Source of the DNA: a virus
Direction: 5' to 3' (one strand)
DNA length: 64,000 nucleotides
Virus genome (UHGV): UHGV-0033546
In this document: positions 1 through 64,000 of the stretch, in pieces
Position numbering within the stretch: position 1 is the first letter of the stretch
Layout of the letters: each line of letters starts with the position of its first letter
Translations under genes and position numbers: made by a program
The notes under the pieces: model-generated
Databases searched by the model: none
Told to the model about the DNA's origin: nothing
Seen by the model: the letters and a program-made list of their open reading frames with translations, nothing else

Positions 1-234
1 CTGCTTCAATAACATCCAAGTCATCATCAATTTGAATTATTTTAACGCTCGGTTTTTGAAGCATTACCGCATTCAAAAATCTTTTTTGTTTACATGAGCT
101 CCAATATTCCTTTCCGGAAGAGTCATATATTATTCCGTTCTCAAATGAGCAATTTAATTTACTACCGATATAGTAGTATGGCGGAGTCTTATTTTTGACA
201 CGGTCTTCAAATGTAAACCAATATACTATATTCA
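1..234 (-). CDS. Freestanding GIY-YIG-like homing endonuclease (seg-like), N-terminal part; ORF runs off the window start
   Basis: ATG at 234-232 on minus strand, open to position 1; N-terminus MNIVYWFTFEDRVKNKTPPYYYIGS resembles a degenerate GIY..YIG motif and is paralogous to the ORF at 51229-52116; sits where T4 has segG between 32 and 59 (from memory). Confidence 0.5.
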
Positions 235-236
235 TA

Positions 237-890
237 TTAATACTTGCAAGATTTCACAGTTTCAATGAAAACATTTTTAGCTTTCTGTGAATCAATATTT
301 AAAATTTTTCTATAAGCCTTTAACTTTATAGAATAATTATTCCAGACTAAATTATCAGTCTGTTCATCATGTTTATCAATTATATTTAAAAACGAATCAA
401 GCAAGATAAACGTCTCAAACGAAATTATGTTCGATTGAAGTAGTTTAAAAATATAACTTGACTGAACCTTTGGATTATATTCAAAAATTTCTTTAAAAGC
501 AGAAACTTCAACTTTTTTACTAAAATAATAAATGTTGCGAATATCTTCTTCAAACTTAAATTTAATTTGCTTTAAGCGTCCGATATATTCACGATAAAAC
601 ACAAGTGCATCAGCGTCAGAGATGTCACCAATCCAAGCATCTTGGTTAGCAACCAAATTGCTTATAAAGATTAAAGCAAGTTCCTTTAATTTATATTTTT
701 CTGATAACTTCTGAAAAAAATACTTATCCCTTCGCTTTTGATAAGCGGCATCAGACACCCGCATGCACCAATTATACTTAATTACATCATACTTTCCATT
801 CATATGTTGTTTTATCATTAAGTATAATTTATAAACTGATTTACCATCAATGTATCTTTCACCACCAGCAGGCATGCGGAGTTTAATCAT
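237..890 (-). CDS. 59: Helicase loader gp59
   Basis: 217-aa ORF; length, sequence and position next to 33/dsbA/rnh match T4 gp59 from memory. Confidence 0.9.
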   Translation of the reverse strand: MIKLRMPAGGERYIDGKSVYKLYLMIKQHMNGKYDVIKYNWCMRVSDAAYQKRRDKYFFQKLSEKYKLKELALIFISNLVANQDAWIGDISDADALVFYREYIGRLKQIKFKFEEDIRNIYYFSKKVEVSAFKEIFEYNPKVQSSYIFKLLQSNIISFETFILLDSFLNIIDKHDEQTDNLVWNNYSIKLKAYRKILNIDSQKAKNVFIETVKSCKY

Positions 891-1225
891 AATAGAAAAT
901 CTAATGTATTAGTTTTTTCACAACGAACGACAGAAGGACGTAAAAGATTTTCGTCAATAGCTTCTGACTGAATTTTTTCAATTATACCCGAAGGAATAAA
1001 TTTAGCAAATTGAGTTTCAGGAATAGAATTTTCTTCTAAGAATGCTGTTGTAGCTTCAAGATAACTCATTCCAAACTCTTCTACCATTTTTTCAATGATA
1101 AATCCATTTTCTTGACGATCAAGAAGCTTTGCTATTTCATCCTTTTCTTTCTTAATTGAAAGTTCTTTTTCTGAAAGACCGGCCTCATCGACCGGACGAA
1201 TATCATTTAGAGAAAACTGTGTCAT
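887..1225 (-). CDS. 33: Late transcription co-activator gp33
   Basis: ORF track gives 115 aa; start moved to second Met (MTQFSLNDIRPVDE...) giving 112 aa as in T4 gp33; start overlaps dsbA 3' end. Confidence 0.85.
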   Translation of the reverse strand: MTQFSLNDIRPVDEAGLSEKELSIKKEKDEIAKLLDRQENGFIIEKMVEEFGMSYLEATTAFLEENSIPETQFAKFIPSGIIEKIQSEAIDENLLRPSVVRCEKTNTLDFLL

Positions 1226-1472
1226 AAAGTTCAACTACCTCTTCAGTTTCAGCTTCAAACACATCACGGTTATCTTTATGATACAAAGCTAACAGACGAT
1301 TAAACATCTTGCCATCAACACCAAGTTCATCTTTGGCGCGAATTCGAATATCTTTAATCAATTCATTATAACCGGAAATTTTCAGTTTATGATCAGATGC
1401 TTCTTTAATAAATTTAGCCAAATCTTCGCCATGGATAGCTTCATCAAATTCAACCATTTCTTTTTTAGCCAT
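1203..1472 (-). CDS. dsbA: Double-stranded DNA-binding protein DsbA
   Basis: 89-aa ORF between 33 and rnh as in T4. Confidence 0.8.
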   Translation of the reverse strand: MAKKEMVEFDEAIHGEDLAKFIKEASDHKLKISGYNELIKDIRIRAKDELGVDGKMFNRLLALYHKDNRDVFEAETEEVVELYDTVFSK

Positions 1473-1480
1473 TATTCACC

Positions 1481-2398
1481 TCAAAATTCATTAATGCTAT
1501 TAGTTAATTTAGAAAGACCCGCTTTTACAAAATATGAATAAATTTTGCCACGCGGTGGTAATTTATATGAATTATAGTAATTCACAATATTTGAAGCAAT
1601 ATTATCAGGAATATAATCAAAATCAATTAGAACTAGATTTTCTTTATAACGATTATATTCAGATTCTGTGAGAAGCACCTTAGCTTGCTCACGGTCATTA
1701 GCAATAGCTTCAACGATTGAAGTTTTCATTGAAGGGGTTCGTTCACCATCGACTTTGGTAAACCAAAAGTCAGATCGTACTTTAACTGAAGCAACGTTAT
1801 CCTTTTTATCGCCTTTAAGGATTTTAGTCATACAGTCAATTTCGGCAGAACCGCTTTTAATTTTAACCCATTTCTTATGCATCGGTGACCATTGCTTAAC
1901 ATTTGGGTATTTGTGAAGTTGAGTAAAGTCACCATCCGACGAAATGATTAAAATCTTATGTCCTTCTAAAGAGAACTTTTTAACAAGAACAGCAATATGG
2001 TCATCTGCTTCATACTTATCGATATCCATAACAATGTATGGCATATAAGCTTTCAATTCATCTATAACTTTATGGCTGGATTCAAAATAACCTTCCCAGT
2101 CCCAAGTAGATTCTTCTCGTGCTTTTCCGCGGTTTTTCTTGTAATAATATGCGAAATCACGGCGCCAATATCCAGATTTCGCATTATCAATACACAGCAC
2201 GATTTTAGTGTATCCAAGCGTTTTTGCTTTTTTGACATTAAACTTAATTGAGTTCAATATCAAATGACGAACCATTGATAAATTAATTTTTTCTTTATCT
2301 GGGAAGTTTACCAAAGCAGTTGAAAGTGCAATTTGACTAAAGTCAATAAAGCAAATTCCTTCTTTGTAATCTTCATCCAGCATCATTTCTAAATCCAT
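1481..2398 (-). CDS. rnh: RNase H (5'-3' exonuclease, FEN family)
   Basis: ORF 1481-2413; start moved to internal Met (MDLEMMLDEDYKEG...) giving 305 aa as in T4 RNase H. Confidence 0.9.
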   Translation of the reverse strand: MDLEMMLDEDYKEGICFIDFSQIALSTALVNFPDKEKINLSMVRHLILNSIKFNVKKAKTLGYTKIVLCIDNAKSGYWRRDFAYYYKKNRGKAREESTWDWEGYFESSHKVIDELKAYMPYIVMDIDKYEADDHIAVLVKKFSLEGHKILIISSDGDFTQLHKYPNVKQWSPMHKKWVKIKSGSAEIDCMTKILKGDKKDNVASVKVRSDFWFTKVDGERTPSMKTSIVEAIANDREQAKVLLTESEYNRYKENLVLIDFDYIPDNIASNIVNYYNSYKLPPRGKIYSYFVKAGLSKLTNSINEF

Positions 2399-2427
2399 AT
2401 GAACCTCGTTCAATTAGTGAGATTTCT

Positions 2428-2457
2428 ATTATATACCATCCGAATCTTAAAGTAAAC
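2428..2457 (-). promoter_or_regulatory. T4-type early (sigma70) promoter upstream of rnh
   Basis: minus strand reads GTTTAC-N18-TATAAT; same architecture as 12 other sites in the window. Confidence 0.55.
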
Positions 2458-2460
2458 AAG

Positions 2461-2468
2461 TATAAATA
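2461..2468 (+). promoter_or_regulatory. T4 late promoter for gene 34
   Basis: exact TATAAATA about 35 nt upstream of the gene 34 ATG. Confidence 0.7.
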
Positions 2469-2502
2469 CTTATTATTGAAAACACAATAGGAGCCCGGGA
2501 GA

Positions 2503-5500
2503 ATGGCCGAGATTAAAAGAAAGTTCAGAGCGGAAGACGGTCTGGACGCAGGTGGCGATAAAATAATCAACGTAGCTTTAGCTGATCGTACCGTAGGAAC
2601 TGACGGTGTTAACGTTGATTACTTAATTCAAGAAAACACAGTTCAACAATATGATCCAACTCGTGGATATTTAAAAGATTTTGTAATCATTTATGATAAC
2701 CGCTTTTGGGCTGCTATAAATGATATTCCAAAACCGGCAGGAGCTTTTAATAGCGTACGATGGAGAGCGTTACGTACTGATGCAAACTGGACAACTGTTT
2801 CATCAGGACCGTATCAATTAAAATCAGGCGAATCAATTTCGGTTAACACTGCAGCTGGTAATGACATTACATTTACTTTGCCATCTTCTCCAATTGATGG
2901 TGATACTATAGTTCTCCAAGATATTGGAGGAAAACCTGGAGTTAACCAGGTTTTAATTACAGCTCCGGTACAAAGCATTGTAAACTTCAGAGGTCAACAA
3001 GTACGCTCAGTACTAATGACTCATCCAAAATCACAGATAGTTTTAATTTTTAGTAATCGTCTGTGGCAAATGTATGTTGCTGATTATAGCAGAGAAGCGG
3101 CAGTTGTAACGCCAGCGAGTCTTTATCAAGCGCAATCAAACGATTTTATCGTGCGTAGATTTACTTCTGCTTCAGCAATTAATATTAAACTTCCGAGATT
3201 TGCTAATCACGGGGATATCATTAATTTCGTTGATTTGGATAAATTAAATCCTCTTTATCATACAATTGTTACTACATATGATGAAACGACTTCAGTGCAA
3301 GAAGTTGGAACTCATTCCATTGAAGGCCGTACATCTATTGATGGTTTCTTGATGTTTGATGATAATGAGAAACTGTGGAGATTGTTTGACGGGGATAGTA
3401 AAGCCCGTTTACGTATCATAACGACTAATTCAAACATTCGTCCAAATGAAGAAGTTATGGTATTTGGTGCGAATAATGGAACAACTCAAACGATTGAACT
3501 TCAGCTTCCGACCGATATTTCCATTGGTGATACTGTTAAAATTTCCATGAATTATATGAGAAAAGGACAAACAGTTAAAATCAAAGCTGCTGGTGAAGAT
3601 AAAATTGCTTCTTCAGTTCAATTGCTGCAATTCCCAAAACGTTCAGAATATCCGCCTGAAACTAAATGGGTGACTGTTCAAGAATTAGTTTTTAATGGCG
3701 AAACCAATTATGTTCCAGTTTTACAGCTTGCTTATATCGAAGATTCCGATGGAAAATATTGGGTTGTACAGCAAAACGTTCCAACTGTAGAAAGAGTAGA
3801 CTCTTTAAATAATTCTACCAGAGCAAGATTAGGCGTAATTGCTTTAGCTACACAGGCTCAAGCTAATGCAGATTTAGAAAATTCTCCACAAAAAGAATTA
3901 GCAATTACTCCAGAAACGTTAGCTAATCGTACTGCTACAGAAACTCGCAGAGGTATTGCAAGAATAGCAACAACTGCACAAGTTAACCAGGATACTACAT
4001 TCTCTTTTGCAGATGACCTTATCATCACTCCTAAAAAGCTGAATGAAAGAACTGCTACAGAAACTCGCAGGGGTGTCGCTGAAATTGCTACGCAGCAGGA
4101 AACTAACACAGGTACTGATGATACTACAATCATCACTCCTAAAAAGCTTCAAGCTCGTCAAGGTTCTGAGTCATTATCTGGTATTGTAACTTTTGTATCT
4201 ACTGCAGGTGCTACTCCAGCTTCTAGTCGTGAATTAAATGGTACAAATGTTTATAATAAAAATACTAATAATTTAGTAGTTTCACCTAAAGCCTTGGACC
4301 AGTATAAAGCTACTCCAACACAACAAGGTGCGGTAATTTTAGCAGTTGAAAGTGAAGTAATTGCTGGACAAAGCCAAGAAGGATGGGCAAATGCGGTTGT
4401 AACGCCAGAAACGTTACATAAAAAGACATCAACTGATGGAAGAATTGGTTTAATTGAAATTGCTACGCAAAGTGAAGTTAATACAGGAACTGATTATACT
4501 CGTGCAGTCACTCCTAAAACTTTAAATGACCGTAAAGCAACTGAAAGTTTAAGTGGTATAGCTGAAATTGCTACACAAGTTGAATTCGACGCAGGCGTCG
4601 ACGATACTCGTATCTCTACACCATTAAAAATTAAAACTAGATTTAATAGTACTGATCGTACTTCTGTTGTTGCTCTATCTGGATTAGTTGAATCAGGAAC
4701 TCTCTGGGACCATTATACCCTTAATATTCTTGAAGCAAATGAGACACAACGTGGTACACTTCGTGTGGCTACACAAGTTGAAGCTACTGCAGGAACATTA
4801 GATAATGTTTTAATAACTCCTAAAAAGCTTTTAGGTACTAAATCTACCGAATCGCAGGAAGGTGTTATTAAAGTTGCAACTCAGTCTGAAACTGTGACTG
4901 GAACGTCAGCAAATACTGCTGTATCTCCAAAAAATTTAAAATGGATTGTGCAGAGTGAACCTACTTGGGCAGCTACTACCCTGGTAAGAGGTTTTGTTAA
5001 AACTTCATCTGGTTCAATTACATTCGTTGGTAATGATACAGTTGGGTCAACGCAGTCATTAGAATTATACGAAAAAAATAGCTATGCAGTATCGCCATAT
5101 GAATTAAACCGTGTATTAGCAAATTATTTGCCGTTAAAAGCAAAAGCTGCAGATAGTAATTTATTAGATGGTCTAGATTCATCTCAGTTCATTCGTAGGG
5201 ATATTGCGCAGACGGTTAATGGTTCACTAACCTTAACCCAACAAACGAATCTGAGTGCCCCTCTTGTATCATCTAGTACTGCTACGTTTGGTGGGTCAGT
5301 TTCAGCAAATAGTACATTAACTATTTCTAATACTGGAACAGCAACTCGATTGATTTTTGAGAAAGGACCTCAAACTGGAACAAACCCAGCCCAAACGATG
5401 ACTGTCAGAGTGTGGGGAAATCAATTTAGTGGGGAATCAGACACGACACGTTCTACTGTATTTGAAGTTAGTGATGAAACATCTAGTCATTTTTATTCTC

Positions 5501-6372
5501 AGCGCAATAAAGCCGGAAATATAACATTTAATATCAACGGTACAGTAACTCCGATAAATGTTAATGCTTCAGGAACATTGAATGCAAATGGTGTAGCAAC
5601 ATTTGGTAATTCAGTTACTGCAACTGGTGAAATTATTTCTCGAAGCGCAAATGCTTTCCGTGCTATTAACGGAAATTATGGTTTCATTGTTCGCAATGAC
5701 GGATCAGTAACGAATTTTATGCTTACTGCATCAGGTGATCAGACTGGTGGATTTAATGGATTACGCCCATTAGCTATTAATAATGCATCTGGTCAAGTAA
5801 CGATTGGTGAAAGCTTAATAATCGCCAAAGGTGCTACTATAAATTCAGGTGGTTTGACTGTTAACTCGAGAATTCGTTCTCAGGGCACTAAAACATCTGA
5901 CTTATATACCCGTGCGCCAACATCTGATACTGTAGGATTCTGGTCAATCGATATTAACGATTCAGCCACTTATAACCAATTCCCAGGTTATTTTAAAATG
6001 GTTGAAAAAACTAATGAAGTGACTGGACTTCCATATTTAGAACGTGGCGAAGAAGTTAAATCTCCTGGTACACTGACTCAGTTTGGTAACACACTTGATT
6101 CGCTTTACCAAGATTGGATTACTTATCCAACAACTCCAGAAGCGCGTACCACTCGCTGGACGCGTACATGGCAGAAAACCAAAAACTCTTGGTCAAGTTT
6201 TGTTCAGGTATTTGATGGAGGTAACCCTCCTCAACCGTCTGATATCGGTGCTTTACCATCTGATAATGCTACAATGGGTAATCTTACCATTCGTGATTTC
6301 TTACGAATTGGTAATGTTCGCATTATTCCTGACCCAGTGAATAAAACTGTTAAATTTGAATGGGTTGAATAA
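2503..6372 (+). CDS. 34: Long tail fibre proximal subunit gp34
   Basis: 1289-aa ORF, same length as T4 gp34; first gene of the 34-38 operon; GGAG RBS. Confidence 0.95.
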   Translation: MAEIKRKFRAEDGLDAGGDKIINVALADRTVGTDGVNVDYLIQENTVQQYDPTRGYLKDFVIIYDNRFWAAINDIPKPAGAFNSVRWRALRTDANWTTVSSGPYQLKSGESISVNTAAGNDITFTLPSSPIDGDTIVLQDIGGKPGVNQVLITAPVQSIVNFRGQQVRSVLMTHPKSQIVLIFSNRLWQMYVADYSREAAVVTPASLYQAQSNDFIVRRFTSASAINIKLPRFANHGDIINFVDLDKLNPLYHTIVTTYDETTSVQEVGTHSIEGRTSIDGFLMFDDNEKLWRLFDGDSKARLRIITTNSNIRPNEEVMVFGANNGTTQTIELQLPTDISIGDTVKISMNYMRKGQTVKIKAAGEDKIASSVQLLQFPKRSEYPPETKWVTVQELVFNGETNYVPVLQLAYIEDSDGKYWVVQQNVPTVERVDSLNNSTRARLGVIALATQAQANADLENSPQKELAITPETLANRTATETRRGIARIATTAQVNQDTTFSFADDLIITPKKLNERTATETRRGVAEIATQQETNTGTDDTTIITPKKLQARQGSESLSGIVTFVSTAGATPASSRELNGTNVYNKNTNNLVVSPKALDQYKATPTQQGAVILAVESEVIAGQSQEGWANAVVTPETLHKKTSTDGRIGLIEIATQSEVNTGTDYTRAVTPKTLNDRKATESLSGIAEIATQVEFDAGVDDTRISTPLKIKTRFNSTDRTSVVALSGLVESGTLWDHYTLNILEANETQRGTLRVATQVEATAGTLDNVLITPKKLLGTKSTESQEGVIKVATQSETVTGTSANTAVSPKNLKWIVQSEPTWAATTLVRGFVKTSSGSITFVGNDTVGSTQSLELYEKNSYAVSPYELNRVLANYLPLKAKAADSNLLDGLDSSQFIRRDIAQTVNGSLTLTQQTNLSAPLVSSSTATFGGSVSANSTLTISNTGTATRLIFEKGPQTGTNPAQTMTVRVWGNQFSGESDTTRSTVFEVSDETSSHFYSQRNKAGNITFNINGTVTPINVNASGTLNANGVATFGNSVTATGEIISRSANAFRAINGNYGFIVRNDGSVTNFMLTASGDQTGGFNGLRPLAINNASGQVTIGESLIIAKGATINSGGLTVNSRIRSQGTKTSDLYTRAPTSDTVGFWSIDINDSATYNQFPGYFKMVEKTNEVTGLPYLERGEEVKSPGTLTQFGNTLDSLYQDWITYPTTPEARTTRWTRTWQKTKNSWSSFVQVFDGGNPPQPSDIGALPSDNATMGNLTIRDFLRIGNVRIIPDPVNKTVKFEWVE
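3891..4944 (+). repeat. Degenerate tandem peptide repeats (about 40 aa, at least 8 copies) inside gene 34
   Basis: recurring pattern ...TPxxL..R.ATE(T/S)xxGxxxIAT(Q)xExxxGTDxT... visible in the gp34 translation. Confidence 0.7.
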
Positions 6373-6380
6373 GAGGTATT

Positions 6381-7496
6381 ATGGAAAAATTTATGGCAAA
6401 GTTTGGACAAGGATATGTCCAAACGCCATTTTTATCGGAAAGCAATTCAGTAAGATATAAAATAAGCATAGCGGGTTCTTGCCCGCTTTCTACTGCAGGA
6501 CCATACGTTAAATTTCAAGATAATCCTGTAGGAAGTCAAACATTTAGTGCAGGTCTTCATTTAAGAGTTTTTGACCCTTCCACGGGAGCATTGGTTGATA
6601 GTAAGTCATATGCTTTTTCTACTTCAAATGATACAACATCTGCTGCTTTCGTTAGTTTCATGAATTCTTTTTTAAACAATAGACTTGTTGCTATATTAAC
6701 TAGCGGAAAGGTTAATTTTCCTCCTGAAGTAGTATCTTGGTTAAGAACAGCAGGAACATCTGCTTTTCCATCTGATTCTATATTGTCAAGATTTGATGTA
6801 TCATATGCTGCTTTTTACACTTCTTCTAAAAGAGCTATTGCATTAGAACATGTTAAACTGGGTAATAGAAAAAGCACAGATGACTATCAAACTATATTAG
6901 ATGTAGTATTTGATAGTTTAGAAGATGTTGGAGCGACAGGATTTCCTAAAAGAACATATGAAAGCGTTGAGCAATTTATGTCAGCTGTTGGTGGAACTAA
7001 TAACGAAATTGCGCGTTTACCAACTTCATCCGCGATAAGTAAACTTTCTGACTACAATTTAATTCCTGGAGATGTGCTTTATCTTAAAGCACAACTATAT
7101 GCTGATGCTGATTTACTTGCTCTTGGAACTACGAATATATCCATTCGATTTTATAATGCATCAAATGGATATATTTCCTCAACACATGCTGAGTTTACTG
7201 GACAAGCTGGGTCTTGGGAATTAAAAGAAGATTATGTAGTTGTTCCTGAAAATGCAGTAGGATTTACGATATACGCACAGAGAACTGCACAAGCGGGTCA
7301 AGGCGGTATGAGAAATTTAAGCTTTTCTGAAGTGTCAAGAAATGGCGGCATTTCAAAACCTGCTGAATTTGGCGTCAATGGTATTCGAGTTAATTATATC
7401 TGCGAATCTGCTTCACCTCCGGATATAATGGTACTTCCTACGCAAGCATCGTCTAAAACTGGTAAAGTGTTTGGACAAGAATTTAGAGAAGTTTAA
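6381..7496 (+). CDS. 35: Long tail fibre hinge connector gp35
   Basis: 371-aa ORF directly after 34 (T4 gp35 372 aa from memory). Confidence 0.9.
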   Translation: MEKFMAKFGQGYVQTPFLSESNSVRYKISIAGSCPLSTAGPYVKFQDNPVGSQTFSAGLHLRVFDPSTGALVDSKSYAFSTSNDTTSAAFVSFMNSFLNNRLVAILTSGKVNFPPEVVSWLRTAGTSAFPSDSILSRFDVSYAAFYTSSKRAIALEHVKLGNRKSTDDYQTILDVVFDSLEDVGATGFPKRTYESVEQFMSAVGGTNNEIARLPTSSAISKLSDYNLIPGDVLYLKAQLYADADLLALGTTNISIRFYNASNGYISSTHAEFTGQAGSWELKEDYVVVPENAVGFTIYAQRTAQAGQGGMRNLSFSEVSRNGGISKPAEFGVNGIRVNYICESASPPDIMVLPTQASSKTGKVFGQEFREV

Positions 7497-7501
7497 ATTG
7501 A

Positions 7502-7528
7502 GGGAGCCTTCGGGTTCCCTTTTTCTTT
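7502..7528 (+). terminator. UUCG-tetraloop hairpin plus T-run after gene 35
   Basis: GGGAGCC-TTCG-GGTTCCC followed by TTTTTCTTT. Confidence 0.6.
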
Positions 7529-7535
7529 ATAAATA
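7528..7535 (+). promoter_or_regulatory. T4 late promoter for gene 36
   Basis: exact TATAAATA 24 nt upstream of the gene 36 ATG. Confidence 0.7.
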
Positions 7536-7558
7536 CTATTAAAATAAAGGGGCATACA

Positions 7559-8215
7559 ATGGCTGATTTAAAAGTAGGTTCAACAACTGGAGGCTCTGTC
7601 ATTTGGCATCAAGGAAATTTTCCATTGAATCCAGCCGGTGACGATGTACTCTATAAATCATTTAAAATATATTCAGAATACAATAAACCACAAGCTGCTG
7701 ATAATGATTTCGTTTCTAAAGCTAATGGTGGTACTTATTTAAATAAAGTAATTTTTAATAAAGGAATGACTGTTCCTGGTGCTGGGTCAGGTGACAACGG
7801 TATTTTTGCCGGTCCTGGTGATAATGCCACGTATGATACTACAAATATGGATATTGTTTCATGGTATGGTATCGGCTTTAAATCATCACAAGGAACAGCA
7901 GGTAGAACTGTAGTAATTAACACACGAAACGGAGATATTAGCTCAAAGGGTGTAATTGAAGCATCACAAATACGCGCAACTTCATTATCCCCAGTAAATA
8001 ATTATGACCTTACGAGAAAAGATTATGTTGATGGAGCAATAAATATTGTTACAACAAACGCAAACTCTAGGGTGTTACGCTCTGGAGACACTATGACAGG
8101 AAATTTAACTGCGCCAAACCTTTTTTCACAGAATCCTGCATCTCAACCCTCACATGTTCCGCGATTTGACCAAATCGTAATTAAGGATTCTGTTCAAGAT
8201 TTCGGCTATTATTAA
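7559..8215 (+). CDS. 36: Long tail fibre distal connector gp36
   Basis: 218-aa ORF between 35 and 37 (T4 gp36 221 aa from memory). Confidence 0.9.
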   Translation: MADLKVGSTTGGSVIWHQGNFPLNPAGDDVLYKSFKIYSEYNKPQAADNDFVSKANGGTYLNKVIFNKGMTVPGAGSGDNGIFAGPGDNATYDTTNMDIVSWYGIGFKSSQGTAGRTVVINTRNGDISSKGVIEASQIRATSLSPVNNYDLTRKDYVDGAINIVTTNANSRVLRSGDTMTGNLTAPNLFSQNPASQPSHVPRFDQIVIKDSVQDFGYY

Positions 8216-8223
8216 GAGGACTT

Positions 8224-11200
8224 ATGGCTACTTTAAAACAAATACAATTTAAAAGAAGCAAAACGGCAGGTCAACGTCCAGCTGCTTCAGTATTAGCCGA
8301 AGGTGAATTGGCTATAAACTTAAAAGACCGTGTACTTTTTACTAAAGATGACCAAGGAAATATTATTGATTTAGGTTTTGCTAAAGGCGGTAGTATTGAC
8401 GGGAATGTTATTCATAAAGGCAATTATAACCAAACTGGCGATTATACTTTAAACGGTACATTCACCCAGACTGGTAATTTTAATTTAACCGGTATTGCTC
8501 GAGTAACTCGTGATATTATTGCTGCTGGCCAGATTATGACTGAAGGCGGAGAACTTATTACAAAAAGTTCAGGTACATCACATGTTCGTTTTTTCGATGG
8601 CAATAGCCGCGAACGCGGAATCATTTTTTCTCCTGCTAATGATGGATTAACTACACAAGTAATTAACATCAGAGTTCAAGATTACAAAGCCGGTTCGGAA
8701 AATACTTTTTCTTTTAGCGGTAATGGTCTTTTCACATCGCCGGAAGTTTCTGCATGGAAATCTATGTCAACTCCCCAGATTTTGACTAACAAAGTCATTA
8801 CTAATAATAAATCTACGAGTGATTATGACATTTATTCGATGGCAGACAATGTTCCACTGTCTGAAAGCACTACTGCTATTAATCATCTACGCGTCATGCG
8901 CAATGCAGTCGGTTCTGGTATTTTCCATGAAGTTAAAGATAATGATGGAATAACTTGGTATAGTGGAGATGGATTAGATGCTTATCTTTGGTCATTTACC
9001 TGGAGCGGCGGAATTAAATCAAGCCACTCAATTTCTATCGGTTTAACACCCGGTAATAAAGATTATTCAATATTAGGACCATCTAGCATTGCTTTAGGAG
9101 ATAATGATACTGGATTTAAATGGCATCAAGACGGATATTATTTCAGCGTTAATAATGGAACAAAAACGTTTTTATTTAGCCCTAGCGAAACAACTAGCCT
9201 AAGAAAATTTGTAGCTGGATATTCTACTAATGGAACCGATTTAACTACTCCTCCGACTGAAAACTATGCTCTTGCTACTGTCGTGACATATCACGACAAT
9301 AACGCGTTTGGAGATGGTCAGACTCTTTTGGGGTATTATCAAGGCGGTAGATATCACCATTATTTTCGTGGAAGAGGAACAACTAATATTAATACCGCTG
9401 GAGGATTATTAGTTACTCCTGGTAATATTGATGTTATTGGCGGTTCTGTTAATATCGATGGTAGAAATAATGCTTCTACATTGCTATTGAAAGGTAACAC
9501 AACTGGTAGTAGTTCTGTGGATAACATGACAATTTCTGTGTGGGGTAATACATTTACTAATCCTAGCGAAGGTAATCGCAAAAATGTCATGGAAATTTCC
9601 GATGCAACTAGCTGGATGAGCTATATTCAAAGACTTACTACTGGTGAAGTAGAAATGAATGTTAACGGTTCATTTGAATCATCTGGTGTTACTGCTGGAA
9701 ATAGAGGAGTTCACACAACAGGTGAAATTTCATCTAGTGCCGTGAATGCACTCCGTATTTGGAATGCAGATTATGGGGCCATTTTTAGACGTTCAGAAGG
9801 TAATCTTCATATTATTCCAACTGCTTATGGTGAAGGCAAAAATGGTGATATTGGTCCACTTCGTCCATTTAGTATTGCTTTGGATACTGGTAAGGTTGTT
9901 ATTCCTGACTTGGATTTAAGTTATGCTTCTTTTGCCGCAAACGGTTATATTAAATTTGGCGGTCATGGCGCAGGTGCCGGCGGTTATGATATTCAGTATG
10001 TTCAAGCGGCTCCTATTTTCCAGGAAATCGATGATGATGCTATAAGCAAATATTATCCTATTGTTAAACAGAAGTTTTTAAATGGTAAAGCCGTTTGGTC
10101 TTTAGGTACTGAAATTAATTCTGGTACATTTGTTTTACATCATTTGAAAGAAGATGGTTCACAAGGCCATACATCAAGATTTAATGCTGACGGTACAGTC
10201 AATTTCCCCGATAACGTTCAAGTCGGTGGTGGTGAAGCTACTATTGCTCGTAATGGTAATATTTTCTCAGATATTTGGAAATCGTTTACTTCAGCAGGAG
10301 ACACTACAAATATTCGCGATGCGATAGCTACTCGTGTTGCCAAAGAAGGCGATACGATGACTGGCAAATTAATCGTTAAAAGAGGCTCTGACGCTATTAA
10401 CATTGCTGCCGATGAAAATGATTCTGGCTATTTACTTGGAACATCGGGTGGAGCGAATTCATGGTACATCGGTAAAGGAGGAGCAGATGACACTGCTTCA
10501 TTTTATAATTTCAAAACTACCGCAGGAATTACTCTTAATAGTGTAGGTGATATTGATTTTAATGTTAAAAATCAATCTACTGCCGCTTCATTAAATTTTT
10601 ATCGTTTATATTTAAATGGAAGACAGTGGACAGCTACACAAGGTCACGGCTATAATAATCAATGGCAAACAGAAGCCCCATTCTTCGTTGACTTTGGCGA
10701 ATCTGTTCCGAAAGATAGTTATATGCCTATAATTAAAGGAAGAAGCCAAATCATTAACGAAGGATATGCCACAAAGGCAGATTTTGGTATTATTCGATTG
10801 GGTGGAAATGCTACTTGGGGAAATGCAGTAATTCGTGTTGGTTCTGCGGAAAGCGGAGATAGCAGTCATCCTAATGCAATATTTGTGTTTCAGGCTAATG
10901 GCGATTTTAAAGCTCCGGCTGGCCTTCGTGCTGGTGTTAACTTGGGTGTCGGCACAATTCCAATATGGGGCGGAGCATCTATCGCCATCGGTGATGATGA
11001 TACCGGTTTAGTTCATGGCGGCGATGGTCGAATTAATATGTATGCTAACGCGCAGCATATTGCATCATGGGGCGCGGGCTATCAATCTCATCCGGGCCTT
11101 TGGGATTCAAATGGGGCTCTTTGGACAGAAGTTGGCAAAGCAATTATTTCTCATGGCCATTTAGTTCAGGCGAATGACAGTTATTCCACATATGTCCGTG

Positions 11201-11550
11201 ATGTTTATGTCCGCTCTGATATTCGTGTTAAAAAGGACCTTGTTAAATTTGAAAATGCTTCTGAGAAGCTTTCTAAAATTAACGGTTACACTTATATGCA
11301 GAAGCGAGGTCTAGATGAAGACGGTAATCAGAAGTGGGAACCTAATGCCGGTTTAATTGCTCAAGAAGTTCAAGCTATTTTACCTGAATTAGTTGAAGGC
11401 GATCAGGATGGTGAAGCTTTACTTCGTTTGAACTATAATGGTGTAATCGGTTTAAATACAGCTGCTATCAATGAGCATACCGCAGAAATTGCAGAACTTA
11501 AATCCGAAATTGAAGAGCTTAAAAAATTAGTTAAATCATTGTTAAAATAA
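8224..11550 (+). CDS. 37: Long tail fibre distal subunit gp37 with C-terminal intramolecular chaperone domain
   Basis: 1108-aa ORF after 36; last 111 aa (SDIRVKKDL...[15 protein letters not shown]...coiled coil) match the peptidase S74 / endosialidase chaperone pattern. Confidence 0.9.
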
Positions 11551-11554
11551 AATG

Positions 11555-11570
11555 AGGGGCTTCGGCCCCT
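11555..11570 (+). other. UUCG-tetraloop RNA hairpin between 37 and 38
   Basis: AGGGGC-TTCG-GCCCCT immediately before the gp38 RBS. Confidence 0.6.
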
Positions 11571-11581
11571 TGGAGGTTTAT

Positions 11582-12376
11582 ATGGCAGTTGAAGGACCGT
11601 GGGTAGGATGGTCTGCAAGGGTACAGACTGGAGACCCTTGGATGGCAGGAGCAGCCGTAAGATTAAGAATGGGTGTTCCGTTTTGGATGAGTAATATGAT
11701 AGGTCGATCTGTTGAAGTAATTCACACACTTGGAGCGGACCATAACTTCAATGGTCAATGGTTCCGAGATAGATGTTTTGAGGCAGGTAGTGCACCTATA
11801 GTGTTTAATATTACCGGAAATTTGGTATCATATTCTAGAGACGTTCCTTTATTCTTTATGTATGGAGATACACCTAATGAATATGTTCAGTTGAATATTG
11901 GTGGTGGCGTCCATATGTGGGGTAGAGGTGGACAAGGTGGATGGACTCATTCCGGCGGAGATGGTAATGGTCAACAAGGTGGTCATTGTATTCAAAATGA
12001 CATCGGTGGACGATTAAGAATTAATAACGGTGGAGTAATTTGCGGCGGAGGTGGAGGCGGAGGTGGTATCGCTTATCGTCCCCACTCTGGTGCAAATTGG
12101 CAAGATATTGGTGGTGGTGGAGGAAGACCATTTGGACCAGGTGGAGGCGGAGGTTATTCCGGCGGCGCAGCTTCTTATGATGGCCCAGGAGGTGGTTATA
12201 ATTATGGTAATGCTCACTCTGGACAAGGTGGTGATGCTGGCGCAAATGGACAAAATGCCTGGCATGATGGCGGTAAAGTACTAAAAGTCGGTGCTGGCGG
12301 AGCTGCTGGTTATGCCGTCATAGGGTCCGCTCCAACATGGCAAAATGTTGGAGTAATATATGGTCCAAGAGTATAA
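11582..12376 (+). CDS. 38: Receptor-recognising adhesin gp38 (T2 type, glycine-rich motifs)
   Basis: 264 aa from ATG 11582 (GGAGG RBS); the ORF-track start at 11552 lies inside the hairpin; poly-Gly blocks (GGGGGGGG, GGGGG, GGGGG) separated by short variable segments. Confidence 0.85.
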
Positions 12377-12406
12377 TTTGAATAAATACCCTTAAAAGGA
12401 GGGTCT

Positions 12407-13063
12407 ATGGCAGCACCTAGAATATCATTTTCGCCCTCTGATATTCTATTTGGTGTTCTAGATCGCTTGTTCAAAGATAATGCTACCGGGAAAGTTCTTG
12501 CTTCCCGGGTAGCTGTCGTAATTCTTTTGTTTATGATGGCGATTGTTTGGTATAGGGGAGATAGTTTCTTTGAGTACTATAAGCAATCAAAGTATGAAAC
12601 ATACAGTGAAATTATTGAAAAGGAAAGAAATGCACGCTTTGAATCTGTCGCCCTGGAACAACTCCAGATAGTTCATATATCATCTGAGGCAGACTTTAGT
12701 GCGGTGTATTCTTTCCGCCCTAAAAACTTAAACTATTTTGTTGATATTATAGCATATGAAGGAAAATTACCTTCAACAATAAGTGAAAAATCGCTTGGAG
12801 GATATCCTGTTGATAAAACTATGGATGAATATGCAGTTCATTTAAATGGACGTCATTATTATTCCGACTCAAAATTTGCTTTTTTACCAACTAAAAAGCC
12901 TACTCCCGAAATAAACTACATGTACAGTTGTCCATATTTTAATTTGGATAATATCTATGCTGGAACGATAACCATGTACTGGTATAGAAATGATCATATA
13001 AGTAATGACCGCCTTGAATCAATATGTGCTCAGGCGGCCAGAATATTAGGAAGGGCTAAATAA
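12407..13063 (+). CDS. t: Holin T
   Basis: 218 aa; one N-terminal transmembrane segment plus large C-terminal domain; position after 38. Confidence 0.9.
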   Translation: MAAPRISFSPSDILFGVLDRLFKDNATGKVLASRVAVVILLFMMAIVWYRGDSFFEYYKQSKYETYSEIIEKERNARFESVALEQLQIVHISSEADFSAVYSFRPKNLNYFVDIIAYEGKLPSTISEKSLGGYPVDKTMDEYAVHLNGRHYYSDSKFAFLPTKKPTPEINYMYSCPYFNLDNIYAGTITMYWYRNDHISNDRLESICAQAARILGRAK

Positions 13064-13336
13064 TTACTTGTTTGTATACATCTCTAGATATCGATATACA
13101 CCCTCAAAACCCTCGTTGAATTCGTCGATGAGGGTTTTCTTATCTTCCTGAGTTAATTCAGAAACAATTTTACGGAATGAATTCTGATTTAACTTTCTAC
13201 CTTCATGCGTTACTCCAATCTCATTCAGAAATGCAATAAAATTAGCACGATTCTCAACAATATCTTCTCGGGAAAATTTAATCAAAATAGACGCAACAGT
13301 AATAATTTCACGAACTGTATCAATATTTTTATTCAT
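13064..13336 (-). CDS. asiA: Anti-sigma70 factor AsiA
   Basis: 90-aa ORF; sequence matches T4 AsiA as I recall it. Confidence 0.95.
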   Translation of the reverse strand: MNKNIDTVREIITVASILIKFSREDIVENRANFIAFLNEIGVTHEGRKLNQNSFRKIVSELTQEDKKTLIDEFNEGFEGVYRYLEMYTNK

Positions 13337-13348
13337 TAACTATACCAC

Positions 13349-13501
13349 TCAATTAGTTGACTTTGTTATAATATCATCAGACGTTTGATTTGTAAACTGG
13401 TCTGCGGTATTTTCTTCAAAAATTTTTTCTACGAATTCTTTGAACGACTTACGTTCCTGAGCTACATTATGCTCGATTACTTTTTCAAGATTATGACTCA
13501 T
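13349..13501 (-). CDS. Small hypothetical ORF (50 aa) between arn and asiA
   Basis: ATGA overlap with arn stop; contains the asiA early promoter, so coding status uncertain. Confidence 0.3.
   Translation of the reverse strand: MSHNLEKVIEHNVAQERKSFKEFVEKIFEENTADQFTNQTSDDIITKSTN
13368..13397 (-). promoter_or_regulatory. T4-type early promoter upstream of asiA
   Basis: minus strand GTTTAC-N18-TATTAT. Confidence 0.55.
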
Positions 13502-13776
13502 TCGAAATAATCTTCAATTTCGTAATCATGGACATAAATCATTATAGTTTTTAATACATCATCAATACTTTTTCCTGGCGCTGGAATTACATAAAAATAT
13601 CTTGCTTTTGAGAGGTCTTTATAAGTTCCAACCAAGAAATCATTATTCTCGAGATGTAGTTCTTCAACTAATTCATTAACAATTGAATGATATAGATTTG
13701 GTAGAAACTTATATAGCTTTTCTAGAATATCAATTTTGATTGTGTATTGAACCACAGACTGAGAATCAATAATCAT
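13498..13776 (-). CDS. arn: Anti-restriction nuclease Arn (McrBC inhibitor)
   Basis: 92-aa ORF next to asiA; size and position as T4 arn. Confidence 0.8.
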   Translation of the reverse strand: MIIDSQSVVQYTIKIDILEKLYKFLPNLYHSIVNELVEELHLENNDFLVGTYKDLSKARYFYVIPAPGKSIDDVLKTIMIYVHDYEIEDYFE

Positions 13777-13854
13777 AGACCTTCCCCCTTATGTTTCTGT
13801 TTGTGATTAGATTCTTTAAACGCTTTCTTCTTATCTTTATGAACAGAAGCTTTA

Positions 13855-14079
13855 TTAAAATTGTGCTTTGCGACTAAATTGTTCATAGTGTTGAATTACC
13901 TCTCTTAAACATTTGCATGTGAATGAAAACTTTTTAGCTACACCACATTCAAATATATGTTCTCTTAAATCACGTGTGTCAGTATATCCCATCTCAACAA
14001 TAAAGTGTCTTATTAGATTTTTATCTTTATCATTGAGAGAATTAAAATAATCGGATTTTGAATTAATTTCCCTGGCCAA
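13855..14079 (-). CDS. Hypothetical early protein (74 aa)
   Basis: ORF in the arn-motA block; no recognisable motif. Confidence 0.5.
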   Translation of the reverse strand: MAREINSKSDYFNSLNDKDKNLIRHFIVEMGYTDTRDLREHIFECGVAKKFSFTCKCLREVIQHYEQFSRKAQF

Positions 14080-14359
14080 ATTGAATCACCTTCAGTTGAC
14101 GTTTTAATTCTTTTATCATTTCTTCGTTCATCGCAATATAAAGATCGCGTAAAGCGGGTTTTAGCATTCCATTTACTGGAGAACTAAATGGGCACACATA
14201 ATCTTTTCCTACGAGCCTTTTAGCGAATTCCATATCACAAAACTGAAATGCTGGTTCATTGGCATAAATGCCCCAATTAGTTGACATCATTTTATTGGCA
14301 TATTCCAGTGCCTGGATTTGATTCTTAATTCCATCAATTTGAAACTTTTTAATATTCAT
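14063..14359 (-). CDS. Hypothetical early protein (98 aa)
   Basis: ORF in the arn-motA block; overlaps neighbours by a few nt. Confidence 0.5.
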   Translation of the reverse strand: MNIKKFQIDGIKNQIQALEYANKMMSTNWGIYANEPAFQFCDMEFAKRLVGKDYVCPFSSPVNGMLKPALRDLYIAMNEEMIKELKRQLKVIQFGQGN

Positions 14360-14820
14360 TAGTAAAGGTCCTCAGAGTAAAGTTCTTTTTCACTACCACC
14401 ACGTTCAATACGTACTTGTCCGGCGTAAGTTGCAATAATCATTGCTTCTTCACGTGTCCAATAATTACTATATTGGTCAATAAACCCTTGGTCATCATCA
14501 CAAACTTGTTGAGTAACTAATTGAGGTTTAACTACATCTAAAACTTCTGCCATATCTTTAGAATAATGACGAGCACCTGGAATAACAAGAGTTCGTCCAT
14601 CTTTTAGTTTAAAACGGTTGGCTGCGCAAACAATTCGTCGTTGATACTTTTGGTTTTCGTCCCAATATGCAGACTGCCAACAAATTTCAGGAACTTCTTT
14701 CAGAATATCTTCTTCTGTGCATTTATAACCATGTGCTTTAAATTTTTCAACAAGACTTTCTGGAGTTTCACGAGATAAAGGAACATTCAGCATTTTTAAA
14801 CGATTAATAAATGGGTTCAT
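14359..14820 (-). CDS. Hypothetical early protein (153 aa)
   Basis: ORF with start/stop overlap to neighbours. Confidence 0.55.
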
Positions 14821-15146
14821 TTAAACCATCCTTTAATACGCTGCCACAAAGTTTTCTGTTGAGCTTTGTTAACACCAATTGAGCGAATAACTGGTTGAGA
14901 TTCCTGGAATTCTTTATAATCAGCAAGGTAAATTTCGTAAGCCGATTGAACAAAGGTACTAATCGCTGCCATGAAGTTCTTGCGAATTCCCATAGAGGCT
15001 TCAGAACCACCACGGATGATTAAATATTTGCCAGTCTTAATCTTTACGATAGTTCCAAGATAAGCTCCATGGTACCAGATGTCCCATCCCTCTTGAGTGG
15101 GTTCTGCACAACGACGAAGTTCATTAACAATTTCTAACTTGTTCAT
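14817..15146 (-). CDS. Hypothetical early protein (109 aa)
   Basis: ORF immediately downstream of motA. Confidence 0.55.
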
Positions 15147-15156
15147 TATTTATTCC

Positions 15157-15792
15157 TCACAGTTCAGATGCTACGGTGATTACTGCTTCAATGTTTTCTG
15201 CTGAGCGTTTAATGTCAAGATACACATTACCGTTTTTAGCAATTTTACATGACATTCCGATATCAGTAAATTTCTGAATATGATGTTCCATCATTTTGTA
15301 TCCAAAAATTCGCATATTTCCATTGTTGTTAATTTCAAAATTGCGAATTCCATGAGTGCGTTTTTCTAAAATAGCAAGATAGTTACTGCGGTAAGTTTCA
15401 ACCTTTTTAAGAACAAATCCATTTTCATCTAAAAGTTTTAACATGAGGTCTTTATCTTCTTCCATATCGGAAGTAATCTCACGAGCTTTACGAGTTGCTC
15501 GTTTTTTCAGAAGTTCCGGAGCATTTTCTTGTGCGTATAAAGTTGCTGCATTTGAAATAATATCCTGGGCTTCACCAGTAATGATTAATCCATCACCTGA
15601 TTTCTCCACCAGGCCTTTTTTAATCAATACCCCAATATTACTATTAACTACTGCGTTACCTAAATCTGGATGCACCTCACGAACTTCTGCAGCTGTAATG
15701 AAATCTTTCTTAGCAATGGTAATTAAAATCGCAGCAGTTTTTTCATTCAGAACATCGTTAGAAGCTTTGATGATGTAAGTTACTTTAGACAT
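15157..15792 (-). CDS. motA: Middle-transcription activator MotA
   Basis: 211-aa ORF; length and sequence match T4 MotA from memory. Confidence 0.9.
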   Translation of the reverse strand: MSKVTYIIKASNDVLNEKTAAILITIAKKDFITAAEVREVHPDLGNAVVNSNIGVLIKKGLVEKSGDGLIITGEAQDIISNAATLYAQENAPELLKKRATRKAREITSDMEEDKDLMLKLLDENGFVLKKVETYRSNYLAILEKRTHGIRNFEINNNGNMRIFGYKMMEHHIQKFTDIGMSCKIAKNGNVYLDIKRSAENIEAVITVASEL

Positions 15793-15833
15793 TTTCTAAT
15801 CTCCGTAATTCTGTATCAGTAGTTGATAGTTGT

Positions 15834-15863
15834 ATAGTACCACAGTATGCTTTGGTTGTAAAC
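15834..15863 (-). promoter_or_regulatory. T4-type early promoter upstream of motA
   Basis: minus strand GTTTAC-N18-TACTAT with AT-rich upstream tract. Confidence 0.6.
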
Positions 15864-15880
15864 CGTTTTGTGAAAAATTT

Positions 15881-15914
15881 TTGAAATAAAAAAAGGGAGA
15901 GCCTCGGCTCTCCC
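15881..15914 (-). terminator. Intrinsic terminator-like hairpin after the gene 52 transcription unit
   Basis: 20-nt palindrome GGGAGAGCC..GGCTCTCCC followed on the minus strand by TTTTTTTATTT. Confidence 0.6.
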
Positions 15915-15919
15915 TAAAA

Positions 15920-16069
15920 TTACTGCATGACTGTGATAACTGTCATGATAACACGTTGAATTCCGAATGCAAGAAGACCTCCTGCTACGGCAGGAACAAC
16001 ACCTAACCCCGCCAGTAAAATGCCACCGGATACTAATGCGGCGCTTGTAATACCAATGAATGGACTCAT
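15920..16069 (-). CDS. Small hydrophobic protein (49 aa)
   Basis: MSPFIGITSAALVSGGILLAGLGVVPAVAGG...; ATGA overlap with gene 52 stop; below ORF-track cutoff. Confidence 0.45.
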   Translation of the reverse strand: MSPFIGITSAALVSGGILLAGLGVVPAVAGGLLAFGIQRVIMTVITVMQ

Positions 16070-17394
16070 TTGATTTCCTCTAAATCTTTGGTGTATTCTG
16101 TAACTACATCAGTAGTTTTCCAATATTCGTTTTCTTCTTTTTTAGCTTTAGCTTCTTCAGCAAGTTTCTTTGCTTCGTCGGAAGTCATATGAAAAATATT
16201 CATTCCAACTAGTTTATCAACATAAGAAGAATACATATCAATTTTAGAAAGTTCTTCAGTCAGTTCTTTACGAGTTTTACCTTGCACAACAATTTCACCT
16301 GAAATTACTTTCTTAATGAAATGCGCCTTGGCAAAGGCTAAACGAAATGCTGATTCAGTTTCTTTGATTTTGTTATCAATTCGTTTTTGGACATAAGTTT
16401 TACGAACTTCAACGAAGTCTTTGATTAAATCAACTACGTTATCGTAAACTTGTAGTTTTCCTTTCTCATTAATAACGGTAATATTCTGGGAACGACGCTC
16501 AATCAACCCGAAGTCTTTCATAATTTTTGCATGGCGTTCTTCTTCGTTATCGCTTAAGGAATATTCTTTACGGAATTTAACTTTGAAGCCAAAACCATGC
16601 TCACCGCAAGCATCATCCCACGTAATAAAGCCTTTATCTTCAAGCGGGTCTAAAATTTTGCTCACGTAAGTTTCACGATCATACTTATACGGAATCTCAG
16701 TGATATGCATTTGAGTTCGTGAAGTAAACTTATATGTTCCACGAATTTCATATTGTCCATCAATTTCAACGACTTCACCGCGAAATTCTGGGAATTCTAC
16801 CTTCGGTTTAGTTACTTTCTTTCCTTGAAGAGCTTGTAGTACAGCTTTCTTGACAGAAGAAACACTATGAGGAAGAATGTAAGTTGCATAACCAGTTGCA
16901 ATACCGGAAACACCGTTAAGAAGAACAGTAGGAATAATAGGCAAATAGAAAGCAGGCGGAATGTGTTCTTTATCTTGATGTATCGGAGCATATTCAGTAT
17001 CTTTATATACACTATAGAAATTTTTACTTACACGAGCAAAAATATAACGACTTGCCGCTGCTTTTTGAACGGTACGGGAACCAAAGTTTCCTTGACCATC
17101 TAACAAAGGAAAGTTATTATTCCAAGTGTTAGCCATCAAAGCACCTGCGTCTTGCGCAGAGTTTTCACCATGATGATATCCAAGGTCTGCGACACCACCT
17201 GCAATAGAAGCGAGTTTGTGAAACTTATCTTTATTTCCTCGTGCCAAATCAAGAGCTCGAGCAATAACAAATCGTTGAACTGGCTTAAATCCATCAATCA
17301 TATTTGGAATAGCACGATTTTCAACCGTGTACATAGCATAAGCCAATGCTTCATTATCAATGATACTTTTTAAATCGCGATTATTCAGTTGCAT
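16066..17394 (-). CDS. 52: DNA topoisomerase II medium subunit gp52 (GyrA-like)
   Basis: 442-aa ORF, same length as T4 gp52; GyrA-like N-terminus. Confidence 0.95.
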   Translation of the reverse strand: MQLNNRDLKSIIDNEALAYAMYTVENRAIPNMIDGFKPVQRFVIARALDLARGNKDKFHKLASIAGGVADLGYHHGENSAQDAGALMANTWNNNFPLLDGQGNFGSRTVQKAAASRYIFARVSKNFYSVYKDTEYAPIHQDKEHIPPAFYLPIIPTVLLNGVSGIATGYATYILPHSVSSVKKAVLQALQGKKVTKPKVEFPEFRGEVVEIDGQYEIRGTYKFTSRTQMHITEIPYKYDRETYVSKILDPLEDKGFITWDDACGEHGFGFKVKFRKEYSLSDNEEERHAKIMKDFGLIERRSQNITVINEKGKLQVYDNVVDLIKDFVEVRKTYVQKRIDNKIKETESAFRLAFAKAHFIKKVISGEIVVQGKTRKELTEELSKIDMYSSYVDKLVGMNIFHMTSDEAKKLAEEAKAKKEENEYWKTTDVVTEYTKDLEEIK

Positions 17395-17398
17395 AAAT

Positions 17399-17539
17399 TT
17401 ACCATACTAGTGAATGTAGTGCCATAATAACATCAGAAATGAAAAGCACGACTTGAATTAATCCGAACATTACTCCATAATATAGTGCTACCAATAAAGT
17501 AGCAAGGACTAATGAATAGCCCAAGATTTTCTTAATCAT
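17399..17539 (-). CDS. Small membrane protein (46 aa)
   Basis: MIKKILGYSLVLATLLVALYYGVMFGLIQVV...; between 52 and stp where T4 has ac/52.1. Confidence 0.4.
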   Translation of the reverse strand: MIKKILGYSLVLATLLVALYYGVMFGLIQVVLFISDVIMALHSLVW

Positions 17540-17693
17540 TTTTAATCATCTTAAGTAAGCCAACAGAAGTAGAAAGCACCCAGGCAATAAACAGAAAACT
17601 TAAGAATACTGGACCTGGGGCCCACACGCCTAAAAAGAAGCAAACCGAACAGACAATAGCCGTAATAAGTTCAATAAAAACCAGAATAACCAT
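17532..17693 (-). CDS. Small membrane protein (53 aa)
   Basis: MVILVFIELITAIVCSVCFFLGVWAPGPVFLSFLFIAWVL...; GAGGAAA RBS. Confidence 0.4.
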   Translation of the reverse strand: MVILVFIELITAIVCSVCFFLGVWAPGPVFLSFLFIAWVLSTSVGLLKMIKND

Positions 17694-17703
17694 GTTTTCC
17701 TCA

Positions 17704-17781
17704 TTAGCGTCCGAAGACGCCTTTAGTTTTAAAATTATTACGATAGAATTGCATCACATGTTCGTTATGAAAATTACTCAT
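17704..17781 (-). CDS. stp: Stp peptide (activator of host PrrC anticodon nuclease)
   Basis: 25-aa [28 protein letters not shown], near-identical to T4 Stp as I recall it; start overlaps ndd stop. Confidence 0.8.
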
Positions 17782-18236
17782 TAATATGCCTGCAAAACGA
17801 ATTTAAAGTTATCAGCCAACATACGGTTCATTTCTTCAAGCGTTTGATACTCAGAATGATGATTACGAGTAAACGCTAAAGCTAACTGACCTTTTCCAAA
17901 TCCCGTCGTCAGAGGTTTCATCTTAGAAGCAGGAAGATAAAATACTGCGTATGGAACATTGTTATTTGCAATAGTACGTGCAAGCTGAGACCGACGTTGA
18001 CGAATATGACTTAGAACTGCACTGAACCCTTGCTTAGAACGCTGATTACCTACATAAAATCGTGCAGATACGCATGGACTACTAAATGGACCACCGAGTT
18101 TACTCACTAAAAAGTAAAATCCAGGTTTAGACAAAATGTCTTTGTGCGGAGTTCCCAAAAACCACTCACCACCCTTGATTGTACCAATAACAGTAGCACC
18201 TGCGTTGTTAAGATCAGTAACAGTCATATATTTCAT
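17781..18236 (-). CDS. ndd: Nucleoid disruption protein Ndd
   Basis: ORF 17781-18284; start at internal Met ([13 protein letters not shown]...) gives 151 aa as in T4 Ndd. Confidence 0.85.
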
Positions 18237-18296
18237 ATTAATTTCCTCTAAATTATTTTCTACTCCAAGGCCGCATGAATACACACGGCCATTAAA

Positions 18297-18512
18297 TTAA
18301 TCGTCGCAGTCGACGCTCAATTCCCAAAACTCTTCTACAGTATAAGTTTCAGTATCATTTTCAATACAGAAACGTTCATTACTGTTATTTGCTAAAGTAG
18401 CATTAACTGTCGGTTTCTCGCTAGTGCTCTTAAGAGGTGAAATACGAATTAATTGATCACCATTATCTAAACAGAAAATTTCGCCAACTTTTACATCTTT
18501 AAAAATTTTCAT
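18297..18512 (-). CDS. Hypothetical protein (71 aa)
   Basis: ORF downstream of ndd. Confidence 0.45.
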   Translation of the reverse strand: MKIFKDVKVGEIFCLDNGDQLIRISPLKSTSEKPTVNATLANNSNERFCIENDTETYTVEEFWELSVDCDD

Positions 18513-18627
18513 AATTCACCTCAGGGAGTATAAAATCCAAATGCAGTTGTTGACCATCCCATCCAATACGGAAAATTTGCACCAATGTAAAACATAAGAA
18601 TATAAAACCAACCGCTCAGTAAATTCA

Positions 18628-18846
18628 TCATTTTACACCATTCCAAATTGTTTCAACCACAGATTTTAAACCATTTTGATGAATATCCATTCCGACTACC
18701 GCCATCAAATAGATTCCAACTACAACTGAACCTAAGGCAAAAATCAGCATGAAAATGAATAAAGCCGGAAAAATATTATCGAAAAACCATTCAATAAATG
18801 TAAAAGCACTGCGTTTACGCTTCATGTTTTCCTCACATAAATCCAA
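18628..18846 (-). CDS. Small membrane protein (up to 72 aa)
   Basis: strongly hydrophobic core; true start may be internal. Confidence 0.4.
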   Translation of the reverse strand: MDLCEENMKRKRSAFTFIEWFFDNIFPALFIFMLIFALGSVVVGIYLMAVVGMDIHQNGLKSVVETIWNGVK

Positions 18847-19081
18847 AGTAAGCGTTTAATACATCAATCATTAAAACGATTGGGAATATACTCAAAACTA
18901 CTAGTATTATAACTACATTCCATATAGCTTTAACAATCTTTTTCATTTTCTGTTCCTCCGCAGTTGATAGAGTAATAATACCACAGAGGAACAGTCTTGT
19001 AAACAACTTTTTTAAAAATATTCGTAATAAATGTGAATACCAACTACTACCGCTGAAACTTGCGCAACCCACCATGCACAA
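18833..19081 (-). CDS. Small membrane protein (37-82 aa)
   Basis: hydrophobic; likely starts at internal MKKIVKAIW... Confidence 0.35.
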   Translation of the reverse strand: MCMVGCASFSGSSWYSHLLRIFLKKLFTRLFLCGIITLSTAEEQKMKKIVKAIWNVVIILVVLSIFPIVLMIDVLNAYFGFM

Positions 19082-19189
19082 GCAATAAGCACAGAATTCA
19101 AAATTTTCATAATAACCTCATTACAAAAGTAAATGTTAAACAAATTACTGGAATACTAATTAACCAAACAAAACACCACCACAATGAAC

Positions 19190-19453
19190 TCATAGTTCAA
19201 TCTCAGCGATTTTCATTTCATTACTATTAATAGCCGCTTTAAGACTATCTGAAAGAATTACACACCAGTGGTCATTCATATGACCATTAACTAAGCGTGT
19301 AATTTCTTCAGGAGTTGAAAAATAAGGCGTATCAGACTCCCAATGCGATAGTCCCAAGCGAGTATAAATCATACCTTCATCATCGCTAGAATATTCAACT
19401 GACACAAACTCATCAGTTATTTTATGTTTAGCGTAATAAAATTTAAATTTCAT
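19190..19453 (-). CDS. Hypothetical early protein (87 aa)
   Basis: ORF-track start 19546 lies upstream of the promoter; start moved to MKFKFYYAK with GGAGGA RBS. Confidence 0.5.
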   Translation of the reverse strand: MKFKFYYAKHKITDEFVSVEYSSDDEGMIYTRLGLSHWESDTPYFSTPEEITRLVNGHMNDHWCVILSDSLKAAINSNEMKIAEIEL

Positions 19454-19480
19454 TTTTACTCCTCCGTAGCTGATAGTTGT

Positions 19481-19510
19481 ATAGTACCACAGTCCTTGTG
19501 GTATGTAAAC
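19481..19510 (-). promoter_or_regulatory. T4-type early promoter
   Basis: minus strand GTTTAC-N18-TACTAT; 60-bp context near-identical to the motA promoter. Confidence 0.6.
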
Positions 19511-19527
19511 CGTTTTGTGAAAAATTT

Positions 19528-20085
19528 TTAAATGGAAAGATACCATCCATTGTAGTTGCTTTTTCTTACAACCTTACGAAGGTCTTCTCTATCACCGATG
19601 AACTTCGGAGTGTACTGGATGACGCCTGGATGAATTTCTTTAGTGTTGAATATAATTATACAGTCTGCGACTTGATGATTCAGAATGGGCCCTAGATTTA
19701 TTCCAGAACCGTATGGATACTCTCCGCTGCATCCTGTTGTTACAGAAATCCAACGTGAGTCGGTTTGATGTGTCTTAACTTCTACACGAAGCCCGCAATA
19801 TCTTGGATGCGCCAATACATCCCATGCGTATGTATACGGGTCATTAACATCCTCTTGGCCTTTGTTAACATACCCGCTTAGCCAATCTGCTACAAAAAAT
19901 TCTGCGTACACCGCGATACGGCATCTTTCGATAACTTCTGCTTTATCCTGGTTCGGGTTTTGTTTTAAAGAGTATCTTGCTGTATCAGCAATTTTGACCT
20001 TCATTTCACTAGTCAAGTCACTGTTCGATAGGGTAAATATCGGAATCTGAAATAGTCTCTGTAGCCCCGGATTCGTTTTCTGCAT
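19528..20085 (-). CDS. denB: Endonuclease IV DenB
   Basis: 185-aa ORF between ndd block and rIIB, length as T4 DenB. Confidence 0.75.
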   Translation of the reverse strand: MQKTNPGLQRLFQIPIFTLSNSDLTSEMKVKIADTARYSLKQNPNQDKAEVIERCRIAVYAEFFVADWLSGYVNKGQEDVNDPYTYAWDVLAHPRYCGLRVEVKTHQTDSRWISVTTGCSGEYPYGSGINLGPILNHQVADCIIIFNTKEIHPGVIQYTPKFIGDREDLRKVVRKSNYNGWYLSI

Positions 20086-20347
20086 TTAAACTTTCCTTTT
20101 TACCACTAAGATAAGCGTTATACACTTTAAGAGTACCATAGTAAATTCGATCATTTTCATCTAAAGAATTACGATCAAGTTCATCGAGCTCCTTTTTATC
20201 CATGACTATAATATCATTGCAGTAAAGAAACCCAAGTTTTTCGTGACCAAACTCAAATTTATTGCAGTACACAATATTAGCATGATGGTTTCCGTGCAGT
20301 TTAATCTCTTTTATGTCGGAATCACCGATATTCATACAATAAATCAT
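20018..20347 (-). CDS. Hypothetical protein (109 aa)
   Basis: ORF; start overlaps upstream gene. Confidence 0.5.
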   Translation of the reverse strand: MIYCMNIGDSDIKEIKLHGNHHANIVYCNKFEFGHEKLGFLYCNDIIVMDKKELDELDRNSLDENDRIYYGTLKVYNAYLSGKKESLNAENESGATETISDSDIYPIEQ

Positions 20348-20357
20348 AATTTTTCCT

Positions 20358-20380
20358 TAAAACAAAAGGGCCGAAGCCCC
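20358..20380 (-). terminator. UUCG-tetraloop hairpin with U-tract
   Basis: minus strand GGGGCTTCGGCCC followed by TTTTGTTTT. Confidence 0.55.
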
Positions 20381-20385
20381 TTATT

Positions 20386-20580
20386 TTATTTGAATTGTGC
20401 AATTCTTTTCTCTAAACAATCTGCGTAAGATTTCATTGAGATGAACTGTGAAAGCAGCAGTTCTTGCTCAACTGCACTAACTGTTAGAAACTTTGTGCTT
20501 TCTAAAAATTTACTCAGTGCATTAATTTTGAGCAGCAATTGATCGTATTCTTCTTTTACTCGTGCTTGATAACCTAACAT
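20386..20580 (-). CDS. Hypothetical protein (64 aa)
   Basis: ORF between rIIB and denB region. Confidence 0.5.
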   Translation of the reverse strand: MLGYQARVKEEYDQLLLKINALSKFLESTKFLTVSAVEQELLLSQFISMKSYADCLEKRIAQFK

Positions 20581-20608
20581 AATTTTCCTTAGTTAAGGGC
20601 CGAAGCCC

Positions 20609-21547
20609 TTATTTAAATTGTTCAGTAACGTCTTCAACTACTTCGTATTGGCAGGTACGCATTTTAGCATCGTTGTAATCAATCGGAATTGATACTACAT
20701 CGCGAGGATGCACTTTAACTTTTACAACTCGGCTGGTTGAACTGCCAAAGTGACGAATATAAGATTTAGAACACACATGCAGACCACGAGAACAAGTCTG
20801 TGTATCATCGTCATTCACACGAGTACGTGGCATTTTAACTACTTTACCCGGACTGTTATCAAAGGTATTTGAGTGACAGTCAAAGTAATTGCTGCGAACT
20901 ACTTTCCAAGCATAGAAGTAGCCGTCTTCTGTAATTTCAATATCGTTTGCTACCAAGAAATCAAAGAGTCGAGATACCGCTTTTTGGCTCGGGTTTTCCA
21001 ACAGATTTTCCAAGAATGGAAAATAAAATTCAAAGTTTTCGCCTTTTTCCATCGAGTCAAGAATACGATCAACTAAACCAGATCGCAATTCAATATTTTG
21101 ATAGAACAAGCTTCCACCTTCAATTCGAACATCACCGGAAATATATTTTTCAACAGCGCGACGAACGTTAATTTTTTGTGCAGCTTCTTCCAACTTATCT
21201 GCAACAAGCAGATTAAGAATTTCCTGGAAGTTTGAATGAGTATTAGGAGTTGCGTTATAAGTTACACCGTCAACAGTAATTGAAATGAATTTTTTAGATG
21301 CATTCCAAATAATGTCAGATTTAGTAACTGGAGCAATAACTGCATCGCTATTAACTTTAACTGTAATATCACCGCTAATAGTAACTTTAGAGTGTTCAGC
21401 TTCTTCAGCATTTTTCAAAACACGACGGATTGTGTCCACCGATACACCTTGCCAATCAGCCAATTCCTGTTGGGTGTAATTACCACTTGAATACAGTTTA
21501 ACAATTTCAGCTTGTTCGTTTTTGGTGAGGCATTTAATATTGTACAT
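20609..21547 (-). CDS. rIIB: rIIB protein
   Basis: 312-aa ORF, T4 rIIB length, directly downstream of rIIA. Confidence 0.9.
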   Translation of the reverse strand: MYNIKCLTKNEQAEIVKLYSSGNYTQQELADWQGVSVDTIRRVLKNAEEAEHSKVTISGDITVKVNSDAVIAPVTKSDIIWNASKKFISITVDGVTYNATPNTHSNFQEILNLLVADKLEEAAQKINVRRAVEKYISGDVRIEGGSLFYQNIELRSGLVDRILDSMEKGENFEFYFPFLENLLENPSQKAVSRLFDFLVANDIEITEDGYFYAWKVVRSNYFDCHSNTFDNSPGKVVKMPRTRVNDDDTQTCSRGLHVCSKSYIRHFGSSTSRVVKVKVHPRDVVSIPIDYNDAKMRTCQYEVVEDVTEQFK

Positions 21548-21558
21548 AATTTTCCTTA

Positions 21559-23736
21559 TTAGGCCGCAAGGGCCTTCATAGTTTTAGCGATTTGGGAAAC
21601 TTCATCATCACTTAAAGAGTTGCGATAACCGATGAAGTCGGAAACAATACGGAATTTCTTGGTAAACTCAGCAACCATTTTATCACTGTTTTTTGAAGCA
21701 TTATTTGATAATACATCAAAAAGATTAGTTACTGTCCAGATGTCATGACCGATGGTACCTTTTCCACCGTTGAAATATATACCCTGCAATGAACTAACCA
21801 TATTACCAAGGCGAGTATATTCTTCAGAAACTTCATCTACACTGAAGTACTTCATCATAAAATCGAGTTCAGGATACTTAATAATTTTATCAATATATCG
21901 TTTAGCTGAACTTGAATAACCTACATACTTATCATAATCTACAGCATCAAAAGCATCTACATATAAATCACGCAGAGTTTCAAAAATACATTGGCACTGA
22001 TCAAGTTCTTTTACCTTTTTCTGCAAAAGCGGACGAATAACATAAAATTTATTAATGCCAATAAGATTAGCCATACGAATCAAAATATTCATAGATGGAT
22101 GACAAAGAGATGTAGTACCATCCATAGAAAAAATATCAGAACGATGCATATACGCTACATACCCAGTAATTTCATCTGCTTCTGATGTGAGCGTAAATAA
22201 TTCCTCTTTTTCCCAGCGCCCGTCTTTAATTTCAAACTTAAATGCAGTGGCAGCTTTAGGACGAGGAGCTTTACTTTTAACTACCTTCGGAATATAACTT
22301 TTAACTAAAGCTTCAATTTCTGACAAATAATGAATGTTAACTTCATCACTTTCAAACATTGCCATAATATCAGGGAGTAAATCAATCTGCGATTCTACTT
22401 CCGGATTAATAAACAGAAGACGCTCATTATGATGAATATTCAAAGTGTTGTTAAATTCTTTATCATCTAACGCATGCGCTAATCCACGGACAATATTAAC
22501 ACGATTTTTAATATTATCAATAACAATATTAATTTTTGTTGTATTAATACCAAACAGACGATAACTTGATGCAACGGCTGAAGTTTCATGACTTTGCTTA
22601 ATGCGTTTCAGTCGAGGGTCAAGATTTACTTCATACACAACTCCTGCATTGCATAACTTACTGTCAGGTTCAAACATGCTTTGCATTTTCTTATATGACA
22701 GATTTTTAGTCGTGAATTTGACTGAATTACTAATCATATAATCTCGAGCAGAATATCCCATCTTCATCAATTCACGGTATGTATGACGAGGAGATGTAGA
22801 TTCTTTAAATCGTTTTACATCTTCATTGAATGCCTTCTCACTAAGCTCTTTAACACGCTCAATAATATTTTTACGAGTACGATCATCTAGTGAAAGAGCC
22901 TCGCGAGATGGAGCAATATCAAGTGAACCCATTGGAAACTTAATATAATTCACTTCATTGCGAATGCTTAGCCAGTTACGGTCTCTAATAACACCATCGA
23001 TAGGATAAACAATACCACCATAGATAGCGTACAATCCACCACGATCTGGCCAGTATCTTTCTGGATTTACGCCGTAATAATCATCGAAATCCGGAAAATA
23101 ATCAATTTCGCGGTCAAGACCATTAATGATAGCCAAATCTTTGAACGGTCGCATGATATAAGAAACTTCATAAGCAAAGTTTCTAAAGTCTTTTTCTTCA
23201 ACTGGAACTACGATTTCAATACCAGTTTTATCATCTGGACCCATTTCTTTTACGAATGTAGGTTTAATCTGCGGCCCGTCACCATCCATGTAAGCTACAT
23301 AACCACGAATTTCACCTTTATGATATGAAGTAATACTAAATGTATCAGTATAACTAAACGGAGATTTAGAACCTAAACCAAACCCACCAATGAAATCGTT
23401 AGATTCAGCCTTAGATGAACTAAAGTATGAATTATACAACCCGGGAGAATTATCATCACCTTGAATATCAAAATCACTCATACCCGGACCAAAATCTCGA
23501 CAAACAAATCGCGGATCTAATCGTCCTGGAACTTGTACGATAAATTTTTCAGGATTTCCATTGAGAGCATGGGCATCAATCATGTTGGTAATCAATTCAC
23601 GGACTACTGCGCGAATCTTGTTTGTATACAAATCAGATGACAGAATTTTAAATACTTTAGGAGATGCTGTGATGCTAAATGCTTTTGATTTAGAACCATT
23701 ACCAAGAATTGTTTCTTTTTCAGTGGTGATAATCAT
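21559..23736 (-). CDS. rIIA: rIIA protein
   Basis: 725-aa ORF, T4 rIIA length; N-terminal GHKL-type ATPase-like region. Confidence 0.95.
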
Positions 23737-23746
23737 AATTTCCTCA

Positions 23747-23950
23747 TTAATTCATATTACGCTTAATAACTTCAGCAACTTCTAGTAATTCATCTTTAGT
23801 TGCAGTGTCGGATTGAATTCTATCTCTAATATCTTTAAAGCGGTTTTTAAATTCTTCTGCTTCTCCCATATCGAAAAAGCGTTGAATGATTCTATATTCT
23901 CGATGAACTGCTTTATCAAAAAGTTCTAAATTTACTCTGTATGATTTCAT
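23747..23950 (-). CDS. Hypothetical protein rIIA.1-like (67 aa)
   Basis: ORF between promoter and rIIA. Confidence 0.55.
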
Positions 23951-23975
23951 TTCAATATCCTCATTTGCCCAATTA

Positions 23976-24005
23976 ATTATACCACATCCTTGTGGTAAAG
24001 TAAAC
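23976..24005 (-). promoter_or_regulatory. T4-type early promoter for the rIIA unit
   Basis: minus strand GTTTAC-N18-TATAAT. Confidence 0.6.
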
Positions 24006-25825
24006 TACTGGCTCATCCATTCTTTACGAAGGTCAGCATTATCTCCCATGAGCATTTCAAAAAGTTCTTTCCAATTCTCAGGAAGTTTAACAACATCATA
24101 TACTGGGTTTTGAATCATCTCACGATATTCAGATTTTTCCAAAGAGCCAAGTCCCTTAATATAACGGATGCTATGTTTAGGTAGAGCATCTTTGGCACTC
24201 TCATATTCAGCGACTGTATAAAACCATTCTTGTTTTTTACCGACCTGAGCGATGATTACAGGAGTTTTGACGAAACGAATTCTTCCTTGTTCAAACAGTT
24301 CTGGCCAATTACTAAAAAATCCGAGCAGAGAAGGATAAATGCTTCCTAGACCATCGTGATCAGCATCGGTCATAATAGCAATATTATGATAATTCAAGTT
24401 TTCAGCCTTTTCACCAAGAACTAATCCAGTGATTGCGCAAATATCAAACAGTTCTTTGTTTTTAAGCATATCAGCATATGACATACCCCAACTGTTAAGA
24501 ACTTTACCACGCAATGGATAACCACCATGAAGTTCTTTATCACGAACATCAATAAGATATCCGATAGCAGAATCACCCTCAGTCAAGAAAAGAGTCGTGT
24601 CAGCATCTTTACCACAAAGATTCGCTTTAATATGTTTATGAACCTTAGCTTTAGAAGCCTTTTTAGCTGCTTTAGTTTCTGCTGCCTTTTCTGCCGCCAA
24701 TTTACGAGCTAATGCTGCTTCAATAATTGGCATTAAAATTGCTTCATTATTTAGAATAGCGCGTGAAATCTTTTTAGCATCAAGTTGAATATGGCTACGG
24801 ATTTCACCAAATGGAGAAGTCAAACGCTCTTTAGTTTGAGAATCAAATCGCATGTTTTTCATATCACGAACAAACATAACGATAGTCAAACATTCTTTAA
24901 CACGTGCTTTAGTTACATCAATTTTGAACTTACGTTTGATTTGTGGAATAAGGTCTTCACAAATATCATCCATAACGCAGTCAATGTGATGGCCACCATT
25001 CTTAGTATGAATGTTATTGACGTATGTTAATTGACGAAAACCATCCGGTGAACGACCAACCGCAATAGAACAATTTTCTTGTTCTTGAACGATAGCGTGC
25101 TCATCATATTGGCGTGCGTATTTCTTAAAATTACCCTGAACCTTTTTACCATTAAAGGTAAATTGAATATCAGGATAAACTACCGCAAGTGTCTGGAGAC
25201 GATCTAGTGTAATGTCAAGATAAACCTGAGACAGCTCATTAGTTTCAAATGACATAAAATCAGGAATGAAAGTAACACGAGTTCCTTTCCATTTTCCAGG
25301 AATAGTTTCCCATGATTTATTTTCCATGCCATTTGAACAACGAACTACAATATTATTTTGACCATCACCAGTTTCACCGACAAACATCACAGAAAAAATA
25401 TTTGTCAAACTAGAACCAACACCATTCATACCGCCAGTGACGCGTTCTTTATCATCACCAAAGTTACCACCAGCTTTTGGAATAGTCCAGGCAGCAACAG
25501 GACCAGGAATTTCTTCACCAGTAGGTGTTTTAACCATCGCTTGTGGAATACCGCGACCGTTATCTTCAACTGTTACTTGATTGTTTTTAATAGTAACATT
25601 AATTTTATTTGCGAATTTAAACTTAGTACGAATACCTTCATCTACTGAGTTATCGATAATTTCATCAATAAGCTTAACAAGACCAGGTACATACTGAACA
25701 CTTTCCCATTTACCAAACAGAAAGCGCTCATGCATTTCATTAGCTGAAGAGCCAATGTACATGCCGCTACGCTTTTTGATATGTTCAATATCGCTCAGAA
25801 TTTTAATTTCATTCTTAATCATCAC
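24005..25825 (-). CDS. 39: DNA topoisomerase II large subunit gp39 (GyrB-like), unsplit
   Basis: 606-aa continuous ORF with GHKL ATPase and TOPRIM regions; no gene 60 split. Confidence 0.95.
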   Translation of the reverse strand: MMIKNEIKILSDIEHIKKRSGMYIGSSANEMHERFLFGKWESVQYVPGLVKLIDEIIDNSVDEGIRTKFKFANKINVTIKNNQVTVEDNGRGIPQAMVKTPTGEEIPGPVAAWTIPKAGGNFGDDKERVTGGMNGVGSSLTNIFSVMFVGETGDGQNNIVVRCSNGMENKSWETIPGKWKGTRVTFIPDFMSFETNELSQVYLDITLDRLQTLAVVYPDIQFTFNGKKVQGNFKKYARQYDEHAIVQEQENCSIAVGRSPDGFRQLTYVNNIHTKNGGHHIDCVMDDICEDLIPQIKRKFKIDVTKARVKECLTIVMFVRDMKNMRFDSQTKERLTSPFGEIRSHIQLDAKKISRAILNNEAILMPIIEAALARKLAAEKAAETKAAKKASKAKVHKHIKANLCGKDADTTLFLTEGDSAIGYLIDVRDKELHGGYPLRGKVLNSWGMSYADMLKNKELFDICAITGLVLGEKAENLNYHNIAIMTDADHDGLGSIYPSLLGFFSNWPELFEQGRIRFVKTPVIIAQVGKKQEWFYTVAEYESAKDALPKHSIRYIKGLGSLEKSEYREMIQNPVYDVVKLPENWKELFEMLMGDNADLRKEWMSQ

Positions 25826-25849
25826 TTATCCTCGTTTGGTTTCGGGAAT

Positions 25850-25876
25850 ATTATACTCCGGTAATCATAAAGCTAA
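25850..25876 (-). promoter_or_regulatory. Middle-promoter-like element upstream of gene 39
   Basis: minus strand TTAGCTTTA (one mismatch to MotA box TGCTTTA) -N12- TATAAT. Confidence 0.4.
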
Positions 25877-25891
25877 AGGCCCGAAGGCCTT

Positions 25892-26161
25892 TTATTTAAA
25901 ACGGATAGTCGAATCCTTGAAGAATAGACCAGAACATACGGTTCCTTCTACTTTCTGCCCGGTAGGTCCAATAGCACGAAATCCAGTATGTTGGAAATCA
26001 TTTTCAGAGCAACCGAACCAATTGTATCCAGTGATTTCAATATTAGTAAAACCGCTTGAAGACAAAACTCTAGTTGCGTTATCAGCATCAGTACATCCTG
26101 CTAAAGACACCGCTAATACTAATGCTGCGATAGAACGATTAATATATTTCATAGTTTTCAC
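25892..26161 (-). CDS. Predicted lipoprotein (about 85 aa)
   Basis: signal peptide with lipobox LAGC near the N-terminus. Confidence 0.55.
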   Translation of the reverse strand: MKTMKYINRSIAALVLAVSLAGCTDADNATRVLSSSGFTNIEITGYNWFGCSENDFQHTGFRAIGPTGQKVEGTVCSGLFFKDSTIRFK

Positions 26162-26532
26162 TTAAATTTAATTGCTTGAAGGAGACTAATAATTCTCAAG
26201 CGACTTCCTTCATCTTTAACTGTAAAGGAAAGAGGGTCACCAGATTTCATAGTGATAGTGCATTCAAAATCAAAACCTTCGGGAACTTCTTCGAAGAAGT
26301 CAAATTCTTCATCATAAATTAAAACTTCACTCCGCAGACTGTGAAGAATTTTTCCAGCATTTCTGCTAGTTGCTGTACTAATCATTGTAACATTATGACC
26401 TTTCATATCTTCAACGATAAATTCGCTTGTAGATATTACGGCATTAATAGAACCATTCCTATTACTAGCAGAAAGTAGATATTTCTTTTCTTCGCCTTCG
26501 CGAATACGATATTTCTTACCGATTTTAAACAT
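26158..26532 (-). CDS. Hypothetical protein (124 aa)
   Basis: ORF. Confidence 0.5.
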   Translation of the reverse strand: MFKIGKKYRIREGEEKKYLLSASNRNGSINAVISTSEFIVEDMKGHNVTMISTATSRNAGKILHSLRSEVLIYDEEFDFFEEVPEGFDFECTITMKSGDPLSFTVKDEGSRLRIISLLQAIKFK

Positions 26533-26534
26533 AA

Positions 26535-26711
26535 TTACCCTTTAAGTAAGTCGTAAAATCCACCATTCACATGCTTAGGAGCGGAAGGCCGACGAGTAGA
26601 CAGACGATGACATTTAGGGCAAACATCATTTTCTCGTTCAGAAATCTTTTTAATTTTTTCATATTCATGCCCGCAATCTTCGGATTGGCATTTATAATCA
26701 TACATCGGCAT
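26535..26711 (-). CDS. Zinc-ribbon protein (58 aa, FmdB-like CxxC..CxxC)
   Basis: MPMYDYKCQSEDCGHEY...CPKCH; below ORF-track cutoff. Confidence 0.5.
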   Translation of the reverse strand: MPMYDYKCQSEDCGHEYEKIKKISERENDVCPKCHRLSTRRPSAPKHVNGGFYDLLKG

Positions 26712-26713
26712 AA

Positions 26714-27118
26714 TTATTCCTTAAAATGAGCTTTCAACATCTGATACAAGGACCATGCCTGTTCATTATTTTCAATAGTAACTTTCATGACCGGGAATTC
26801 TGTGAAATCTTCTATTTGTTCTTGCTCTTCAGCTGCCTGATATGGGTTTTCCACTTCATCAAAGAACCCAGCTTCGTTAGTAGAAAGCCAAATAAAGTTT
26901 TCGTCAAGGATATCACCATGTGTTGCATATCCAATTGTGCCAGTAGATGTCACAATTTTAGTAGGACGACCAAGATGGTCAACATCTAAAATTTTAAAAG
27001 GATGCATACCTAAACGGCGTGCATAAATTCCGTTATCAGTATGGTCTTTAATAAAATTTTCTTGAGCTTGTTTATTTTTAAATTGATACCATTTATTAAC
27101 TTCAAATTTAATAGCCAT
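26714..27118 (-). CDS. Hypothetical protein (134 aa)
   Basis: ORF. Confidence 0.5.
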
Positions 27119-27333
27119 TAATAAATTTCCTTCCAGTAAGTTGTGCCATCTTCAGTAATTTCACGAAATACACCGTAAATTGGTTGTTTATCATCAACCT
27201 TTTCATACACATAAACTGAAGTCAAGTGAGTAAACTTAGCAGTGTGTTCCTTTTGAACTACTACCAAATCTGGATCGAATAATACATCTTCAAATTCGTC
27301 ATTAGTGCAATTCTGAACCGTTTTATGTTTCAT
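27118..27333 (-). CDS. Hypothetical protein (71 aa)
   Basis: ORF. Confidence 0.45.
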
Positions 27334-27346
27334 TACAATTTCCTCA

Positions 27347-27628
27347 TTAATTGAACAGTGGAGCGATGCGTTTCAGAAGAGTAGCAGCACCTTTGGCGAA
27401 TTTTACATCATGAAAAACAGTTTCTTCTTCCGTTACAACACGAGCTTTAATGTTTTCACAATCCCAATTTTTGCGAACAATCTTCAAAAGCTGCAGTAAA
27501 TCTTTACATTCAGCAATATCGATAACACATCCACGAGAATCTTCCATTATCGCACGATAACCATAAGCCATACCATAATCGTTGAAAGATTGCTCGATGA
27601 TAATTAAGTTTTCCATTTTATTCTCCAA
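27347..27628 (-). CDS. Hypothetical protein (93 aa)
   Basis: ORF. Confidence 0.5.
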   Translation of the reverse strand: MENKMENLIIIEQSFNDYGMAYGYRAIMEDSRGCVIDIAECKDLLQLLKIVRKNWDCENIKARVVTEEETVFHDVKFAKGAATLLKRIAPLFN

Positions 27629-27714
27629 GTTGTTTTCTATATCAGTAGTTGATATTGATATAGTACCATAATCAACTACTGATGTATATAGTTTTATGAA
27701 AAAAATTTTAAACT

Positions 27715-28212
27715 TTATGCACAGCGAGCTCGGCTATAATGTTTAATCCAACTTTCAGGAATGACTTTGTATGTTCCTAAAAATACCACGTTATACAGCT
27801 TAACACCATCTTCTACCCATTGATCAGTAATGTATGCACACATAGCGCGAGTACGATGTTTTTGAACAACCCCTTCCTCATCTTCAGTAAATTCGAATTC
27901 ATAAGGAGCAACGAACTTAATAGCCTGACCGAGTTTCCACTTAAAGTCTACACCTACATGCGAAGTATCAATCGTCTCAATTCCTTTAGCGGGAACAGCT
28001 TTCAAAAACGCAGATTCAAGAAATTTCGCACGAACATAGCCAAACTGAGGTTTAGACTTTCCATCTTTAGGAATGATACGCACTTTTACTTCAGAATCTT
28101 CATCTTTAACGCCATGTTTGAGCTGAATGCTTACAATTTCGACCAATTTTCCTGCTGCTTTAGAACGGGATTTATCAGATACACGAGCAATTTCACCAAT
28201 ATTAATAATCAT
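27715..28212 (-). CDS. MotB-like early protein (165 aa)
   Basis: position matches T4 motB; C-terminal motif ITDQWVEDGVKLYNVVF shared with the next ORF. Confidence 0.5.
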   Translation of the reverse strand: MIINIGEIARVSDKSRSKAAGKLVEIVSIQLKHGVKDEDSEVKVRIIPKDGKSKPQFGYVRAKFLESAFLKAVPAKGIETIDTSHVGVDFKWKLGQAIKFVAPYEFEFTEDEEGVVQKHRTRAMCAYITDQWVEDGVKLYNVVFLGTYKVIPESWIKHYSRARCA

Positions 28213-28255
28213 AGTTATCTCTCACTTGTTAAAAAGATTTATACTCCACAGGACC

Positions 28256-28285
28256 ATTATACTCTGGTCCCAAGAGTTTGTAAAC
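28256..28285 (-). promoter_or_regulatory. T4-type early promoter
   Basis: minus strand GTTTAC-N18-TATAAT. Confidence 0.6.
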
Positions 28286-28287
28286 TA

Positions 28288-28830
28288 TTAATTCAAAATA
28301 GCTACCACCGCACTACGGGGTACTACACTAAAATCACCTGCATGAACAACGTTCAGGAGTTCAACACCATCTTCAATCCACTGGTCTGTTACCCAACCAC
28401 AGACCGAAATAAATGGGGTCTTGATAGCTACAGCACGAGTCAAAAGGTCAGTGGGATCGCATTCTTGGAAGAGGATAAACTCTGCTTCAAAGACTATAGT
28501 TTTAATTACTTCATCATTATCTAAGCGTTGTGCTCGAATCACGTAAGCTTTATTCTTATCATGCCAATTACTTTTTGAAAAACTTTTAACCACAAACTCG
28601 CCTTCACCGAAAGCATCAGTCAATGCTTTATAACCCAAATTTAGTTCAGCAGTTTTAATTTCAGTTTCAACCAGTTTGTATGTTTTGCCAGTTTCGATGG
28701 TCCGAGCAGTCATAAATGTTTCCTTAATTTCTAATGGTTTAACAAGAGTGCCGTACATGCTTGCTATATCCATATCAAACGGTTTATCTACAGGATTCGG
28801 CGTGTATTCAGGATTATAATTAAATTTCAT
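28288..28830 (-). CDS. Paralogue of the MotB-like protein (180 aa)
   Basis: C-terminal VTDQWIEDGVELLNVVH aligns with the ORF at 27715-28212. Confidence 0.5.
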   Translation of the reverse strand: MKFNYNPEYTPNPVDKPFDMDIASMYGTLVKPLEIKETFMTARTIETGKTYKLVETEIKTAELNLGYKALTDAFGEGEFVVKSFSKSNWHDKNKAYVIRAQRLDNDEVIKTIVFEAEFILFQECDPTDLLTRAVAIKTPFISVCGWVTDQWIEDGVELLNVVHAGDFSVVPRSAVVAILN

Positions 28831-28832
28831 AA

Positions 28833-29345
28833 TTATCTCATTTCAATAAAATCTACAAGTTCAGCATGGGATTTACGGAACATTACTTGATGCCCACCAA
28901 TGATAACTTCATCTTCAGGAACTTCATAAATCGCAATGTACATTCCACGATCTTTTAAGTCTTCACGCTCTTCTCGAGTGAACCATCTCATCATATCATA
29001 TTCACTAGCGAAAGCAAAATGATATAATGCAATAAACCACAATGGAATGTAATTTTCAAATCGTGAATAATCTTTATTCCATTTAGTTTTAATAGCATCA
29101 TTAGCATTTTCAACTAATAACTTATCATCGTGTGGAATAGGAATACTTTCATGGCTTTCATAATTATCGCTATGATGATGAAATGACGATGAATTAATAC
29201 CGCAAAATTTTAGCCAAGTTCGAGTTTTCATAGAATCAAATCCACGATAAGGAGTTGATTGAACGCATAACTCTTGCCTAATTTTCACTATACCACTATC
29301 ATCGTTTAATGCGCTAAACGATGATTCAACACGATAAATTTTCAT
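28833..29345 (-). CDS. Hypothetical protein (170 aa)
   Basis: start moved to MKIYRV downstream of the promoter. Confidence 0.5.
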   Translation of the reverse strand: MKIYRVESSFSALNDDSGIVKIRQELCVQSTPYRGFDSMKTRTWLKFCGINSSSFHHHSDNYESHESIPIPHDDKLLVENANDAIKTKWNKDYSRFENYIPLWFIALYHFAFASEYDMMRWFTREEREDLKDRGMYIAIYEVPEDEVIIGGHQVMFRKSHAELVDFIEMR

Positions 29346-29372
29346 TTTATTATCCTCAGTAGCTATGGTGTT

Positions 29373-29402
29373 ATAATACCACAACTAACTGAGGAAGTAA
29401 AC
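29373..29402 (-). promoter_or_regulatory. T4-type early promoter
   Basis: minus strand GTTTAC-N18-TATTAT. Confidence 0.55.
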
Positions 29403-29408
29403 AACTTT

Positions 29409-30092
29409 TTATCGTTTTGTTGGAAGAGATAGAGGATCGCACTCTTCCTCTGACGGAGCATCTTCAAGACCCATAGCATATCGCAAAGCATACTTCATCA
29501 TCAGGATGTCTTTCGCACAGTCATGAATAGAATCATGTGCAACGAATCCATTTAAGGTTCCCTTTGGAAGAGGACATGTGGTCATATCACGAACAAGCAG
29601 AAGTGCTTCAATTCTGGTACGAATATCACGTTGATTCCAGAATTTACAAGGTTCTAACTTAAATGTATCAAGCTCATTCTCGGAAACGCCGTTAAGACGT
29701 TGAATATCGCGAATGAGATCGACTAAAATTGGAAAATCAAACGACATTCCACGGCACCAGCCTTGAGATTTCCAAGGATCGATGTTATGTGCGTTGATGT
29801 AATCATTAAATTTTGCAATACCATCGATAGTGCTTACATCTTCATCTGATGGTGCAATATTTTTTCGAGCTTCAGGAGATTGATTTTTCCACCATTCGAT
29901 AGTGCTTTTAGTAAAAAGACGTTGTCCTTTTTGGCTTTTTAAATCAAATTTGATTTTAATGCCACGTGAAACTAATTCATCGAATGTTTCAACTACTTCT
30001 GGATTAGGGTCAAAGGCAATAACGGCCAAATCAATAACCGCTGCTTTTTCACCACTTCCCATTGTTTCAAAATCTATAATAAAATCAAACAT
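29409..30092 (-). CDS. dexA: Exonuclease A DexA
   Basis: 227-aa ORF, T4 DexA length; DEDD-like N-terminus. Confidence 0.85.
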   Translation of the reverse strand: MFDFIIDFETMGSGEKAAVIDLAVIAFDPNPEVVETFDELVSRGIKIKFDLKSQKGQRLFTKSTIEWWKNQSPEARKNIAPSDEDVSTIDGIAKFNDYINAHNIDPWKSQGWCRGMSFDFPILVDLIRDIQRLNGVSENELDTFKLEPCKFWNQRDIRTRIEALLLVRDMTTCPLPKGTLNGFVAHDSIHDCAKDILMMKYALRYAMGLEDAPSEEECDPLSLPTKR

Positions 30093-30367
30093 TAAATTTT
30101 CCTCGCTAAATCACGAATTTGACCTACAGTATAATCTTGGATATAAACTTTATTAATGGGCTCATCAATAAATTTTGCCATAGATTCAATATCTTTTTGT
30201 ATCTCTTCAAGACTGTATACTATCTTTAAAGCTTTTTCGCGAATAGTAACATTATCAGGTCCTGGATTTTCTTGAATGACAGCTTTGACATTTGTCATAA
30301 GAGATTTAAACTGGTACCAATTTAATTCAATCATTAATAACCGCCTTATAAAGATGGCTAATTTCAC
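30092..30367 (-). CDS. Hypothetical protein (91 aa)
   Basis: ORF; paralogous to the next ORF. Confidence 0.5.
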   Translation of the reverse strand: MKLAIFIRRLLMIELNWYQFKSLMTNVKAVIQENPGPDNVTIREKALKIVYSLEEIQKDIESMAKFIDEPINKVYIQDYTVGQIRDLARKI

Positions 30368-30587
30368 CTAAAACATAATCACTGATTGTAACAGTTTTCA
30401 CTTCACCACAAAAGAATTCTAGAGCAATTAAGTCTCGTTCAATTTCTTCCAATTGAAGCATCAACTTGCCCGATTTAATTTTTACATTTGTACGATTTTT
30501 ACTATAAGCTATTTCATAAATTTCGCTAACTTTATCCTGAAGAAGATAAAACTGATCTTTAGTTATTTCCACGAATAGCTTCCTCAA
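30327..30587 (-). CDS. Hypothetical protein (86 aa)
   Basis: ORF; shares LEEI..D...........I.DY..G.I..L pattern with 30092-30367. Confidence 0.5.
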   Translation of the reverse strand: MRKLFVEITKDQFYLLQDKVSEIYEIAYSKNRTNVKIKSGKLMLQLEEIERDLIALEFFCGEVKTVTISDYVLGEISHLYKAVIND

Positions 30588-30819
30588 ATTTAATTAGTAA
30601 TTTACAGACACTTTCATCTAATGTAATTACCGTATCTGTATTACTATGATATGATTGTTTTTCAATTCGTTTAATTGCTAGTATAGTATCACTTATAAGA
30701 TAAAGCTTATGAAGGAGCTCAGCTCCTGTTACCATAACATTAAGATTGTCTTGCTTATTAGTATGCTTCCTTATACCATCTATTAGACGATTTAAATATT
30801 TTGAATTGATGTTAATCAT
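30559..30819 (-). CDS. Hypothetical protein (86 aa)
   Basis: ORF. Confidence 0.5.
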   Translation of the reverse strand: MININSKYLNRLIDGIRKHTNKQDNLNVMVTGAELLHKLYLISDTILAIKRIEKQSYHSNTDTVITLDESVCKLLIKFEEAIRGNN

Positions 30820-30825
30820 ATAGCC

Positions 30826-32145
30826 TCACACATAAAACACATCATAACGACCACGGGTGACACCAACATAAAGAAGTTGTTGAGCTAATTCAGCATCTGC
30901 ATAATGAATACAAGGCGTATAGATGAAAGCACGGTCTACAGACATGCCCTGAGCTTTATGGAATGTCGATGCAGGAAGTGCTTTCACTTTACTAAACTGT
31001 GATTTAGCATCCCAAAAATCACTCCATGGAGCTTTTCCGCCTTTGTTCCAATTTTTATAAGTTTCTGCCGTTTTACCTAAAAATAGGTTAAACTTATACA
31101 GCTCTTCATCAGATGAAATTATTTTAATCTTTTCACGATAATATTCATCATCGCCGTAAGTTTCTACTGTTAAATCCCAATGACGAATTAGATATTCTCC
31201 AGAAACACCACGAGCTTTAACAAAGGTTGATGTATACTCTGCTTCTATAATACGAACTAATTGTCCGTTGTTAAAAATAATTTCTGATACAGGCTTTCCA
31301 TCAATTTTATATGTTTTAATTAATGGTTCCTGCATTACAATAATTTCACCAACGATAAAATCTTTATCAGTTTCAAAAATCTTTTTACGAATGATGCTAT
31401 TTAACTTGTCAACAGATTTATTCGTAAATGCCATTACACGATTTTCAAACAAATCATCTAGTGATTTTACGATTGAAAAATAATTTACCATAAAATCGCG
31501 TAAAGCAGTATCACCAGTAAATCCACGTACTCCATGCCCGTCAACAACTTTATCATAAATCCACTTACCGTTGCGAACATCAGTAGCTACATCAATAATA
31601 GGAGCATTACTGCGTTTAACTTCAGTGAGTTCACACTGATAAAAGTCTTTGTGCGTAAAGAATGGACTGATATAAGCAGTGTTTTCTCCTGGGTCAACGG
31701 GTCTAATTTGCTTATTATCACCTATTCCAATTATAGTACACCACGGCGGGATAGTTGAAAGCAGAATTTTAAATAGCTTTCTATCATACATTGACACTTC
31801 GTCGCAGATTAATACTCTGCATTTAGCTAAATCCGGTACTTCTTTTTGTTCAAAAAGAACGTTTTCTTCATATGTTACCGGGTTAATTTTGAGAATACTG
31901 TGAATAGTACTCGCTTCTTTCCCCGATAGTTTTGAAAGAATCTTTTTAGCCGCATGTGTAGGAGCTGCTAAAATAATACCAGTTTCGCCTGTAGATATTA
32001 AGGCTTCAATGATGAACTTAGTAAGAGTAGTCTTACCAGTACCAGCAGGTCCATTAATAGTTACATGATGTTTCTTTTCTTTAATAGCCCTCATAACGAT
32101 GTTAAAGGCATTTTTCTGGCCTTCTGTCAAATCATCAAATGTCAT
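30826..32145 (-). CDS. dda: Dda DNA helicase (SF1B)
   Basis: 439-aa ORF; Walker A GPAGTGKT; matches T4 Dda. Confidence 0.95.
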   Translation of the reverse strand: MTFDDLTEGQKNAFNIVMRAIKEKKHHVTINGPAGTGKTTLTKFIIEALISTGETGIILAAPTHAAKKILSKLSGKEASTIHSILKINPVTYEENVLFEQKEVPDLAKCRVLICDEVSMYDRKLFKILLSTIPPWCTIIGIGDNKQIRPVDPGENTAYISPFFTHKDFYQCELTEVKRSNAPIIDVATDVRNGKWIYDKVVDGHGVRGFTGDTALRDFMVNYFSIVKSLDDLFENRVMAFTNKSVDKLNSIIRKKIFETDKDFIVGEIIVMQEPLIKTYKIDGKPVSEIIFNNGQLVRIIEAEYTSTFVKARGVSGEYLIRHWDLTVETYGDDEYYREKIKIISSDEELYKFNLFLGKTAETYKNWNKGGKAPWSDFWDAKSQFSKVKALPASTFHKAQGMSVDRAFIYTPCIHYADAELAQQLLYVGVTRGRYDVFYV

Positions 32146-32453
32146 CGTAAATTCCCTGCAATTGGTATACTAACAATACGCCCAGTATCTAAAATTCGCC
32201 GATATAATCTTTGTGTGTCTACATCAGGCTTAACATGTTTAACTTCTATTTTATTAAACCAAAACTTGCGTGGAGTCTCAACTAATCTCGGAATTCCCAT
32301 ACCTAAAGCTAGTCGATACTGATCTTTAAGAGTTGTAAATACTTTATCAGCAATCTCCCTTTCAAAAAATACAGCAGGACGATGTTCATCAAGCGGAACT
32401 GGCACCGCAAATCCATCTTTATCTCTATACACTATCGCATATACATAAACCAT
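32142..32453 (-). CDS. Hypothetical protein (103 aa)
   Basis: ORF. Confidence 0.5.
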   Translation of the reverse strand: MVYVYAIVYRDKDGFAVPVPLDEHRPAVFFEREIADKVFTTLKDQYRLALGMGIPRLVETPRKFWFNKIEVKHVKPDVDTQRLYRRILDTGRIVSIPIAGNLR

Positions 32454-32454
32454 A

Positions 32455-33210
32455 TTATCCTCGGATAAGTTTAAAAATTGAACAATTTAGCGGGTATCCT
32501 CTTTTCAGTTTAAGTTTATCAATGAAAGATAAGTTTTGATACCGCTCTACACCTTGAATAATTTTATCACACATATCATATTGCATTTCTGCTTCTGACA
32601 ACTTTTTCACAGTTTTCCAATCAGAGCCTTTAAGAAGAACGTTCAGTTTAACAATTTCAGCGCCTTCTGCTATGCGAGAACCGTCAATACGTGCTTTAAG
32701 TGTTATAATCCTTAGCTTAATGTCAGAGGTCTGTTTTGATTTAGAAAGCTGAGAAATGTGTTCAATTCGGTTTTCACGTTTTTTCTGTATAGCTTTAATT
32801 TGATTATAAGTCTTTTTGATTTTAGCCCATTTCTTTTCATCTAAATTTAGTTTATGAACTTTTTTCGCAGATGAACGACCAATTCGCAAAGCAAATAAAT
32901 CACGCTTTTCAATCAACTCTTCTAAAGTATAATCAGAACGAAATGTATTATACTTTTTCTTTACTGCAATAACATTCCCTTTAATGTATCCAACGTTATT
33001 ATCAAAACGTTCTAATGATAATTTCTCGCCTTCAATACGATTATCAAAAGGTTCTCCCGAGTAAGCACAAACTTTTTGATTTAAAATGTTCTTAATGTAA
33101 TTGAAGTCTAAGTTAAAATCTTTAGAACGTCTTTTTGCAGATGCCTGAGTATGCTCTAAGCGACGTTTAATTTTACGAATTTGATTATTAGACATATTAT
33201 GCAGTTTCAT
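32455..33210 (-). CDS. Srd-like protein (251 aa)
   Basis: by position between dda and modA as in T4; no diagnostic motif. Confidence 0.45.
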   Translation of the reverse strand: MKLHNMSNNQIRKIKRRLEHTQASAKRRSKDFNLDFNYIKNILNQKVCAYSGEPFDNRIEGEKLSLERFDNNVGYIKGNVIAVKKKYNTFRSDYTLEELIEKRDLFALRIGRSSAKKVHKLNLDEKKWAKIKKTYNQIKAIQKKRENRIEHISQLSKSKQTSDIKLRIITLKARIDGSRIAEGAEIVKLNVLLKGSDWKTVKKLSEAEMQYDMCDKIIQGVERYQNLSFIDKLKLKRGYPLNCSIFKLIRG

Positions 33211-33246
33211 ATTTTTCTCACATCTTACGGACGGTTAACTACTTAT

Positions 33247-33276
33247 ACTATAACATTTTTACCTTAGCTTGTAAAC
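33247..33276 (-). promoter_or_regulatory. T4-type early promoter
   Basis: minus strand GTTTAC-N18-TATAGT. Confidence 0.55.
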
Positions 33277-33288
33277 AACTTTATGTAA

Positions 33289-33316
33289 AAATGCTTTAAA
33301 ACTTTCGTGGTATAAT
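33289..33316 (+). promoter_or_regulatory. Middle-promoter-like element on the plus strand, antisense to modA
   Basis: plus strand AATGCTTTA (perfect MotA box) -N12- TATAAT; no plus-strand ORF downstream. Confidence 0.3.
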
Positions 33317-33333
33317 GAATCTAAGTCCTTCCA

Positions 33334-33936
33334 TTATAGATTAAATCCTTCAAAATCAAGAGTATAGATAGTGTATGTTGAATACTTTTTATACTCATAT
33401 CTATCTGCAATTCTAAATACACTTCCAGCTGGTATCATTACTTCTTGTTCATCTGAAACTAATTCCATATTACGATAGCGATGGCTATCCGGAAACTTAA
33501 AGCTTGGATTGTATTCTTTACAGCGTAGAGCTTTTATAGCATACTCCTGGAAATTAAATACCATAGGAGCTTTGAATTCAAAAATAATTTGTGTATTGTA
33601 TTCTAATCCAGAAGCAAAATGTAGAGCTATATTTTTATCATATGAAGCTGATACTACTTTATCAAATGTAATAATATCAATTCCTTGATTTAACACTTGT
33701 TTAGTCTCGACTGGAACACCTCTCCAAAGAGGTTTATCGTTTGGTTCCAAACGAGATTTGATTATTTCATTTAACCAAGTGTGGTCATCTGGCTTATTAG
33801 TAATACAATGAATTAAAAGTTCAATTTCGGATAAATTAAACCCTTCAGAAAGTAATTCTTCACGAATAGAAGCACGCACCGATGCATCCATTGATTTGAT
33901 TTTAAAATCATTTAATTGCATTGCTGAATATTTCAT
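33334..33936 (-). CDS. modA: ADP-ribosyltransferase ModA
   Basis: 200-aa ORF, T4 ModA length, upstream of srd. Confidence 0.75.
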   Translation of the reverse strand: MKYSAMQLNDFKIKSMDASVRASIREELLSEGFNLSEIELLIHCITNKPDDHTWLNEIIKSRLEPNDKPLWRGVPVETKQVLNQGIDIITFDKVVSASYDKNIALHFASGLEYNTQIIFEFKAPMVFNFQEYAIKALRCKEYNPSFKFPDSHRYRNMELVSDEQEVMIPAGSVFRIADRYEYKKYSTYTIYTLDFEGFNL

Positions 33937-34568
33937 TCAACTACCTCAATATCATAAACTCTAAATGTTCCAAATGAATCGTGTAATTTTTCTTTTGAAA
34001 TAGAAGTTATTTTATACTTTCCAATTGGAACCATCCATTCTTGTTCATGTACAATCATCATTAAGTTATCAGTACGTTCTGAATCTAATCCATCAGTATC
34101 TTCATATGTATACTTGAACTCAGTATTTGGAGAAGAAAGTATAATATCGCTGATATGGTCAGAGTAATTAAAAGCTTTATCAGTTTTTAAGCGAAATATT
34201 ATTTCAGTGAAATATTCAGCATAAGAAAAAGAGCATGCTGTATGCAAACTAGTAGTAAATGAATCTACTCTATTCGTTGAAAACACTTCTCCAACTTGCA
34301 AATCTTTAATGAGTTCTTTTGTCGATTTTGATATACCACGATATAGCTGATAAGGTGATTTAGTTAAATGCTTTTTAACGATTTTATTCAACTGCCGATG
34401 AAGAGCTTCATTCTTTTTGGCTTCCATACATTGCCAAAGAATTGACTGTTCAAAGTCAGTAAATTTTTCACAGACCTTTTTATACATATCATATTGAAAA
34501 TCGACGCTTTCAGCTTTTATAGATAACTGTTCAACATCTGCAGGATTAATAATCATGATAGCCTCCAT
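33933..34568 (-). CDS. modB: ADP-ribosyltransferase ModB
   Basis: 211-aa ORF paired with modA. Confidence 0.7.
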   Translation of the reverse strand: MEAIMIINPADVEQLSIKAESVDFQYDMYKKVCEKFTDFEQSILWQCMEAKKNEALHRQLNKIVKKHLTKSPYQLYRGISKSTKELIKDLQVGEVFSTNRVDSFTTSLHTACSFSYAEYFTEIIFRLKTDKAFNYSDHISDIILSSPNTEFKYTYEDTDGLDSERTDNLMMIVHEQEWMVPIGKYKITSISKEKLHDSFGTFRVYDIEVVE

Positions 34569-34582
34569 ATACTTCAGAAGCT

Positions 34583-34612
34583 ATCATATCATCGTTAGGA
34601 AGGAAAGTAAAC
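34583..34612 (-). promoter_or_regulatory. T4-type early promoter for modB-modA
   Basis: minus strand GTTTAC-N18-TATGAT. Confidence 0.55.
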
Positions 34613-34623
34613 AACTTTTTGAA

Positions 34624-34806
34624 TTATTTTGCCCAGGGAGCCCAGGGCGGAGGGTCAAGATGGTATGAAGCTAGTTCTTCTAGAAGAGCATCTGGGGCTT
34701 CAATTCCATAATTCTGTAATACTATACGGTACTCTTTCTTATAATCACTAGAATCATTCTGGATATTCGTAGAATGATTATCTTCTAACATCTCAAATAA
34801 ATCCAT
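34624..34806 (-). CDS. Hypothetical protein (60 aa)
   Basis: ORF. Confidence 0.45.
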   Translation of the reverse strand: MDLFEMLEDNHSTNIQNDSSDYKKEYRIVLQNYGIEAPDALLEELASYHLDPPPWAPWAK

Positions 34807-34814
34807 ATTAATTC

Positions 34815-35285
34815 CTAGCGATAAAAACCAAAATGACGATTAGCTTCAACAATCTTTCTTTCTTCTTCGGACATTCTCCAACGTAGTCCAACATCAAAAT
34901 GAGCCCAGACCATCTTAACAAATGCATTTATATCTTTAATATCTTCAATAATGAATGTTTTACTTTTAGAAGGCTGACTCACTAATTTAACTTTATCATC
35001 TTCAAACAAGTCAAAAAGACCGTATTCATGAGCTCTTTTATATCCTTTAATAGTTAAAGCTTCGGAAGAAGAAAACGGTGAATCCGTATTATGCAAAATA
35101 TCTTCAGTATGCTTTATAATTAGAATAACATTTTCTGGATATTTTCTTTCTTTTATATCTTTAATTAAAATATCCGGATTTTCTGCTAAAGGAATAATTA
35201 ATGAGCAATTTTTATCGAGCGTATTTACTGATTTACCTTCTTTAGACATAAATTCTATTGAATAGTGTTTTGCTACTTCAATCAT
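34815..35285 (-). CDS. Hypothetical protein (156 aa)
   Basis: ORF. Confidence 0.5.
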
Positions 35286-35442
35286 GTGATTTCCTCTTGC
35301 CTACTAATGGACCATCAGGAATTTTGTTTTCCTGGATATACTTCTCATTTTCTTCCATCATTTTACTACCGATTTTAAGAAGCAAATCTAACGCTTCATT
35401 TGCCTTAGCCTTAGCCTCTTCTAACGTCATATTCTTGTTCAT
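35278..35442 (-). CDS. Hypothetical protein (54 aa)
   Basis: ATGA overlap with upstream stop; below ORF-track cutoff. Confidence 0.35.
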
Positions 35443-35642
35443 GATTTATCCCCATAGATGTCTCTCATCAATTTAAGTGCTGAGCGCTCTAATTTCTTTT
35501 CTTTCTCAGCGCTAATCATTGATTTCATCCATTCTTCTGATTCGTTCTGCATTTCTTTATTTGCTTGTTCAACCCAATCATCATCAATATACATTGAGTT
35601 TGGTCTATTGAACCATTCAAGCATTTTCTTCAGAACTTTCAT
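35439..35642 (-). CDS. Hypothetical protein (67 aa)
   Basis: ORF. Confidence 0.45.
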
Positions 35643-36114
35643 TTGTTTTACCTAAAACGATAGTATGGACACCGTCAAATTCATGAATTTTTAGCAATTT
35701 TGGATTTAAATTATTCCATAAAGAGGTAATAAAATATGATAGCGCATTTTCTTCTGTAATTATAAATTTATTTCCTTTATCTATTTTCCAGTCATATATT
35801 GAATCATATGAATATAACGGCAATGGTTTATTGTTATAATATGATTCAGCAACATCAATATAGTTAGATTTAGTAAATGCTTGAATTGACATAAATGGAG
35901 AATTTCGTACAGTTTCAATAATTCCGATCTTTTTAAGTTTTATTTCAACATCTTCTGGAACTGGCATTGAAATAAAATCTTCTACTAGATACATGCTATT
36001 ATCATATCTTTTATCAATCATTACTGCTACTGTAATTGGAATATCTTTAGCAAACGCCATGCTATCACTACTAATATACATTTCAAACAAAATCGCTTCC
36101 ATAATTTTCCTCAA
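35617..36114 (-). CDS. Hypothetical protein (165 aa)
   Basis: ORF. Confidence 0.5.
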
Positions 36115-36449
36115 TCACAAGATGTAGATGAACAACTAGAATCACAAGAACTTCCACACGAATCGCCCGTCCATACATGAACAGGAACATTAGTGTCATA
36201 TGAATCAGAACTAGACTGTGTATTCTGCGTATTAGATGATGTAGGTGTTGACCAGCGCCAAGGATTTTTATAATATTCTTGGGCTTCTTCATAAGTCATA
36301 GTAACTGCTTCTACTGTTCCATCTCCCATATAAACATATTCAACTACAGTTAAAGGAAGGTAGTCATTTGAAATAGGAACTACACCTTCTCCGGGAGTTG
36401 TAGAGAAAAAATCCGTAAAGAAACTTTTAAACCAATTAAAGATAAACAT
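36111..36449 (-). CDS. Hypothetical protein with Cys/Ser-rich C-terminal tail (112 aa)
   Basis: C-terminus ...[18 protein letters not shown]. Confidence 0.5.
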
Positions 36450-36655
36450 TACAAAAAGCCTCTCTTGAATTCAACTTGCTTCTCGCCATAATCATGTCGA
36501 ATCTCTGCATTAAATTCGACAGAACCATCTGCATACATCATAAATGAATGCACAACAACTTCTGTAGACCATGGCTGTAGTTCATATTTTTTCATTACAT
36601 GCCGTGAAATGATAATATCTAAATCTTCATTTGGTTTAATCCAACGATTTAACAT
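36449..36655 (-). CDS. Hypothetical protein (68 aa)
   Basis: ORF downstream of promoter. Confidence 0.45.
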   Translation of the reverse strand: MLNRWIKPNEDLDIIISRHVMKKYELQPWSTEVVVHSFMMYADGSVEFNAEIRHDYGEKQVEFKRGFL

Positions 36656-36681
36656 AGTGCTCTCCTCTATAAGATAATTCT

Positions 36682-36711
36682 ATTATACCATACTCATTTT
36701 GGAAAGTAAAC
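36682..36711 (-). promoter_or_regulatory. T4-type early promoter
   Basis: minus strand GTTTAC-N18-TATAAT. Confidence 0.6.
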
Positions 36712-36721
36712 CGGTAAAATG

Positions 36722-36749
36722 AAAAAAAGGACTCCCGAGGGAGTCCTTA
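36722..36749 (-). terminator. Intrinsic terminator after soc
   Basis: minus strand AAGGACTCCC-TC-GGGAGTCCTT followed by TTTTTTTC. Confidence 0.75.
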
Positions 36750-36753
36750 AATT

Positions 36754-36990
36754 TTAACCACCTATTTCTGTAGGTGTAAACATTGCAGCATTTTTAGTTT
36801 TCCAAGTTGCTGCATCAGAAACTACGGTAGAATATGCTGCCTTTTCAGAAGGAAAGGTCTGATAATGAGAATCTGCAATACGGTGTTCATTTGAATATAC
36901 ATCAAATGCTACAGAAACTTCCATACCTTTAACTTCTTTGCCTTCACCTGCCGGATGAGTAAAGGTCTTGATGTTAACGAAACCACCCAT
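36754..36990 (-). CDS. soc: Small outer capsid protein Soc
   Basis: 78 aa; motifs VNIKTF and HYQTFPSEKAAYSTV match T4 Soc from memory. Confidence 0.8.
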   Translation of the reverse strand: MGGFVNIKTFTHPAGEGKEVKGMEVSVAFDVYSNEHRIADSHYQTFPSEKAAYSTVVSDAATWKTKNAAMFTPTEIGG

Positions 36991-37021
36991 AATAAACTCC
37001 TTTATTGTTTAATTACAGGTG

Positions 37022-37029
37022 TATTTATA
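37022..37029 (-). promoter_or_regulatory. T4 late promoter for soc
   Basis: minus strand TATAAATA about 30 nt upstream of the soc ATG. Confidence 0.65.
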
Positions 37030-37032
37030 TCA

Positions 37033-37551
37033 TTAATAACCTCTGTCTTGACGTGCGAAATTTTCTGCATTTTTCAGATAATAAAGTTTAAAGATTTCTT
37101 CAGCAGTAAGACCAAGACCTTGAAACATATTCAGAACGAAATGAAGAATATCAATCATTTCAAATTTAATTTCCAACTGGTCTTGCGGAGACAAATCAGT
37201 AATCAGAGTTTCACGGCGTTCACCATGTTGCGACTTCCAAGGTTTCCATACAGCAGATGCATCTTTTTCGCCATTGCTCATACCACCAAGAGAAGTCAGA
37301 AGTTCACGGAATTCATCATCAATATAGTCTTTCTGATTACGTAGCCAATCAACAACTTCACCGGCAGTAGCCAAATCATCAGGATGACGGTTATATTCAG
37401 GTTTATCTTTAGCTAAACGAACCTGTAAAGATTTCTGCATATCAAGCATAACCTGCAGCGGGTCTTTTTCATCACCGAGAATATCCCAGTATTCATTTTG
37501 AGCTTTATCAGCGCCTTCGATCAGTTGTGAACATTCGTTAAAGTATGCCAT
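37033..37551 (-). CDS. 56: dCTPase/dUTPase gp56 (MazG-like)
   Basis: ORF-track 203 aa trimmed to start MAYFNECSQLIEG (172 aa); matches T4 gp56 from memory. Confidence 0.9.
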   Translation of the reverse strand: MAYFNECSQLIEGADKAQNEYWDILGDEKDPLQVMLDMQKSLQVRLAKDKPEYNRHPDDLATAGEVVDWLRNQKDYIDDEFRELLTSLGGMSNGEKDASAVWKPWKSQHGERRETLITDLSPQDQLEIKFEMIDILHFVLNMFQGLGLTAEEIFKLYYLKNAENFARQDRGY

Positions 37552-37622
37552 TATTTTTCCTTTCAATTCATGGGTTAGTAGATTAATTATACAATAAATA
37601 TATAAAGCAATAAGGAGGACAT

Positions 37623-37823
37623 ATGGTACAAAAATTAATGGCACTTGTCAATGCCATAAAAGGTAATAAAAAGCGTATAGCTTTTACTATTTCTGCTATG
37701 GTAGGAATTTTACTCTGGAACTTTATTTTATCGCCAATTGCTATTGCTCATGGCGTCAATATTCCAGTAGTTACTCTTGATACATTCGTAGATTTAGCAT
37801 TTGCTTTAGTTGGGCTAATTTAA
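37623..37823 (+). CDS. Plus-strand small membrane protein (66 aa) between 56 and 61
   Basis: AAGGAGG RBS 7 nt before ATG; hydrophobic; opposite orientation to all neighbours. Confidence 0.5.
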   Translation: MVQKLMALVNAIKGNKKRIAFTISAMVGILLWNFILSPIAIAHGVNIPVVTLDTFVDLAFALVGLI

Positions 37824-38848
37824 ATTTTGGCATATTTAGATAGCCGCATTTTAGCCATTAACCCCTGGGCAATATTATTTTTCATATATTCCATAATTTG
37901 TTCAGGGGTTGCACCTTCCTTTCTAATCATATCATTAACATCTTTTGATTTCCAGGGAGATTTATCCCAGAACATAACCCTTTCTCCTGCATTGACTAAT
38001 TTAGTCATTCGCTTAATAGTGTCAGGATGACGAGGTTCATTATCTAAGACCCACACACGTCTATCTTTAAATGGAACAATTTCTAGGTCTAATTGACCAC
38101 CCGTAATAGCTATACCATTTTCAATAAAAAGTGAATCTATAGGTCCTTCTAGAACATATACATCACCATCTTTAACTCGTTCGACTCCATATATTTTTGT
38201 TGCCTCAGGATAAGCTTTAATGGTGATATATTTTTGAGGAGCATCTTTCTTTAATGCACGTCCTTGAAAAGACTCAGCTTTTCCATTAGCATTATAAATT
38301 GGAATAACAAGACGAGGCTCAGAAATTTCCTTTTTGTATGTTCCTGGTGCTATACTATTAACCAATTTTGGCCATTCAGTTGTAAACCAAAGATATTTCC
38401 ATTTATCCTTTGGAATACAACGAGCTTTTACGTATTTTATAATTGGATGGTCTTCCGCCAGTTTATCTAATCTAACACATGACGGAAGAGATTTAATTAT
38501 TTTCTTCTCAGGCTGTTTAGGAAGTTCTTTAGGTTTTTCTACTGGACGACTTTTACCTTTTTCTTTTCTTATTTCAAAGATATACTCGCGATATAAATCA
38601 GGTTCAAACTCCTTTAAATATATTCCGATTGGTGCATGATAGTTACAGTTATAACAATGAATATTTCCTTCATTATTATCGCCATAATACCATCCACGGG
38701 CTTTATTTTGATCGGTTTTTGAATCTCCACAAACAGGGCATCTAAACCGCAATTTAAAAGTTGAACTATTATTTACTTGTGTGAATTTAGGTAAATGAGC
38801 CAATGCACGGTATGCAAACTCATTATCAATCCAAGGTATTGATGACAT
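37820..38848 (-). CDS. 61: DNA primase gp61
   Basis: 342 aa; zinc ribbon CPVCGD...HCYNC plus TOPRIM; T4 gp61 length. Confidence 0.95.
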   Translation of the reverse strand: MSSIPWIDNEFAYRALAHLPKFTQVNNSSTFKLRFRCPVCGDSKTDQNKARGWYYGDNNEGNIHCYNCNYHAPIGIYLKEFEPDLYREYIFEIRKEKGKSRPVEKPKELPKQPEKKIIKSLPSCVRLDKLAEDHPIIKYVKARCIPKDKWKYLWFTTEWPKLVNSIAPGTYKKEISEPRLVIPIYNANGKAESFQGRALKKDAPQKYITIKAYPEATKIYGVERVKDGDVYVLEGPIDSLFIENGIAITGGQLDLEIVPFKDRRVWVLDNEPRHPDTIKRMTKLVNAGERVMFWDKSPWKSKDVNDMIRKEGATPEQIMEYMKNNIAQGLMAKMRLSKYAKI

Positions 38849-38850
38849 TT

Positions 38851-39015
38851 TTACTCTTCTTTTTCTTTAGATTCCTCTTTTTTCTTTTTAGGAATCTGTT
38901 CAGGACCTTTATTTACTACAGCACCTGACGTTGTTCCAGTAGAGATATTTTCAGGATTACCACCTGAATCTCCAGCTACCATATCTTCTTTAATAAATTC
39001 TTTATATGTTTTCAT
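38851..39015 (-). CDS. Hypothetical protein 61.1-like (54 aa)
   Basis: lysine/glutamate-rich C-terminus; below ORF-track cutoff. Confidence 0.4.
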   Translation of the reverse strand: MKTYKEFIKEDMVAGDSGGNPENISTGTTSGAVVNKGPEQIPKKKKEESKEKEE

Positions 39016-39016
39016 A

Positions 39017-39373
39017 TTAACCTCTATTCATAAAAGCATTAAAAATTTGGTCATCAATCGATGGAATAGCAACTTTTTCTGCATCATTTAGCAAATCATT
39101 AATTTCATCAGATAGCATAACACATGTACCTTTATTTCCTGTAATTGTTACTGCACAATTACGAACGTTTTCTTTATCAAATTTTAGGTTAATATTTTCG
39201 TAGTGAAAATCCTTTAATGCCGAATATATTTTTAAAATGAAATTGTCTTTTACTACAATAAACCCAACCTCGCTATTAAAACGTGGTTCATGGAAGCTGT
39301 AATAAATCTTTTCATCTATGAAATCGTATGAAATTTTTTCCAATTTTAAATATGAAAATTCAGAACTATACAT
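39017..39373 (-). CDS. Hypothetical protein 61.2-like (118 aa)
   Basis: ORF. Confidence 0.5.
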   Translation of the reverse strand: MYSSEFSYLKLEKISYDFIDEKIYYSFHEPRFNSEVGFIVVKDNFILKIYSALKDFHYENINLKFDKENVRNCAVTITGNKGTCVMLSDEINDLLNDAEKVAIPSIDDQIFNAFMNRG

Positions 39374-39385
39374 ACTAACCTCTAA

Positions 39386-39679
39386 TTATTCACCTACCAC
39401 TTCAGCGATGATATTTTTATTATTAAAGTTTTTATCGCAATACAGAACATAATTATATTGCATTACACCACCAGATTTAAGCTGTTTTTGCACTTCAGCT
39501 TTCATTTCAGGACGATCACGCTCAACGATATTCATAATATCTGCTTCAATTTGAGTTTCAACTTCAGTCTGATCCGCAGTCATAGACCATTCGCACAAAT
39601 CTTTATCATAACCTGCCATGGCAGGCTGAGCAGCACAAGAAGATAAAGCAAAAATTGCAGCAAAGATAAATTTTTTCAT
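39386..39679 (-). CDS. sp: Spackle-like periplasmic protein
   Basis: 97 aa with N-terminal signal peptide MKKFIFAAIFALSSCAAQPAMAG; size and position match T4 sp (61.3). Confidence 0.65.
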   Translation of the reverse strand: MKKFIFAAIFALSSCAAQPAMAGYDKDLCEWSMTADQTEVETQIEADIMNIVERDRPEMKAEVQKQLKSGGVMQYNYVLYCDKNFNNKNIIAEVVGE

Positions 39680-39737
39680 GATAATCTCCTCAGTAGTTTA
39701 TGTTTATAGTATCTCAATTTCCTGCAAAAGTAAACAG

Positions 39738-39995
39738 TTATTTTAAAACTTCTGCATAATCACATGTTACAAACTGTTTCTCTAACTTGACGATTTTACG
39801 AAAGTATCTTTTGCATTGGCGAATCTGTCGCTTCGTAGGGCGCACAGCAAACTTAATAAATTCCGCTCGACCAAATGGAGGGCTTTCTTCTGCCGGAATA
39901 TCTAATACTAATTCCCACGTATCTGCAATAAGTGCTTTGAATTGTGTATTTTTCCTGACGTTATACGGAGTAGGTTTAAATAAAACAATATGCAT
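39738..39995 (-). CDS. Hypothetical protein 61.4-like (85 aa)
   Basis: start moved to MHIVLF with GAGGA RBS so it no longer overlaps dmd. Confidence 0.45.
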   Translation of the reverse strand: MHIVLFKPTPYNVRKNTQFKALIADTWELVLDIPAEESPPFGRAEFIKFAVRPTKRQIRQCKRYFRKIVKLEKQFVTCDYAEVLK

Positions 39996-39996
39996 A

Positions 39997-40179
39997 TTAT
40001 CCTCGGCAATCCACTTCACATACTTTCTTGCCATCAATGAAAGCTTTAACTAATGCTTTATTAACTTCAGCATATTGAGTAGTAGCCCATTGAACGTCAT
40101 CTTTCATCATTGTGATTTCTTTAGTAAACATGCTTTCGTTCTTAAACCACCCCATAAAAACTACCTTTACCAATTCCAT
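39997..40179 (-). CDS. dmd: Dmd antitoxin (discriminator of mRNA degradation)
   Basis: 60-aa ORF adjacent to gene 41, first gene after the early promoter; size and position as T4 dmd (61.5). Confidence 0.7.
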   Translation of the reverse strand: MELVKVVFMGWFKNESMFTKEITMMKDDVQWATTQYAEVNKALVKAFIDGKKVCEVDCRG

Positions 40180-40208
40180 AACAATCTCCTCATTTAACCA
40201 ACAAGACT

Positions 40209-40238
40209 ACTATACCATAATCTTGTCAGCTTGTAAAC
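40209..40238 (-). promoter_or_regulatory. T4-type early promoter for the dmd unit
   Basis: minus strand GTTTAC-N18-TATAGT just after the gene 41 stop. Confidence 0.55.
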
Positions 40239-41665
40239 TAAAATTTTAATTCATTTGCCAAAGCATCTAACTGAGCTCGAGCGGATTCGTTTCTTTGATA
40301 GCGGTTCTGTTCAGCTTGAATCTGCTGTGAACCTGCTACTTCGTTCACTTCGGTTGGAGTAGAATCTTGTTCAATTTCTACCCATTTCTGATTTCCTTTT
40401 TGAACACCCATCAAAAACTTATTCCATTTATTCTTATCACCATATCGTGATTTGATTTGCTTAATGAGTTGTTGTTCAGCAGCTGCTAACTCTTCAGTTT
40501 CAATGACCGCAAGCATAAAATCGGCTGTCGCTGGAAGACCAGCAGATTCTGCTATATCACTCATGTTAACATCAGAAGAGTCCCAAGCTTGTTTACCAAC
40601 CTGCGCTGCAGTCCAAAGAACAGTTTCAGTTTCAACAGCCAGAGCACGTAATTCCTCTGCAATAGCTTTAACAGTTGTGTAACTATTTTCTGAATAAACT
40701 CGGATGCGGCACGATTTACAAATACCTAGATAGTCGACAATAATGATTGTTGGAACAAAATTCTTCTTGAGCTTCAATTCATTCAAGAGAGACCTGAATG
40801 TGTTAGCATCTGCTCCACCAGTAGGATACTGTTTAACAATTAAACGACCGAGAGTAGATTTCTCACGCCATTTTTCCATTTTTCCTTTATACTCAGCGTA
40901 AGAAATATGCCCATCATCAATGTCATCAAGAGAAACATCAAGCATATTAGCATCAATGCGCTTAGCACAGACTTCTTCTGCCATTTCCATGGAAATGTAA
41001 AGAACATTATGTCCAAGCTGCAAATAATCTGCTGCTAATGAACACAATCCTAATGACTTACCAACGTTAACACCAGCCATTAAAACGTTCAGTGTTCCAG
41101 TCTCAGCTCCGCCTTTAGTAATTTTATTCAGAATTTTGAGTCTAAATGGAACCTTACGAGCTTTATTCATATAAGATAGCCAACGTGCTTCGTAGTCATC
41201 CATCCAATCATGGCCAACGTAGCTATCAAATGAAATTGATAATGCTTGACGCATGATGTCAGGAATAGCACCTACATCTGGCATTTTCTTATTTCGTTTT
41301 TCCGGAGGAAGCTCAGCATTGGTTTGAATTTCAATTATTTTAGACGTAGCATTAAACATCGCCCTTTGCTGAACATATTTTTCTGTTTCTTTTACTAACC
41401 AACTGTGGTCTTCCGGAGAATCAGCTAGTTTTGAAATAAGTGTTTTTACACCAGAATATTCTGTTTCAGTAAATGAACTATTTTCTAATGCAACATTTAA
41501 CGCATTAATAGATGGAACGCTATGGTACTCATTGACATGAGATTTAATTAATTTGAATGTATTTTTAGCTGGACCACTTTCAAAATATTCTGAATCCATA
41601 TATGGCCAAACTTTTGAAAAATAAGCTTGATCAAATATGAGATGAGAAAGAATAATTTCTACCAC
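40238..41665 (-). CDS. 41: Replicative DNA helicase gp41 (DnaB family)
   Basis: 475 aa, T4 gp41 length. Confidence 0.95.
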   Translation of the reverse strand: MVEIILSHLIFDQAYFSKVWPYMDSEYFESGPAKNTFKLIKSHVNEYHSVPSINALNVALENSSFTETEYSGVKTLISKLADSPEDHSWLVKETEKYVQQRAMFNATSKIIEIQTNAELPPEKRNKKMPDVGAIPDIMRQALSISFDSYVGHDWMDDYEARWLSYMNKARKVPFRLKILNKITKGGAETGTLNVLMAGVNVGKSLGLCSLAADYLQLGHNVLYISMEMAEEVCAKRIDANMLDVSLDDIDDGHISYAEYKGKMEKWREKSTLGRLIVKQYPTGGADANTFRSLLNELKLKKNFVPTIIIVDYLGICKSCRIRVYSENSYTTVKAIAEELRALAVETETVLWTAAQVGKQAWDSSDVNMSDIAESAGLPATADFMLAVIETEELAAAEQQLIKQIKSRYGDKNKWNKFLMGVQKGNQKWVEIEQDSTPTEVNEVAGSQQIQAEQNRYQRNESARAQLDALANELKF

Positions 41666-41674
41666 ACTTACTCC

Positions 41675-42037
41675 TTAAAAGAATTTAAATTTTTTCTTTG
41701 ACCTTTTATTAAATGCATCTTGTAGTTGCATTGTAATACATTTTTCTACATGAGGAGCTAACTCAGCTTTTCTTTCTTGGTCAAGAACAGCAAAGTCCAT
41801 TACAACCTTTCCATCAACCCAATCTAATTTTGTCACATACACAATGTGTGTAGAACCATCTTCTAGTTTAATGACAATCTCCTGGATAACATTTTCCATG
41901 GCAGATTTAATTATCTTAAGAGATTCATTAAAAAGACGTTCTTTTCTTTCTTCTTCCCCCTCCGAAGAGGGGGATTCATCGATAATTTCTAGATCTAAAT
42001 CTAAATCATCTTTATTCATTAAATTCTTCCATATCAC
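41675..42037 (-). CDS. 40: gp40-like protein (120 aa)
   Basis: acidic N-terminus; position between uvsX and 41. Confidence 0.6.
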   Translation of the reverse strand: MIWKNLMNKDDLDLDLEIIDESPSSEGEEERKERLFNESLKIIKSAMENVIQEIVIKLEDGSTHIVYVTKLDWVDGKVVMDFAVLDQERKAELAPHVEKCITMQLQDAFNKRSKKKFKFF

Positions 42038-43193
42038 TTAACTGATCTAGGTCAGTTTCTAAATCAGCTGCTGATTTACTTTTACTTTCTGGAGATTTAA
42101 ATTTTTCAACCTTTGAGTTAATCAATTCATCAACTTCAGCTTCAACAATTTCATTACTATCAATAGCACCTAATTGATAAGCACGTTTAATAGCATCTCG
42201 GAATGGCTGATGCTTAAATAAAGGACCCCAGAATGTAGTGCAGTTGGTATCTTTTGCACGCCAAGATTTTTCTTCGCGAATCATCTCGCCGGTTTCTTCG
42301 TCAAGAAATTCACGAGCATACCAGCCATTTTTTGGTTTTACCACAAATCCTAATTCAAGAGCCATATCTAACAATCCAGAATAAGGATCGATACCACCGT
42401 CAAATTTAACATCAATAAAGAATTTACTTTTTTCTTTAACAGTACGAGATTTTTCTACATTTAGAACAAATTGATACCCCTGAAGATCAGAACCATCTTT
42501 AATCTGGCGCTTACCGATAATGAATACAGTATCAGCCGAATACATTACGCCTGTACCACCTGTCATCACGGTTTTACTAAACATTTCAATTGTTTCAATT
42601 GTATGGTTAACCGCAACACATGGAATATTTTTAATGCTAAAATAAGGAGTAACAATACGGAATAATGACTTCAGCGATTTAGCACGAGTCATATCTGCCA
42701 CAGATTTTTCATTCAAGGCATCTTCCGTTTCTTTCTTAGAAGCCATATTACCGATTGAGTCGATGAATACAATAACCTTTTCACCACGCTCAATAGCTTC
42801 AAGCTGATTCACCATATCAATTTTCAGCTGTTCAACTGACTGGATTGGCGTATGAATTACTCGTTCCGGGTCAACACCCATGGATCGCAAATAAGCTGGA
42901 GTAATACCAAATTCGCTATCATAAAATAGACAAACCGCGTCAGGATATTTGTTCAAATACGCCGCAACCATAGTCAAAGACATATTTGATTTAAAGTGTT
43001 TAGAAGGACCTGCAAAAATGGTTAAACCAGACTGCATACCACCATCAATCGCACCAGAAATAGCGATATTAAGCATTGGGATTTTTGTGCGAATTACATC
43101 CTTTTCATTAAAGAATTTAGATGTAGTCAGTTCAGCAGTCATTTTAGAAGTGGAAGCTTTAATCAAACGGGATTTTAAATCTGCAATAGACAT
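42012..43193 (-). CDS. uvsX: UvsX recombinase (RecA/Rad51 family)
   Basis: 393 aa; matches T4 UvsX from memory. Confidence 0.95.
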   Translation of the reverse strand: MSIADLKSRLIKASTSKMTAELTTSKFFNEKDVIRTKIPMLNIAISGAIDGGMQSGLTIFAGPSKHFKSNMSLTMVAAYLNKYPDAVCLFYDSEFGITPAYLRSMGVDPERVIHTPIQSVEQLKIDMVNQLEAIERGEKVIVFIDSIGNMASKKETEDALNEKSVADMTRAKSLKSLFRIVTPYFSIKNIPCVAVNHTIETIEMFSKTVMTGGTGVMYSADTVFIIGKRQIKDGSDLQGYQFVLNVEKSRTVKEKSKFFIDVKFDGGIDPYSGLLDMALELGFVVKPKNGWYAREFLDEETGEMIREEKSWRAKDTNCTTFWGPLFKHQPFRDAIKRAYQLGAIDSNEIVEAEVDELINSKVEKFKSPESKSKSAADLETDLDQLSDMEEFNE

Positions 43194-43270
43194 TCATTTT
43201 TTCCATAGGCATCATTATATTTTCCTCACTGGTTAAAGATAGAGTAATTATAACACAATAAATTTAGGCA

Positions 43271-44119
43271 TTAATCAACTGCTATTGGATGAATAGCATT
43301 AAACTTATGAAATGCTTCTGATTTTTCTTTACGCGAAACACACATACGAAGAACCTTTAATGGCTCGTCTTCTTCACCCAACGATTTTCGTTTTTCAATA
43401 TTAGAAGTTTTCCAACGAGCTTGCTCTGGAAACTCTCTATTGATTTGCTCAAGAGCTCTATTATGTTTTGAATTACTACGAATTGAACTACACCCACCAG
43501 GAGCTTGTGCTTTTCCAGATACAACTAGATATTTGAACAAGGCCAAATGCGGATAACCTTGATTAATTAAATTGAGAAATGCATACATATCTTCGCATAA
43601 ATCAATTTTTCCATACCCAATTTGTTCTGTGGTAAGTTTTCCTAAATCATACCATGTATTTGTGAATCCATATGAATTTTCACGATAATTACCCCAAGAT
43701 GAAGTAATTTTAAAAATTGGTAGACGAGCATGGCCATGATAATACCCGCAATCCATGGCATCTTCAACGTATTGAATCAATTCATAGAACTGTTCACGAG
43801 TTAATTGATTAATTTTATCTACGCAGCGACGATCATCTTTCTTTCGCATTGAACTCATACGAATAGTAGTATCATCATCAATCATCCAAATTCGTTGACC
43901 TGCATACATATCAGTAATTGCTTTACGAGTACCAGCAATTCCGTTAACATCATCAGGAATAGTTATAATTTTAGCTCTAGACCCGTAAGCGTCATAATAA
44001 GCTTTTTCTTCATGTTTACGCACTACAATATGGGGTTCATAATCAGTCGGAAACATATCAAGGGCAGAAACTGCCCCGACACGCTGATAACTTGGAATTA
44101 CGAATTGAATCATTTCCAC
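43271..44119 (-). CDS. Candidate DNA glucosyltransferase (GT-A-like), possibly the T2/T6-type beta-glucosyl-HMC alpha-glucosyltransferase
   Basis: 282 aa (T4 beta-gt is 351 aa); DxD-like WMIDDDTT; sits between uvsX and 42. Confidence 0.45.
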   Translation of the reverse strand: MEMIQFVIPSYQRVGAVSALDMFPTDYEPHIVVRKHEEKAYYDAYGSRAKIITIPDDVNGIAGTRKAITDMYAGQRIWMIDDDTTIRMSSMRKKDDRRCVDKINQLTREQFYELIQYVEDAMDCGYYHGHARLPIFKITSSWGNYRENSYGFTNTWYDLGKLTTEQIGYGKIDLCEDMYAFLNLINQGYPHLALFKYLVVSGKAQAPGGCSSIRSNSKHNRALEQINREFPEQARWKTSNIEKRKSLGEEDEPLKVLRMCVSRKEKSEAFHKFNAIHPIAVD

Positions 44120-44850
44120 TCACCATTATAATCTTTTTTCGCAATATGAGTTTCGCCAGTATTCCACCAATGGTCAACCAAATAAAACTGATTTTCGTAC
44201 ACATGAAGACTTCCGACATTCCATATAATAGAACCTGCTTTATACTGTCGTGATGGGTCGCCTGCATTCAAATCAGATACTAATTTATCTAGTACGTATT
44301 TTTGCCACGCATAATCATTACGATAGCCTGCCCAGCAGTCATTGCTTCTCATATTAACAACTGCATTGACTTTCTTATCACGAATCAGGTACTGTACTGT
44401 ATTAGTACACATGAAATCTGACATGCCGTCTTTGTTGTAGTCAAACTGCATAGATGGACGAGTATAAATCATGATACCACGCCGAGAATCAGGATTTTGA
44501 CCAAGTTCAGCTAAACACATATCATACTGGGCATAGTTATTTTCTGACCAGATAGCCCAACCATAATTCGAGTTAATTTCGCCTTTAGAAGATGCTACCT
44601 GCTGCCAAATCTTTGGTGTTTCACCTGGAATATCTTTAACAAACAAGCTCTTAGATTTATACCATTCAAGTTCACGCTGAATGTATTCATCATTAAGAGC
44701 GCCAAAAATAAACGGTTCATCTGCTACAAATGATGCGCCAATAATTTCAATAGTTTTAACACCAGTTTTATCAACTACGAAATCTTTTTCCTTTAATGCA
44801 AGCCCCAAATGAAGACGGATTTCTTCAACTGTCATAGAGTCACTAATCAT
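44110..44850 (-). CDS. 42: dCMP hydroxymethylase gp42
   Basis: 246 aa, thymidylate-synthase-like; T4 gp42 length. Confidence 0.9.
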   Translation of the reverse strand: MISDSMTVEEIRLHLGLALKEKDFVVDKTGVKTIEIIGASFVADEPFIFGALNDEYIQRELEWYKSKSLFVKDIPGETPKIWQQVASSKGEINSNYGWAIWSENNYAQYDMCLAELGQNPDSRRGIMIYTRPSMQFDYNKDGMSDFMCTNTVQYLIRDKKVNAVVNMRSNDCWAGYRNDYAWQKYVLDKLVSDLNAGDPSRQYKAGSIIWNVGSLHVYENQFYLVDHWWNTGETHIAKKDYNGEWK

Positions 44851-45003
44851 TTAAACCTCAATTGATACATTCATATTTAACTTGTAACAGTAATAAACTC
44901 CAACCTAAAATAATAGTTGGAATCATAAGAGGAACCGTTACACTATAGTATATACTTATTATAATCATCAAGATTAAAAGCAATGCTGCTATAATTTTGC
45001 TTT

Positions 45004-45255
45004 TCATTCCTTCTCTCTGATGATAATTACTTGATTTGGTTGTGCAGACTTTTTAGTTTCACCTGCAATTGACCAAATAAATGTAATAAACCAACCAATA
45101 ATTGACCAATTAAACAGTAAAGATGTGAAAAAGATTCCTACTGTCGATTTTGACCCACGCATCAAGGCGATGAACCACGGAAGCATGTATATAATAATAG
45201 CCAACACGCCTGAAACTAAAACCATAAAAATTGAACCTGCTACTAAAGTTTCCAT
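45004..45255 (-). CDS. imm: Superinfection immunity protein Imm
   Basis: 83 aa, two transmembrane segments; T4 Imm length and position. Confidence 0.8.
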   Translation of the reverse strand: METLVAGSIFMVLVSGVLAIIIYMLPWFIALMRGSKSTVGIFFTSLLFNWSIIGWFITFIWSIAGETKKSAQPNQVIIIREKE

Positions 45256-45262
45256 GTTTTCC

Positions 45263-45643
45263 TCACTTAGTCAAATTTTTTACACATGAATTATAAGAAT
45301 TCACTACATACTCCATCGGAGCATTTTTACCAGTACGCCATTGGTAATTATTAGCCCAATTAGCCCAAAGTTCGGCACAGTAGTTTTCAATTTTTTCTTC
45401 GCGTGTAATTACATCTGAATTACGATATGCTTGAGCAGATTCATCTGGACGAATAGCCTCGTCAAAATTCGCCTGCATTTGTTCTACCGTCTGTTTTGGA
45501 GCTTCTTTATAACACTTGACGTTAGGATTATAAAACTTACTTGAACAGTTTACAATTTTTCCTACATCAGATTGATTTACTACCGGTCCTTGAGCTACAC
45601 AACCAGTAAGACCCAATGCAATAACTAAAATAGTGATTTTCAT
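45263..45643 (-). CDS. Predicted lipoprotein (126 aa)
   Basis: ORF trimmed to MKITILVIALGLTGC (lipobox LTGC) with GGAG RBS, downstream of early promoter. Confidence 0.6.
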   Translation of the reverse strand: MKITILVIALGLTGCVAQGPVVNQSDVGKIVNCSSKFYNPNVKCYKEAPKQTVEQMQANFDEAIRPDESAQAYRNSDVITREEKIENYCAELWANWANNYQWRTGKNAPMEYVVNSYNSCVKNLTK

Positions 45644-45677
45644 TTCATTCTCCAAATCTGTATTGGTTGATAGTTGT

Positions 45678-45707
45678 ATAGTACCATGGAAGAACAGGGA
45701 TGTAAAT
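45678..45707 (-). promoter_or_regulatory. T4-type early promoter (variant -35 ATTTAC)
   Basis: minus strand ATTTAC-N18-TACTAT, same 60-bp family. Confidence 0.5.
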
Positions 45708-45788
45708 AGTTTTGTGAAAAAATTTTTAATGAATTTACAGGACCTAGAATCATCTATTTTTCCTAAGTATAGATTTATATTACTTGTA

Positions 45789-45811
45789 TGAAAAAGGGAC
45801 CCGGAGGTCCC
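45789..45811 (-). terminator. Terminator-like hairpin after gene 43
   Basis: minus strand GGGACC-TCCG-GGTCCC followed by TTTTTC. Confidence 0.6.
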
Positions 45812-45824
45812 TAGATTTATTCTA

Positions 45825-48521
45825 TCAGCCAAACAGGAAGTCTAACGAAGCTTTTTCCTCATAGTCCATACCTGCAGATTCACACATACCCGCAAGCGGT
45901 TTAACAAACGATTTTTGGAACAAAGTTGAGTAGTCAATCCAAGACAGTACGTCAGAACGAATTTCTTTTGGAAGTTCCGTACCCGATGGCCAAGCAATGC
46001 ACTTATCACCAAATGGATTTCCTTCACGTAATGGAAGAACCATTACCTTATTTCCATCCAAAATTGGAGCTACACCTAAACCGTTAACAGCTCGACGATA
46101 AGTTAGTACACCACGAATATGGAACGGACATTTAAATCCTGGCCAACCTTTATCATCATATTTCGCTATATCGTTCGCAGTTTTTACTTCAGCAATAACT
46201 TTATAGTCAAGTTGACGATATTCTTTCTCGAAGTTCTTGTAATATTCTTGGACAGACTCTTCACCTTCCTGAAGAATACGACGAATACTTTCTTCGAGAG
46301 CTTCTTGGACCGCTTTAGGCGTTGAGCTCTGCTGAGTTTCCATACCCATGATTTTTAGATGCGGTTCGGCAAATCGCTTATCTTCCATATCATAAACGTT
46401 CAGAGCATAACGTTTTTTCGCTTTCCAAAATCCACCGACACCCTTTGAACCAAGCGGAGGGCAAGAAATAGCTTCACGGTCCATATGCATCAGATGCTCG
46501 CGGTTATTCATATAATCACATAACTCGCGATATGCAACATCAATCATAGGTTCCATCTTTTTCTTACCGAACTGATTCATGAATTCAACTAAATCATTTT
46601 GTTCTTTAAAGCGATCAAGACCTACTTTTTCAATAACTTTATCTACACAAACATATACCGAATCAGTATCACCTGCTGCGATGAAATCTTCACCATTAGT
46701 TCCACATACTTTATTCAGATATTCATTAATTTTGCGAGCAATCCACTGAATACCGACTTGACCGAAAATTGTGATAGCAGTAGCATTTCGCAAATCATAG
46801 TAACGGAAATGAATATTACCAAGAGCACCATAAAGACTGTTAATAAGAATTTTACGGTTCAGCTGATTTGTGTTAGCAAGTGTAGCAGCTTTTTCACATT
46901 CTTCAATCAGACTATTAAGAACAGATTCGGTGTAATTCGATAATTCGTTTAAGAAATCATCACTGAACTTAACATATCGTTCAACTTCTGGTTTAGTTGA
47001 GCAAGACCCTGCACCTTTCATAATAATCTTTTTAATAGCTTCGGCATTCATTTCTTCCGCGAACATTTTCTTTTTCCAATCTTTACGCTGGAAAAATACT
47101 TTAGCGATTTCCTTTGGAATGATACCTTCTTGGTGCTTATCATACATCCATCCATTCGGAGAGCAAGAATATTCATCACTTGGCTTAGGAGCTGTTCCTG
47201 CGATATATTCATGAATTGGATGAACTTTAAACTGCCCACGAATAGTCTCAGGACTAATGTTAACCTGACGAATAATGCTAGGATACAGAGACGTCAAGTC
47301 AAAACTCATAATGTATCGACGAGCAATCGGTTTAGGTTCAAACACAAATGCACCTGGAAAACTCTGTTTAACGTGCGAACCTTGTTGAGGAATAACCTTA
47401 TGTTCACCTTTCAATGAGTTAAAAATAATAGCATCCCAAGTTTTAATAGGACTCATTACACCAGAAAAAGGCATTTTAGCATAATAAGACATACTTAAAA
47501 CTAGATCGATAAACCCACGAATTTTATCAATTGCTTGAACTGATTCTACGTCAATGATGTTATAACTAATGTATCGTTGATGATTAGTCTCACGAAGTTT
47601 ATTAATAGGACCATCGTACGGCAATTTACCTTTTTTGGTTTCATGTTGAGCAACTGATTCCAAAGAGAATGACGGCAAATTAGTAAAAGCGAATTTCTTG
47701 TACAAATCTAAATAATCAAGAATAGATACGCCATCAATAGAATAAATTTCTTTGCTACCATACATATTTTGAATTAGTTTAGATTTTACTCGACCGATTG
47801 GAGAGAAGCGTTTCATACTGCGTTCGCCCAGAACCATTTTAACACGATTCATGATATACGGAACGTCAAATCCCTCAATATTCCAACCGGTAAAAATAGC
47901 AGGTCGTTTCTGTTCCCAGAGATTAATATATTCCATGAGCATATCACGCTCATTATCGAATGGCATATAAATTACTCGGTCAAGAATTTCTTGAGGAACT
48001 TCATCACCACCTTCACAGTCAAGCTTAGCAGCTAACTTTGCATCCCATTTTGATACTGAACCGTACATTGAATTCAAAAGGTCGAAAACATAAAAACGAT
48101 CATCAATTGAATCATAATGGGTGATAGCATCAATTTCATATTCTGCTTTCATTGGGTCAGGAAATTTATCACCAGTAACCTCAATGTCGCAGTTAGCTAC
48201 ACGAACAAATTTTCGGTCATAAACAATTTCTGAACCATATGTATCACTGATATAAGCGAGTTTAAAATCGTTCATACCAAGAGCTTCGAGACCGATGTCT
48301 TCCATTCGTTTCATCCAATCTCGGGCATCTTTCATTGATGGAAATTTTTGAGGAGCACAGTTTTTACCGTAAATGTCTTTGTACTTTGACTCTTCCTTAC
48401 AGTGCCTAAACATAGTCGGAAGATATTCTACTTCGCGAGTACGTTCCTTTCCGTTTTCATCAATATAACGCTCAACAATGTTATTTCCGACTGTTTCAAT
48501 AGAGATATAAAATTCTTTCAT
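45825..48521 (-). CDS. 43: DNA polymerase gp43 (family B)
   Basis: 898 aa, same length as T4 gp43; exonuclease and polymerase motifs. Confidence 0.97.
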   Translation of the reverse strand: MKEFYISIETVGNNIVERYIDENGKERTREVEYLPTMFRHCKEESKYKDIYGKNCAPQKFPSMKDARDWMKRMEDIGLEALGMNDFKLAYISDTYGSEIVYDRKFVRVANCDIEVTGDKFPDPMKAEYEIDAITHYDSIDDRFYVFDLLNSMYGSVSKWDAKLAAKLDCEGGDEVPQEILDRVIYMPFDNERDMLMEYINLWEQKRPAIFTGWNIEGFDVPYIMNRVKMVLGERSMKRFSPIGRVKSKLIQNMYGSKEIYSIDGVSILDYLDLYKKFAFTNLPSFSLESVAQHETKKGKLPYDGPINKLRETNHQRYISYNIIDVESVQAIDKIRGFIDLVLSMSYYAKMPFSGVMSPIKTWDAIIFNSLKGEHKVIPQQGSHVKQSFPGAFVFEPKPIARRYIMSFDLTSLYPSIIRQVNISPETIRGQFKVHPIHEYIAGTAPKPSDEYSCSPNGWMYDKHQEGIIPKEIAKVFFQRKDWKKKMFAEEMNAEAIKKIIMKGAGSCSTKPEVERYVKFSDDFLNELSNYTESVLNSLIEECEKAATLANTNQLNRKILINSLYGALGNIHFRYYDLRNATAITIFGQVGIQWIARKINEYLNKVCGTNGEDFIAAGDTDSVYVCVDKVIEKVGLDRFKEQNDLVEFMNQFGKKKMEPMIDVAYRELCDYMNNREHLMHMDREAISCPPLGSKGVGGFWKAKKRYALNVYDMEDKRFAEPHLKIMGMETQQSSTPKAVQEALEESIRRILQEGEESVQEYYKNFEKEYRQLDYKVIAEVKTANDIAKYDDKGWPGFKCPFHIRGVLTYRRAVNGLGVAPILDGNKVMVLPLREGNPFGDKCIAWPSGTELPKEIRSDVLSWIDYSTLFQKSFVKPLAGMCESAGMDYEEKASLDFLFG

Positions 48522-48560
48522 AGATATTCCTTAGTTTATAGCCCGAGTTATTAGGCTCTT
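48522..48560 (-). promoter_or_regulatory. Gene 43 translational operator
   Basis: mRNA reads GAGCC-UAAUAACUC-GGGCU ... AAGGA ... AUG; the AAUAACUC loop is the one I recall for the T4 gp43 operator. Confidence 0.7.
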
Positions 48561-48599
48561 GATATATTATACTCCAAATAAGGGGCCGAAGCCCCTTGC

Positions 48600-48968
48600 T
48601 TAATTACCAATCGTATATTTAGGAACGAGTTTCCATTCATGTTTTTGTTTAAAAGAAATAACTCGGAAGTTATTAGTTAGATCTTTCATAAAAGTTCTTT
48701 GACCTGGAGCGATTTCAATCAGTCCCCAATCTTCTAACAGCCACGCAATCGAATCACGGCGAACTTCATCTTCTTCTGTCATTTCAACCTGACGGCCATC
48801 CATACGAAGCATTTCTTTAAAATGAACGATATAGTATAGTCCTTTTTTCTGAAGAATATGACAGGACTGATACAAAACTTTATCTTTATTATTAGCAATT
48901 CCCATACGAGTCAAAGTTTCTTTTACTTTCAGAAAATCTTCAGGTTTTTTAAGAGTAATTTCAATCAT
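48600..48968 (-). CDS. regA: Translational repressor RegA
   Basis: 122 aa; T4 RegA length and position. Confidence 0.9.
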   Translation of the reverse strand: MIEITLKKPEDFLKVKETLTRMGIANNKDKVLYQSCHILQKKGLYYIVHFKEMLRMDGRQVEMTEEDEVRRDSIAWLLEDWGLIEIAPGQRTFMKDLTNNFRVISFKQKHEWKLVPKYTIGN

Positions 48969-48969
48969 T

Positions 48970-49533
48970 TTACCATTCCAATGCTAGTTTTTTGAGTTGT
49001 TTCTGTTCTTTTACATTCTTAGTCACTTCTTTTAAAAAATCATCCGTGACTAAACCTTTTAGTTCTTTTAATACTAAAGGAAGTTTTCCATTTTTAGTAA
49101 GAATTGATTTATAGTTAATTGCATCATTTGTATTAACTTGATACCGTTTAGCAAGTAACTTAATAATCAATACTTCGGTAGAATCTTCAACCAGTTTTGC
49201 CCATTTACCATATCTTTTACCACGAGGAACTGCAGCCATCAGATAATTAAAATGAGCTTCATCACTTAATCCGGAACCGATTAAATTCATTGCATATACA
49301 GCTGGCATGCACTCCGGAAATTGTGATAATGCATTTTCAACCATGAATTTTGAATAATCTTTTTGAGCAATAGAGCATTTAGTTTTATTATTAATAGCTC
49401 CAATTATTTCAAAAAATTCATTTTCAGATTTTTCCTTAAAAGAATCAGCAGCAGATTGGACAGCTGTCCAATCTTTTGAATACCAAGCAACTTGATGCTT
49501 GTTTAATTGAATATCATCTTCAAATAAGCTCAT
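48970..49533 (-). CDS. 62: Clamp loader small subunit gp62
   Basis: ORF-track 194 aa trimmed to MSLFEDD (187 aa as T4 gp62). Confidence 0.85.
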
Positions 49534-49534
49534 A

Positions 49535-50494
49535 TCACTTCCACTGCATTTCACATGCTAATTGAATGAAAAGATATGCTAAATGTAATTCCGTATTAGC
49601 CGCAATTCCATGATACTGATTATTTTCACCAACAATTTCATACATACGAATAATACTTTGCGGAGTTACACGTGAATAAATTTCTTCGGCAAGTTTACCT
49701 ACGAACCACGAATAATCAGCTGCATATTTTGGTGCTAAAGCTCTGAGTTGTTTAACATCTTTATTTTTGAGAGACTCAAGAACATCATCAATAGCACCAC
49801 GATCGTTAGTAACCAATGATAAAATACCAGCATCCAAAACACCTTTAGATGAATAACTATCGAGCTCACCAATAGTTTTACGAAAATCAGGAAAATTCTT
49901 TTTAACCAAAGCTGCTACAACTTTCATATCAGCTATAGCAATTCCTTCATGCTTGCAGATTTCAGTCAATCGACGAATCATCTGCTTCATCATTTCAATT
50001 TTATCTTCATCAGTCGGTTGACCGAATGTAATAACTCGGCAGCGTGACTGAAGCGGTTTAATAATACCATCAATATTGTTAGCAGTAATAATAATACTAC
50101 AGTTTGAACTATAAGCTTCCATAAAGGAACGAAGATGTCGCTGAGACTCTGCTAACCCTGAACGGTCAAATTCATCAATAACGATTACTTTTTGACGACC
50201 ATCAAATGAAGCTGCACTAGCAAAATTAGTCAAAGGACCACGAACGAAATCAATTTTACAATCTGACCCATTCACAAACATCATATCAGCATTTACATCA
50301 TGACACAATGCTTTTGCTACAGTTGTTTTACCTGTTCCTGGAGAAGGAGAATGAAGAATAATATGTGGAATCTTACCTTTACTTGTAATAGATTTAAAGG
50401 TTTCTTTATCAAAGGCGGGAAGAATACATTCATCGATAGTAGATGGACGATATTTCTGTTCAAGAATGTGTTCTTTTTCATTTACAGTAATCAT
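49535..50494 (-). CDS. 44: Clamp loader large subunit gp44 (AAA+)
   Basis: ORF-track 324 aa trimmed to MITVNEKE (319 aa); Walker A GTGKT. Confidence 0.95.
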
Positions 50495-50545
50495 AATTTC
50501 CTCATTCAAGTTTTAGTGTAAATTATAAAGGGCCGAAGCCCTTTA

Positions 50546-51232
50546 TTAAAAATCATGGGTAGAATCAGCTTCAAGAGCTACTACATAATTCGCGTGTTCA
50601 CCTTCAAATTTAGCAGCACCTTGTTTACCTTTTGCCCAGAGCAGAAGTTTATAATTTCCTGGTTGCATTTTCATATTTGCCATATTGATAATGAAATTAA
50701 ATGTATTTTCACCATCATAATCACCAAGATTCAAAGAATATTTAACACGGGTCAGAGCAGAATCTTCTACTTTATTAAAACCGTTAATTACGATTTTACC
50801 TTCTTTTACCGTGATAGCAATTGTATCAATTTGCAGACCACGAGATACACGCAACAGTTGTTGAAGGTCTTCAGCTTTAATTTCAGTAACAACAGATGCT
50901 ACCGGGAATGGAATTGGTTTATTAGGAGCAACTACTGTACTCGGATCGGCTGCTGGCCAAAAAATTGTTGAACGAGCATCAGCAATTTTAATATTTCCAT
51001 CTTCTGATTGGGAAATTTCTGCATCATCATTAACTAGGGACAGAATACCGAGAAAACCGTTCAAATCGTAAATTGCTACATCAAAATCAATAGTGTCAGA
51101 AATATTTGCTTCCGCATAAGTTGTACCATTAACTGCGCGAGTCATAATAAATTGACCAGATTTAAGCATAATACCGGAGTTAATAGTAGCGAAATTTTTC
51201 AAAATATTCAGTGTGTCTTTAGATAATTTCAT
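50546..51232 (-). CDS. 45: Sliding clamp gp45
   Basis: 228 aa; T4 gp45 length. Confidence 0.9.
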   Translation of the reverse strand: MKLSKDTLNILKNFATINSGIMLKSGQFIMTRAVNGTTYAEANISDTIDFDVAIYDLNGFLGILSLVNDDAEISQSEDGNIKIADARSTIFWPAADPSTVVAPNKPIPFPVASVVTEIKAEDLQQLLRVSRGLQIDTIAITVKEGKIVINGFNKVEDSALTRVKYSLNLGDYDGENTFNFIINMANMKMQPGNYKLLLWAKGKQGAAKFEGEHANYVVALEADSTHDF

Positions 51233-52116
51233 TTCAATTTCCTATTTACATAATAGTTAGACCAGGACCGTACAGCACCCTGATAAGATTCGTCGTTAAA
51301 CCCATTAGCTACTGCAATTTTACGAAATTTATTATAACTCGGTTTTCCGTAAGCATGCCATAAAGATTTTAATTCATCTTCATGTTCAATCCAAGTTCCT
51401 CTAGCTTTAGATTTTCTAAATTTTGATTTGAATTCCGGTGAATTATTTCTAACAGTTGCTTGAATTGAAGCTCTCTGTCTTCTTTCAGCATTATTCCATA
51501 ACTCTTTTTGAGATTTAGAAATTTTTGATTTTACACTTTCTGAATTCATTATATCACTAAACTTTTTAGCATAACTGCAATCAAGATATTTCAATTTCAT
51601 CTTATTTGAAAGTTTAAGCTTTTTCTCATCGGTCCAGTGATTCTTCATTGAATTAGATATTTTGTATTTTACGTCAGAACTATGTTTGTAACCTTTACGA
51701 ATACCAACATAATCGGGCGTAATTTCAGATTGCGAAAGCTTTACAATTTTTCCAGTTAAAACATTTTTATATGTTCCATATCCTTTAGCGCCAATTAAAG
51801 TATTTTCATCTGCGTATGCTTTATTAAAATATTTTATATTACTTTTTGCTTTAACTTTTAATTGAAAAAATCTTTCCAATTTTCTTGGATCTAATATAGT
51901 TTCAGCTAAAATTTTGACGGTATATTTAGTGGTTTTAATAAGCTCAAAATATTCATCGCTATAACTCGATGACACGCTTCCAGTATAAATCTTTCCAGCT
52001 GAATCAATTATATTTGTTCCATCGAAAATTGCGTCAATTTTCGAACCTATATAATAACATGGAAAAATATTTTTAGCTTCCCGCTCTGGAAAGCTAATAA
52101 GATATACTAAATTCAT
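51229..52116 (-). CDS. Freestanding GIY-YIG-like homing endonuclease (seg-like) with NUMOD3-like repeats
   Basis: 295 aa between 45 and rpbA; N-terminus MNLVY...YYIGSK; two K-SxEx-KIS-S-K-W repeats; paralogous to ORF at 1-234. Confidence 0.6.
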
Positions 52117-52502
52117 TTATTAAAATCAGCCGCAATTGTTTCTGCAACAATTTGAGCAGCGACAATTAGACGTTCATCTGCATTACCACAATAATCATCT
52201 TCAAGGCGTTCACCACATGAAGTCATAATAAATTTAGCACCGGCGTTTAAAGATTCTGTCGTATGTTTGCGCATTAGTTCAATCCATTTATTACTTACTT
52301 CACGATCGATAGCTTCATAATACGCATAACGAGCAGGTGCAGATTTAATTTTATCCTGAATAATTTCCATTGCGTTTTCAGAAAGAGACAAAACCCATGC
52401 TCGACGAATTTTATTTTGGTTTTGTGGATTTGAATCAGAACGCACGTGTTTTGGCTGAATATCTTTTACATCAACAGTATAATTCACAGTAATTTTAGTC
52501 AT
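52113..52502 (-). CDS. rpbA: RNA polymerase-binding protein RpbA
   Basis: 129 aa; T4 RpbA length and position. Confidence 0.8.
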
Positions 52503-52511
52503 AATACACCT

Positions 52512-52700
52512 TTAGTCATAATAATCAGTAACAGTCCAAGCTTCATTTCTGTTGGACATTATTTTCATATATTCTGCTTTAAATGCATTCTTAAGCATAG
52601 ATTCAGTAACTATATGCTCTTCATTAGAAAAATTATTTCTCAGAATATATCGTTTTATTTCAGGAATAGTTAATAGATGCTGTCCAGTTGAATATTCCAT
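52512..52700 (-). CDS. Hypothetical protein (62 aa)
   Basis: ORF downstream of middle promoter. Confidence 0.5.
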   Translation of the reverse strand: MEYSTGQHLLTIPEIKRYILRNNFSNEEHIVTESMLKNAFKAEYMKIMSNRNEAWTVTDYYD

Positions 52701-52717
52701 GTTTTTCCTCCATAGAG

Positions 52718-52743
52718 ATTATACTCTAATAAATTAAAGCATA
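52718..52743 (-). promoter_or_regulatory. MotA-dependent middle promoter
   Basis: minus strand TATGCTTTA (MotA box) -N11- TATAAT. Confidence 0.55.
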
Positions 52744-52755
52744 ATCTCTTGTAAA

Positions 52756-54438
52756 TTAAACCATTACAGTAAATCGACCAACTTTCTTCATCTGAAGATG
52801 CTGACCATATTCTTGCGGGTCATGGTCTTTATGTGAAATTATAAAAACATTAGTGTTTTTCATTGAATTTATAATATTAGCTACACCTTTAATACCTTCA
52901 GCATCAAATGACCCGTCAAACACTTCATCGAGTATTAATGTACTAATACTAACACCAGATACAATAGAAGCAATATCACGCCAAGTAAATAAAAGAGCAA
53001 TATCAATTCGCGCTTTTTCACCTTCACTAAATGAAGCATAACTAAAATCTTCACGACCACGGGATTTAATTGTTTCATTAAATTCTTCATCTAATGTAAA
53101 CACATAATCCGCTTCCATTATTTTAAGATAATGGTTAATCTGCTTATTAAATAATGGAATGTACTTTTTAATAATAGCACCTTTAATACCAGAATCTTTG
53201 AGCATATCAGTCAAAATTCCTCTGTGGTATTTTTCCATTACTAAATTAGTTTTTGTTTTAACAATTTTATCAAGTTCTTCTTGAAGCAGTGCTATTTCAT
53301 CAGCATGGTCAATAAACTCGGATGATGCTTTTTCGATAGCCGCTTTAACTTTTTTAGCTTTATCTACTGTGGTGATTAAAGACTGCTTTTTATTGCGAAT
53401 ATCATTTGCCAACGTCTGTTGGGTTTTAATATTATCTCGGTATTCATCAACGAGAACTTTTAAATTATCACGATGTGTTGAAAGCTGTTCAAACGAATGT
53501 GTGCATTCAGAAACTTTATCTTTAATTTTAGAAACAACTTTATCACCGGAACTTAATTGTGACAAACAGGTTGGACATAATCCACCTTCGTGATACATAT
53601 TAATGACTTTATTATACGAGTCAATTTTTGATTTAATTAAAAATGCTTCTTGACCGATTTTATTAAATGCATCAGTCGGGTCTTCATCCAAAACAATATT
53701 AACTAATCTTTCATTAGCTTCTTCTATTTCCGATTTTAGTGTTCTAGCTTCTTTTGCCAAATCATCATACATATTCTGTAGACGAGTAAGATTATCACCA
53801 GTTAATTTTTTCTGGCGTTCAACATTATCGTTATATATTTTAATTTGTTGGATAATACTGTCTTTTTTAACATCAAGCACTTGGTTCTGCGAATTTAATT
53901 CACGTATTAGTGCTTTATTAAGCTTATCCATTTCAGCTAATGTTCCTACCTCAAGCAGGTCTTCCACAAGCTTTCTTCGCGCAGGGGTCGACAAACCCAT
54001 GAAAGGGGTATACCCTGCTGTACCAAGGACAACAATCTGCTTGAAACTGGCATATGACATTCCGATAAGCTGTTCAAATTCTGCTTGGAAATCTTTACTG
54101 CTGGCAGATTCATTAAGACGTGTACCGTTAACGGTGATTTCGAAAACGTTTGGTTTTTGTCCTCTTTTGATATAGTACTTTTTCTCATCATATTCCATCC
54201 ACAATTCAACTAAAAGTTCTTTCTTATTTGTGCTGTTTATTAATTGGCCTTTCTTTACATCACGAAATGGCTTGCCAAAAAGCCCAAATGTGATGGCTTC
54301 TAACATAGTAGACTTACCACCGCCATTTCGTCCAGTAATAAGAGTTTTTTGAACCTTATCTAATTGAATGTCAACTCCATTTTGACCAACTGACATTATA
54401 TTTTTATATTTTACTCTATTAAGTTTAAATGATTTCAT
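52756..54438 (-). CDS. 46: Recombination endonuclease subunit gp46 (Rad50/SbcC-like)
   Basis: 560 aa; Walker A GRNGGGKST; T4 gp46 length. Confidence 0.95.
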   Translation of the reverse strand: MKSFKLNRVKYKNIMSVGQNGVDIQLDKVQKTLITGRNGGGKSTMLEAITFGLFGKPFRDVKKGQLINSTNKKELLVELWMEYDEKKYYIKRGQKPNVFEITVNGTRLNESASSKDFQAEFEQLIGMSYASFKQIVVLGTAGYTPFMGLSTPARRKLVEDLLEVGTLAEMDKLNKALIRELNSQNQVLDVKKDSIIQQIKIYNDNVERQKKLTGDNLTRLQNMYDDLAKEARTLKSEIEEANERLVNIVLDEDPTDAFNKIGQEAFLIKSKIDSYNKVINMYHEGGLCPTCLSQLSSGDKVVSKIKDKVSECTHSFEQLSTHRDNLKVLVDEYRDNIKTQQTLANDIRNKKQSLITTVDKAKKVKAAIEKASSEFIDHADEIALLQEELDKIVKTKTNLVMEKYHRGILTDMLKDSGIKGAIIKKYIPLFNKQINHYLKIMEADYVFTLDEEFNETIKSRGREDFSYASFSEGEKARIDIALLFTWRDIASIVSGVSISTLILDEVFDGSFDAEGIKGVANIINSMKNTNVFIISHKDHDPQEYGQHLQMKKVGRFTVMV

Positions 54439-54453
54439 TTTGTATCCAATTGT

Positions 54454-55308
54454 TCACAATGAAGAAAATTCTTTAACTAAAGCCTGTAATGAAGCCTCTA
54501 TTGGATATCCATTCTTAACTAACATTTTCCTAAACATCACATGTTTAGGACGATTATATGATATCCACAATTCATACAATTTATCTTTATTATCCCAATG
54601 ATAGCCTTTTCGTCGAGATGCTATATGAGCTTTTCTAATCTCCGGATTTTTCCAACTAGCAGCTACTGAATTTAATATAGCTATTTTATATTCAGGTTTT
54701 GATAAAGCAGCACGAACAGCCTTTTGGTGTTTAATTTTATTTTCTTCGTTATTAAACCATTCCCTTGAAGCCATTGAAATTTTTTGTTTTGTTTTAAAAT
54801 TATTTAATCTTTCTTTGTTATCTTTCCTATTTTTTGCTACTGAAAAATATTTTAATGCCCTTTCTCTAGCAACATTTCTATTTTGTGGATTTGAATAATA
54901 CTGTTGAAGCCTTTTTGATATTGTGTCACTTACATCCTGTCTTATAAAACTATATTCAGCAGCTATTAAATCAACTTCGGCTAAAGATAAATTTTTATAT
55001 GTTTTTCCTGACATCATTCTATTTAAAGCATTTAGCATTTTTCCATTTTTACCTTTTGCTAATAAGAAATGTGCTTTGAAATGATTAAAATGACTTAAAT
55101 TAACTAAATTCCATGTAGATTTTAAATATTCAGGAAATATTGATTTAGGAAGCACGTGGTGTGCTTCCGTTTTACCTGGAGTTTTAACAGTTGAATTCAT
55201 AGAAATAAAATTAATATAAGACTTGGCGTCTTCTTCACTCAACGCTAATTTTTCAACTAATTCCTTTATTAAAAATTCATCATTAATATCAAGTTTAAAA
55301 TTCTTCAC
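54454..55308 (-). CDS. Freestanding HNH homing endonuclease (mob-like)
   Basis: 284 aa between 47 and 46; HNH motif AHHVLPKS...NLVNLSHFNHFKAH; NUMOD-like basic repeats. Confidence 0.65.
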   Translation of the reverse strand: MKNFKLDINDEFLIKELVEKLALSEEDAKSYINFISMNSTVKTPGKTEAHHVLPKSIFPEYLKSTWNLVNLSHFNHFKAHFLLAKGKNGKMLNALNRMMSGKTYKNLSLAEVDLIAAEYSFIRQDVSDTISKRLQQYYSNPQNRNVARERALKYFSVAKNRKDNKERLNNFKTKQKISMASREWFNNEENKIKHQKAVRAALSKPEYKIAILNSVAASWKNPEIRKAHIASRRKGYHWDNKDKLYELWISYNRPKHVMFRKMLVKNGYPIEASLQALVKEFSSL

Positions 55309-55520
55309 AAAAGATTCCTTTTAATGTATCTTTTAGACCATTCTATCATATCATCATAATCTAAAAAGTATTCATCAAATTCAGCCATGCAAACAACACC
55401 TTGTGCTGCTTTTGATGTGATATAAATTATTCCAACATATCTAGAATCTTCTTCGGTGTAATCAATATTTGCTATGAATTCATCATTAATGTCAAATGTC
55501 GAAAACTTCACAGTATGCAT
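55305..55520 (-). CDS. Hypothetical protein (71 aa)
   Basis: ORF-track 87 aa trimmed to MHTVKF to reduce overlap. Confidence 0.4.
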   Translation of the reverse strand: MHTVKFSTFDINDEFIANIDYTEEDSRYVGIIYITSKAAQGVVCMAEFDEYFLDYDDMIEWSKRYIKRNLL

Positions 55521-55755
55521 CCTTAATACAAGATATGGCTGTATCTTGTATTGATTTAGGTGTGTCATTATCTAAAATGTTGAAGTTAAAAGATACAGCC
55601 CAGTCAGTGCAGACCGTAACCTTTTTAATACAGTTATCTTCAACTTCTAGTGGTTCAAACCAGTATTCAATAATTTCTTTATGACCAATATCATCTTTTA
55701 CTTCGCATTCAAAATGCTGACTCATCATAACATTTTTAAATTCATCAAAAGTCAT
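55492..55755 (-). CDS. Hypothetical protein (87 aa)
   Basis: ATGA overlap with gene 47 stop. Confidence 0.5.
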   Translation of the reverse strand: MTFDEFKNVMMSQHFECEVKDDIGHKEIIEYWFEPLEVEDNCIKKVTVCTDWAVSFNFNILDNDTPKSIQDTAISCIKDAYCEVFDI

Positions 55756-56771
55756 TGTGTTGCCTCTACATATAACTGATTTGCATATTGAATAAGTGCT
55801 TCGCGATCAGAATCAGTGATGTCTGGAATTGCATTAATGTATTCTTCCATCAATGTCTGGAGAGATTGAACTTCAACTTCTTCACTATCATCTGACTCGA
55901 CAGAGTTATCAATCTTTGACACAACTCGTAACGAATGCACAACTTTTTCTAGTTCGGATTCGAACTTCGTTAGATTTTTGTCTACTTCAGTTACTATAAC
56001 ACGTACTGATAGATTTGTAAAATCTTTATAGTCAATTTTCCCCTTAAATGGATATTGAATTCGACGATGCCAGGTGGTGTTGTTTGGAATAAATTCCATT
56101 CGTTCTGTTTCTGTATCAAACATCCAGAACCCGCGAGGGTCATTCTCGTCACCTGCAGTTAGTGTCCATGGTGTCCCAATATATCTGACGTTAGCAGCCT
56201 CAGAGATAGTATGGAAGTGACCAGACCACACCTCTTTATAAGTCTTAAGGAAATCAGGTTCAAGACCGTGAGATTTCATTCCTTTATAAAAATAAAATCC
56301 ATTCAGTTCCCAGTGACCGACACAAAAAGAAGCAGATGAAGTTTTGATATGCTCAAGAATTTCACCAGTATTTTCTTCGCACATCCAGGGAATTAAATCA
56401 ATCAAACATCCGTCAAAATCTACTGTGGTAGGCTTATCATATACTTTAACATTAGGATATTTAGCCAAAAGCTCAGTAGAAGCATTTGGATGCATTACAT
56501 TTTTGTAGTGGAGATCGTGATTTCCTACAATAGTATGTAGGGTAATACCAGCATCATCAAGCATTTGAACTATTTCACGAGCGAACTCCATAGTTTTATG
56601 TGTGATTGCTTTTCGCACATCAAAAATATCGCCATATTGAATCCATGTAGTAATTCCATTTTTCTTAGAATATTCTATCGCTTGTTTAATTCCATCAATT
56701 TGAATACCGCGAATCCACTCATCATCAGCTTTAACACCTAAATGCCAATCACCTAAATTTAAAATTTTCAT
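55752..56771 (-). CDS. 47: Recombination nuclease subunit gp47 (Mre11/SbcD-like)
   Basis: 339 aa; phosphoesterase motifs (GDWH, GNHD); T4 gp47 length. Confidence 0.95.
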   Translation of the reverse strand: MKILNLGDWHLGVKADDEWIRGIQIDGIKQAIEYSKKNGITTWIQYGDIFDVRKAITHKTMEFAREIVQMLDDAGITLHTIVGNHDLHYKNVMHPNASTELLAKYPNVKVYDKPTTVDFDGCLIDLIPWMCEENTGEILEHIKTSSASFCVGHWELNGFYFYKGMKSHGLEPDFLKTYKEVWSGHFHTISEAANVRYIGTPWTLTAGDENDPRGFWMFDTETERMEFIPNNTTWHRRIQYPFKGKIDYKDFTNLSVRVIVTEVDKNLTKFESELEKVVHSLRVVSKIDNSVESDDSEEVEVQSLQTLMEEYINAIPDITDSDREALIQYANQLYVEATQ

Positions 56772-56908
56772 ATGTCAAGAACCGTCATTGAAATGCAAAA
56801 TAAAATTATTGAAATAAACCCATCTGGTGTGCTAAAGAACCCAATCCAACATGCTCTAGTGAATAAATAAAACGCGAGAAAAAGTATCACATATCCAAGA
56901 AATATCAT
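56768..56908 (-). CDS. Small membrane protein (46 aa)
   Basis: MIFLGYVILFLAFYLFTRACWIGFF...; stop overlaps gene 47 start. Confidence 0.4.
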   Translation of the reverse strand: MIFLGYVILFLAFYLFTRACWIGFFSTPDGFISIILFCISMTVLDI

Positions 56909-56947
56909 TATATCAAACTCCGTATAAAGCTAAAGGGCCGAAGCCCT

Positions 56948-58150
56948 TTATTTTGTAATAATGTCAAACTGTTCTTTAAAGCAGAAGCTTGAATCTTGAT
57001 GCTGATACAAAAATTCATAAGCTTTTTCTCGCTCACGGTCATAAAGAGCTCGGTCAGATGACAGTTCTTTAATACGCTCGAATGTCGATTCCATGTCATT
57101 TTCGTCAAACCAAACGATACCGCTATCATGAGAAATTAACGGAGTATTATCAACACGGAATTTTAAATTTTCGCCAGTAGATTTCCAAAATACCGGAATT
57201 GTTCCACACGCTCCAAGCTCGAGATGAGTATATTCTAAAGAACGTTGTAGATATTTTTTGTCCAACTTACTCAACTGATAACCAAAACCGGATTTACTCA
57301 TGCGTTCAAGCATTTCGCTATTTACATAACGATCAAGAATTTGCGTTGGCAAATTAGGAGCAATTTTAATTTGGTCTACTTGATGAAGACGATAATACTC
57401 GTATGGAATTCCTTTTTCTTTAATAGGAATGAACGCTGGAGAACGTTCCAGACCTTCCATAATAGTACTTAGCCCAGCAGGTTTAAGATGTTTTTCGTGG
57501 AAATCAAACATCTGATAAAAACCTTTCCATGTAGTCGTACGACCAATCCAACGATTGACATTCATGTTAATTTTAGAAACATCTTTCCAGTAGGTTGATC
57601 GAACCTTCGCAATATCCATAGGAGGCTGAAAGTTGTATACAGTCGGTGCTTCTTCAATATCATCAAACAGAGAAACCGTTTCTGGATACCATTCTTTCAT
57701 CAAAACTTTATTAAAATCGCCATTATCAGAATGACTAAAAATAACATCAGCTCGACGAACAGTTTCTTCTAATCCCAAATTTCGACGCAAAGAAAGAGAA
57801 GAATGGTCATGTTGATAAACTACAACACGAACCGAAGGTTTAATGTTATCAATAATTTTTTTATAGTTATTAATAGTGTCTTCTTCGACTGAAGTAGCAG
57901 GAACTGAATTGATAATTAGAATATCACAATCATTTACCAGCTTAAGCGTTTTATCATATTCTTTTGCCAATAAAACCGGAATTGAAAATGATTTATAATC
58001 ATGTGCGCAATTACGAGTAAATGATTTATCTTTAGCATAAACCAAAGTTACTTCATGACCATTTTTAATAAACCAATCACGTTGCTCGAGAGAAAATTTA
58101 GTTACACCACAACCTTCAAGACCCCGAGCCATAAAAATACATACTTTCAT
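56948..58150 (-). CDS. agt: DNA alpha-glucosyltransferase
   Basis: 400 aa; near-identical to T4 alpha-gt as I recall it. Confidence 0.95.
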   Translation of the reverse strand: MKVCIFMARGLEGCGVTKFSLEQRDWFIKNGHEVTLVYAKDKSFTRNCAHDYKSFSIPVLLAKEYDKTLKLVNDCDILIINSVPATSVEEDTINNYKKIIDNIKPSVRVVVYQHDHSSLSLRRNLGLEETVRRADVIFSHSDNGDFNKVLMKEWYPETVSLFDDIEEAPTVYNFQPPMDIAKVRSTYWKDVSKINMNVNRWIGRTTTWKGFYQMFDFHEKHLKPAGLSTIMEGLERSPAFIPIKEKGIPYEYYRLHQVDQIKIAPNLPTQILDRYVNSEMLERMSKSGFGYQLSKLDKKYLQRSLEYTHLELGACGTIPVFWKSTGENLKFRVDNTPLISHDSGIVWFDENDMESTFERIKELSSDRALYDREREKAYEFLYQHQDSSFCFKEQFDIITK

Positions 58151-58393
58151 TTAATATCCTCATTGTTTTGGTTTATTTTACCAAAAATTTATAAAGCAAT
58201 ATAGGAGCCGAAGCTCCTATCCACATAATACACCATACAGAGGCTCATTAGAGCTTCTAAATTTTATACGCTTATATGTTATAGTTCCTTCTGCTTTAGC
58301 TTTATCATGAGACTCTTTAAAGCGTCTCATCATTTCTACTTTAGAGGAACGAATTTTATTATAATCTATTTCACAAGTCTGGGCGTTCATCTT

Positions 58394-58600
58394 TCACAGC
58401 TGCCACCATTTTTTGACTTGATAAGAATCAACCCACACTTTCATATTAGGGTCTGCTCTTACAATAGGAGGATTAACTTCTTTAATTGAACTATCATGGT
58501 ATTCTTTTTCAGAAATTTTCACACAAAGATGACCGTTCAAAGATTCAGTAAATCCTGCATTAATTTTAAGACGCTTGAATTTTACGTGTGTAAGCATCAA
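58394..58600 (-). CDS. Hypothetical protein (68 aa)
   Basis: ORF; overlaps upstream ORF by 35 nt. Confidence 0.4.
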   Translation of the reverse strand: MMLTHVKFKRLKINAGFTESLNGHLCVKISEKEYHDSSIKEVNPPIVRADPNMKVWVDSYQVKKWWQL

Positions 58601-58883
58601 TCATATCCTCAATCTGCGATCTAGTAGTCTTCCAAAGAATACTAATGAGTTCATCGTTATATGGCTGTTTTAGAATATCCCGACTTTTCTTGATAGCATA
58701 TTCGTATTGAGCAAAATTATTATTTTCAGCTGCGATCTGAGCGTGCTTATAAAGACGGTTCAGTTCGCGTTTGTTTTTAGACAATAACTTATTTGCTTTT
58801 CTTTCTGCTTCAAGACGGTTCTTTTCTTCAATAGAAGAAATAAGCTTTTCCACTTCATCATTAATTTCGGGTTTATCAGTCAT
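58566..58883 (-). CDS. Hypothetical protein (105 aa)
   Basis: ORF. Confidence 0.5.
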   Translation of the reverse strand: MTDKPEINDEVEKLISSIEEKNRLEAERKANKLLSKNKRELNRLYKHAQIAAENNNFAQYEYAIKKSRDILKQPYNDELISILWKTTRSQIEDMIDAYTRKIQAS

Positions 58884-58884
58884 A

Positions 58885-59103
58885 TTATTTCTCTAATATA
58901 AAATAAAAATCATCATCTGTTAAATGATACCGATAGTTTAATTCTACACCATTAGATTTAAAAGCGGTATCATACGGATTTTCTGGGTCAATATCAATGT
59001 CAAGAGCTAAAACTTCCCTGAGATACATTTTAAGTAAATAGGGAATAGCTTCAACTTCAGGTATTTCTTCCAAGAATCCGGAGAGGTTAATCGTTAGCCT
59101 CAT
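58885..59103 (-). CDS. Hypothetical protein (72 aa)
   Basis: ORF overlapping gene 55 3' end. Confidence 0.5.
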
Positions 59104-59644
59104 ATAAAAAATCCAAACTAGGAGAATCGTCTACAACACTTTTCTTTTCAGCCCCCGGTGTTCTATAGGTTGATTCTTCGTAATGCGTCATTTTATCGTA
59201 GATGTCTTGAATAAAAGTTTCATCTACTAACGCAACCATATCGTCGTCACGACTGTCATAGACATTGTGAACGAAGTAACTATATTTCTTTGCAACTTCC
59301 TTACGTTCTTTTTTAATACGTTGGACGAATGCATTAAAACAAGCTTGAGTTATATATGCATGTGGGTTTTTATATTTCGTTTCATCAAAATTATGAAGTC
59401 CCTTAATAGAAGCTTCTATACCATCTGCAATCATTTCTTGTTTCCAAGATTGGGTGTATCCTGAAAAGTTGAAACGTTTAGATAAGCCTTCTGCAATAAG
59501 CATAATGGCTAATCCAATAGTATCATTCTGACGAACTACTTTATTTGGGTCTTTATTATTTGCTAATTCTGTTTTCCAATCAATAATAGCTTGTAAAAGC
59601 TCTTTATTGTTTACGTAATTATATTTAGGCTTAGTTTCTGACAT
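59087..59644 (-). CDS. 55: Late-transcription sigma factor gp55
   Basis: start at MSETKPKY gives 185 aa as T4 gp55. Confidence 0.9.
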
Positions 59645-59722
59645 TTTCACCTCTTAGCTCAATTCATAGATCTATTATATCATAATATTTGAAGATCTAT
59701 CTTAAAGCATAGAGGATATCAG

Positions 59723-59992
59723 TTATCTAAGTAAACAGTATGCTTGGAACACTTTCTCCATCATCTTTTTAAATTCATGAATATCTATGTAATGACTAGT
59801 TAAATCAGCATGATATAAAAAGTCTAAAAACTTTTCATGTGTGCTAACATATTCACTTTCATTTAATTCAGAAACATGACTTTCCCAATATCCAACACCA
59901 GTCTTATTTGGGAAAAATGAAATTTTCATGTATTGATCAACATAGAAAATGCCATAATTTTCAATAGTAATAGAAATATTAATAAATTTCAT
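59723..59992 (-). CDS. Hypothetical protein (89 aa)
   Basis: ORF. Confidence 0.5.
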   Translation of the reverse strand: MKFINISITIENYGIFYVDQYMKISFFPNKTGVGYWESHVSELNESEYVSTHEKFLDFLYHADLTSHYIDIHEFKKMMEKVFQAYCLLR

Positions 59993-60210
59993 GCATTCAT
60001 CAACTTAGCCGCTTCAAGAGCTGCATCTAGTGAATCAAATTGGTCAACGTATTCAATCAATTCGCCATAATTAGCGTATAACCACCATTGACTAAATTCA
60101 TACTCAAGGATGAATCCGTTTCCTTCAATTTGAGTTAAACCAATGCCATTTGTATTTACTTCATATCCGGCAAGACGCAAATCGTTAATAAGAGCTTCGT
60201 TCATATTCAT
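59989..60210 (-). CDS. Hypothetical protein (73 aa)
   Basis: ORF. Confidence 0.5.
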   Translation of the reverse strand: MNMNEALINDLRLAGYEVNTNGIGLTQIEGNGFILEYEFSQWWLYANYGELIEYVDQFDSLDAALEAAKLMNA

Positions 60211-60533
60211 ACCTTAGCAATTTTCAGGTCAGCAAATTTTTTCTTGCGTTGATTTTTCATACGACGAATAGTTTTATCGGAAATTTCATGCTTTTGATAA
60301 GCTTTAGATTCTACGCCAAAAGCTTTAACATCAAATTCTGACAAGATATATTGAACCAACAATTCACGGACAGTATTTCGTCCAATCTTCTGATCATTCT
60401 GTTTCATCGTCTGATGAAGCTCTTTTTCCCATTTATCCAAAATTTGAGGAGTTACAATATCGCCTTTTTCTAGCAAAGAAACTACTTTATCATATGCGTA
60501 AGAATTGATGGCGTTTTTAATTTGAATAGTCAT
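60207..60533 (-). CDS. Hypothetical protein (108 aa)
   Basis: ORF. Confidence 0.5.
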   Translation of the reverse strand: MTIQIKNAINSYAYDKVVSLLEKGDIVTPQILDKWEKELHQTMKQNDQKIGRNTVRELLVQYILSEFDVKAFGVESKAYQKHEISDKTIRRMKNQRKKKFADLKIAKV

Positions 60534-60585
60534 ACATTATCCTCAATTACATTAAAATTTTATTATCCAAAAAGGGCCGAAGCCC

Positions 60586-60786
60586 TTAACTAAACTGTTT
60601 GGCACCCTTCCAGCCTTCATACATCATTGCGGCTGATATTAATATTGCTCCTGAGCAACTTGAATATTTGTGATTCCAAAACCAATTTAGAAAAACTTCG
60701 TCATCAATACCTTGGGCTATCATATTTTCAAAGAACTGACGACGAGCTTCAGCAATTCGTTGCGATAATTTAGATTCAGGATTCAT
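60586..60786 (-). CDS. Hypothetical protein (66 aa)
   Basis: ORF. Confidence 0.5.
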   Translation of the reverse strand: MNPESKLSQRIAEARRQFFENMIAQGIDDEVFLNWFWNHKYSSCSGAILISAAMMYEGWKGAKQFS

Positions 60787-60925
60787 TTAAATTTTCCAGT
60801 TACCATTTTCATCAATAAATTTAATCCAGTCATTTACTGACCACTTGGTCGTATCGCTTTTTGGAGTAACATTTAAAGTATATAACCCTTGTTTAAAAAG
60901 CATTCGTTTGATATTCATATTTTCC

Positions 60926-61219
60926 TCAGCTGTAACGATAACACTCATTTGATTTACGTTTAGCAACTCGTTGAGAAGTATTATAATCAAAATCATCGTC
61001 AATGTAAACAGATTTTTTCAATTTTCTTACTTCACCACGTAATTGACGATTTAGCTCATCTTTAACTTCTGAATCGATGCCTTTCATTCTACGCCATTTA
61101 TCTGAGCGAAAAATGTTTTCAACCATATCTTTATGACTTACACCATCAGGAGCTTTACGCTTTCCAAAATAGTCATAATCACGAACTTTTAAGTCTTTAC
61201 GACGATACGTTTTACCCAT
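60926..61219 (-). CDS. Hypothetical basic protein (97 aa)
   Basis: ORF-track 110 aa trimmed to MGKTYRRK. Confidence 0.45.
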   Translation of the reverse strand: MGKTYRRKDLKVRDYDYFGKRKAPDGVSHKDMVENIFRSDKWRRMKGIDSEVKDELNRQLRGEVRKLKKSVYIDDDFDYNTSQRVAKRKSNECYRYS

Positions 61220-61260
61220 GGAGTTTAATTTCCTTAGCAACTGAACTAAATACAGCACGA

Positions 61261-61389
61261 TCGCAAATCAAGCGTTTATTCCATTTAAGTAAAGTATAGT
61301 GAACATCTAGATCATCTACTGCTGTAACAATAACAATATGTCCATTAACACGATAATACTGATCTCTTTTAATCTCTTTATCAACCATA
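61261..61389 (-). CDS. Hypothetical protein (58 aa)
   Basis: first ORF after the early promoter at 61419-61448. Confidence 0.35.
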
Positions 61390-61418
61390 TCAAATCCTCA
61401 AAGGCAATTCATATGTTA

Positions 61419-61448
61419 ATAATACCATAGTTTGAACTTGTTGTAAAC
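61419..61448 (-). promoter_or_regulatory. T4-type early promoter
   Basis: minus strand GTTTAC-N18-TATTAT. Confidence 0.55.
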
Positions 61449-61520
61449 AACTTTGTGAAAATTATTTTAGGTAATGATAAGAAAGGAACGATAGCTTAGA
61501 ATGGTAATATACAGAATGTG

Positions 61521-61542
61521 AGAAAGAAAGGCCCAGAGGGCC
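61521..61542 (-). terminator. Terminator-like hairpin
   Basis: minus strand GGCCC-TCT-GGGCC followed by TTTCTTTCT. Confidence 0.5.
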
Positions 61543-61546
61543 CGTC

Positions 61547-61870
61547 TTAATCTTCTATGATATCTCTATCATATCCAAGTGAAATGAGAGTTTCTTTGAA
61601 GTGTTTAATGTTCTTTTGTCTAGAATCATTAATGAAAATGACTGGATACCGAATGTTAAGAGATGTAAATCCAGCACGTTTAGCAAGAGATACAATCAGT
61701 GGACGATCATACTCAATCTTACCATTATTTGTAAGAACTTTATAGAAAGTAAAAGGAGCATTGAGCTCCTTTAGAAGTTTTGTAACTGATTGACATCCAG
61801 GACAACGACCTACTTCATCTGGAATTCCATAGACTTCAATCTTATTCTTTAAGTTCGAGTTTTGTTCCAC
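61547..61870 (-). CDS. Glutaredoxin/NrdH-like redoxin (CPGC active site); start uncertain, possibly non-AUG
   Basis: thioredoxin-fold pattern IEVYG...CPGC...YPVIFIND; no in-frame ATG between upstream stop and the first beta strand; GTG at 61870 assumed. Confidence 0.45.
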   Translation of the reverse strand: MEQNSNLKNKIEVYGIPDEVGRCPGCQSVTKLLKELNAPFTFYKVLTNNGKIEYDRPLIVSLAKRAGFTSLNIRYPVIFINDSRQKNIKHFKETLISLGYDRDIIED

Positions 61871-62153
61871 GAGAAATAATTCCTTGATAAGCCCAATAAG
61901 GAGGATTAACAGAATCCTCACCAGAGTTTTCTTCAGGAAAATAAACTTGGATAACAAATCCAGATGCGTCAAAGGTAAAATAAACTGTAGGCAGTTCACC
62001 TAACAATTCGGCACGAGCATTAATTTCTTCAAGATCGGATTCACGCCCAGCCCAAAAACTAGGATTTAGACTACATTCGTAGAAATAATAGTCATTACCG
62101 AACATATCAAAACCATTCCAGCTTTCCACCACATAACGTTCAAAACTAATCAT
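61842..62153 (-). CDS. Hypothetical protein (103 aa)
   Basis: ORF. Confidence 0.5.
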   Translation of the reverse strand: MISFERYVVESWNGFDMFGNDYYFYECSLNPSFWAGRESDLEEINARAELLGELPTVYFTFDASGFVIQVYFPEENSGEDSVNPPYWAYQGIISRGTKLELKE

Positions 62154-62155
62154 AA

Positions 62156-62371
62156 TTAATCCTTTTTATCAAGAACAGCATTCAGCTTGTTAGTAATTTT
62201 ATCCAGACGCTCATTGAACTCGCTAGAAGACAGTCCTTTTTCTGGAGAAATCAAACTAATTACGAAAAATATAACAATAAAAGGAATAAGGAAAATAGCT
62301 CCAACTGCCATAAACAAAAAGAATGTTACAGTTGTAAGAAAATCAGCTAAACCTTTACGAAATTTATACAT
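62156..62371 (-). CDS. Small membrane protein (71 aa)
   Basis: central hydrophobic segment. Confidence 0.5.
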   Translation of the reverse strand: MYKFRKGLADFLTTVTFFLFMAVGAIFLIPFIVIFFVISLISPEKGLSSSEFNERLDKITNKLNAVLDKKD

Positions 62372-62486
62372 ATTTTACCCTTAATTGATTAACCAAGCAT
62401 TGATAAGCACTAAACTATACTGCGAATAAAATTCTGGACCAAAATGAAAAATCATATCATTTATAGTATCCATAATGTAATTCAAT

Positions 62487-62957
62487 TTAATCATGTTTCC
62501 ACACCCCATTGGTATTTGACCAAAGCCGCTGATTATCTGATCCTCGCCACAGCTTTTTGGTCGGAAGATTTTTCTCATACTTCCCATCAATAATAACATC
62601 AACATATTTAAGCATTTCTAGTTGTTTAATATCTTCAAACTTATATCCTGTCCACAACCAAATGCTTTTATTTGGATAAAGATTTTTGATAGTTTGAACC
62701 ACAGAGTGAATTACATCTCTATTATCAGGATAAAGAGGGTCACCTCCGGTTATAGTTAATCCTTCTATATAATCGTTATTCAAGCATTCAATTAATTGTT
62801 CCAGTGTTTCACCAGTGAATGGAATACCATTTCTAGCATTCCATGTTGATTTATTATAACACCCTTCGCATTTATGCAAACAACCTGTAACGAAAAGAAC
62901 GGTCCTGCACCCAGGACCATTAATAAAATCGCAAGGATAAATTCTATCGTAATTCAT
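62487..62957 (-). CDS. nrdG: Anaerobic ribonucleotide reductase activating protein NrdG (radical SAM)
   Basis: 156 aa; cysteine motif CLHKCEGC; directly downstream of nrdD. Confidence 0.9.
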   Translation of the reverse strand: MNYDRIYPCDFINGPGCRTVLFVTGCLHKCEGCYNKSTWNARNGIPFTGETLEQLIECLNNDYIEGLTITGGDPLYPDNRDVIHSVVQTIKNLYPNKSIWLWTGYKFEDIKQLEMLKYVDVIIDGKYEKNLPTKKLWRGSDNQRLWSNTNGVWKHD

Positions 62958-64000
62958 TGATGCTTAACCCTATGCATGATTTCTTTATTTTTACCGAGAT
63001 TAAATCCGCGTTCGTTCGGGTTTCCCAAATATCCGCATGTTCTTCTTATGGTATTCATCTTTTTAGGATCAGTTTCTCCACAAATAGAACAAACAAATCC
63101 GGTTTCAGTAGGAGTCATTTCATGGGTACTTCCACATGTAAAACATTTATCTACTGGCATGTTAACACCAAAATAATCTAAATGTTGTGCAGCATAATCC
63201 CATACAGCCTCAAGACCTTTTAAGTTATTTTTCATATCAGGAAGTTCAACATAAGAAATGTGACCACCTGTTGCAATGAAATGATATGGTGCTTCACGAG
63301 AAATCTTTTCAAACGGGGTGATATTTTCTTCTACTGAAACGTGGAAACTGTTAGTGTACCAGCCTTTATCAGTAACATCCTTTACACTTCCATATTTTTC
63401 GGTATCAAGTTTACAGAAGCGATAACAAAGGTTTTCAGCGGGTGTAGAATACAAGCTAAAAGCAAAACCGGTTCTTTCAGTCCACTGCTTAAGATGAGCA
63501 TTCATTTTAGTTAAAATTTCCTGTCCAATATCACGACCAACAAGAATATTCAATTCATGAATACCAATGTATCCTAGAGACACTGAACTTCTGCCGTTTT
63601 TAAATAACTCAATTATATCGTCATCAGGTTTAAGACGAACCCCGAATGCACCTTCTTGATAAAGAATAGGAGCAACAGTCGCTTTAACTCCTTTTAAGGA
63701 ACTAATTCTACACATCAAAGCTTCAAAACACAAATCCATTCGCTCATTGAATAATTCAACAAATTTCTGTTCATTGAACTGTGTTCCAATATAAGAATCT
63801 AACGCAATGCGAGGAAGATTCAGTGTTACAACACCAAGATTATTACGTCCATCAAGAATTTCATTACCAGTCGAATCTTTCCATACGCTCAAGAAACTAC
63901 GGCAACCCATTGGAGAAACAGGAACAGATGAACCAGTGATAGCTTTATTGTTCTTAGCTGAAATAATATCAGGATACATCCTTTTGCTTGCACACTCTAG
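62954..64000 (-). CDS. nrdD: Anaerobic ribonucleotide reductase NrdD, C-terminal part (ORF runs off the window end)
   Basis: open frame to position 64000; C-terminal Zn-ribbon cysteines and glycyl-radical motif RRTCGYLG. Confidence 0.9.
   Translation of the reverse strand, partial: LECASKRMYPDIISAKNNKAITGSSVPVSPMGCRSFLSVWKDSTGNEILDGRNNLGVVTLNLPRIALDSYIGTQFNEQKFVELFNERMDLCFEALMCRISSLKGVKATVAPILYQEGAFGVRLKPDDDIIELFKNGRSSVSLGYIGIHELNILVGRDIGQEILTKMNAHLKQWTERTGFAFSLYSTPAENLCYRFCKLDTEKYGSVKDVTDKGWYTNSFHVSVEENITPFEKISREAPYHFIATGGHISYVELPDMKNNLKGLEAVWDYAAQHLDYFGVNMPVDKCFTCGSTHEMTPTETGFVCSICGETDPKKMNTIRRTCGYLGNPNERGFNLGKNKEIMHRVKHQ

Follow-up and report, generated by a model that had tools for sequence, protein, structure and literature searches.

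A predicted self-cleaving chaperone domain of the peptidase S74 family at the C-terminus of the long tail fibre protein gp37 of UHGV-0033546

The distal subunit of the long tail fibre encoded by the virus genome UHGV-0033546, gp37, was found to end in a domain of the peptidase S74 family. Residues 998-1108 very probably constitute a MEROPS/Pfam S74 C-terminal intramolecular chaperone that acts as proposed for such domains, that is, by assisting folding, cleaving itself off and leaving a tip on which gp38 docks. This analysis established the domain's identity, motifs, fold and position and the presence of a gp38 gene next to g37; chaperone activity, self-cleavage and the docking of gp38 on the new tip are predicted for UHGV-0033546 from its homologues in S16, studied by structure and biochemistry, and T2, studied by biochemistry. 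The S74 domain of T-even gp37 proteins and its link to gp38 docking have already been published, and there is no new biology here. This is the sole point on which we correct the first-pass annotation of this DNA, which had written that the domain 'would explain' the processing of gp37.

Genomic context of g37

The window, meaning the whole stretch of DNA that was analysed, is 64,000 nucleotides long. The following genes of the long tail fibre were located upstream of and at the site of interest:

2503-6372: gp34 (PF21560 and PF21446)
6381-7496: gp35, the hinge protein
7559-8215: gp36 (PF03903)
8224-11550, plus strand: g37, encoding the precursor of the distal subunit of the long tail fibre, 1108 aa and 119.2 kDa (from the ORF listing, Pfam and relatives)

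The ORF at 8224-11550 is identified from its sequence as the gp37 of a T2-type, adhesin-capped long tail fibre, because gp36 lies upstream, the gp38 adhesin and then holin T lie downstream, and relatives are annotated accordingly. [quoted passage not shown] Across the region, the DNA is 94% identical to that of the Tequatrovirus phages vB_EcoM-Sa45lw and KIT03, in whose records g37 is called 'large distal long tail fiber subunit' and g38 'tail fiber adhesin'. When whole gp37 was compared with Pfam, Gp34_trimer and Peptidase_S74 were matched, together with a weak match to gp37_trimer that fell below its own cut-off.

Residues 449-551 of gp37 (window 9568-9876) matched PF21446, the gp34 trimerisation domain (36.3 bits, E 8.7e-9). 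This domain is also found in the window's own gp34 (residues 980-1092) and is therefore a module common to the proximal and distal half-fibres. A match that is surprising in a phage fibre hinge was observed in gp35, of which residues 58-126 (window 6552-6758) resemble PF15711 (ILEI), the Interleukin-like EMT inducer or FAM3-type domain, at 30.7 bits compared with a gathering score of 27 (E 4.7e-7). An Rfam scan of both strands of the whole 64-kb window returned no family at gathering score. The sizes and order of the ORFs, together with the annotation of relatives over the first ~21 kb, fit an ordinary T-even genome.

Identification of the chaperone domain

The first-pass annotation had read the last 111 residues of gp37 as an S74-like C-terminal chaperone with a Ser-Asp-x-Arg-x-Lys start, a GxIAQEV core and a terminal coiled coil. 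Bases 11215-11550 do translate in frame to 111 residues (S998 to K1108) followed by a stop codon, and the domain forms the extreme C-terminus of gp37:

11215-11547, plus strand: C-terminal intramolecular chaperone / peptidase S74 domain, residues 998-1108, 111 aa, 12.4 kDa

The search against PF13884 (Peptidase_S74, 'Chaperone of endosialidase') that had been suggested as a check was clearly positive. This profile, for which the curated gathering cut-off is 22 bits, scored 48.5 bits with whole gp37 (E 1.1e-12) and 54.1 bits with the 111 residues alone (E 1.9e-14). The match extends over gp37 residues 998-1057 and over positions 1-57 of the 58 in the profile. Together with the matches of a homologue profile to solved chaperones and the Ser-x4-Lys spacing, both described below, this bears out the S74-like reading of the gp37 C-terminus. 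Pfam assigns the domain to this protein automatically, and the label 'tail protein and peptidase' is already attached to genes of this kind in some public records.

A phmmer search of PDB sequences retrieved 6F45_A, the distal fragment of the gp37 of Salmonella phage S16 (E 1e-45), in an alignment that takes in the chaperone domain as well as the tip of the fibre. A profile built from 20 homologues matched 6F45, the MyRF ICA 7DC3 (E 5e-8) and the tail fibre 8JOV (E 1e-4), and gave a weak match to the GA-1 neck appendage chaperone 3GUD (E 0.46).

PF13884 was missing only from the weakest of the 30 homologues that a database search with the last 136 residues retrieved, a search that mainly returned short or partial proteins and that serves as a source for the conservation alignment rather than as a census. 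The 111 residues matched 31 PHROG tail-fibre families and, among the 25 of these matches that were listed, the match ended at the end of the family profile or within about 10 positions of it, with one exception. Finally, a tblastn search of phage genomes found the domain in 1158 phage records, which include T5-like L-shaped fibre genes as well as cyanophage and vibriophage fibres.

Predicted catalytic residues and cleavage site

The residues on which the predicted reaction would depend, and its predicted products, are located as follows:

11215-11217, plus strand: codon of Ser998 (tct), the predicted nucleophile, where the PF13884 match starts and SDxRxK is conserved
11230-11232, plus strand: codon of Lys1003 (Ser+5), predicted to serve as general base in the pair with Ser998, from the sequence and alignments
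11350-11370, plus strand: GLIAQEV core motif, residues 1043-1049, from the alignment of 20 homologues
11212-11217, plus strand: predicted scissile bond Arg997/Ser998, from the S16 site, the T2 sequence and the weak GA-1 3GUD alignment
8224-11214, plus strand: predicted mature gp37, residues 1-997, 106.8 kDa, with the C-terminus ...RDVYVR, where gp38 is predicted to dock, by alignment with the S16 and fPS-phage sites

In family S74, the serine and the lysine have established catalytic roles. The anticipated start of the domain is present as S998-D-I-R-V-K1003 and has the Ser-x4-Lys spacing of the family's catalytic pair. It is kept in those of the 20 aligned homologues that are long enough to reach the site, and a lysine aligned to Lys1003 is found in the S16, MyRF, 8JOV and GA-1 chains. 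The core motif is likewise present, as GLIAQEV; its G, L, I, A and Q, and also P-E-x-V, occur without variation in all 20 aligned homologues.

Cleavage is predicted at DVYVR^SDIRVKK, which corresponds to DLNVS^SDRRIKK in S16 gp37. Arginine before the cut is the commoner state among the aligned homologues, whereas S16 has a serine. T2 gp37 (AP018813; 1341 aa) ends NVYIR-SDIRLKSN... and also carries PF13884 (E 1.5e-16). The crystallised, released chain of 3GUD starts with SDERHK, which was aligned to SDIRVK of gp37 in the weak match mentioned above (E 0.46). The predicted products would be a mature gp37 of 997 residues (106.8 kDa) and a fragment of 111 residues (12.4 kDa). For annotation, the mature gp37 of UHGV-0033546 is best taken as the predicted 997-residue form ending in DVYVR. 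Recombinant fibre constructs, or constructs in which gp38 is swapped to alter host range, must include residues 998-1108, although the product is expected to lack them.

Structural model

The AlphaFold2 model, which represents a monomer of gp37 residues 973-1108 (136 aa) of a domain that is in reality an intertwined trimer, showed a mean pLDDT of 82, with low confidence limited to the 20 residues ahead of the domain. Its elements are a beta hairpin, one short helix spanning GLIAQEVQ, a pair of short strands and, at 1071-1107, a single long helix. The model thus predicts the elements of the S74 fold, namely a beta hairpin core, a short GLIAQ helix and a long C-terminal helix:

11434-11544, plus strand: terminal helix, residues 1071-1107, three copies of which are predicted to wind into a coiled coil when gp37 trimerises, from AlphaFold2 and heptads

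This helix corresponds to residues 99-135 of the modelled 136-residue fragment, and its pLDDT is 92-97 over most of its length. The terminal coiled coil that had been proposed is recognizable in the last ~28 residues, which show a clean heptad register with I, I, I, I and V at the a positions and L, L and L at the last three d positions.

A Foldseek search of the PDB with the model returned MyRF 7DC3, with a TM score of 0.67 and E 2e-6, and 3GW6, with a probability of 0.99. The structure 3GW6 is the chaperone domain of the endosialidase K1F endoNF, the founding member of peptidase family S74, and 4UW8 is the chaperone domain of the phage T5 L-shaped tail fibre pb1. The likeness to endosialidase tailspikes and to the T5 fibre that the first-pass annotation had drawn was upheld, as both are among the four solved structures of the fold that were matched. 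A generic coiled-coil tail in which the motif occurs fortuitously was also considered; such a chance resemblance is so improbable as to be negligible and was ruled out by the E-values and the fold search.

The g37-g38 junction

Two features were located downstream of the g37 stop codon:

11582-12376, plus strand: g38, encoding a T2-type adhesin of the tail fibre, 264 aa, for which the cleaved tip of gp37 is the predicted docking site, from Pfam and relatives
11553-11572, plus strand: C(UUCG)G tetraloop hairpin, GGGGC-UUCG-GCCCC, from the sequence and RNA folding

The g38 ORF matched PF21721 (Gp38_N, E 2.4e-19) and PF05268 (GP38, E 1.6e-68). In the program-made ORF list, g38 starts at the ATG at 11552, one base past the g37 stop. 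The real start is most likely the ATG at 11582, giving a 264-aa product, because the Gp38_N match begins only at residue 11 of the ORF read from 11552 and because relatives annotate a 795-bp gene, as in the Sa45lw record. A GGAGG sequence is present at 11572-11576, five bases ahead of the ATG at 11582.

Hairpins of the C(UUCG)G type are classic in the intercistronic regions of T4. According to RNA folding, the one found here has an 8-bp stem and a UUCG loop; it takes up the greater part of the 31 bases that separate the g37 stop from the g38 start. When the 56-nt context of the hairpin was compared with shuffled sequences, its fold was not significantly better (z = -1.75). The 3' arm of the hairpin touches the Shine-Dalgarno sequence of g38.

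Proposed mechanism and alternatives

In the S74 mechanism, three domains nucleate the preceding triple beta-helix, after which the first serine, activated by the lysine five positions further on, cuts the preceding bond and the domain leaves. This mechanism is established for the family (Schwarzer et al. 2007; Schulz et al. 2010), and the latter study reportedly found that the beta-helix ahead of the endosialidase domain needs this domain in cis in order to fold and trimerise. In gp37, three attached copies of the domain would associate through their beta cores and terminal coiled coils, and this association would set the register for the trimerisation and folding of the preceding beta-helical fibre tip. 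After the trimer has folded, Ser998, activated by Lys1003, would attack the Arg997-Ser998 peptide bond, and the 12.4-kDa domain would be released.

The suggestion that such a domain accounts for the C-terminal processing of T2-like gp37, and for a new C-terminus to which gp38 binds, agrees with the published accounts of S16 and T2, from which we infer the same for UHGV-0033546. The C-terminal 113 residues of S16 gp37 form an intramolecular chaperone that is lost by self-cleavage between the two serines of DLNVS^SDRRIKK, and this self-cleavage exposes the docking surface for gp38 (PMC7917993, citing Dunne et al. 2018). An equivalent cut was predicted at DVYIR^SDGRLKI in the T4-like fPS phages of Yersinia (PMC7917993). 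In T2 and T6, gp37 is cleaved and then capped by gp38 (PMC3157838). More generally, gp37-like fibres of the Straboviridae without the T4 needle carry a self-cleaving S74 domain, as in S16 (PMC12143355). Two further reports were uninformative on this point: CkP1 has a needle tip of the T4 type and its description makes no mention of cleavage (PMC10175313), and the BASEL paper discusses intramolecular chaperones for T5-like fibres only (PMC11990801).

An alternative would be that the S74 fold is kept in the mature fibre, where it could serve as a non-cleaving structural cap or as a docking platform for gp38. None of the results supported such retention, which we regard as very unlikely, given that Ser998 and Lys1003 are both intact in their canonical spacing, that the S16 protein, whose domain is 57% identical, is reported to be cleaved with gp38 docking on the exposed tip (PMC7917993), and that cleavage is also reported for the gp37 of T2 and T6 (PMC3157838). 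Moreover, in a related class of fibres with an S74 domain, no cryo-EM density was seen for the domain (PMC12143355), which also argues against its retention.

Equally improbable in our view is that the C-terminus of gp37 is cut by a separate phage or host protease and that the domain is an aid to trimerisation and folding only. The work of Drexler, Riede and Henning (1986, J Mol Biol 191:267, cited by PMC3157838), the title of which concerns the processing of T2 gp37, established that processing takes place, and this title names no protease, which would be compatible with a separate enzyme. Nevertheless, conservation of the Ser-Lys pair extends from the fibres of phages to the eukaryotic MyRF, and both S16 and the wider S74 family are described as autoproteolytic (PMC7917993; PMC7289586). 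Self-cleavage by the Ser998-Lys1003 pair therefore remains the preferred reading, and none of the results spoke against it.

Comparison with known systems

The closest known system is S16 gp37 (PDB 6F45 construct; Dunne et al. 2018, Structure), in which a domain with 57% identity occupies the same position of the same protein. The two share the SDxRxKK start, the GLIAQEV core and the coiled-coil tail, and a gp38 with Gp38_N is encoded downstream of g37 here. They differ in the length of the domain, which is 113 residues in S16 and 111 here, in the residue before the cut, which is serine in S16 (DLNVS^S) and arginine here (DVYVR^S), and in the fibre shaft upstream of the domain, which is longer here and different in sequence.

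T2 belongs to the same genus, Tequatrovirus, and has the same gene order, g34-g35-g36-g37-g38-t. Its gp37 domain, however, comprises about 99 aa and is just 35% identical to the domain described here. Judging from the low identity, the shorter domain and the 1341-aa length of T2 gp37, the window carries an S16-like subtype of the tip module that is different from that of T2. The N-terminus of gp38 here differs as well from that of T2, MAIVGVPGWIGESAV... (window 11215-12376 compared with T2 13601-14872). That the domain is nearer to S16 (57%) than to T2 (35%), despite the 94% nucleotide identity to Sa45lw and KIT03, fits a modular exchange of tip cassettes (PMC3157838).

The C-terminal subtypes of gp37 have been observed to co-vary with the N-terminal subtypes of gp38 (PMC3157838). 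A further reading, suggested by the S16-like subtype in this Tequatrovirus but in our view very unlikely, is that the chaperone domain is exchanged among T-even phages together with the attachment domain of gp38, as a single matched cassette. In that case, the chaperone might template a docking face that suits a single subtype of gp38, or the released 12-kDa fragment might have a further role; this would be an increment only, since the co-variation has already been noted (PMC3157838).

The remaining systems are more distant. The endosialidase domain 3GW6 shows about 15% identity and is carried by a tailspike enzyme, whereas the fibre described here is predicted to receive a separate adhesin. 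In T5 pb1, no gp38-type adhesin is added, and the receptor is bound directly by the tip of the cleaved fibre. Finally, the eukaryotic MyRF ICA (7DC3) belongs to a non-virion protein, in which it frees a transcription factor from the ER membrane.

Follow-up and report, generated by a model that had tools for sequence, protein, structure and literature searches.

The name gp38 covers two unrelated proteins of the long tail fibre locus: the gp38 of T4, which is an assembly chaperone and not a virion component (NC_000866 annotation; PMC12892980), and the receptor-binding adhesin of T2-type phages. The gene at 11582..12376 of the window, by which we mean the whole 64,000-nt stretch of virus genome UHGV-0033546 that was analysed, raises the question of which of the two it encodes, from which codon its translation begins and which receptor its product recognises. 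With high confidence, we regard the product as a monomeric gp38 adhesin of the T2/T6-type Tequatrovirus long tail fibre, made from the ATG at 11582 on a late g36-g37-g38 message, with OmpA as the most likely receptor.

Tail-fibre gene context and the start of gene 38

The gene order was found to be g35-g36-g37-g38-t-asiA, in which the succession g36-g37-g38-t is canonical. The features of the fibre region, with the evidence for each in brackets, are as follows:

2461-2468: T4-type late-promoter motif TATAAATA, upstream of g34 (start 2503)
6381-7496: gp35 (gene order)
7528..7535, + strand: T4-type late-promoter motif TATAAATA, upstream of g36 (start 7559)
7559-8215: gp36 (gene order)
8224..11550, + strand: gp37, distal long-tail-fibre subunit, 1108 aa (phrog_1699, 1322 bits)
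11215..11547, + strand: C-terminal intramolecular chaperone domain of gp37, aa 998-1108, from SDIRVKK (Peptidase_S74)
11553..11572, + strand: C(UUCG)G hairpin of the g37-g38 junction, containing the spurious ATG 11552-11554 (RNA fold)
11572..11576, + strand: Shine-Dalgarno sequence GGAGG, 5 nt before the ATG at 11582 (sequence reading)
11582..12376, + strand: gene 38, T2/T6-type receptor-recognising adhesin, 264 aa plus TAA stop (PF05268 and PF21721, phrog_2056, PDB and fold match)
12407..13063, + strand: holin t, downstream neighbour of g38 (Phage_holin_T, E=5.4e-117)
13064-13336, - strand: asiA (gene order)

The partner subunit gp37 matched the Pfam family Peptidase_S74 at aa 998-1057 (E=1.1e-12), and its last ~190 aa aligned to the S16 gp37 of the gp37-gp38 complex (6f45_A, E=1.4e-45). 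By analogy, the chaperone domain is presumed to be cut off at about Ser998, which would expose the tip for gp38; a self-folding gp37 with gp38 capping its tip is the T2-type arrangement. The tip of gp37 also carries an 11-residue insertion relative to S16 gp37. Elsewhere in the fibre region, gp35 scored slightly above the threshold for the Pfam ILEI/FAM3 'interleukin-like EMT inducer' domain (PF15711, aa 58-126, 30.7 bits versus a cutoff of 27), an unexpected label for a tail-fibre hinge protein, and a tRNA scan of the window found none.

Within the fibre region, the late-promoter motif occurs only at 2461 and 7528 and is absent directly before g38, so that g38 presumably lies on the g36 transcript, which would run through the junction hairpin; the copy at 7528 is, by analogy with T4, the likely origin of a g36-g37-g38 message. 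Over the whole window, the motif is rarer than expected (3 copies versus about 10).

The six-frame open reading frame that spans g38 extends from 11552 to 12376 on the + strand, and its first ATG, at 11552, is the earliest in-frame start codon past the upstream stop. Translation from there would give a 274-aa product with a 10-residue N-terminal extension, a start that we hold to be very improbable. It has no Shine-Dalgarno sequence ahead of it and begins 1 nt past the gp37 stop codon (TAA, 11548-11550), while its T and G are base-paired within the stable UUCG hairpin; moreover, the hairpin is kept in T2 and other phages, whereas an ATG at 11552 is not, which makes this upstream ATG an artefact of ORF calling, as the original prediction had it. 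Translation from the ATG at 11582 gives the 264-aa product. Position 1 of the Gp38_N profile pairs with residue 1 of this form, that is, with M11 of the 274-aa form, the GenBank-annotated relatives use the same ATG, and the close full-length database homologues are all 263-267 aa long and all start with MAV. The hairpin overlap, the GGAGG, the Gp38_N alignment and the starts of the relatives thus agree, and we consider the start of g38 at 11582 to be settled. The identical 264-aa protein is present in public assemblies, with one copy on a Logan contig that has the same neighbours.

Family membership, fold and modular layout of gp38

The product matched both Pfam domains of the T2-type adhesin over the whole length of the profiles, GP38 (PF05268; E=1.4e-68, 231.4 bits with a cutoff of 25, profile positions 1-218 of 218) and Gp38_N (PF21721; E=2.2e-19, 69.6 bits with a cutoff of 25, profile positions 1-40 of 40), as well as phrog_2056, described as 'tail fiber protein; host specificity' (E=3.4e-110). 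By sequence, its PDB matches were the receptor-binding domain of PP01 gp38 (9v85, 1e-73) and S16 gp38 (6f45_D, 1.7e-48). An AlphaFold2 model, which like the conservation analysis was built on an alignment of 53 database homologues, reached a mean pLDDT of 85.9 and a pTM of 0.78, and a fold search of the PDB with this model returned the same two structures (9v85, E=3.5e-26, TM 0.87 by target; 6f45_D, E=3.2e-22, TM 0.82 by target) and no third match, all other hits having E above 2. The predicted fold is that of a beta-helix followed by a polyglycine-II (PGII) sandwich. Pfam, PDB sequence matches, predicted fold and gene order all agree with the T2-type adhesin architecture originally proposed for this protein.

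The same proposal had set the protein apart from the chaperone gp38 of T4. The T4-type reading would make it an assembly chaperone that aids gp37 trimerisation and stays out of the virion, leaving the gp37 tip to read the receptor; the gene name and the g37/t position are indeed shared with T4 gp38, and several GenBank relatives are labelled 'distal long tail fiber assembly catalyst'. However, in a BLASTP comparison of the window gp38 with T4 gp38 (NP_049864, 183 aa), the best local match had E=0.85 over 20 residues, so that similarity is undetectable. T4 gp38 matched zero Pfam families and hence neither adhesin domain, whereas T2 gp38 matched both GP38 and Gp38_N. On the side of the partner protein, the window gp37 carries its own intramolecular chaperone and has an S16-like tip, and crystallography shows the S16 tip in complex with gp38. 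The label 'assembly catalyst' is itself a legacy transfer of the name. Apart from name, position and an upstream C(UUCG)G hairpin, T4 gp38 has nothing in common with the window protein, being without glycine motifs and without sequence similarity to it, and the chaperone identity, dropped here for want of any similarity to T4 gp38 by sequence, has a negligible probability in our estimate. Amber mutants of T6 g38 assemble virions normally and lose adsorption (PMC3157838), a phenotype that points to an adhesin rather than an assembly factor. [quoted passage not shown] GenBank relatives of g38 are often mislabelled, as 'distal long tail fiber assembly catalyst', 'tail protein and peptidase' or 'hypothetical protein', by legacy transfer from the unrelated T4 gp38; in annotation, the product here should be named a receptor-recognising adhesin and not an 'assembly catalyst'.

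Glycine makes up 26.5% of the whole gp38 and 39% of aa 106-250. In a separate alignment of the window gp38 with T2, T6, M1, PP01, S16 and its nearest relatives, and with receptor loops A-E as defined for PP01 (PMC12892980), the protein divides into an attachment domain, a beta-helix, five glycine-rich motifs (GRM1-5) and four hypervariable segments (HVS1-4), all on the + strand:

11582..11701, + strand: N-terminal gp37-attachment domain, aa 1-40 (Gp38_N)
11702..11920, + strand: conserved beta-helix of the receptor-binding domain, aa 41-113 (alignment with the structures of PP01 and S16)
11921..11938, + strand: GRM1, GRGGQG, aa 114-119 (G114, R115, G116, G117 and G119 invariant in 53 sequences; entropy 0.26 bits)
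11939..11977, + strand: HVS1, aa 120-132, 13 aa, equivalent to PP01 loop A (entropy 1.79 bits)
12044..12067, + strand: GRM2, GGGGGGGG (G8), aa 155-162 (entropy 0.22 bits)
12068..12109, + strand: HVS2, aa 163-176, 14 aa, equivalent to PP01 loop B (entropy 2.41 bits, the highest of all segments)
12110..12154, + strand: GRM3, aa 177-191, 15 aa, with G5 runs at 177-181 and 187-191
12155..12220, + strand: HVS3, aa 192-213, 22 aa, equivalent to PP01 loops C and D (entropy 1.96 bits)
12221..12250, + strand: GRM4, aa 214-223, 10 aa (G214, G216, G217 and G223 invariant, G220 nearly so)
12251..12289, + strand: HVS4, aa 224-236, 13 aa, equivalent to PP01 loop E (entropy 2.22 bits)
12290..12373, + strand: GRM5, GAGGAAG (aa 237-243), and the conserved C-terminal strand segment (aa 244-264) (alignments)

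The beta-helix was predicted as strands with a pLDDT mostly of 88-96, falling to about 78 at aa 41-50, and the predicted variable loops coincide in position with the receptor loops of the solved structures. All five glycine-rich motifs stay in register across T2, T6, M1, PP01, S16 and the 53 database homologues, and variability is highest in the stretches that separate them: the mean column entropy was 0.2-0.3 bits in GRM1 and GRM2, 0.9-1.3 bits in GRM3-5 and 1.8-2.4 bits in HVS1-4. Motif conservation across the family, which had been predicted from the single sequence, was thereby borne out. The translation holds the G8 block, two G5 blocks and GAGGAAG at the places first described for the 264-aa product, and these correspond to GRM2, both G5 runs of GRM3, and GRM5; the first description thus captured three of the five motifs and missed GRM1 and GRM4. 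It also took the non-glycine segments between the blocks to be variable, which holds for HVS1-4 and fails for RPFGP between the two G5 runs, a conserved core. Among the 53 sequences, G180, G181, P183, G185 and G188 of GRM3 are invariant, and G177, G178, R182 and F184 nearly so; its second G5 run is specific to the allele group of the window gp38. HVS1 is 3-5 aa longer than its counterpart in PP01, T6 or M1.

The gp38 proteins of PP01 (9V85) and S16 (6F45) share the domain order and fold, namely attachment domain, beta-helix, PGII sandwich and distal loops, which in our case come from a predicted structure. Identity to the window gp38 is about 64% for the receptor-binding domain of PP01 and 43-49% for S16. 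T2 gp38, which uses FadL/OmpF as receptor, shares both Pfam domains and the position of the gene, at 45% identity and with unrelated hypervariable segments.

[quoted passage not shown] As polyglycine-II helices, the five glycine-rich motifs would build up a rigid 'PGII sandwich', from which the hypervariable segments would project as distal loops that bind an outer-membrane protein, probably OmpA, at its extracellular loops. Such loop-receptor binding would be reversible, would form the first adsorption step and would set the primary host range, and OmpA binding may then trigger the downstream adsorption steps. For the window protein, we infer its presence in the virion, the cleavage of gp37 and the binding of OmpA by analogy with characterised systems.

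Primary receptor of gp38

Judged from the receptor-binding domain, the primary receptor of the window gp38 is most likely OmpA. The closest evidence comes from TP7 (E. coli O157 typing phage 7, KP869105), whose gp38 is likewise 264 aa long and 98.9% identical to the window gp38, with all glycine motifs and hypervariable segments matching. Residues 33-264, which include the whole receptor-binding domain, are identical, and only A22G, V26L and V32I distinguish the two proteins, all of them conservative and all in the N-terminal attachment domain, where they may affect attachment. The g37-g38 junction, the hairpin and the g38 start are also the same in TP7. By RB-TnSeq, OmpA was assigned as the primary and LPS GluI as the secondary receptor of TP7, with ompA among the top-scoring genes (bioRxiv 10.64898/2026.04.02.716166); the TP7 of this preprint, whose genome is marked 'submitted', was equated with KP869105 by name. 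Two further relatives differ from the window gp38 by the TP7 changes plus a single residue each, which is N172K in wV7 and H228Y in KIT03; a search of the literature for the receptor of KIT03 returned no useful report.

Two other lines of evidence lead to the same receptor. On the one hand, the gp38 of RB32 (YP_803186), studied by Trojet et al. 2011, shows 3 aa differences over aa 41-264; its adhesin targets OmpA and LPS, and its hypervariable-segment block, which carries the RB32 host range, was mapped by recombination as the determinant (PMC3157838). On the other hand, Lutz et al. 2025 (PMC12032242) studied AV119 and FL08, whose gp38 proteins align with the window gp38 at 95% and 92% identity, respectively, and share its pattern of hypervariable segments; both phages lose infectivity on an ompA deletion strain and were described as broad 'type 1' OmpA binders (PMC12032242). 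Past aa 40, AV119 differs from the window gp38 at 12 positions, of which 6 lie beyond aa 160. Relative to the window, AV119 and FL08 lack one residue and carry two substitutions at aa 107-110, together with P167V in HVS2, D200V, G201A and N207Q in HVS3, A221G in GRM4 and H228S in HVS4. Nine AV119 residues (R165-A170, R181, D217 and R262), modelled as contacts with OmpA (PMC12032242), were mapped onto the window protein. Eight of the nine are kept, as R166, H168-A171, R182, D218 and R263, and the sole change is V166 to P167; R166 and its neighbours, the counterparts of R165-A170, lie in HVS2, and D218, the counterpart of D217, lies in GRM4. Taken as a set, the hypervariable segments of the window gp38 match those of members with a measured OmpA requirement (TP7, RB32 and AV119).

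The resolution of such comparisons is limited by what is known of RB51 and RB68, in which Q206L alone switches the receptor between OmpF and OmpW. Because one substitution in a hypervariable segment can switch the receptor, prediction from a relative needs near-identity, which holds for TP7 and less so for AV119 with its 6 differences after aa 160; for the same reason, namely that single changes in these segments can switch porin specificity in the family, OmpA is named here as a probable receptor. This sensitivity to single substitutions is also one of the points in favour of a gp38 adhesin with another primary receptor, either OmpC, as in the O157 phages PP01 and AR1, or some other porin, e.g., Tsx, OmpF or FadL. 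The closest named relatives, TP7, wV7, KIT03 and HY03, were isolated on E. coli O157:H7, the best-known T2-type phage of O157:H7, PP01, uses OmpC, and PP01 gp38 is the top PDB sequence match. However, the PP01 match is carried by the conserved beta-helix and the glycine motifs, and all five PP01 loops differ in sequence or length: in the window gp38, HVS1 exceeds its PP01 counterpart by 3 aa, loop E is also longer, and loop C is shorter. Furthermore, the screen with TP7, whose receptor-binding domain is residue-for-residue identical, gave ompA and not ompC, and RB32, AV119 and FL08, which belong to the same allele group as the window gp38, are OmpA-dependent. A receptor other than OmpA is therefore improbable, and an OmpC receptor deduced from the PP01 match was dropped, since the similarity lies outside the receptor loops; PP01 and S16 gp38 bind OmpC, and the window gp38 differs from them in its receptor, predicted to be OmpA.

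The proposal made from the sequence at the outset, in which host range within the window is determined chiefly by the variable segments, agrees with published swaps (PMC3157838; bioRxiv 10.64898/2026.04.02.716166). The family, fold, modular logic and allele of this gp38 have already been described, and it is an ordinary, well-studied protein; the very receptor-binding domain that it carries is found in a phage with a receptor already determined. For annotation, the start can be placed at 11582, and the primary receptor is predictable as OmpA from the identity of the receptor-binding domain. This prediction could be useful for choosing or engineering phages, as 'type 1' adhesins can cope with many variants of the OmpA loops (PMC12032242).

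Mosaicism of gene 38 and the g37-g38 junction hairpin

At the nucleotide level, the window g38 is 95.5% identical to that of TP7, and the two genes differ by 31 synonymous and 3 non-synonymous codon differences, with 0 non-synonymous differences in the receptor domain; the synonymous ones are concentrated in codons 12-32 and 233-249. These counts indicate that strict purifying selection acts on the 'hypervariable' allele of the window g38. By nucleotide, the nearest relatives are not the same for the N-terminal module, the HVS2-HVS4 block and the GRM5/C-terminal block. The attachment module swaps independently of the receptor domain, as seen in RB32, whose 266-aa gp38 combines a T6-like N-terminal domain (MAVVGVPGWIGS...; 63% nucleotide identity to the window over codons 1-40) with a near-identical receptor domain (94-98% nucleotide identity over codons 41-236 and 88% over codons 237-264). 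Across the glycine-motif and variable region, AV119 and FL08 are only 81-88% identical to the window g38 in nucleotides.

The 3′ end of the gene has a distinct affinity. At nucleotides 12292-12350 (codons 237-257), identity to T6/M1/PST-type g38 reaches 94.9%, and codons 237-264 are only 88% identical to their own allele group, which suggests, on nucleotide comparison, a short recombination patch at 12292-12350 in GRM5 and the C-terminus. Dense and purely synonymous differences from every relative of the same allele group were observed at 12290-12350. The nucleotide mosaic of g38 fits the published idea that the conserved motifs serve as recombination points (PMC3157838). The partner gene is a mosaic as well: compared with TP7, the identity of the window gp37 drops to 72-78% over aa ~400-600, where there are indels, and is 95-100% over the last ~500 aa.

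The junction between g37 and g38 holds a hairpin with an 8-bp stem (11553-11560 paired with 11565-11572) and a UUCG loop (11561-11564). A C(UUCG)G hairpin was found at the same junction in TP7, where it is identical, and in T2, T4, teqhal, a Karamvirus, Klebsiella phage Roth79 and EcS1; the stems differ among phages yet stay paired, e.g., AGAGGGC/GCCCUCU in T2. T4 has the hairpin although its g38 is an unrelated gene, and other hairpins take its place in a Mosigvirus and a Krischvirus. That T4 intercistronic regions hold stable CUUCGG hairpins has long been known, reportedly from the work of Tuerk et al. in 1988. The fold of the 61-nt junction was not more stable than that of shuffled sequences (z = -0.83), so that the significance of the hairpin rests on its conservation across phages; an Rfam scan of the whole window gave no family match and hence none for the junction hairpin.

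A terminator scan called the junction stem on the minus strand only, where a T-run follows. On the + strand, the tail after the hairpin is UUGGAGGUUUAU, a weak U-tract that makes a strong terminator unlikely, and an intrinsic + strand terminator was set aside. The roles that come into consideration for the hairpin are protection of mRNA 3′ ends, partial attenuation and translational uncoupling. More speculatively, the hairpin may be more than an mRNA stabiliser, namely a dosage device that holds gp38 output below that of gp37 through partial termination, a block to 3′ decay or uncoupling of translation, and the g38 mosaic with its unchanged receptor domain may reflect module exchange that is still going on at the glycine-motif sequences, with selection strictly favouring a single way of binding OmpA. 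We consider this combined reading rather unlikely; its dosage part draws on the presence of the hairpin even in T4 and on the lack of a late promoter between g37 and g38 and, if true, would fit one gp38 per gp37 trimer. Downstream, in the gap between g38 and t, a stem-loop, ACCCTTAAAAGGAGGGT, at 12388-12404 encloses the Shine-Dalgarno sequence of the holin gene.

Follow-up and report, generated by a model that had tools for sequence, protein, structure and literature searches.

The locus between ndd and gene 52 of a T4-like phage raised the question of whether a reading frame of only 25 codons was a real gene and, if it was, whether the peptide it encoded could still be active. The window, that is, the whole 64,000-nucleotide stretch of viral genome UHGV-0033546 that was analysed, contained such a frame at 17781..17704 on the minus strand, consisting of an ATG start, 25 sense codons and a TAA stop. 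The initial annotation had placed a 25-codon ORF at 17704-17781; these coordinates proved exact, and the strand, which it had not given, was minus. The length of the ORF was by itself no evidence of a gene. Chance ORFs of this size were common: the six frames of the window held 390 ATG-ORFs of 25 codons or more, and an antisense ORF of 30 residues on the plus strand (17692..17784) overlapped the one considered here. The ORF stood far beyond chance because of its homology, its conserved position between ndd and gene 52, and the coding pattern of its substitutions.

Identity and position of the ORF

The 25-residue peptide matched the Pfam family PF08133 (Anticodon nuclease activator family) with 68 bits against a cutoff of 25 (E 4.4e-19), and its residues 1-25 aligned to positions 1-25 of the 26-position model. 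It also matched PHROG 6763, described as 'activator of host PrrC lysyl-tRNA endonuclease' (E 1.4e-19). Members of this family are very short peptides of about 26 residues with their own ATG and stop, and the 25 codons of the window fitted this size. No NCBIfam model matched either this peptide or the 53-residue protein encoded downstream of it, and a literature search on PF08133 found no papers. There was only one Stp-like ORF in the window.

As a reference we used the sequence of T4 Stp annotated in HM137666 and NC_000866 (NP_049878.1, 26 residues, PF08133). In the alignment 24 of 25 residues were identical, in agreement with the near-identity to T4 Stp that the initial annotation had stated. 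Namely, residues 1-16 and 18-25 were the same, and the only substitution was L17F (CTT to TTT). In addition, the window peptide lacked Gln26 of T4 Stp, where a TAA replaced the CAG codon right before the ancestral TGA. The gene thus ended with tandem stops (17701..17706, minus strand), the TAA at 17706-17704 being directly followed by the TGA at 17703-17701.

The gene upstream encoded the nucleoid disruption protein Ndd of 151 residues (17781..18236, minus strand; Pfam PF06591, E 5.9e-91; PHROG 1102). Its ATG was located at 18236, and the PF06591 match covered positions 1-151 of the 154-position model; a mechanical list of ORFs extended the frame to a GTG at 18284. The ATG of stp (17781-17779) had one base in common with the TAA of ndd (17783-17781), and the resulting TAATG overlap (17779..17783, minus strand), which had been proposed before, could be read directly from the sequence. 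The same arrangement, characteristic of translational coupling, was present in T4, T4T, PP01, ESh30, RB51 and AugustSocin. The gene order in the window was ndd.1-ndd-stp-(ac slot)-52.1-52, with the flanking genes named by Pfam and PHROG, as in T4 (NC_000866), T4T, PP01 and RB51, all of which had stp annotated at the same position. Moreover, matches to 921 bases around the ORF were found in 562 phage records. Identity to T-even genomes was about 94-95% over the first 25 kb of the window, a region that extends from the genes of the long tail fibre to rIIA. Judged by its sequence, the window belonged to a T4-like phage of the genus Tequatrovirus, and by all features tested the ORF was assigned as the orthologue of bacteriophage T4 stp and an ordinary member of the Stp family. 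Its genomic context showed nothing unusual.

Unlike in T4, the gene after stp was not ac. The ac slot was occupied by a gene for a 53-residue hydrophobic protein with two helices (17532-17693, minus strand; MVILVFIELITAIVCSVCFF...), which matched PHROG 9347 (unknown function) and had no Pfam match. BLASTP of this protein against T4 Ac (51 residues) detected no similarity. The gene looked like a non-homologous replacement cassette. It also followed stp in AugustSocin, in QL01-like phages and in Gaprivervirus phages; the AugustSocin record labels it 'acridine resistance protein', probably by position only. In the same Escherichia phage AugustSocin (L018, 364-821), which is a close relative, ndd was annotated in two parts with an apparent frameshift, and the stp directly behind the split ndd was intact and annotated as 'type IC restriction inhibitor Stp'.

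The ORF of stp lies below the usual cut-offs of ORF tracks, and most T-even GenBank records omit it. As the initial annotation had suspected, it was often missed: among the 58 records that share the TAATGA ending, only about 7 had an stp annotation. Many of the T-even records under the match carried only the label 'nucleoid disruption protein' or 'none'. A scan that recovered stp was therefore behaving correctly, and the practical value of the result was one of annotation. In particular, inventories of defence and counter-defence genes in T4-like phages should add stp by homology (Pfam PF08133) and not by gene callers.

The F17 allele and its activity

The peptide was not new. The genome of RB51 (FJ839693) annotates a 78-nt stp whose translation (ACP31181.1) was identical to the window peptide, including F17 and the TAATGA ending. 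The two genes differed in two bases, both synonymous (F4 TTT/TTC and Q11 CAA/CAG), and the gene downstream of stp in RB51 differed from that of the window from its ATG onward. At the DNA level the allele of the window had no exact counterpart in the phage collection, and the best match there was 97.9% over 96 nt; RB68 (with an annotated stp), wV7, O157 typing phage 7, NiC89 and Ac3 matched at this level. The stp gene and the exact 25-residue allele were thus already in the public record. Since T4 stp has been characterised for decades and this allele has been deposited and named, the finding carried little biological import.

Both differences from T4 were found in many other phages. A 33-mer spanning the end of the gene gave the TAATGA ending in 58 phage records versus CAGTGA in 404. 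Carriers of TAATGA were mostly JS98/JS10/IME08-type phages, plus RB51 and the five phages matched at 97.9%; 25-residue forms were annotated as stp in RB51, RB68 and JS10. More than 500 T-even records encoded the peptide at 80% identity or above, and F17 with otherwise identical 25 residues occurred in 30 records of roughly 500, which made it a minority state. Considering these 30 and 58 records, we concluded that both differences from T4 were standing natural polymorphisms.

It has been reported that T4 Stp inhibits the type IC restriction enzyme EcoprrI and thereby unmasks the anticodon nuclease PrrC (PMC3014915; PMC12707154), which is the function that the initial annotation had named. T4 Stp alleviates the restriction imposed by two type IC enzymes, EcoprrI and EcoR124I, and has no such effect on type IA enzymes (PMC3014915). 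The presumed target of Stp is the Hsd complex, by which PrrC is ordinarily kept masked, and the tRNA that is cut is then repaired by the phage enzymes Pnk and Rnl1 (PMC3014915; PMC12707154); the binding mode of Stp is still described as unknown (PMC12707154). The residue-level criteria that we used for function came from a review (PMC3014915). According to it, suppressor mutations with loss of Stp function are concentrated in residues 4-14, relatives hardly vary in the N-terminal 18 residues, and loss of the eight C-terminal codons lowers both activities of Stp only moderately.

On these criteria, the stp of the window was very probably an expressed and active Stp. Residues 4-14 were identical between the window peptide and T4 Stp, Gln26 belonged to the dispensable tail and L17F was conservative; therefore, we considered the allele functional. 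Divergence at the residues needed for function, which the initial annotation had named as the observation that would speak against its reading, was not what we saw, as the functional residues were conserved. Against this reading stood the weak ribosome binding site, which consists of AGG only, and L17F, which falls within the N-proximal segment of 18 residues described as almost absolutely conserved, where the window was identical to T4 at 17 of 18 positions.

A reading that deserved to be weighed was that F17 and the missing residue attenuate the allele or make it a natural 'escape' form, one that no longer triggers PrrC and has either kept or lost its anti-restriction activity. Phages that escape prr+ hosts in the laboratory do carry missense mutations in the N-proximal region of Stp (PMC3014915), residue 17 lies inside the conserved segment, and F17 and the 25-residue ending were both minority states. 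However, the reported suppressors cluster in a segment that was unchanged in the window, and the change from leucine to phenylalanine is conservative. If removal of eight C-terminal codons has only a moderate effect, then loss of Gln26 alone should matter little. Moreover, both changes were present in many independent natural isolates, with the listed JS98/JS10-type phages having the 25-residue ending, and such a spread was easier to reconcile with a neutral polymorphism than with a disabled gene. In comparison to RB51, the remainder of the ORF still showed only synonymous change. We therefore considered an attenuated allele quite unlikely.

It would be a similarly faint prospect that this allele, common to RB51-type phages, is a natural specificity variant. 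Such a variant might keep type IC anti-restriction with weaker triggering of PrrC, or suit another set of type IC or PrrC-like loci of hosts. In that case the polymorphisms between L17 and F17 and between 26 and 25 residues would be traces of an arms race rather than neutral drift.

Selection on the peptide and the hairpin in its last codons

A further question was whether selection acted on the peptide itself rather than on the DNA alone. We collected 21 homologues from Tequatrovirus, Dhakavirus-like and Gaprivervirus T-even phages and from Kagunavirus siphophages. In codons 1-18 of these homologues, the variable sites were distributed over the three codon positions as 3/1/12. Residues 1-11 were invariant, and seven of these 11 codons varied synonymously. 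The bias towards third positions together with the invariant residues constituted a coding signature, and we concluded that the peptide was under selection. The Kagunavirus copies retained the C-terminal KGVFG with the use of different codons.

The Stp of Escherichia phage T2 (PV648364; L019, 401-484) had 27 residues, of which the N-terminal 18 were of the T4 type. Its C-terminus was different (…KNFGILGFKK), its gene had no UUCG hairpin, and it was unannotated in PV648364. This C-terminal difference was in line with the literature, according to which the polymorphism is limited to the C-terminal part.

The 3' end of stp also contained a C(UUCG)G-type hairpin, GGCGUC-UUCG-GACGCU (17706..17721, minus strand), which spanned the codons from G21 to R25 and the first base of the stop. 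A hairpin of this type was present at the 3' end of T4 stp as well. Its predicted stability was -9.3 kcal/mol (z -3.6) versus -11.5 in T4T. The hairpin of the window was weaker because the C-to-T change that created the TAA turned the outer G-C pair of T4 into G-U. The hairpin DNA was invariant in the 13 collected sequences of Tequatrovirus and Dhakavirus type, and the hairpin was absent from the T2 and Kagunavirus copies. There was no U-run 3' of it. A search of the whole window against Rfam at gathering thresholds gave no matches, and the hairpin therefore belonged to no curated RNA family. C(UUCG)G hairpins of this kind occur in the intercistronic regions of T4, from which they were reportedly described by Tuerk et al. 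in 1988. It may be that the hairpin is a stability or processing element that shares its sequence with the dispensable C-terminus of Stp.

The presence of this element made it necessary to consider that only the RNA is conserved. In such a case, the hairpin would be maintained together with the coupling or delivery of ribosomes to the downstream gene for a membrane protein, and the peptide would have no role. Consistent with this, the hairpin in the last codons was stable and invariant at the DNA level, and the TGA after stp (17703-17701) overlapped the ribosome binding site (GAGG) of the gene that follows. However, the 3/1/12 pattern came from codons 1-18, which lie outside the hairpin. The Kagunavirus homologues kept the peptide, including KGVFG, with other codons, no hairpin and a strong ribosome binding site of their own, and T4 genetics identified the peptide as the active agent (PMC3014915). 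The coding signature in the 21 homologues ruled this explanation out, and we gave it hardly any credence. Finally, that the ORF had arisen by chance with no gene behind it, as the abundance of such ORFs and the antisense frame might suggest, was next to impossible: it was refuted by homology and synteny, given the Pfam and PHROG matches, the conserved gene order, the more than 500 T-even records and the coding pattern.

Expression context and proposed action

For an active Stp the gene must also be expressed, and we infer that it is from the signals around it. A weak, putative Shine-Dalgarno-like AGG (17789..17791, minus strand; GCAGGCATATTAATG) was located 7 nt before the stp ATG, within the end of ndd, and might serve as a ribosome binding site. 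Since this AGG was weak and the start codon overlapped the stop of ndd, translational coupling to ndd was the likely mode of initiation. The 25 nt upstream of the ATG were identical to those of several T-even phages and differed at two positions from T4T; the same upstream sequence was present in phages with established production of Stp. The initial annotation had pointed to a missing ribosome binding site as a possible objection, and what we found was a putative site and a coupling context as in T4.

Approximately 1.2 kb upstream of stp on the same strand, we identified a candidate promoter of the sigma-70 or T4 early type (18975..19003, minus strand). It consisted of TTTACA, a 17-nt spacer and TGgTATTAT, with 10 of 12 matches and the TG, and an A-rich stretch preceded its GTTTACA. 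The site was conserved in T4 at 166806 (minus strand), where a second such site was located at 167085. Only tightly packed small ORFs of the same strand lay between the promoter-like site and stp, and no convincing intrinsic terminator was found in this interval. The site was thus a candidate source of a transcript that could reach stp. Two short stem-loops were present between ndd.1 and ndd (18269-18315, minus strand), CGTCG-ACTG-CGACG and GGCCG...CGGCC, neither of which was followed by a good U-run. In T4, stp is a delayed early gene (PMC3014915).

The proposed course of events would be as follows. Early-type promoters upstream would drive transcription of stp along with ndd and the small ndd.x genes. 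The TAATG overlap would couple the translation of stp to that of ndd, with some help from the weak AGG. By homology to T4 Stp, the 25-residue peptide would then bind the host type IC complex (EcoprrI, EcoR124I or their relatives) and block restriction. Where the host locus also contains prrC, this binding would at the same time unmask the latent PrrC anticodon nuclease specific for tRNA-Lys. The phage would answer PrrC with its polynucleotide kinase and RNA ligase 1, both probably encoded outside the window. By the gene order of T4, pseT (pnk) and gene 63 (rnlA) presumably lie outside the stretch covered by the window, which extends from the genes for the tail fibres past rIIA. A motif scan of all six translated frames of the window detected no Pnk motif and yielded a single match, to KEDGS.

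With respect to function, Stp belongs to the same class as T7 Ocr, ArdA and ArdB/KlcA, which inhibit type I restriction, and some of these, similar to Stp, are recognised by abortive-infection systems that are linked to restriction loci. However, Ocr, ArdA and ArdB/KlcA are folded proteins of more than 100 residues (DNA mimics or the ArdB fold), unlike the 25-26 residues of Stp. They have no sequence relationship to Stp, which is specific to type IC enzymes.

Closer relatives of the peptide were found in siphophages. In Kagunavirus, an ORF of 25 residues was 88-92% identical to the window Stp and ended in [A/T]KGVFGK. It was unannotated in Escherichia phage K1ind2 (L004, 1501-1578), and others were present in L012-L015 and from position 226 of L011. 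The Kagunavirus ORF had its own GGAG ribosome binding site and, upstream, a promoter-like TTGACT...TATATT. These copies suggested a horizontal exchange between Kagunavirus and T-even phages. The Stp-like ORF of contig L011 had lost its stop, and the peptide was fused to the ORF downstream.

More divergent Stp-like peptides were encoded by P817 (Drexlerviridae; L022, 983-1075), SA30RD (L023, about 1001-1081) and HC8A (L024, about 1001-1084); the sequence of one such peptide from a T1-like or related siphophage was MSNWHNEHIMQLYRRRIKSIINSCEVQ. We had considered whether the Stp-like peptides of T1-like siphophages were new, and this was rejected, as a T4 Stp-like peptide and a polynucleotide kinase had already been reported in TLS and Stevie in the Stevie genome announcement (PMC4319613). 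Similar to the window Stp, the siphophage peptides (TLS, Stevie, P817, SA30RD, HC8A and K1ind2) had 25-30 residues and the core SN(F/W)HNEH(V/I)MQ(F/L)YR. In contrast to the window, their genes stood alone, had a ribosome binding site of their own and were not accompanied by ndd, and the C-terminal halves of the T1-like versions diverged from the window Stp. A tblastn search gave approximately 280 further weaker candidate records, many of them from Salmonella phages; those below about 60% identity had E-values near or above 0.1. In P817, a gene annotated as polynucleotide kinase was followed by the Stp-like ORF, which started approximately 740 nt downstream.

Follow-up and report, generated by a model that had tools for sequence, protein, structure and literature searches.

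A conserved MotA-type element antisense to modA in T4-like phages resembles the uvsY promoter and may shut off the modB-modA-srd unit

The srd-modA intergenic region and its plus-strand element

The window analyzed here, the whole stretch of 64,000 nucleotides from virus genome UHGV-0033546, belongs to a Tequatrovirus (T4-like phage), and the 2.2 kb round the element described below were 97% identical to phage teqdroes and matched 503 phage records. As the initial annotation had stated, all nearby genes are encoded on the minus strand, namely dda (30826-32145), dda.1 (32142-32453), srd (32455-33210), modA (33334-33936) and modB (33933-34568). The product of modA, an RNA polymerase ADP-ribosyltransferase, is 97-98% identical to annotated ModA; modB is the upstream gene of the same early unit, while srd lies downstream of a 123-nt intergenic region that separates it from modA. 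At the 5' end of srd (33193-33201), 9 extra nucleotides are present in the window phage and in JLBYU22 (251 aa vs. 248 aa).

Within this intergenic region, positions 33289-33316 of the plus strand read AAATGCTTTA-N12-TATAAT, an element of the middle-promoter type that points into modA. It consists of a MotA box, AAATGCTTTA (33289-33298, with the core TGCTTTA at 33292-33298), centred at about -30; a 12-nt spacer, AAACTTTCGTGG (33299-33310), whose 3' end forms the TGn of an extended -10 (T33308 G33309 G33310); and the sigma-70 -10 hexamer TATAAT (33311-33316). The consensus MotA box has been given as (a/t)(a/t)(a/t)TGCTTtA (PMC2988021), and AAATGCTTTA agreed at every position with the form (a/t)(a/t)(a/t)TGCTT(t/c)A centred at -30. 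The distance between box and -10, 12 bp in the window and 12-13 bp in other genera, fell within the 12 ± 1 bp of middle promoters, and the -10 had the excellent TATAAT typical of these promoters and, in this lineage, was also preceded by TGn. No sigma-70 -35 was found for the plus-strand element: the hexamers 16-18 nt upstream of the -10, read by eye, matched TTGACA at no more than one of six positions, and a sigma-70 scan of the region did not call the site.

The exact pattern occurred once in the 64-kb window when both strands were scanned, and in none of 100 dinucleotide shuffles, which confirmed the earlier reading of a perfect MotA box at the canonical distance from a perfect -10. Analytically, the exact 9+6 motif was expected 0.0018 times per window at N12 and 0.005 times at N11-13, and the 7-nt core TGCTTTA 0.05 times at N11-13; the chance level of about 0.05 estimated initially was thus correct for the core, and for the full match (0.0018-0.005) it was conservative. 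A chance match is ruled out as an explanation by the shuffles, by these expectations and by the conservation described below. Weaker plus-strand combinations of MotA box and -10 were seen at 37800-37826 (-10 TAAATT) and 51815-51840 (-10 TATATT).

The trans-acting factors for this promoter class are encoded in the same window, both on the minus strand: the activator gene motA at 15157-15792 (Pfam MotA_activ, 4.7e-61; MotCF, 2.6e-67) and the co-activator gene asiA at 13064-13336 (Pfam AsiA, 1e-42). With both factors encoded and the sequence features of MotA promoters all in place, the description of the element as middle-promoter-like gained support. Homologues of MotA were found in 1143 phage records, including Mosigvirus JS09 and Klebsiella, Enterobacter and Salmonella phages, a count that refers to phage records overall.

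Sigma appropriation has its reference system in T4, where the cataloguing of middle promoters goes back decades. The element is absent from the 58 identified T4 middle promoters listed by start site (Hinton 2010, Table 1, PMC2988021), where no entry falls near T4 11897, its predicted start, and the nearest ones are 11138 (Pdda.1) and 16813 (P56/69); the match of T4 coordinates to AF158101 was checked on six promoters, including Pdda.1. This absence may reflect that primer-extension searches were made upstream of genes. Pdda.1 itself (2639-2680 of T4 locus L001; homologous to about 32554-32595 of the window, minus strand) is located within srd, and its MotA box, AAATGCAATA, is poor. Its transcript has been reported to be NAD-capped (bioRxiv 10.1101/2024.04.04.588121), and its activity despite the poor box indicates that active middle promoters tolerate deviations in the box.

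An orthologue of the element was recognized by sequence in RB69, where 'Pm:12081' (plus strand, '1 bp ins') had been predicted as a middle promoter by a hidden Markov model with a score of 7.9 (Nolan et al. 2006, Additional file 4). It likewise lies between srd and modA on the plus strand and reads AAATGCTTTA-N13-TATAAT; it stands, however, as a line in a supplementary table of a paper that has no discussion of it, no remark on its antisense orientation and no comparison with T4 or the uvsY promoter (P_uvsY). A T4 dRNA-seq preprint reports 150 T4 start sites, of which 22 are antisense (bioRxiv 10.1101/2024.04.04.588121). In full-text literature searches, no description of an antisense promoter or RNA at modA was found. 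Antisense transcription of T4 gene 32 was reportedly described by Belin et al. in 1987 (cited in PMC2988021 and PMC3014915), so that antisense RNA from a prereplicative region of T4 has a precedent.

The window contained just one other orphan middle promoter in antisense orientation, at 4712-4739 on the minus strand, inside the plus-strand gene 34 (2503-6372). It reads ATTTGCTTCA-N13-TATAAT and corresponds to T4 P34i, the ori(34)/oriG promoter. Its box and -10 were kept in most gp34 homologues at 66-85% amino-acid identity; as P34i lies inside the gp34 coding sequence, coding constraint confounds this conservation. Both P34i and the modA element are orphan promoters of the MotA type (TGCTTCA-N13-TATAAT in P34i), antisense to a gene and conserved across genera, but P34i is catalogued, sits within the coding sequence of a late gene and has a demonstrated origin function, whereas the modA element is intergenic and a putative promoter.

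Conservation of the element and position of the srd early promoter

Conservation within the genus was analyzed in an alignment of 21 distinct Tequatrovirus sequences, including T4, T6, RB14, RB32, RB3, pSs-1 and six IMG/VR contigs (six close ModA loci were present in IMG/VR in total). None of the 16 positions of box and -10 (10 and 6, respectively) was variable, and the spacer was always 12 nt long, while 25 of the 107 other intergenic positions varied (Fisher p = 0.02). Variable sites within the spacer were 33302 and 33307, and one indel was located just 5' of the element. Positions 33317-33332 were likewise invariant in the 21 sequences, so that conservation within the genus is not by itself specific to the two hexamers.

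In other Tevenvirinae, homologues of ModA with 25-38% identity mark a syntenic modB-modA-srd-dda.1-dda block. An element of the type TGCTTT-N12/13-TATAAT, antisense toward the 3' end of modA, was present in the modA-srd spacer of all members of these clades that were examined. It reads TGCTTTA-N12-TATAAT in Dhakavirus (VR5, ABTNLsp5), TGCTTTA-N13-TATAAT in Mosigvirus (G2469, RB69, ZQ3) and in EP02SG, an unclassified Escherichia phage of Mosigvirus-like sequence, cGCTTTt-N12-TATAAT in Gaprivervirus (VR26, TH15), TGCTTTt-N13-TATAAT in Karamvirus (Ent31 and Karamvirus-like IMG/VR genomes) and in Gelderlandvirus (NP4), and TGCTTTc-N13-TATAAT in the Klebsiella phages Roth20 and K65_evo1. The element was thus retained in seven clades, Tequatrovirus and six others, despite intergenic DNA that has diverged beyond recognition. 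Conservation in relatives, which the initial annotation had proposed as a check, was therefore found in 21 of 21 Tequatroviruses and in six further clades.

When nine intergenic regions from six clades were aligned with MAFFT (243 columns, mean identity 55%), 15 of the 243 columns were invariant; 11 of these 15 made up GCTTT and TATAAT, and the twelfth was the G after the -10. The clustering of invariant columns was highly significant (hypergeometric p = 3e-14), although blocks of this kind also serve the aligner as anchors. TATAATG was invariant in all nine aligned sequences and in each additional member examined. Between genera, the sequence of the spacer could not be aligned while its length stayed at 12-13 nt, and a purine was found at the +1 position (the seventh nucleotide after the -10) in every genus. 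The constant distance between two conserved blocks, with a spacer that is free to vary, argues for a promoter and not for an RNA element. The sense RNA of the intergenic region showed no unusual folding in nine genomes (z from -0.7 to +1.6). The conserved orientation carries no weight here, as the orientation of the element is inherited anyway.

MotA has been reported to be absent from RB49 (Krischvirus; PMC1524935). In the 61-nt mod-srd spacer of this phage, where synteny is kept, no antisense element was found, which agrees with the reported lack of MotA. A single mod gene lies beside srd there, and the spacer (2857-2917 of RB49 locus L031) has a sense promoter only, TTGACA-N17-AATAAT.

The element shares the intergenic region with an early-type sigma-70 promoter of srd on the minus strand (33247-33276), composed of GTTTAC (33276-33271), a TGn and TATAGT (33252-33247). 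Its counterpart in the record of Yersinia phage fPS-90 is labelled 'predicted early promoter', and it is probably equivalent to T4 Pe11.5 of PMC6024815. In the window, the two promoters are arranged back-to-back, the MotA box being separated from the sense -35 by 13 nt, and in Tequatrovirus the MotA box occupies about -50 to -58 of the srd promoter. In Karamvirus and Gelderlandvirus, the element and the srd early promoter face each other, the latter being on the side of modA, and their -10 hexamers are 13 bp apart. No sense srd promoter was found at the modA-srd spacer of the Klebsiella phages; in these phages, as in Karamvirus and Gelderlandvirus, the conserved blocks are located within the srd 5'UTR. 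The element was interlocked with the srd early promoter or its 5'UTR in every genus examined, and it was better conserved than the sense promoter that drives srd. The position of the latter varied (upstream in four genera, downstream in two), while the two blocks and their spacing remained constant.

The srd 5'UTR contains a further motif at window positions 33224-33234 (TCTTACGGACG on the plus strand, CGTCCGTAAGA on the sense strand). Together with the purine-rich stretch and the srd start codon ATG that come after it, CGTCCGTAAGA was kept in all clades examined except Karamvirus and Gelderlandvirus; its location in the Klebsiella phages is within the antisense promoter's spacer. The motif is able to fold into a small hairpin (CGUC/GACG) and may serve srd as a signal for translation or processing. 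In one subclade of Tequatrovirus, 7 nt of the srd 5'UTR are deleted (33220-33226).

Likeness to the uvsY promoter and the predicted start

The T4 uvsY promoter, which is also the promoter of oriF, reads AATGCTTCA-N13-TATAAT-GAATCT-A-AGTCCATCCA. A 23-nt block of the window, CGTGGTATAATGAATCTAAGTCC (33306-33328, plus strand), is identical to it from -17 to +6, and after one mismatch TCCA (33330-33333) is again common to both. In two complete and one near-complete Tequatrovirus contigs of IMG/VR, the 20-mer GGTATAATGAATCTAAGTCC was present in exactly two copies per contig, one 5' of uvsY and one at the modA element. No similarity beyond the consensus was found between the element and the mapped T4 middle promoters Pdex.2, Pdda.1, P56/69, Pdam and P61.

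The likeness thus comprises the MotA box AATGCTT(C/T)A, TGG-TATAAT, the identity from -17 to +6 and an A+T-rich downstream region. The two promoters differ in that the spacer is 13 nt in P_uvsY and 12 nt in the modA element, and in that P_uvsY drives uvsY in the normal early/middle direction, whereas the modA element has no gene downstream and opposes modA. The near-identity over 23 nt is specific to Tequatrovirus; the two promoters of Karamvirus-like genomes have only TATAATGGTTT in common. On these sequence grounds the modA element is a paralogue of P_uvsY, and the 23-nt identity indicates that promoter modules get copied within these genomes.

The start of P_uvsY has been mapped at T4 115371 (Table 1, PMC2988021). 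Since this is the same A in the identical 20-mer, the predicted start of the element was placed at A33323 (T4 11897), the seventh nucleotide after the -10 on the plus strand, which falls inside the interval 33323-33326 given initially for a start. The element is very likely competent as a promoter, because it shares its TGn, -10, discriminator and initially transcribed sequence with a MotA-dependent promoter that has been studied in depth.

The predicted antisense transcript and its possible roles

Transcription from A33323 would yield a non-coding RNA antisense to modA (33323-33936, plus strand) that may continue into modB. In all genera, the modA stop codon was separated by 10 to about 38 nt from the predicted +1, which lies beyond it, and by this geometry the RNA would be fully complementary to the modA mRNA.

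In agreement with the initial annotation, the element is not followed by a plus-strand ORF that has both an ATG start and a Shine-Dalgarno sequence, and none of the ORFs present was conserved: only GTG/TTG ORFs without Shine-Dalgarno were found. A hidden plus-strand gene was rejected, as these ORFs are lost in pSs-1 and absent in Dhakavirus VR5. The predicted antisense transcript of Mosigvirus (RB69, G2469) holds an ORF of 129-134 aa opposite modA, which in RB69 starts with an ATG at +64 without Shine-Dalgarno and which is absent in other genera.

Neither a defined 3' end nor a conserved structure, as would mark a discrete RNA, was detected in the predicted transcript. An Rfam scan of its region gave no match at E <= 1, its first 158 nt folded no better than shuffled sequences (z = 0.34), and no conserved intrinsic terminator was found on the plus strand in the window and three other genera. 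Two weak plus-strand hairpins at 33718-33754 were rejected as the end of the antisense RNA, as no terminator matching them was found on the antisense strand in the three other genera scanned. A structure or terminator of the sense RNA between modA and srd was also discarded, given the z values of -0.7 to +1.6 and a scan that found no intergenic terminator.

Taken together, it is highly probable that the element is an active and selected promoter of the MotA type. Our favored reading, to which we assign a probability of about 0.5, is that of a genuine, selected, MotA/AsiA-dependent promoter whose non-coding antisense transcript from A33323 would probably serve the shut-off of modB-modA-srd. Observed directly were the motif and its conservation, its paralogous relation to a mapped promoter, the activator genes and the absence of coding potential; the firing of the element in vivo, its timing and its effect are inferred. 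ModA, which is made only early, is highly toxic, and according to Hinton's review T4 must stop its early promoters by means yet to be found (PMC2988021). From this toxicity and the geometry of the locus, we infer a regulatory role in which the early modB-modA-srd unit would be shut off locally once MotA and AsiA appear.

Three routes could contribute to such a shut-off. Firstly, polymerase at the antisense promoter would compete with the srd early promoter. It would cover roughly 33268-33343 and thereby overlap the -35/upstream region of the srd promoter; the overlap would concern this upstream/-35 part in Tequatrovirus, Dhakavirus, Mosigvirus and Gaprivervirus, and the -10 and start site in Karamvirus and Gelderlandvirus. 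Secondly, read-through transcription that comes from the modB early promoter would be hit head-on. Thirdly, the antisense RNA could pair with the modA mRNA.

The main alternative role, which we consider unlikely, is that of a replication origin of the oriF/oriG type, where a MotA-dependent transcript would form a persistent R-loop in the A+T-rich DNA directly downstream and prime the rightward leading strand, the antisense coverage of modA being incidental. [quoted passage not shown] The promoter core of the modA element is that of a middle-mode promoter and is identical to oriF (P_uvsY) from -17 to +6, but P_uvsY is primarily a gene promoter, so that this identity is not specific to origins; moreover, the near-identity is limited to Tequatrovirus. 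As for the unwinding element, the 80 nt after A33323 were less stable (-88.1 kcal/mol, 2nd percentile) than the oriF region (-92.2 kcal/mol, 12th percentile). The first 80 nt of the predicted transcript, with 26% GC, ranked among the least stable 2% of the 80-mers of the window; overall the downstream DNA had 26-28% GC and fell at the 2nd-8th stability percentile, on a measure by which oriG does not stand out. Against this, T4 is A+T-rich throughout.

An origin role would also fit the resemblance to P34i/ori(34), an orphan promoter that is antisense in gene 34 (4739-4712) and conserved across genera. However, no origin is annotated near T4 11.9 kb (AF158101 has no rep_origin in 8500-15500), and reviews list only oriA-G (PMC3016281). 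The annotated oriA, for which the gene 56 transcript acts as primer, is found at T4 16763. A 'gene 69' origin spanning modA/srd was accordingly rejected as a link to oriA: both oriA and P56/69 (16813) lie about 4.9 kb away, so that the element is not oriA's known promoter. A generic 'origin-class' motif after the -10, common to the element and P34i, found no support either, given that the P34i sequence is dictated by the conserved gp34 peptide GTLWDHYT (the conserved peptide patterns of gp34 include ESGTLWDH) and that P_uvsY and the modA element of Karamvirus-like genomes share nothing but TATAATGGTTT. Silencing and origin roles are not mutually exclusive.

The element might also be a competent but functionless copy of P_uvsY, spread by recombination, whose antisense noise is removed by Rho. 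Gene conversion is suggested by the 23 nt that Tequatrovirus has in common with P_uvsY at this site, and no product, terminator or structure was found; nevertheless, the same junction was kept in seven clades while its surroundings diverged, with better conservation than that of the sense promoter of srd, which renders a copy without function quite improbable.

Finally, the conserved blocks could act on the sense strand, either as an UP-like region of the srd promoter or as an RNA signal (for processing, or as a translational operator) in the modA 3'UTR/srd 5'UTR, with the likeness to a promoter being a coincidence. With respect to the srd early promoter, the MotA box of Tequatrovirus lies at about -50 to -58, and in Karamvirus, Gelderlandvirus and the Klebsiella phages the blocks fall within the srd 5'UTR, which would be compatible with such a function; in addition, a preprint uses as a control a modB-modA sense transcript whose defined 3' end lies nearby (bioRxiv 10.1101/2024.04.04.588121). 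Yet the position of the sense promoter differs between genera while the two blocks and their spacing are fixed, neither unusual folding of the sense RNA (z from -0.7 to +1.6) nor an Rfam match was found, and the blocks not only match P_uvsY but also show the box, spacing and -10 of a promoter, together with its distance to +1 and a purine at that position. We therefore regard a sense-strand function as very improbable.

Returning to the silencing of modB-modA-srd, a wider proposal can be put forward tentatively, as a possibility that we would not yet call probable: the Tevenvirinae may possess a conserved, MotA-triggered 'off switch' that arose from a copy of the uvsY promoter, displaces the srd promoter and opposes modA/modB, and that could double, through an R-loop-prone transcript, as a so far unmapped origin of the oriF type. 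The locus presents a promoter of perfect consensus, conserved across genera and in the 'wrong' orientation, which is uncatalogued in T4, the reference system for sigma appropriation. If the off switch holds true, it would provide a concrete, locus-specific mechanism for the unexplained shut-off of early transcription in T4. If active, the element would represent either the first case of a conserved antisense regulator that is driven by MotA and acts on a toxic pair of early genes, or a third origin of the oriF/oriG type.

Follow-up and report, generated by a model that had tools for sequence, protein, structure and literature searches.

The 66-codon open reading frame (ORF) located between genes 56 and 61 in the 64-kb stretch of viral DNA analyzed here (the window) is likely to be a genuine, conserved gene that encodes a single-pass inner-membrane protein of PHROG 2024 and that would be expressed late, and we consider this the best explanation of the data overall. 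By sequence comparison, the ORF is an already annotated, widely conserved hypothetical gene that is present in nearly all T4-type coliphages. Of some residual interest are the facts that the T4 reference omits the gene and that comparative data point to an apparently unstudied, late-expressed membrane protein. Since the T4 reference lacks the ORF, transcriptomic, proteomic, and knockdown screens that depend on its annotation are blind to it. As a membrane protein that is universally retained and probably late, in the phage that has been studied most, the product offers functional studies a modest but concrete target.

Locus, coding capacity, and distribution

The window is a T4-type (Tequatrovirus) segment whose nearest records are vB_EcoM_SA20RB and the RB32 group, with ~97% DNA identity at the locus (96.5 to 96.7% for RB32 and RB51 over the ORF region). 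The initial annotation had described a 66-amino-acid hydrophobic ORF with a strong AAGGAGG ribosome binding site that runs against the direction of its neighbors, and this description was borne out in its coordinates, ribosome binding site, hydrophobicity, and orientation (Table 1). Genes 56 and 61 are both on the minus strand, as is soc on the gene 56 side of the ORF, and from ~13.06 kb to the end of the window at 64 kb, all long ORFs with gene-like properties have this orientation. A 203-codon minus-strand frame (37033..37644) that overlaps the start of the ORF was rejected as a separate candidate; it merely extends gene 56 upstream to a GTG, and the alignment with T4 gp56 begins at the ATG at 37551 rather than at the GTG of this longer frame.

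Table 1. Coordinates of the ORF, its predicted segments, and the neighboring features in the window
Feature	Position	Strand	Remarks
Gene 56 (dCTPase), neighbor 5' of the ORF	37033..37551	-	73% identity to T4 gp56
Candidate MotA-type middle promoter for gene 56, GCTTTA-N11-TATAAT	37586..37608	-	Consensus match only
Late-promoter-like box AATAAATA	37593..37600	+	22 nt 5' of the ATG; A(-13) variant of the T4 consensus TATAAATA
Shine-Dalgarno sequence AAGGAGG	37612-37618	+	4 nt 5' of the ORF ATG
CDS, 66-residue membrane protein (predicted)	37623..37823	+	ATG, 66 codons, TAA
Residues 1-18, basic N-terminal segment	37623..37676	+	Net charge +5; predicted helix 2-13; predicted cytoplasmic
Hairpin and U-run inside ORF codons 3-12	37630..37657	-	Stem 37638-37657, codons 6-12
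Residues 19-42, predicted transmembrane helix	37677..37748	+	Holds invariant W32, N33, and P38
Residues 43-66, predicted periplasmic tail	37749..37820	+	Invariant G44 and P48; acidic residue at 52/53
TTAA, overlapping stops of the ORF (+) and gene 61 (-)	37820-37823		4 shared bases
Gene 61 (DNA primase), convergent neighbor	37820..38848	-	98.8% identity to T4 gp61; Pfam DNAG_N

The length of the ORF alone is within chance expectation, and the AT-rich window contains many spurious ORFs of similar size; the argument for its reality therefore comes from conservation and not from length. When synonymous and nonsynonymous changes were counted by the Nei-Gojobori method, the window differed from SA20RB by nine synonymous and no nonsynonymous changes and from T4 by ten synonymous and two nonsynonymous changes (dN/dS of ~0.05). 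The dN/dS ratio was 0.03 to 0.2 in Tequatrovirus and Mosigvirus and reached ~0.7 in close Gaprivervirus pairs, a value derived from few substitutions; between genera, dS was saturated and dN was about 0.41. Variable sites were most numerous at the third codon position (8/2/13 across the three positions in Tequatrovirus and 6/0/13 in Mosigvirus). The ORF frame was the only frame free of stop codons in all 12 lineages, the other five frames being interrupted, and a GGAG-type Shine-Dalgarno sequence was located 2 to 6 nt 5' of the ATG in 14 of the 14 sequences compared. Judged by these comparisons, the ORF is protein-coding and under purifying selection.

A minus-strand hairpin with a U-run within the ORF, a middle promoter just upstream of it, and the unannotated state of the region in the T4 reference would also fit the reading that the ORF is not a gene but a by-product of conserved minus-strand regulatory DNA, namely, the 3' untranslated region of gene 61 with its terminator and the promoters of dam and gene 56. 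However, the protein motifs survive despite saturated dS, and the hairpin within the ORF is confined to Tequatrovirus, whereas the Shine-Dalgarno sequence is kept everywhere. Since the substitutions track the codon phase of the plus-strand ORF frame and since this frame alone is open throughout the 12 lineages, we regard a regulatory by-product as ruled out for practical purposes, with only a very slight chance of being correct.

As a protein-coding gene, the ORF is widespread. It was detected by tblastn in 693 phage records, 503 of them at 90 to 100% protein identity and 190 at 44 to 56%. Given that gp61 was found at an identity of at least 95% in 502 records, relative to 503 for the ORF at 90% or above, the ORF is essentially universal in Tequatrovirus. 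The T4 copy (NC_000866, 17738..17938) is unannotated and would encode a protein 97% identical to that of the window; the ORF is absent from the annotation of both T4 reference records (NC_000866 and AF158101), and one T4 mutant record annotates it. To the question raised by the initial annotation of whether the ORF is a known conserved T-even gene, the answer is thus divided: it is conserved and widely annotated as hypothetical, but the T4 reference annotation omits it, and no function is assigned to it.

The ORF product matched phrog_2024 with an E value of 1.5e-31 (residues 2-66 aligned with positions 1-65 of the 65-position profile), and distant homologues from four other genera matched the same profile (E = 1e-15 to 1e-26). 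All tested homologues fall in phrog_2024, which carries the category "unknown function" and represents the RB32ORF030w/RB69ORF029w family. The RB32ORF030w and RB69ORF029w proteins resemble the ORF product in family, length, position, and orientation beside gene 61, and nothing of substance sets them apart other than the dam-less upstream context of the window copy. When 1.84 billion cluster representatives were searched exhaustively with a profile, the nine matches were all small proteins of the ORF family, which indicates that the family is narrow and lacks an annotated remote relative.

The distant homologues mapped by tblastn to the same position in other enterobacterial T4-type phages, so that homologues are present in 11 genera of this group, Tequatrovirus included. 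The ORF was found on the opposite strand to gene 61 and abutting its 3' end in ST0 (Mosigvirus), TH40 (Gaprivervirus), IME08 (Dhakavirus, where the ORF is unannotated), CkP1 (Karamvirus), Entb_45 (Kanagawavirus), Merlin (Moonvirus), STML-198 (Gelderlandvirus), PM2 (Mosugukvirus), and Marfa (Marfavirus), and it was likewise on the opposite strand in DK-13 (Gaprivervirus) and in KP179 (Jiaodavirus). The 4-nt overlap between the two stop codons recurs in ST0, CkP1, Entb_45, Merlin, STML-198, and Marfa. Exceptions to direct abutment are DK-13, in which a homing endonuclease gene lies between the two, and KP179, in which an 18-nt hairpin does so. The ORF was not found in the T4-like genera Slopekvirus, Lazarusvirus, and Tulanevirus: genes 61 and 56 are only 7 nt apart in Slopekvirus BL02, and nothing comparable to the ORF was detected in Lazarusvirus or Tulanevirus. 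Given that the ORF is missing outside the 11-genus group, it looks like an innovation of the T-even lineage that became wedged between genes 61 and 56.

The predicted membrane protein

The transmembrane prediction proposed in the initial annotation yielded one predicted membrane-spanning segment, residues 19-42, which is the sole segment hydrophobic enough to span a membrane; its best 19-residue stretch (residues 19-37) had a Hessa sum of +0.4 kcal/mol. When the positive-inside rule was applied, the product was predicted to be a single-pass inner-membrane protein with its N terminus inside, its C terminus outside, and a short periplasmic tail. This tail, the last 24 residues, is hydrophobic, has a net charge of -2 with no basic residues, and has an unfavorable insertion energy; a short hydrophobic helix within it (residues 52-63) is too polar to span the membrane. 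An AlphaFold model built from a 20-sequence alignment contained helices at residues 2-13, 16-42, and 52-63 with moderate confidence (mean pLDDT of 75, pTM of 0.45, and a pLDDT of about 80 for helix 16-42).

Six residues are invariant across 12 lineages (W32, N33, P38, G44, P48, and G64), as is the presence of an acidic residue at position 52/53. Based on the mid-membrane asparagine and the conserved juxtamembrane motif, we infer that the protein makes specific helix-helix or partner contacts. Since there is no lysine or arginine after residue 18, trypsin would leave a single hydrophobic peptide of 48 residues, which is easily missed by standard mass spectrometry.

Scans of the ORF product against Pfam and NCBIfam matched no family, a profile search of PDB sequences gave a chance match only (E = 2.1), and a Foldseek comparison of the AlphaFold model with viral structures returned the protein's own family only and nothing informative above E = 0.1. 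Literature searches with RB32ORF030w, RB69ORF029w, the peptide, "dam.1", and "61.-1" retrieved no paper on the ORF, and searches on the ORF names and on T4 small-ORF, Ribo-seq, or retapamulin work retrieved nothing relevant.

A late-promoter-like box, predicted transcript overlap, and possible roles

In the Geiduschek and Kassavetis review, 32 of 50 listed T4 late-promoter sites have the perfect TATAAATA sequence, and the commonest variant, A for T at -13, accounts for 9 of the 50 (PMC2988020). T4 late genes, which depend on gp55, gp33, and gp45, have a TATAAATA-type box nearby, roughly one helical turn before the start of transcription; such a box is found at the ORF in the form of this A(-13) variant, which would place a late transcription start near 37606. 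No perfect TATAAATA lies near the ORF, the nearest plus-strand copy being 30 kb away. The perfect sequence is depleted in the window as a whole (three copies, relative to 10.2 expected from shuffles), and the three copies are located just upstream of the late genes 34 (2461), 36 (7528), and soc (37022-37029, minus strand). NATAAATA has only six plus-strand copies in the 64-kb window, three of which sit 18 to 34 nt before the ATGs of the late genes 34, 36, and holin t. For holin t (12407..13063, Pfam Phage_holin_T), a AATAAATA copy at 12381 precedes the ATG by 18 nt, and holin t and the ORF share the order of AATAAATA, a strong Shine-Dalgarno sequence, and an ATG 18 to 22 nt after the box.

All 12 lineages had a box of this type, 13 to 22 nt 5' of the ATG, amid unrelated surrounding DNA. 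It takes the form of a perfect TATAAATA in IME08, Entb_45, and Marfa, AATAAATA in the window and ST0, GATAAATA in T4, T2, and PM2, CATAAATA in DK-13 and KP179, and ATTAAATA in CkP1, Merlin, and STML-198. The T4 copy occupies 17709-17716 of NC_000866, with a predicted start near 17722. These comparisons provide good comparative evidence that the box is a gp55-type late promoter, with the caveat that, in the window, the AATAAATA box lies within the spacer of a candidate minus-strand middle promoter, which could explain its occurrence in the window but not elsewhere. A plus-strand AATAAATA at 56862, inside a minus-strand ORF (56768..56908), has no ORF downstream, so not every AATAAATA or NATAAATA box of this kind is a promoter. 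Sigma-70-like plus-strand matches inside gene 56 were weak (9/12). We do not claim a plus-strand terminator 3' of the ORF; the stretch that carries this annotation in SA20RB showed no folding advantage over shuffled sequence (z = -0.19).

Two minus-strand elements overlap this region. The candidate middle promoter for gene 56 occupies the same site as an annotated T4 middle promoter in the 97%-identical SA20RB; if both promoters are used, the middle (minus) and late (plus) promoters share the same 23 bp, back-to-back. The second element consists of a hairpin (ATGGCATTGACAAGTGCCAT) and, after it, UUAAUUUUUG; its predicted folding is more favorable than that of shuffled sequence (z = -2.9), and it is annotated as a terminator in SA20RB. 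It is kept in T4, T2, and other Tequatrovirus phages and not in other genera, and it may end gene 61 transcripts within the opposite-strand ORF.

Because the ORF and gene 61 overlap at their stop codons, their transcripts would necessarily overlap, and since the Tequatrovirus hairpin lies past the 3' end of the ORF in the direction of gene 61 transcription, gene 61 mRNA would run antisense to codons 6-66. With this overlap and the hairpin, antisense pairing could affect primase mRNA or regulate the ORF. Changing the box from AATAAATA to AAGCAATA would separate effects of the protein from antisense effects on primase mRNA.

The same features raise the question of whether the locus is an antisense-coupled unit of the type I toxin kind, in which a membrane-toxic peptide is held in check by the complementary 3' end of gene 61 mRNA or in which late transcription silences primase mRNA. 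Hok-type toxins are of similar size and have an N-in, single-pass topology; the ORF product is likewise predicted to be a small, single-pass hydrophobic peptide with its N terminus inside, the overlapping convergent stops are kept in most genera, and the antisense coverage described for Tequatrovirus supplies a plausible overlapping transcript. Nevertheless, we consider a unit of this kind improbable. The ORF product has no sequence similarity to known toxin families in Pfam or NCBIfam, and the ORF persists even where the Jiaodavirus hairpin or the Gaprivervirus homing endonuclease gene separates it from gene 61. Moreover, specific residues of the predicted periplasmic tail are under purifying selection, which speaks for a defined protein interaction rather than for generic membrane damage. 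Hok-type toxins have no homology to the ORF product, which differs from them in its periplasmic motif, and they belong to plasmid or chromosomal addiction modules, whereas the ORF belongs to a phage and is preceded by a late promoter box.

The small size, predicted membrane location, and probable late promoter of the ORF would also suit a holin, and UniRef and BFVD give the name "Holin" to A0A482MZV5, the UniProt entry for a homologue with 91% identity. This label is confined to one automatically named entry, however, and the other members examined are all named "hypothetical." Although the predicted transmembrane segment at residues 19-42 would provide the one or more transmembrane domains expected of a holin, no Pfam holin family matched, and the hydrophobic C terminus with its net charge of -2 is not the charged hydrophilic tail typical of holins. 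Linkage to lysis genes is also missing, as no endolysin or spanin gene adjoins the ORF and its neighbors are the dCTPase and primase genes, and the phage already has holin T (12407..13063). Taken together, we judge it very unlikely that the ORF product is a holin. Holin T is itself a single-pass inner-membrane protein with an N-in/C-out topology, but it has 218 residues and a large periplasmic domain, whereas the ORF product has a 24-residue tail, no sequence similarity to holin T, and a location outside the lysis locus.

The explanation that we prefer, a conserved gene for a late single-pass inner-membrane protein, can be set out as a sequence of predicted steps. RNA polymerase carrying gp55 would transcribe the gene late, with the AATAAATA box at 37593-37600 as the promoter and a start near 37606, and translation would begin from the strong Shine-Dalgarno sequence. 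The basic N terminus would remain in the cytoplasm, residues 19-42 would cross the membrane, and the 24-residue C-terminal tail would be periplasmic. The Trp-Asn pair, Pro38, and the G-x3-P-x3-[LIM]-[DE] motif could then mediate helix-helix or juxtamembrane contacts, whether among copies of the protein or between it and a partner in the membrane.

It is a speculative possibility that the protein modulates an envelope event late in infection, for example, the timing or inhibition of lysis or the protection of the cell against superinfection, as suggested by the probable timing, membrane location, size, and T-even restriction of the ORF, which is next to no lysis gene. That the late 7-kDa inner-membrane protein is an unrecognized element of late envelope control, whether as a partner of holin T, RI, or RIII or as a late superinfection guard, is a slightly more doubtful proposal still; if it is true, the ORF transcript is necessarily antisense to primase mRNA. 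Imm, Ac, and RI are small membrane-anchored proteins of T-even phages that act on the envelope. The ORF product matched no Pfam family at an E value of 10 or below, in a library that includes the Imm, Ac, and RI families. Imm, the product of an early gene, contains two membrane segments, whereas the ORF lies on the strand typical of late genes and is preceded by a late-type box.

Variation between genes 56 and 61 and elsewhere in the window

The initial annotation placed the T4 dam gene in the interval between genes 56 and 61, and the T4 record confirms this, the gene order being soc-segF-56-dam-[309 unannotated bases]-61. The ORF lies inside the unannotated gap. In T2, the order is 56-dam-T2_31-ORF-61, and the annotator of the T2 record remarks that the ORF is "similar to RB69ORF029w; RB32030w." In both phages, therefore, the comparison that the initial annotation had called for places the ORF between dam and gene 61.

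The accompanying claim that the window lacks a Dam-like ORF also held: no Dam homologue was found in the 64-kb window (the best tblastn match to T4 Dam had an E value of 2.9), the pattern [DNS]PP[YFW] gave four incidental matches only, all in short stop-to-stop frames of 17 to 107 codons, and the ORF does not contain the Dam catalytic motif DPPY. The window thus has no dam, and the ORF sits where dam would relative to gene 56, as expected if an orphan or novel gene confined to this phage had replaced dam between genes 56 and 61. T4 and T2 carry both dam and the ORF; the ORF is therefore not a replacement for dam, and its occurrence in 693 records and 11 genera does not allow it to be called an orphan. 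In addition, 344 of the 702 matching records, roughly one-half, share the dam-less, contiguous 56-ORF-61 layout. The orphan reading suggested by the initial annotation consequently has next to no probability. The absence of dam is a common natural variant, which removes a false lead for the window, and the ORF is standard T-even equipment.

It is instead the slot upstream of the ORF that varies: it holds dam in T4, dam and T2_31 in T2, and homing endonuclease genes (mobE) or small ORFs elsewhere, and it is empty in the window. Homology to T4 is lost immediately 5' of the ORF ribosome binding site, and the ORF and gene 61 have 92 to 100% identity to T4 per 100 nt. The result is a mosaic junction between 37033..37551, where gp56 is 73% identical to its T4 counterpart, and 37623..38848, where the ORF and gene 61 are 92 to 100% identical. 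The window lacks segF as well as dam, and soc directly abuts gene 56. In Gaprivervirus DK-13, a homing endonuclease gene (positions 2872..3621 of locus L006) is inserted between the ORF and gene 61, and in Dhakavirus IME08, mobE (positions 701..1357 of locus L023) is inserted between gene 56 and the ORF. These gene orders show that insertions have occurred repeatedly in the interval between genes 56 and 61.

At the 61.2 position, a minus-strand ORF (39017..39373) encodes 118 residues that are 32% identical to T4 gp61.2 (208 residues), and the match of its product to the Pfam profile AdfA (anti-DarT factor A) is confined to the C-terminal half (positions 115-211 of 211; E = 2e-8). By this alignment, it is a short, divergent version of 61.2. 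Two further minus-strand ORFs, one of 295 residues between gene 45 and rpbA (51229..52116) and one of 284 residues after gene 46 (54454..55308), have no significant Pfam match and are probably lineage-specific insertions in the replication/recombination cluster. Lastly, the minus-strand ORF at 56768..56908, between gene 47 and the alpha-glucosyltransferase gene, encodes 46 residues and is very hydrophobic.

Follow-up and report, generated by a model that had tools for sequence, protein, structure and literature searches.

A probable orthologue of the T2/T6 beta-glucosyl-HMC-alpha-glucosyltransferase in the gene 42-uvsX slot of a Tequatrovirus genome

The T-even bacteriophages differ in the sugars that they attach to the hydroxymethylcytosine (HMC) of their DNA. 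T2 and T6 are without beta-gt, and their ba-gt enzyme adds a beta-linked glucose to alpha-glucosyl-HMC; gentiobiosyl-HMC amounts to ~5% in T2 and ~72% in T6, with ~25% of HMC bare (10.64898/2026.02.25.707755). When ba-gt (also g-gt) is deleted from T6, gentiobiosyl-HMC is lost and only alpha-glucosyl-HMC is left, and the phage becomes more sensitive to Brig1 while its DNA can then be acted on by the BapA glucosidase (PMC11078745; 10.64898/2026.02.25.707755). Tequatrovirus phages of the Durham collection that have alpha-GT and TAGT contain 5-hmdC, alpha-glucosyl-mdC, and alpha-gentiobiosyl-mdC by HPLC/MS (PMC13390438). Among 753 GT-bearing phages in a published survey, the common state is a TAGT accompanied by either alpha-GT or beta-GT, the alpha plus beta pair of T4 being found in only 6 and a solitary TAGT, a protein whose function is described as not fully defined, in 288 (PMC13216743).

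The window analyzed here, a stretch of 64,000 nucleotides from virus genome UHGV-0033546, carries a gene of this kind in the slot between uvsX (42012-43193, minus strand, from the open reading frame list) and gene 42. An earlier note on this DNA had described the occupant of the slot as a 282-residue glucosyltransferase with a DxD-like motif, distinct from the 351-residue beta-gt of T4 and accompanied by an intact alpha-gt at 56948-58150, and on each of these points its description holds. The minus-strand open reading frame at 43271..44119 is indeed 282 residues long when read from a GTG. The likely start, however, is the ATG at 44113 rather than the GTG at 44119, giving a coding sequence at 43271..44113 of 280 codons plus stop; an 843-nucleotide coding sequence from the corresponding ATG is also how ba-gt is annotated in T2 records. 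At the junction the minus strand reads GTG GAA ATG A, so that the ba-gt ATG (44113-44111) overlaps the TGA stop of gene 42 (44112-44110) as ATGA. This overlap suggests co-translation, and translation of ba-gt is probably coupled to that of gene 42. A scan of 42900-45100 for promoters and terminators returned sites no more numerous than in shuffled sequence. Among the features flagged by the terminator scan, whose number was not above the shuffled background, is a 7-bp GC-rich hairpin, GGGGCAG-TTT-CTGCCCT, at 44061-44077 on the minus strand, which lies within ba-gt codons 13-18 and is unchanged in T2 and T6.

It is highly probable that the 43271-44113 open reading frame encodes an orthologue of the T2/T6 beta-glucosyl-HMC-alpha-glucosyltransferase, predicted from its sequence to act as a UDP-glucose-dependent DNA glycosyltransferase of the GT-A (GT2-like) type. 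In the window, the basis for this assignment is orthology, synteny, fold, intact motifs, and intact partner genes; the chemistry and phenotypes are those of the T2/T6 literature. The protein is identical to that of T2 at 275 of 280 positions (98%), with no gaps, and differs from that of T6 MH550421 at seven, including the position of a stop codon in MH550421. It shares with the T2/T6 proteins (g-gt, ggt) its length, its position between 42 and uvsX, the ATGA overlap with gene 42, and an alpha-gt partner. A match to phrog_842, annotated as beta-glucosyl-HMC-alpha-glucosyltransferase, was obtained at 3.9e-89. The Pfam TAGT family, PF20691, scores 38.3 bits, which passes its gathering cut-off of 27.5, with residues 5-209 of the 282-residue GTG-start product (3-207 from the ATG) aligned to profile positions 2-205 of 205; a search of NCBIfam returned no family for either ba-gt or alpha-gt. 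The closest database cluster was found at an E value of 1.4e-188, which excludes a chance match, and the protein shares 99% identity with the representative of a cluster of 485 members. For the gathering of homologues, a word-indexed search found 11 proteins and a second, alignment-based search found 51, sufficient for a confident structural model.

Across the phage collection the gene is far from rare. In 475 phage records the DNA of ba-gt is matched over its full length, with a nucleotide identity of 90-99% and always adjoining gene 42; most are Tequatrovirus of Escherichia, Shigella, and Yersinia, and the gene is annotated in them as beta-glucosyl-HMC-alpha-glucosyltransferase or simply "glucosyl transferase." The earlier note's view needs two refinements. 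The ba-gt state is common among Tequatrovirus and not unusual (475 records; PMC13216743), and having the gene does not by itself set the level of gentiobiosylation (~5% in T2, ~72% in T6). The presence of ba-gt in the 42-uvsX slot is an already known feature and the ordinary Tequatrovirus arrangement, to which T4 is the exception. Over 38000-50000 (12 kb), the best matches among deposited phages (A6-6, ECp13, and vB_SsoM_113) reach only ~97% nucleotide identity, and the window thus comes from a Tequatrovirus with no identical record in the collection searched. Its gp42 has a minority-allele patch, SNDCWAGYRND in place of the SNDVVFGFRND of T4 and T6, as well as VYENQF in place of the VYSRHF of T6; with a 32-residue query across the first patch, 33 matches were exact and 57 near among 766 phage records, most of which have the T4-like version.

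In T4 the corresponding slot is occupied by an unrelated enzyme. The T4 beta-gt (351 residues, from a coding sequence of 1056 nucleotides) resembles ba-gt in its location, its UDP-glucose donor, and the beta linkage that it makes on phage HMC DNA, but its acceptor is bare HMC, and beside it in the T4 slot segA has also been inserted. The shared genomic position is all that speaks for the idea that the window gene is a diverged beta-gt, and the comparison of the two proteins makes that idea vanishingly improbable: BLASTP detects no similarity (best E value 3.3); T4 beta-gt belongs to PF09198, which it matches at 9.4e-98, whereas a Pfam scan of the window protein gives PF20691 and no match to PF09198; and the predicted GT-A fold of the window protein contrasts with the GT-B fold of T4 beta-gt, which is listed under family GT63 or GT72 (PMC13216743). 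Sequence, Pfam family, and fold together rule out even a distant relationship. Nor does a tblastn search with T4 beta-gt across the 64-kb window find a homologue elsewhere in it (best E value 2.4). By alignment, then, ba-gt is orthologous to the T2/T6 enzyme and unrelated to T4 beta-gt; homology to the latter and the lack of a glycosyltransferase fold, the two findings that the earlier note had named as contrary to its reading, were both absent.

A trace of ba-gt can be seen in T4 itself. Directly before the segA start codon, on the minus strand at L002:4238-4262, T4 has a remnant of 25 nucleotides, TTCATCGAATAGCAGTTGATTAATG, which matches the 3' end of ba-gt, stop codon included, at 24 of 25 positions (43269-43293 in the window). 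This remnant suggests that ba-gt was formerly present in the T4 lineage and was replaced there by beta-gt, with segA nearby.

Structure prediction for the window protein gives a confident glycosyltransferase fold of the GT-A type, and the model contains one Rossmann-like GT-A domain, together with a DxD motif, as expected of a GT2-like enzyme; a GT-A fold has also been reported for the TAGT of T6 (PMC13216743). The motif is the triplet D79-D80-D81 (43871..43879, minus strand), encoded as (GAT)3, which corresponds to the metal- and UDP-sugar-binding DxD of the GT-A fold. The N-terminal IPSYQR motif, whose R11 codon lies at 44081..44083 on the minus strand, corresponds to the "IPxYNR" nucleotide-binding loop of GT2 enzymes. 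In an alignment of 41 sequences the invariant residues are I6, R11, R63, D79, D80, D81, D175, G186, G206, G207, and R212, and all 11 are retained in the window protein. When PDB sequences were searched with a profile, the GT2 enzymes AvpGT and K4CP were recovered; their IPTYNR aligns with the IPSYxR loop, R11 falling on the YNR of both, and their DDD/DxD motifs align with the DDD. A single-sequence search of the same sequences with the window protein returned chance matches only, and these PDB sequence searches yielded no solved structure for the TAGT family. The profile reached only the N-terminal halves of AvpGT and K4CP, so that the catalytic roles given to single residues are putative. From what is general to GT2-like GT-A enzymes, the reaction would be an inverting, metal-dependent transfer from UDP-alpha-glucose, which agrees with the beta-1,6 linkage found in gentiobiose. 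The probable catalytic base is D175 of the E174-D175 motif (43589..43591, minus strand), which in a weak second-domain profile alignment, not significant alone, falls on the "EED" of AvpGT.

The family to which the window protein is assigned takes its name from a different context. The TET-associated glycosyltransferases (TAGT) of PF20691 have a GT-A fold that is sister to GT2, and they share with ba-gt the IPSYxR loop, the DDD, and the ED motif. The partner of the TAGT proteins, however, is a TET/JBP dioxygenase and their acceptor is the base itself, whereas ba-gt is partnered by a dCMP hydroxymethylase and alpha-gt and acts on a sugar already on the DNA (PMC13216743). A departure of the window enzyme from the specificity of T2/T6, whether through use of a different sugar donor or through direct glycosylation of bare HMC as must occur in phages with a solitary TAGT, might be considered in light of the 288 of 753 phages having TAGT alone, its function not fully defined (PMC13216743), and of remoter homologues, 47-66% identical, in phages of Klebsiella, Enterobacter, and Serratia. 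With 98% identity to the T2 protein, the same slot, and the same alpha-gt partner, such a change is very unlikely for the window gene.

The partner genes are themselves complete. Gene 42 (44110..44850, minus strand) is an intact open reading frame for a dCMP hydroxymethylase of 246 residues, so annotated in the T2, T4, and T6 records and with matches in the thymidylate synthase family. The alpha-gt gene (56948..58150, minus strand) is a full-length open reading frame encoding a DNA alpha-glucosyltransferase of 400 residues that matches the whole of Pfam AGT, PF11440, at 2.3e-235 and shares 91% identity with the T4 protein over 400 residues. In T2, glucosylation is reported to be switched off and on through a run of nine A residues in agt, which acts as a contingency locus (bioRxiv 10.1101/2025.10.21.683753); the window gene has an in-frame A7 tract at the same site (gene nucleotides 289-295, window 57856-57862). 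The co-occurrence of ba-gt with intact alpha-gt and gene 42, in a window with no beta-gt, together with the T2 identity and the shared slot, supports the T2/T6-type modification pattern that the earlier note had proposed.

Taken with the T2/T6 literature, these genes outline a pathway in which gene 42 would supply hydroxymethyl-dCMP for incorporation into DNA and alpha-gt would place an alpha-linked glucose on about three-quarters of the HMC, creating the alpha-glucosyl-HMC that serves as acceptor for ba-gt. The latter would then add a second glucose, linked beta-1,6 to the first, to give gentiobiosyl-HMC. In this transfer the DDD motif is predicted to hold the divalent metal and UDP-glucose while D175 acts as the base, the conversion of an alpha-linked donor to a beta-linked product being a prediction of the GT2-like fold. 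As no beta-gt is present in the window, about one-quarter of the HMC would remain unglucosylated.

How much gentiobiosyl-HMC such a pathway produces is a separate issue from the presence of the gene, for the 98% identical protein of T2 gives only ~5%. The alleles of ba-gt differ in ways that may bear on this. From the T2 protein, that of the window differs by a few conservative substitutions (at K33, K92, I101, and P251) and by the lack of R11H, a change present in all three T2 records compared (L001:3007-3849, L006:4283-5125, and L007:4286-5128). In a tblastn search with a 32-residue query, the H11 allele was matched exactly in only 8 of 684 matching records, all of them T2 or the equivalent SV76. 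The comparison with T6 involves two sequences under three accession numbers, each with a different and apparently damaging lesion, neither of which occurs in the window gene. In MH550421 (L003:4138-4980) codon 10 is TAG (Q10*), and a protein of 261 residues is annotated from M20; in AP018814, which is the same as RefSeq NC_054907 (L005:4135-4977), one GAT of the (GAT)3 is lost in frame, reducing DDD to DD. These lesions suggest stock-specific decay or slippage at a trinucleotide repeat. The T2 R11H and T6 Q10* changes are located just 5' of the hairpin described above.

Two views of enzyme activity can be set against these alleles. If the window enzyme were an orthologue that works only weakly, as in T2, its DNA would be essentially alpha-monoglucosylated with ~25% bare HMC, and ba-gt would have little effect on sensitivity to restriction. 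The low yield of the nearly identical T2 protein is in keeping with this, as are the lesions in both T6 sequences, from which it follows that ba-gt is dispensable in culture. For the window phage it is nevertheless unlikely, since Q10, R11, the DDD, and the full set of family-invariant residues are intact, the exact R11H match is confined to the 8 T2/SV76 records, the protein all but coincides with the representative of the large cluster described above, and gentiobiosyl-mdC is present in Tequatrovirus phages of the Durham collection that also carry alpha-gt and ba-gt (PMC13390438). An active enzyme is the preferred reading: because the window allele is free of the T2-private R11H, a substantial level of gentiobiosylation, like that of T6 and unlike the 5% of T2, is expected from the sequence. 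More tentatively, R11H itself, which alters a family-invariant residue of the UDP-binding loop, could explain the difference between ~5% in T2 and ~72% in T6, an observation now sixty years old. This is an appreciable possibility, though we would put it at somewhat less than even; the window has the intact Q10/R11/DDD allele common to hundreds of natural Tequatrovirus isolates. A limited search of the literature found no statement of such an explanation.

Which host defenses can see phage DNA depends on the sugars that its HMC carries. Published examples of defenses that read HMC sugars include McrBC, type IV enzymes of the GmrSD/BrxU/TgvAB type, the Brig1 and Brig3/BapA glycosylase systems, and Cas9. 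The earlier note had associated the modification pattern with sensitivity to restriction, and for ba-gt this association is documented in the T6 deletion mutants (PMC11078745; 10.64898/2026.02.25.707755). Assignment of ba-gt in a genome such as this one is a matter of routine annotation and no discovery, but it is of use when a host range or a phage for therapy is to be chosen. With alpha-gt and ba-gt and without beta-gt, the window phage is predicted to carry a mixture of alpha-glucosyl-HMC, gentiobiosyl-HMC, and ~25% bare HMC, and to be sensitive to 5hmC glycosylases of the Brig3 type while being partially protected from Brig1 and BapA. If R11H does account for the low diglucosylation of T2, then heavy diglucosylation, as in T6, would be expected of the window phage and of most natural T-even phages.
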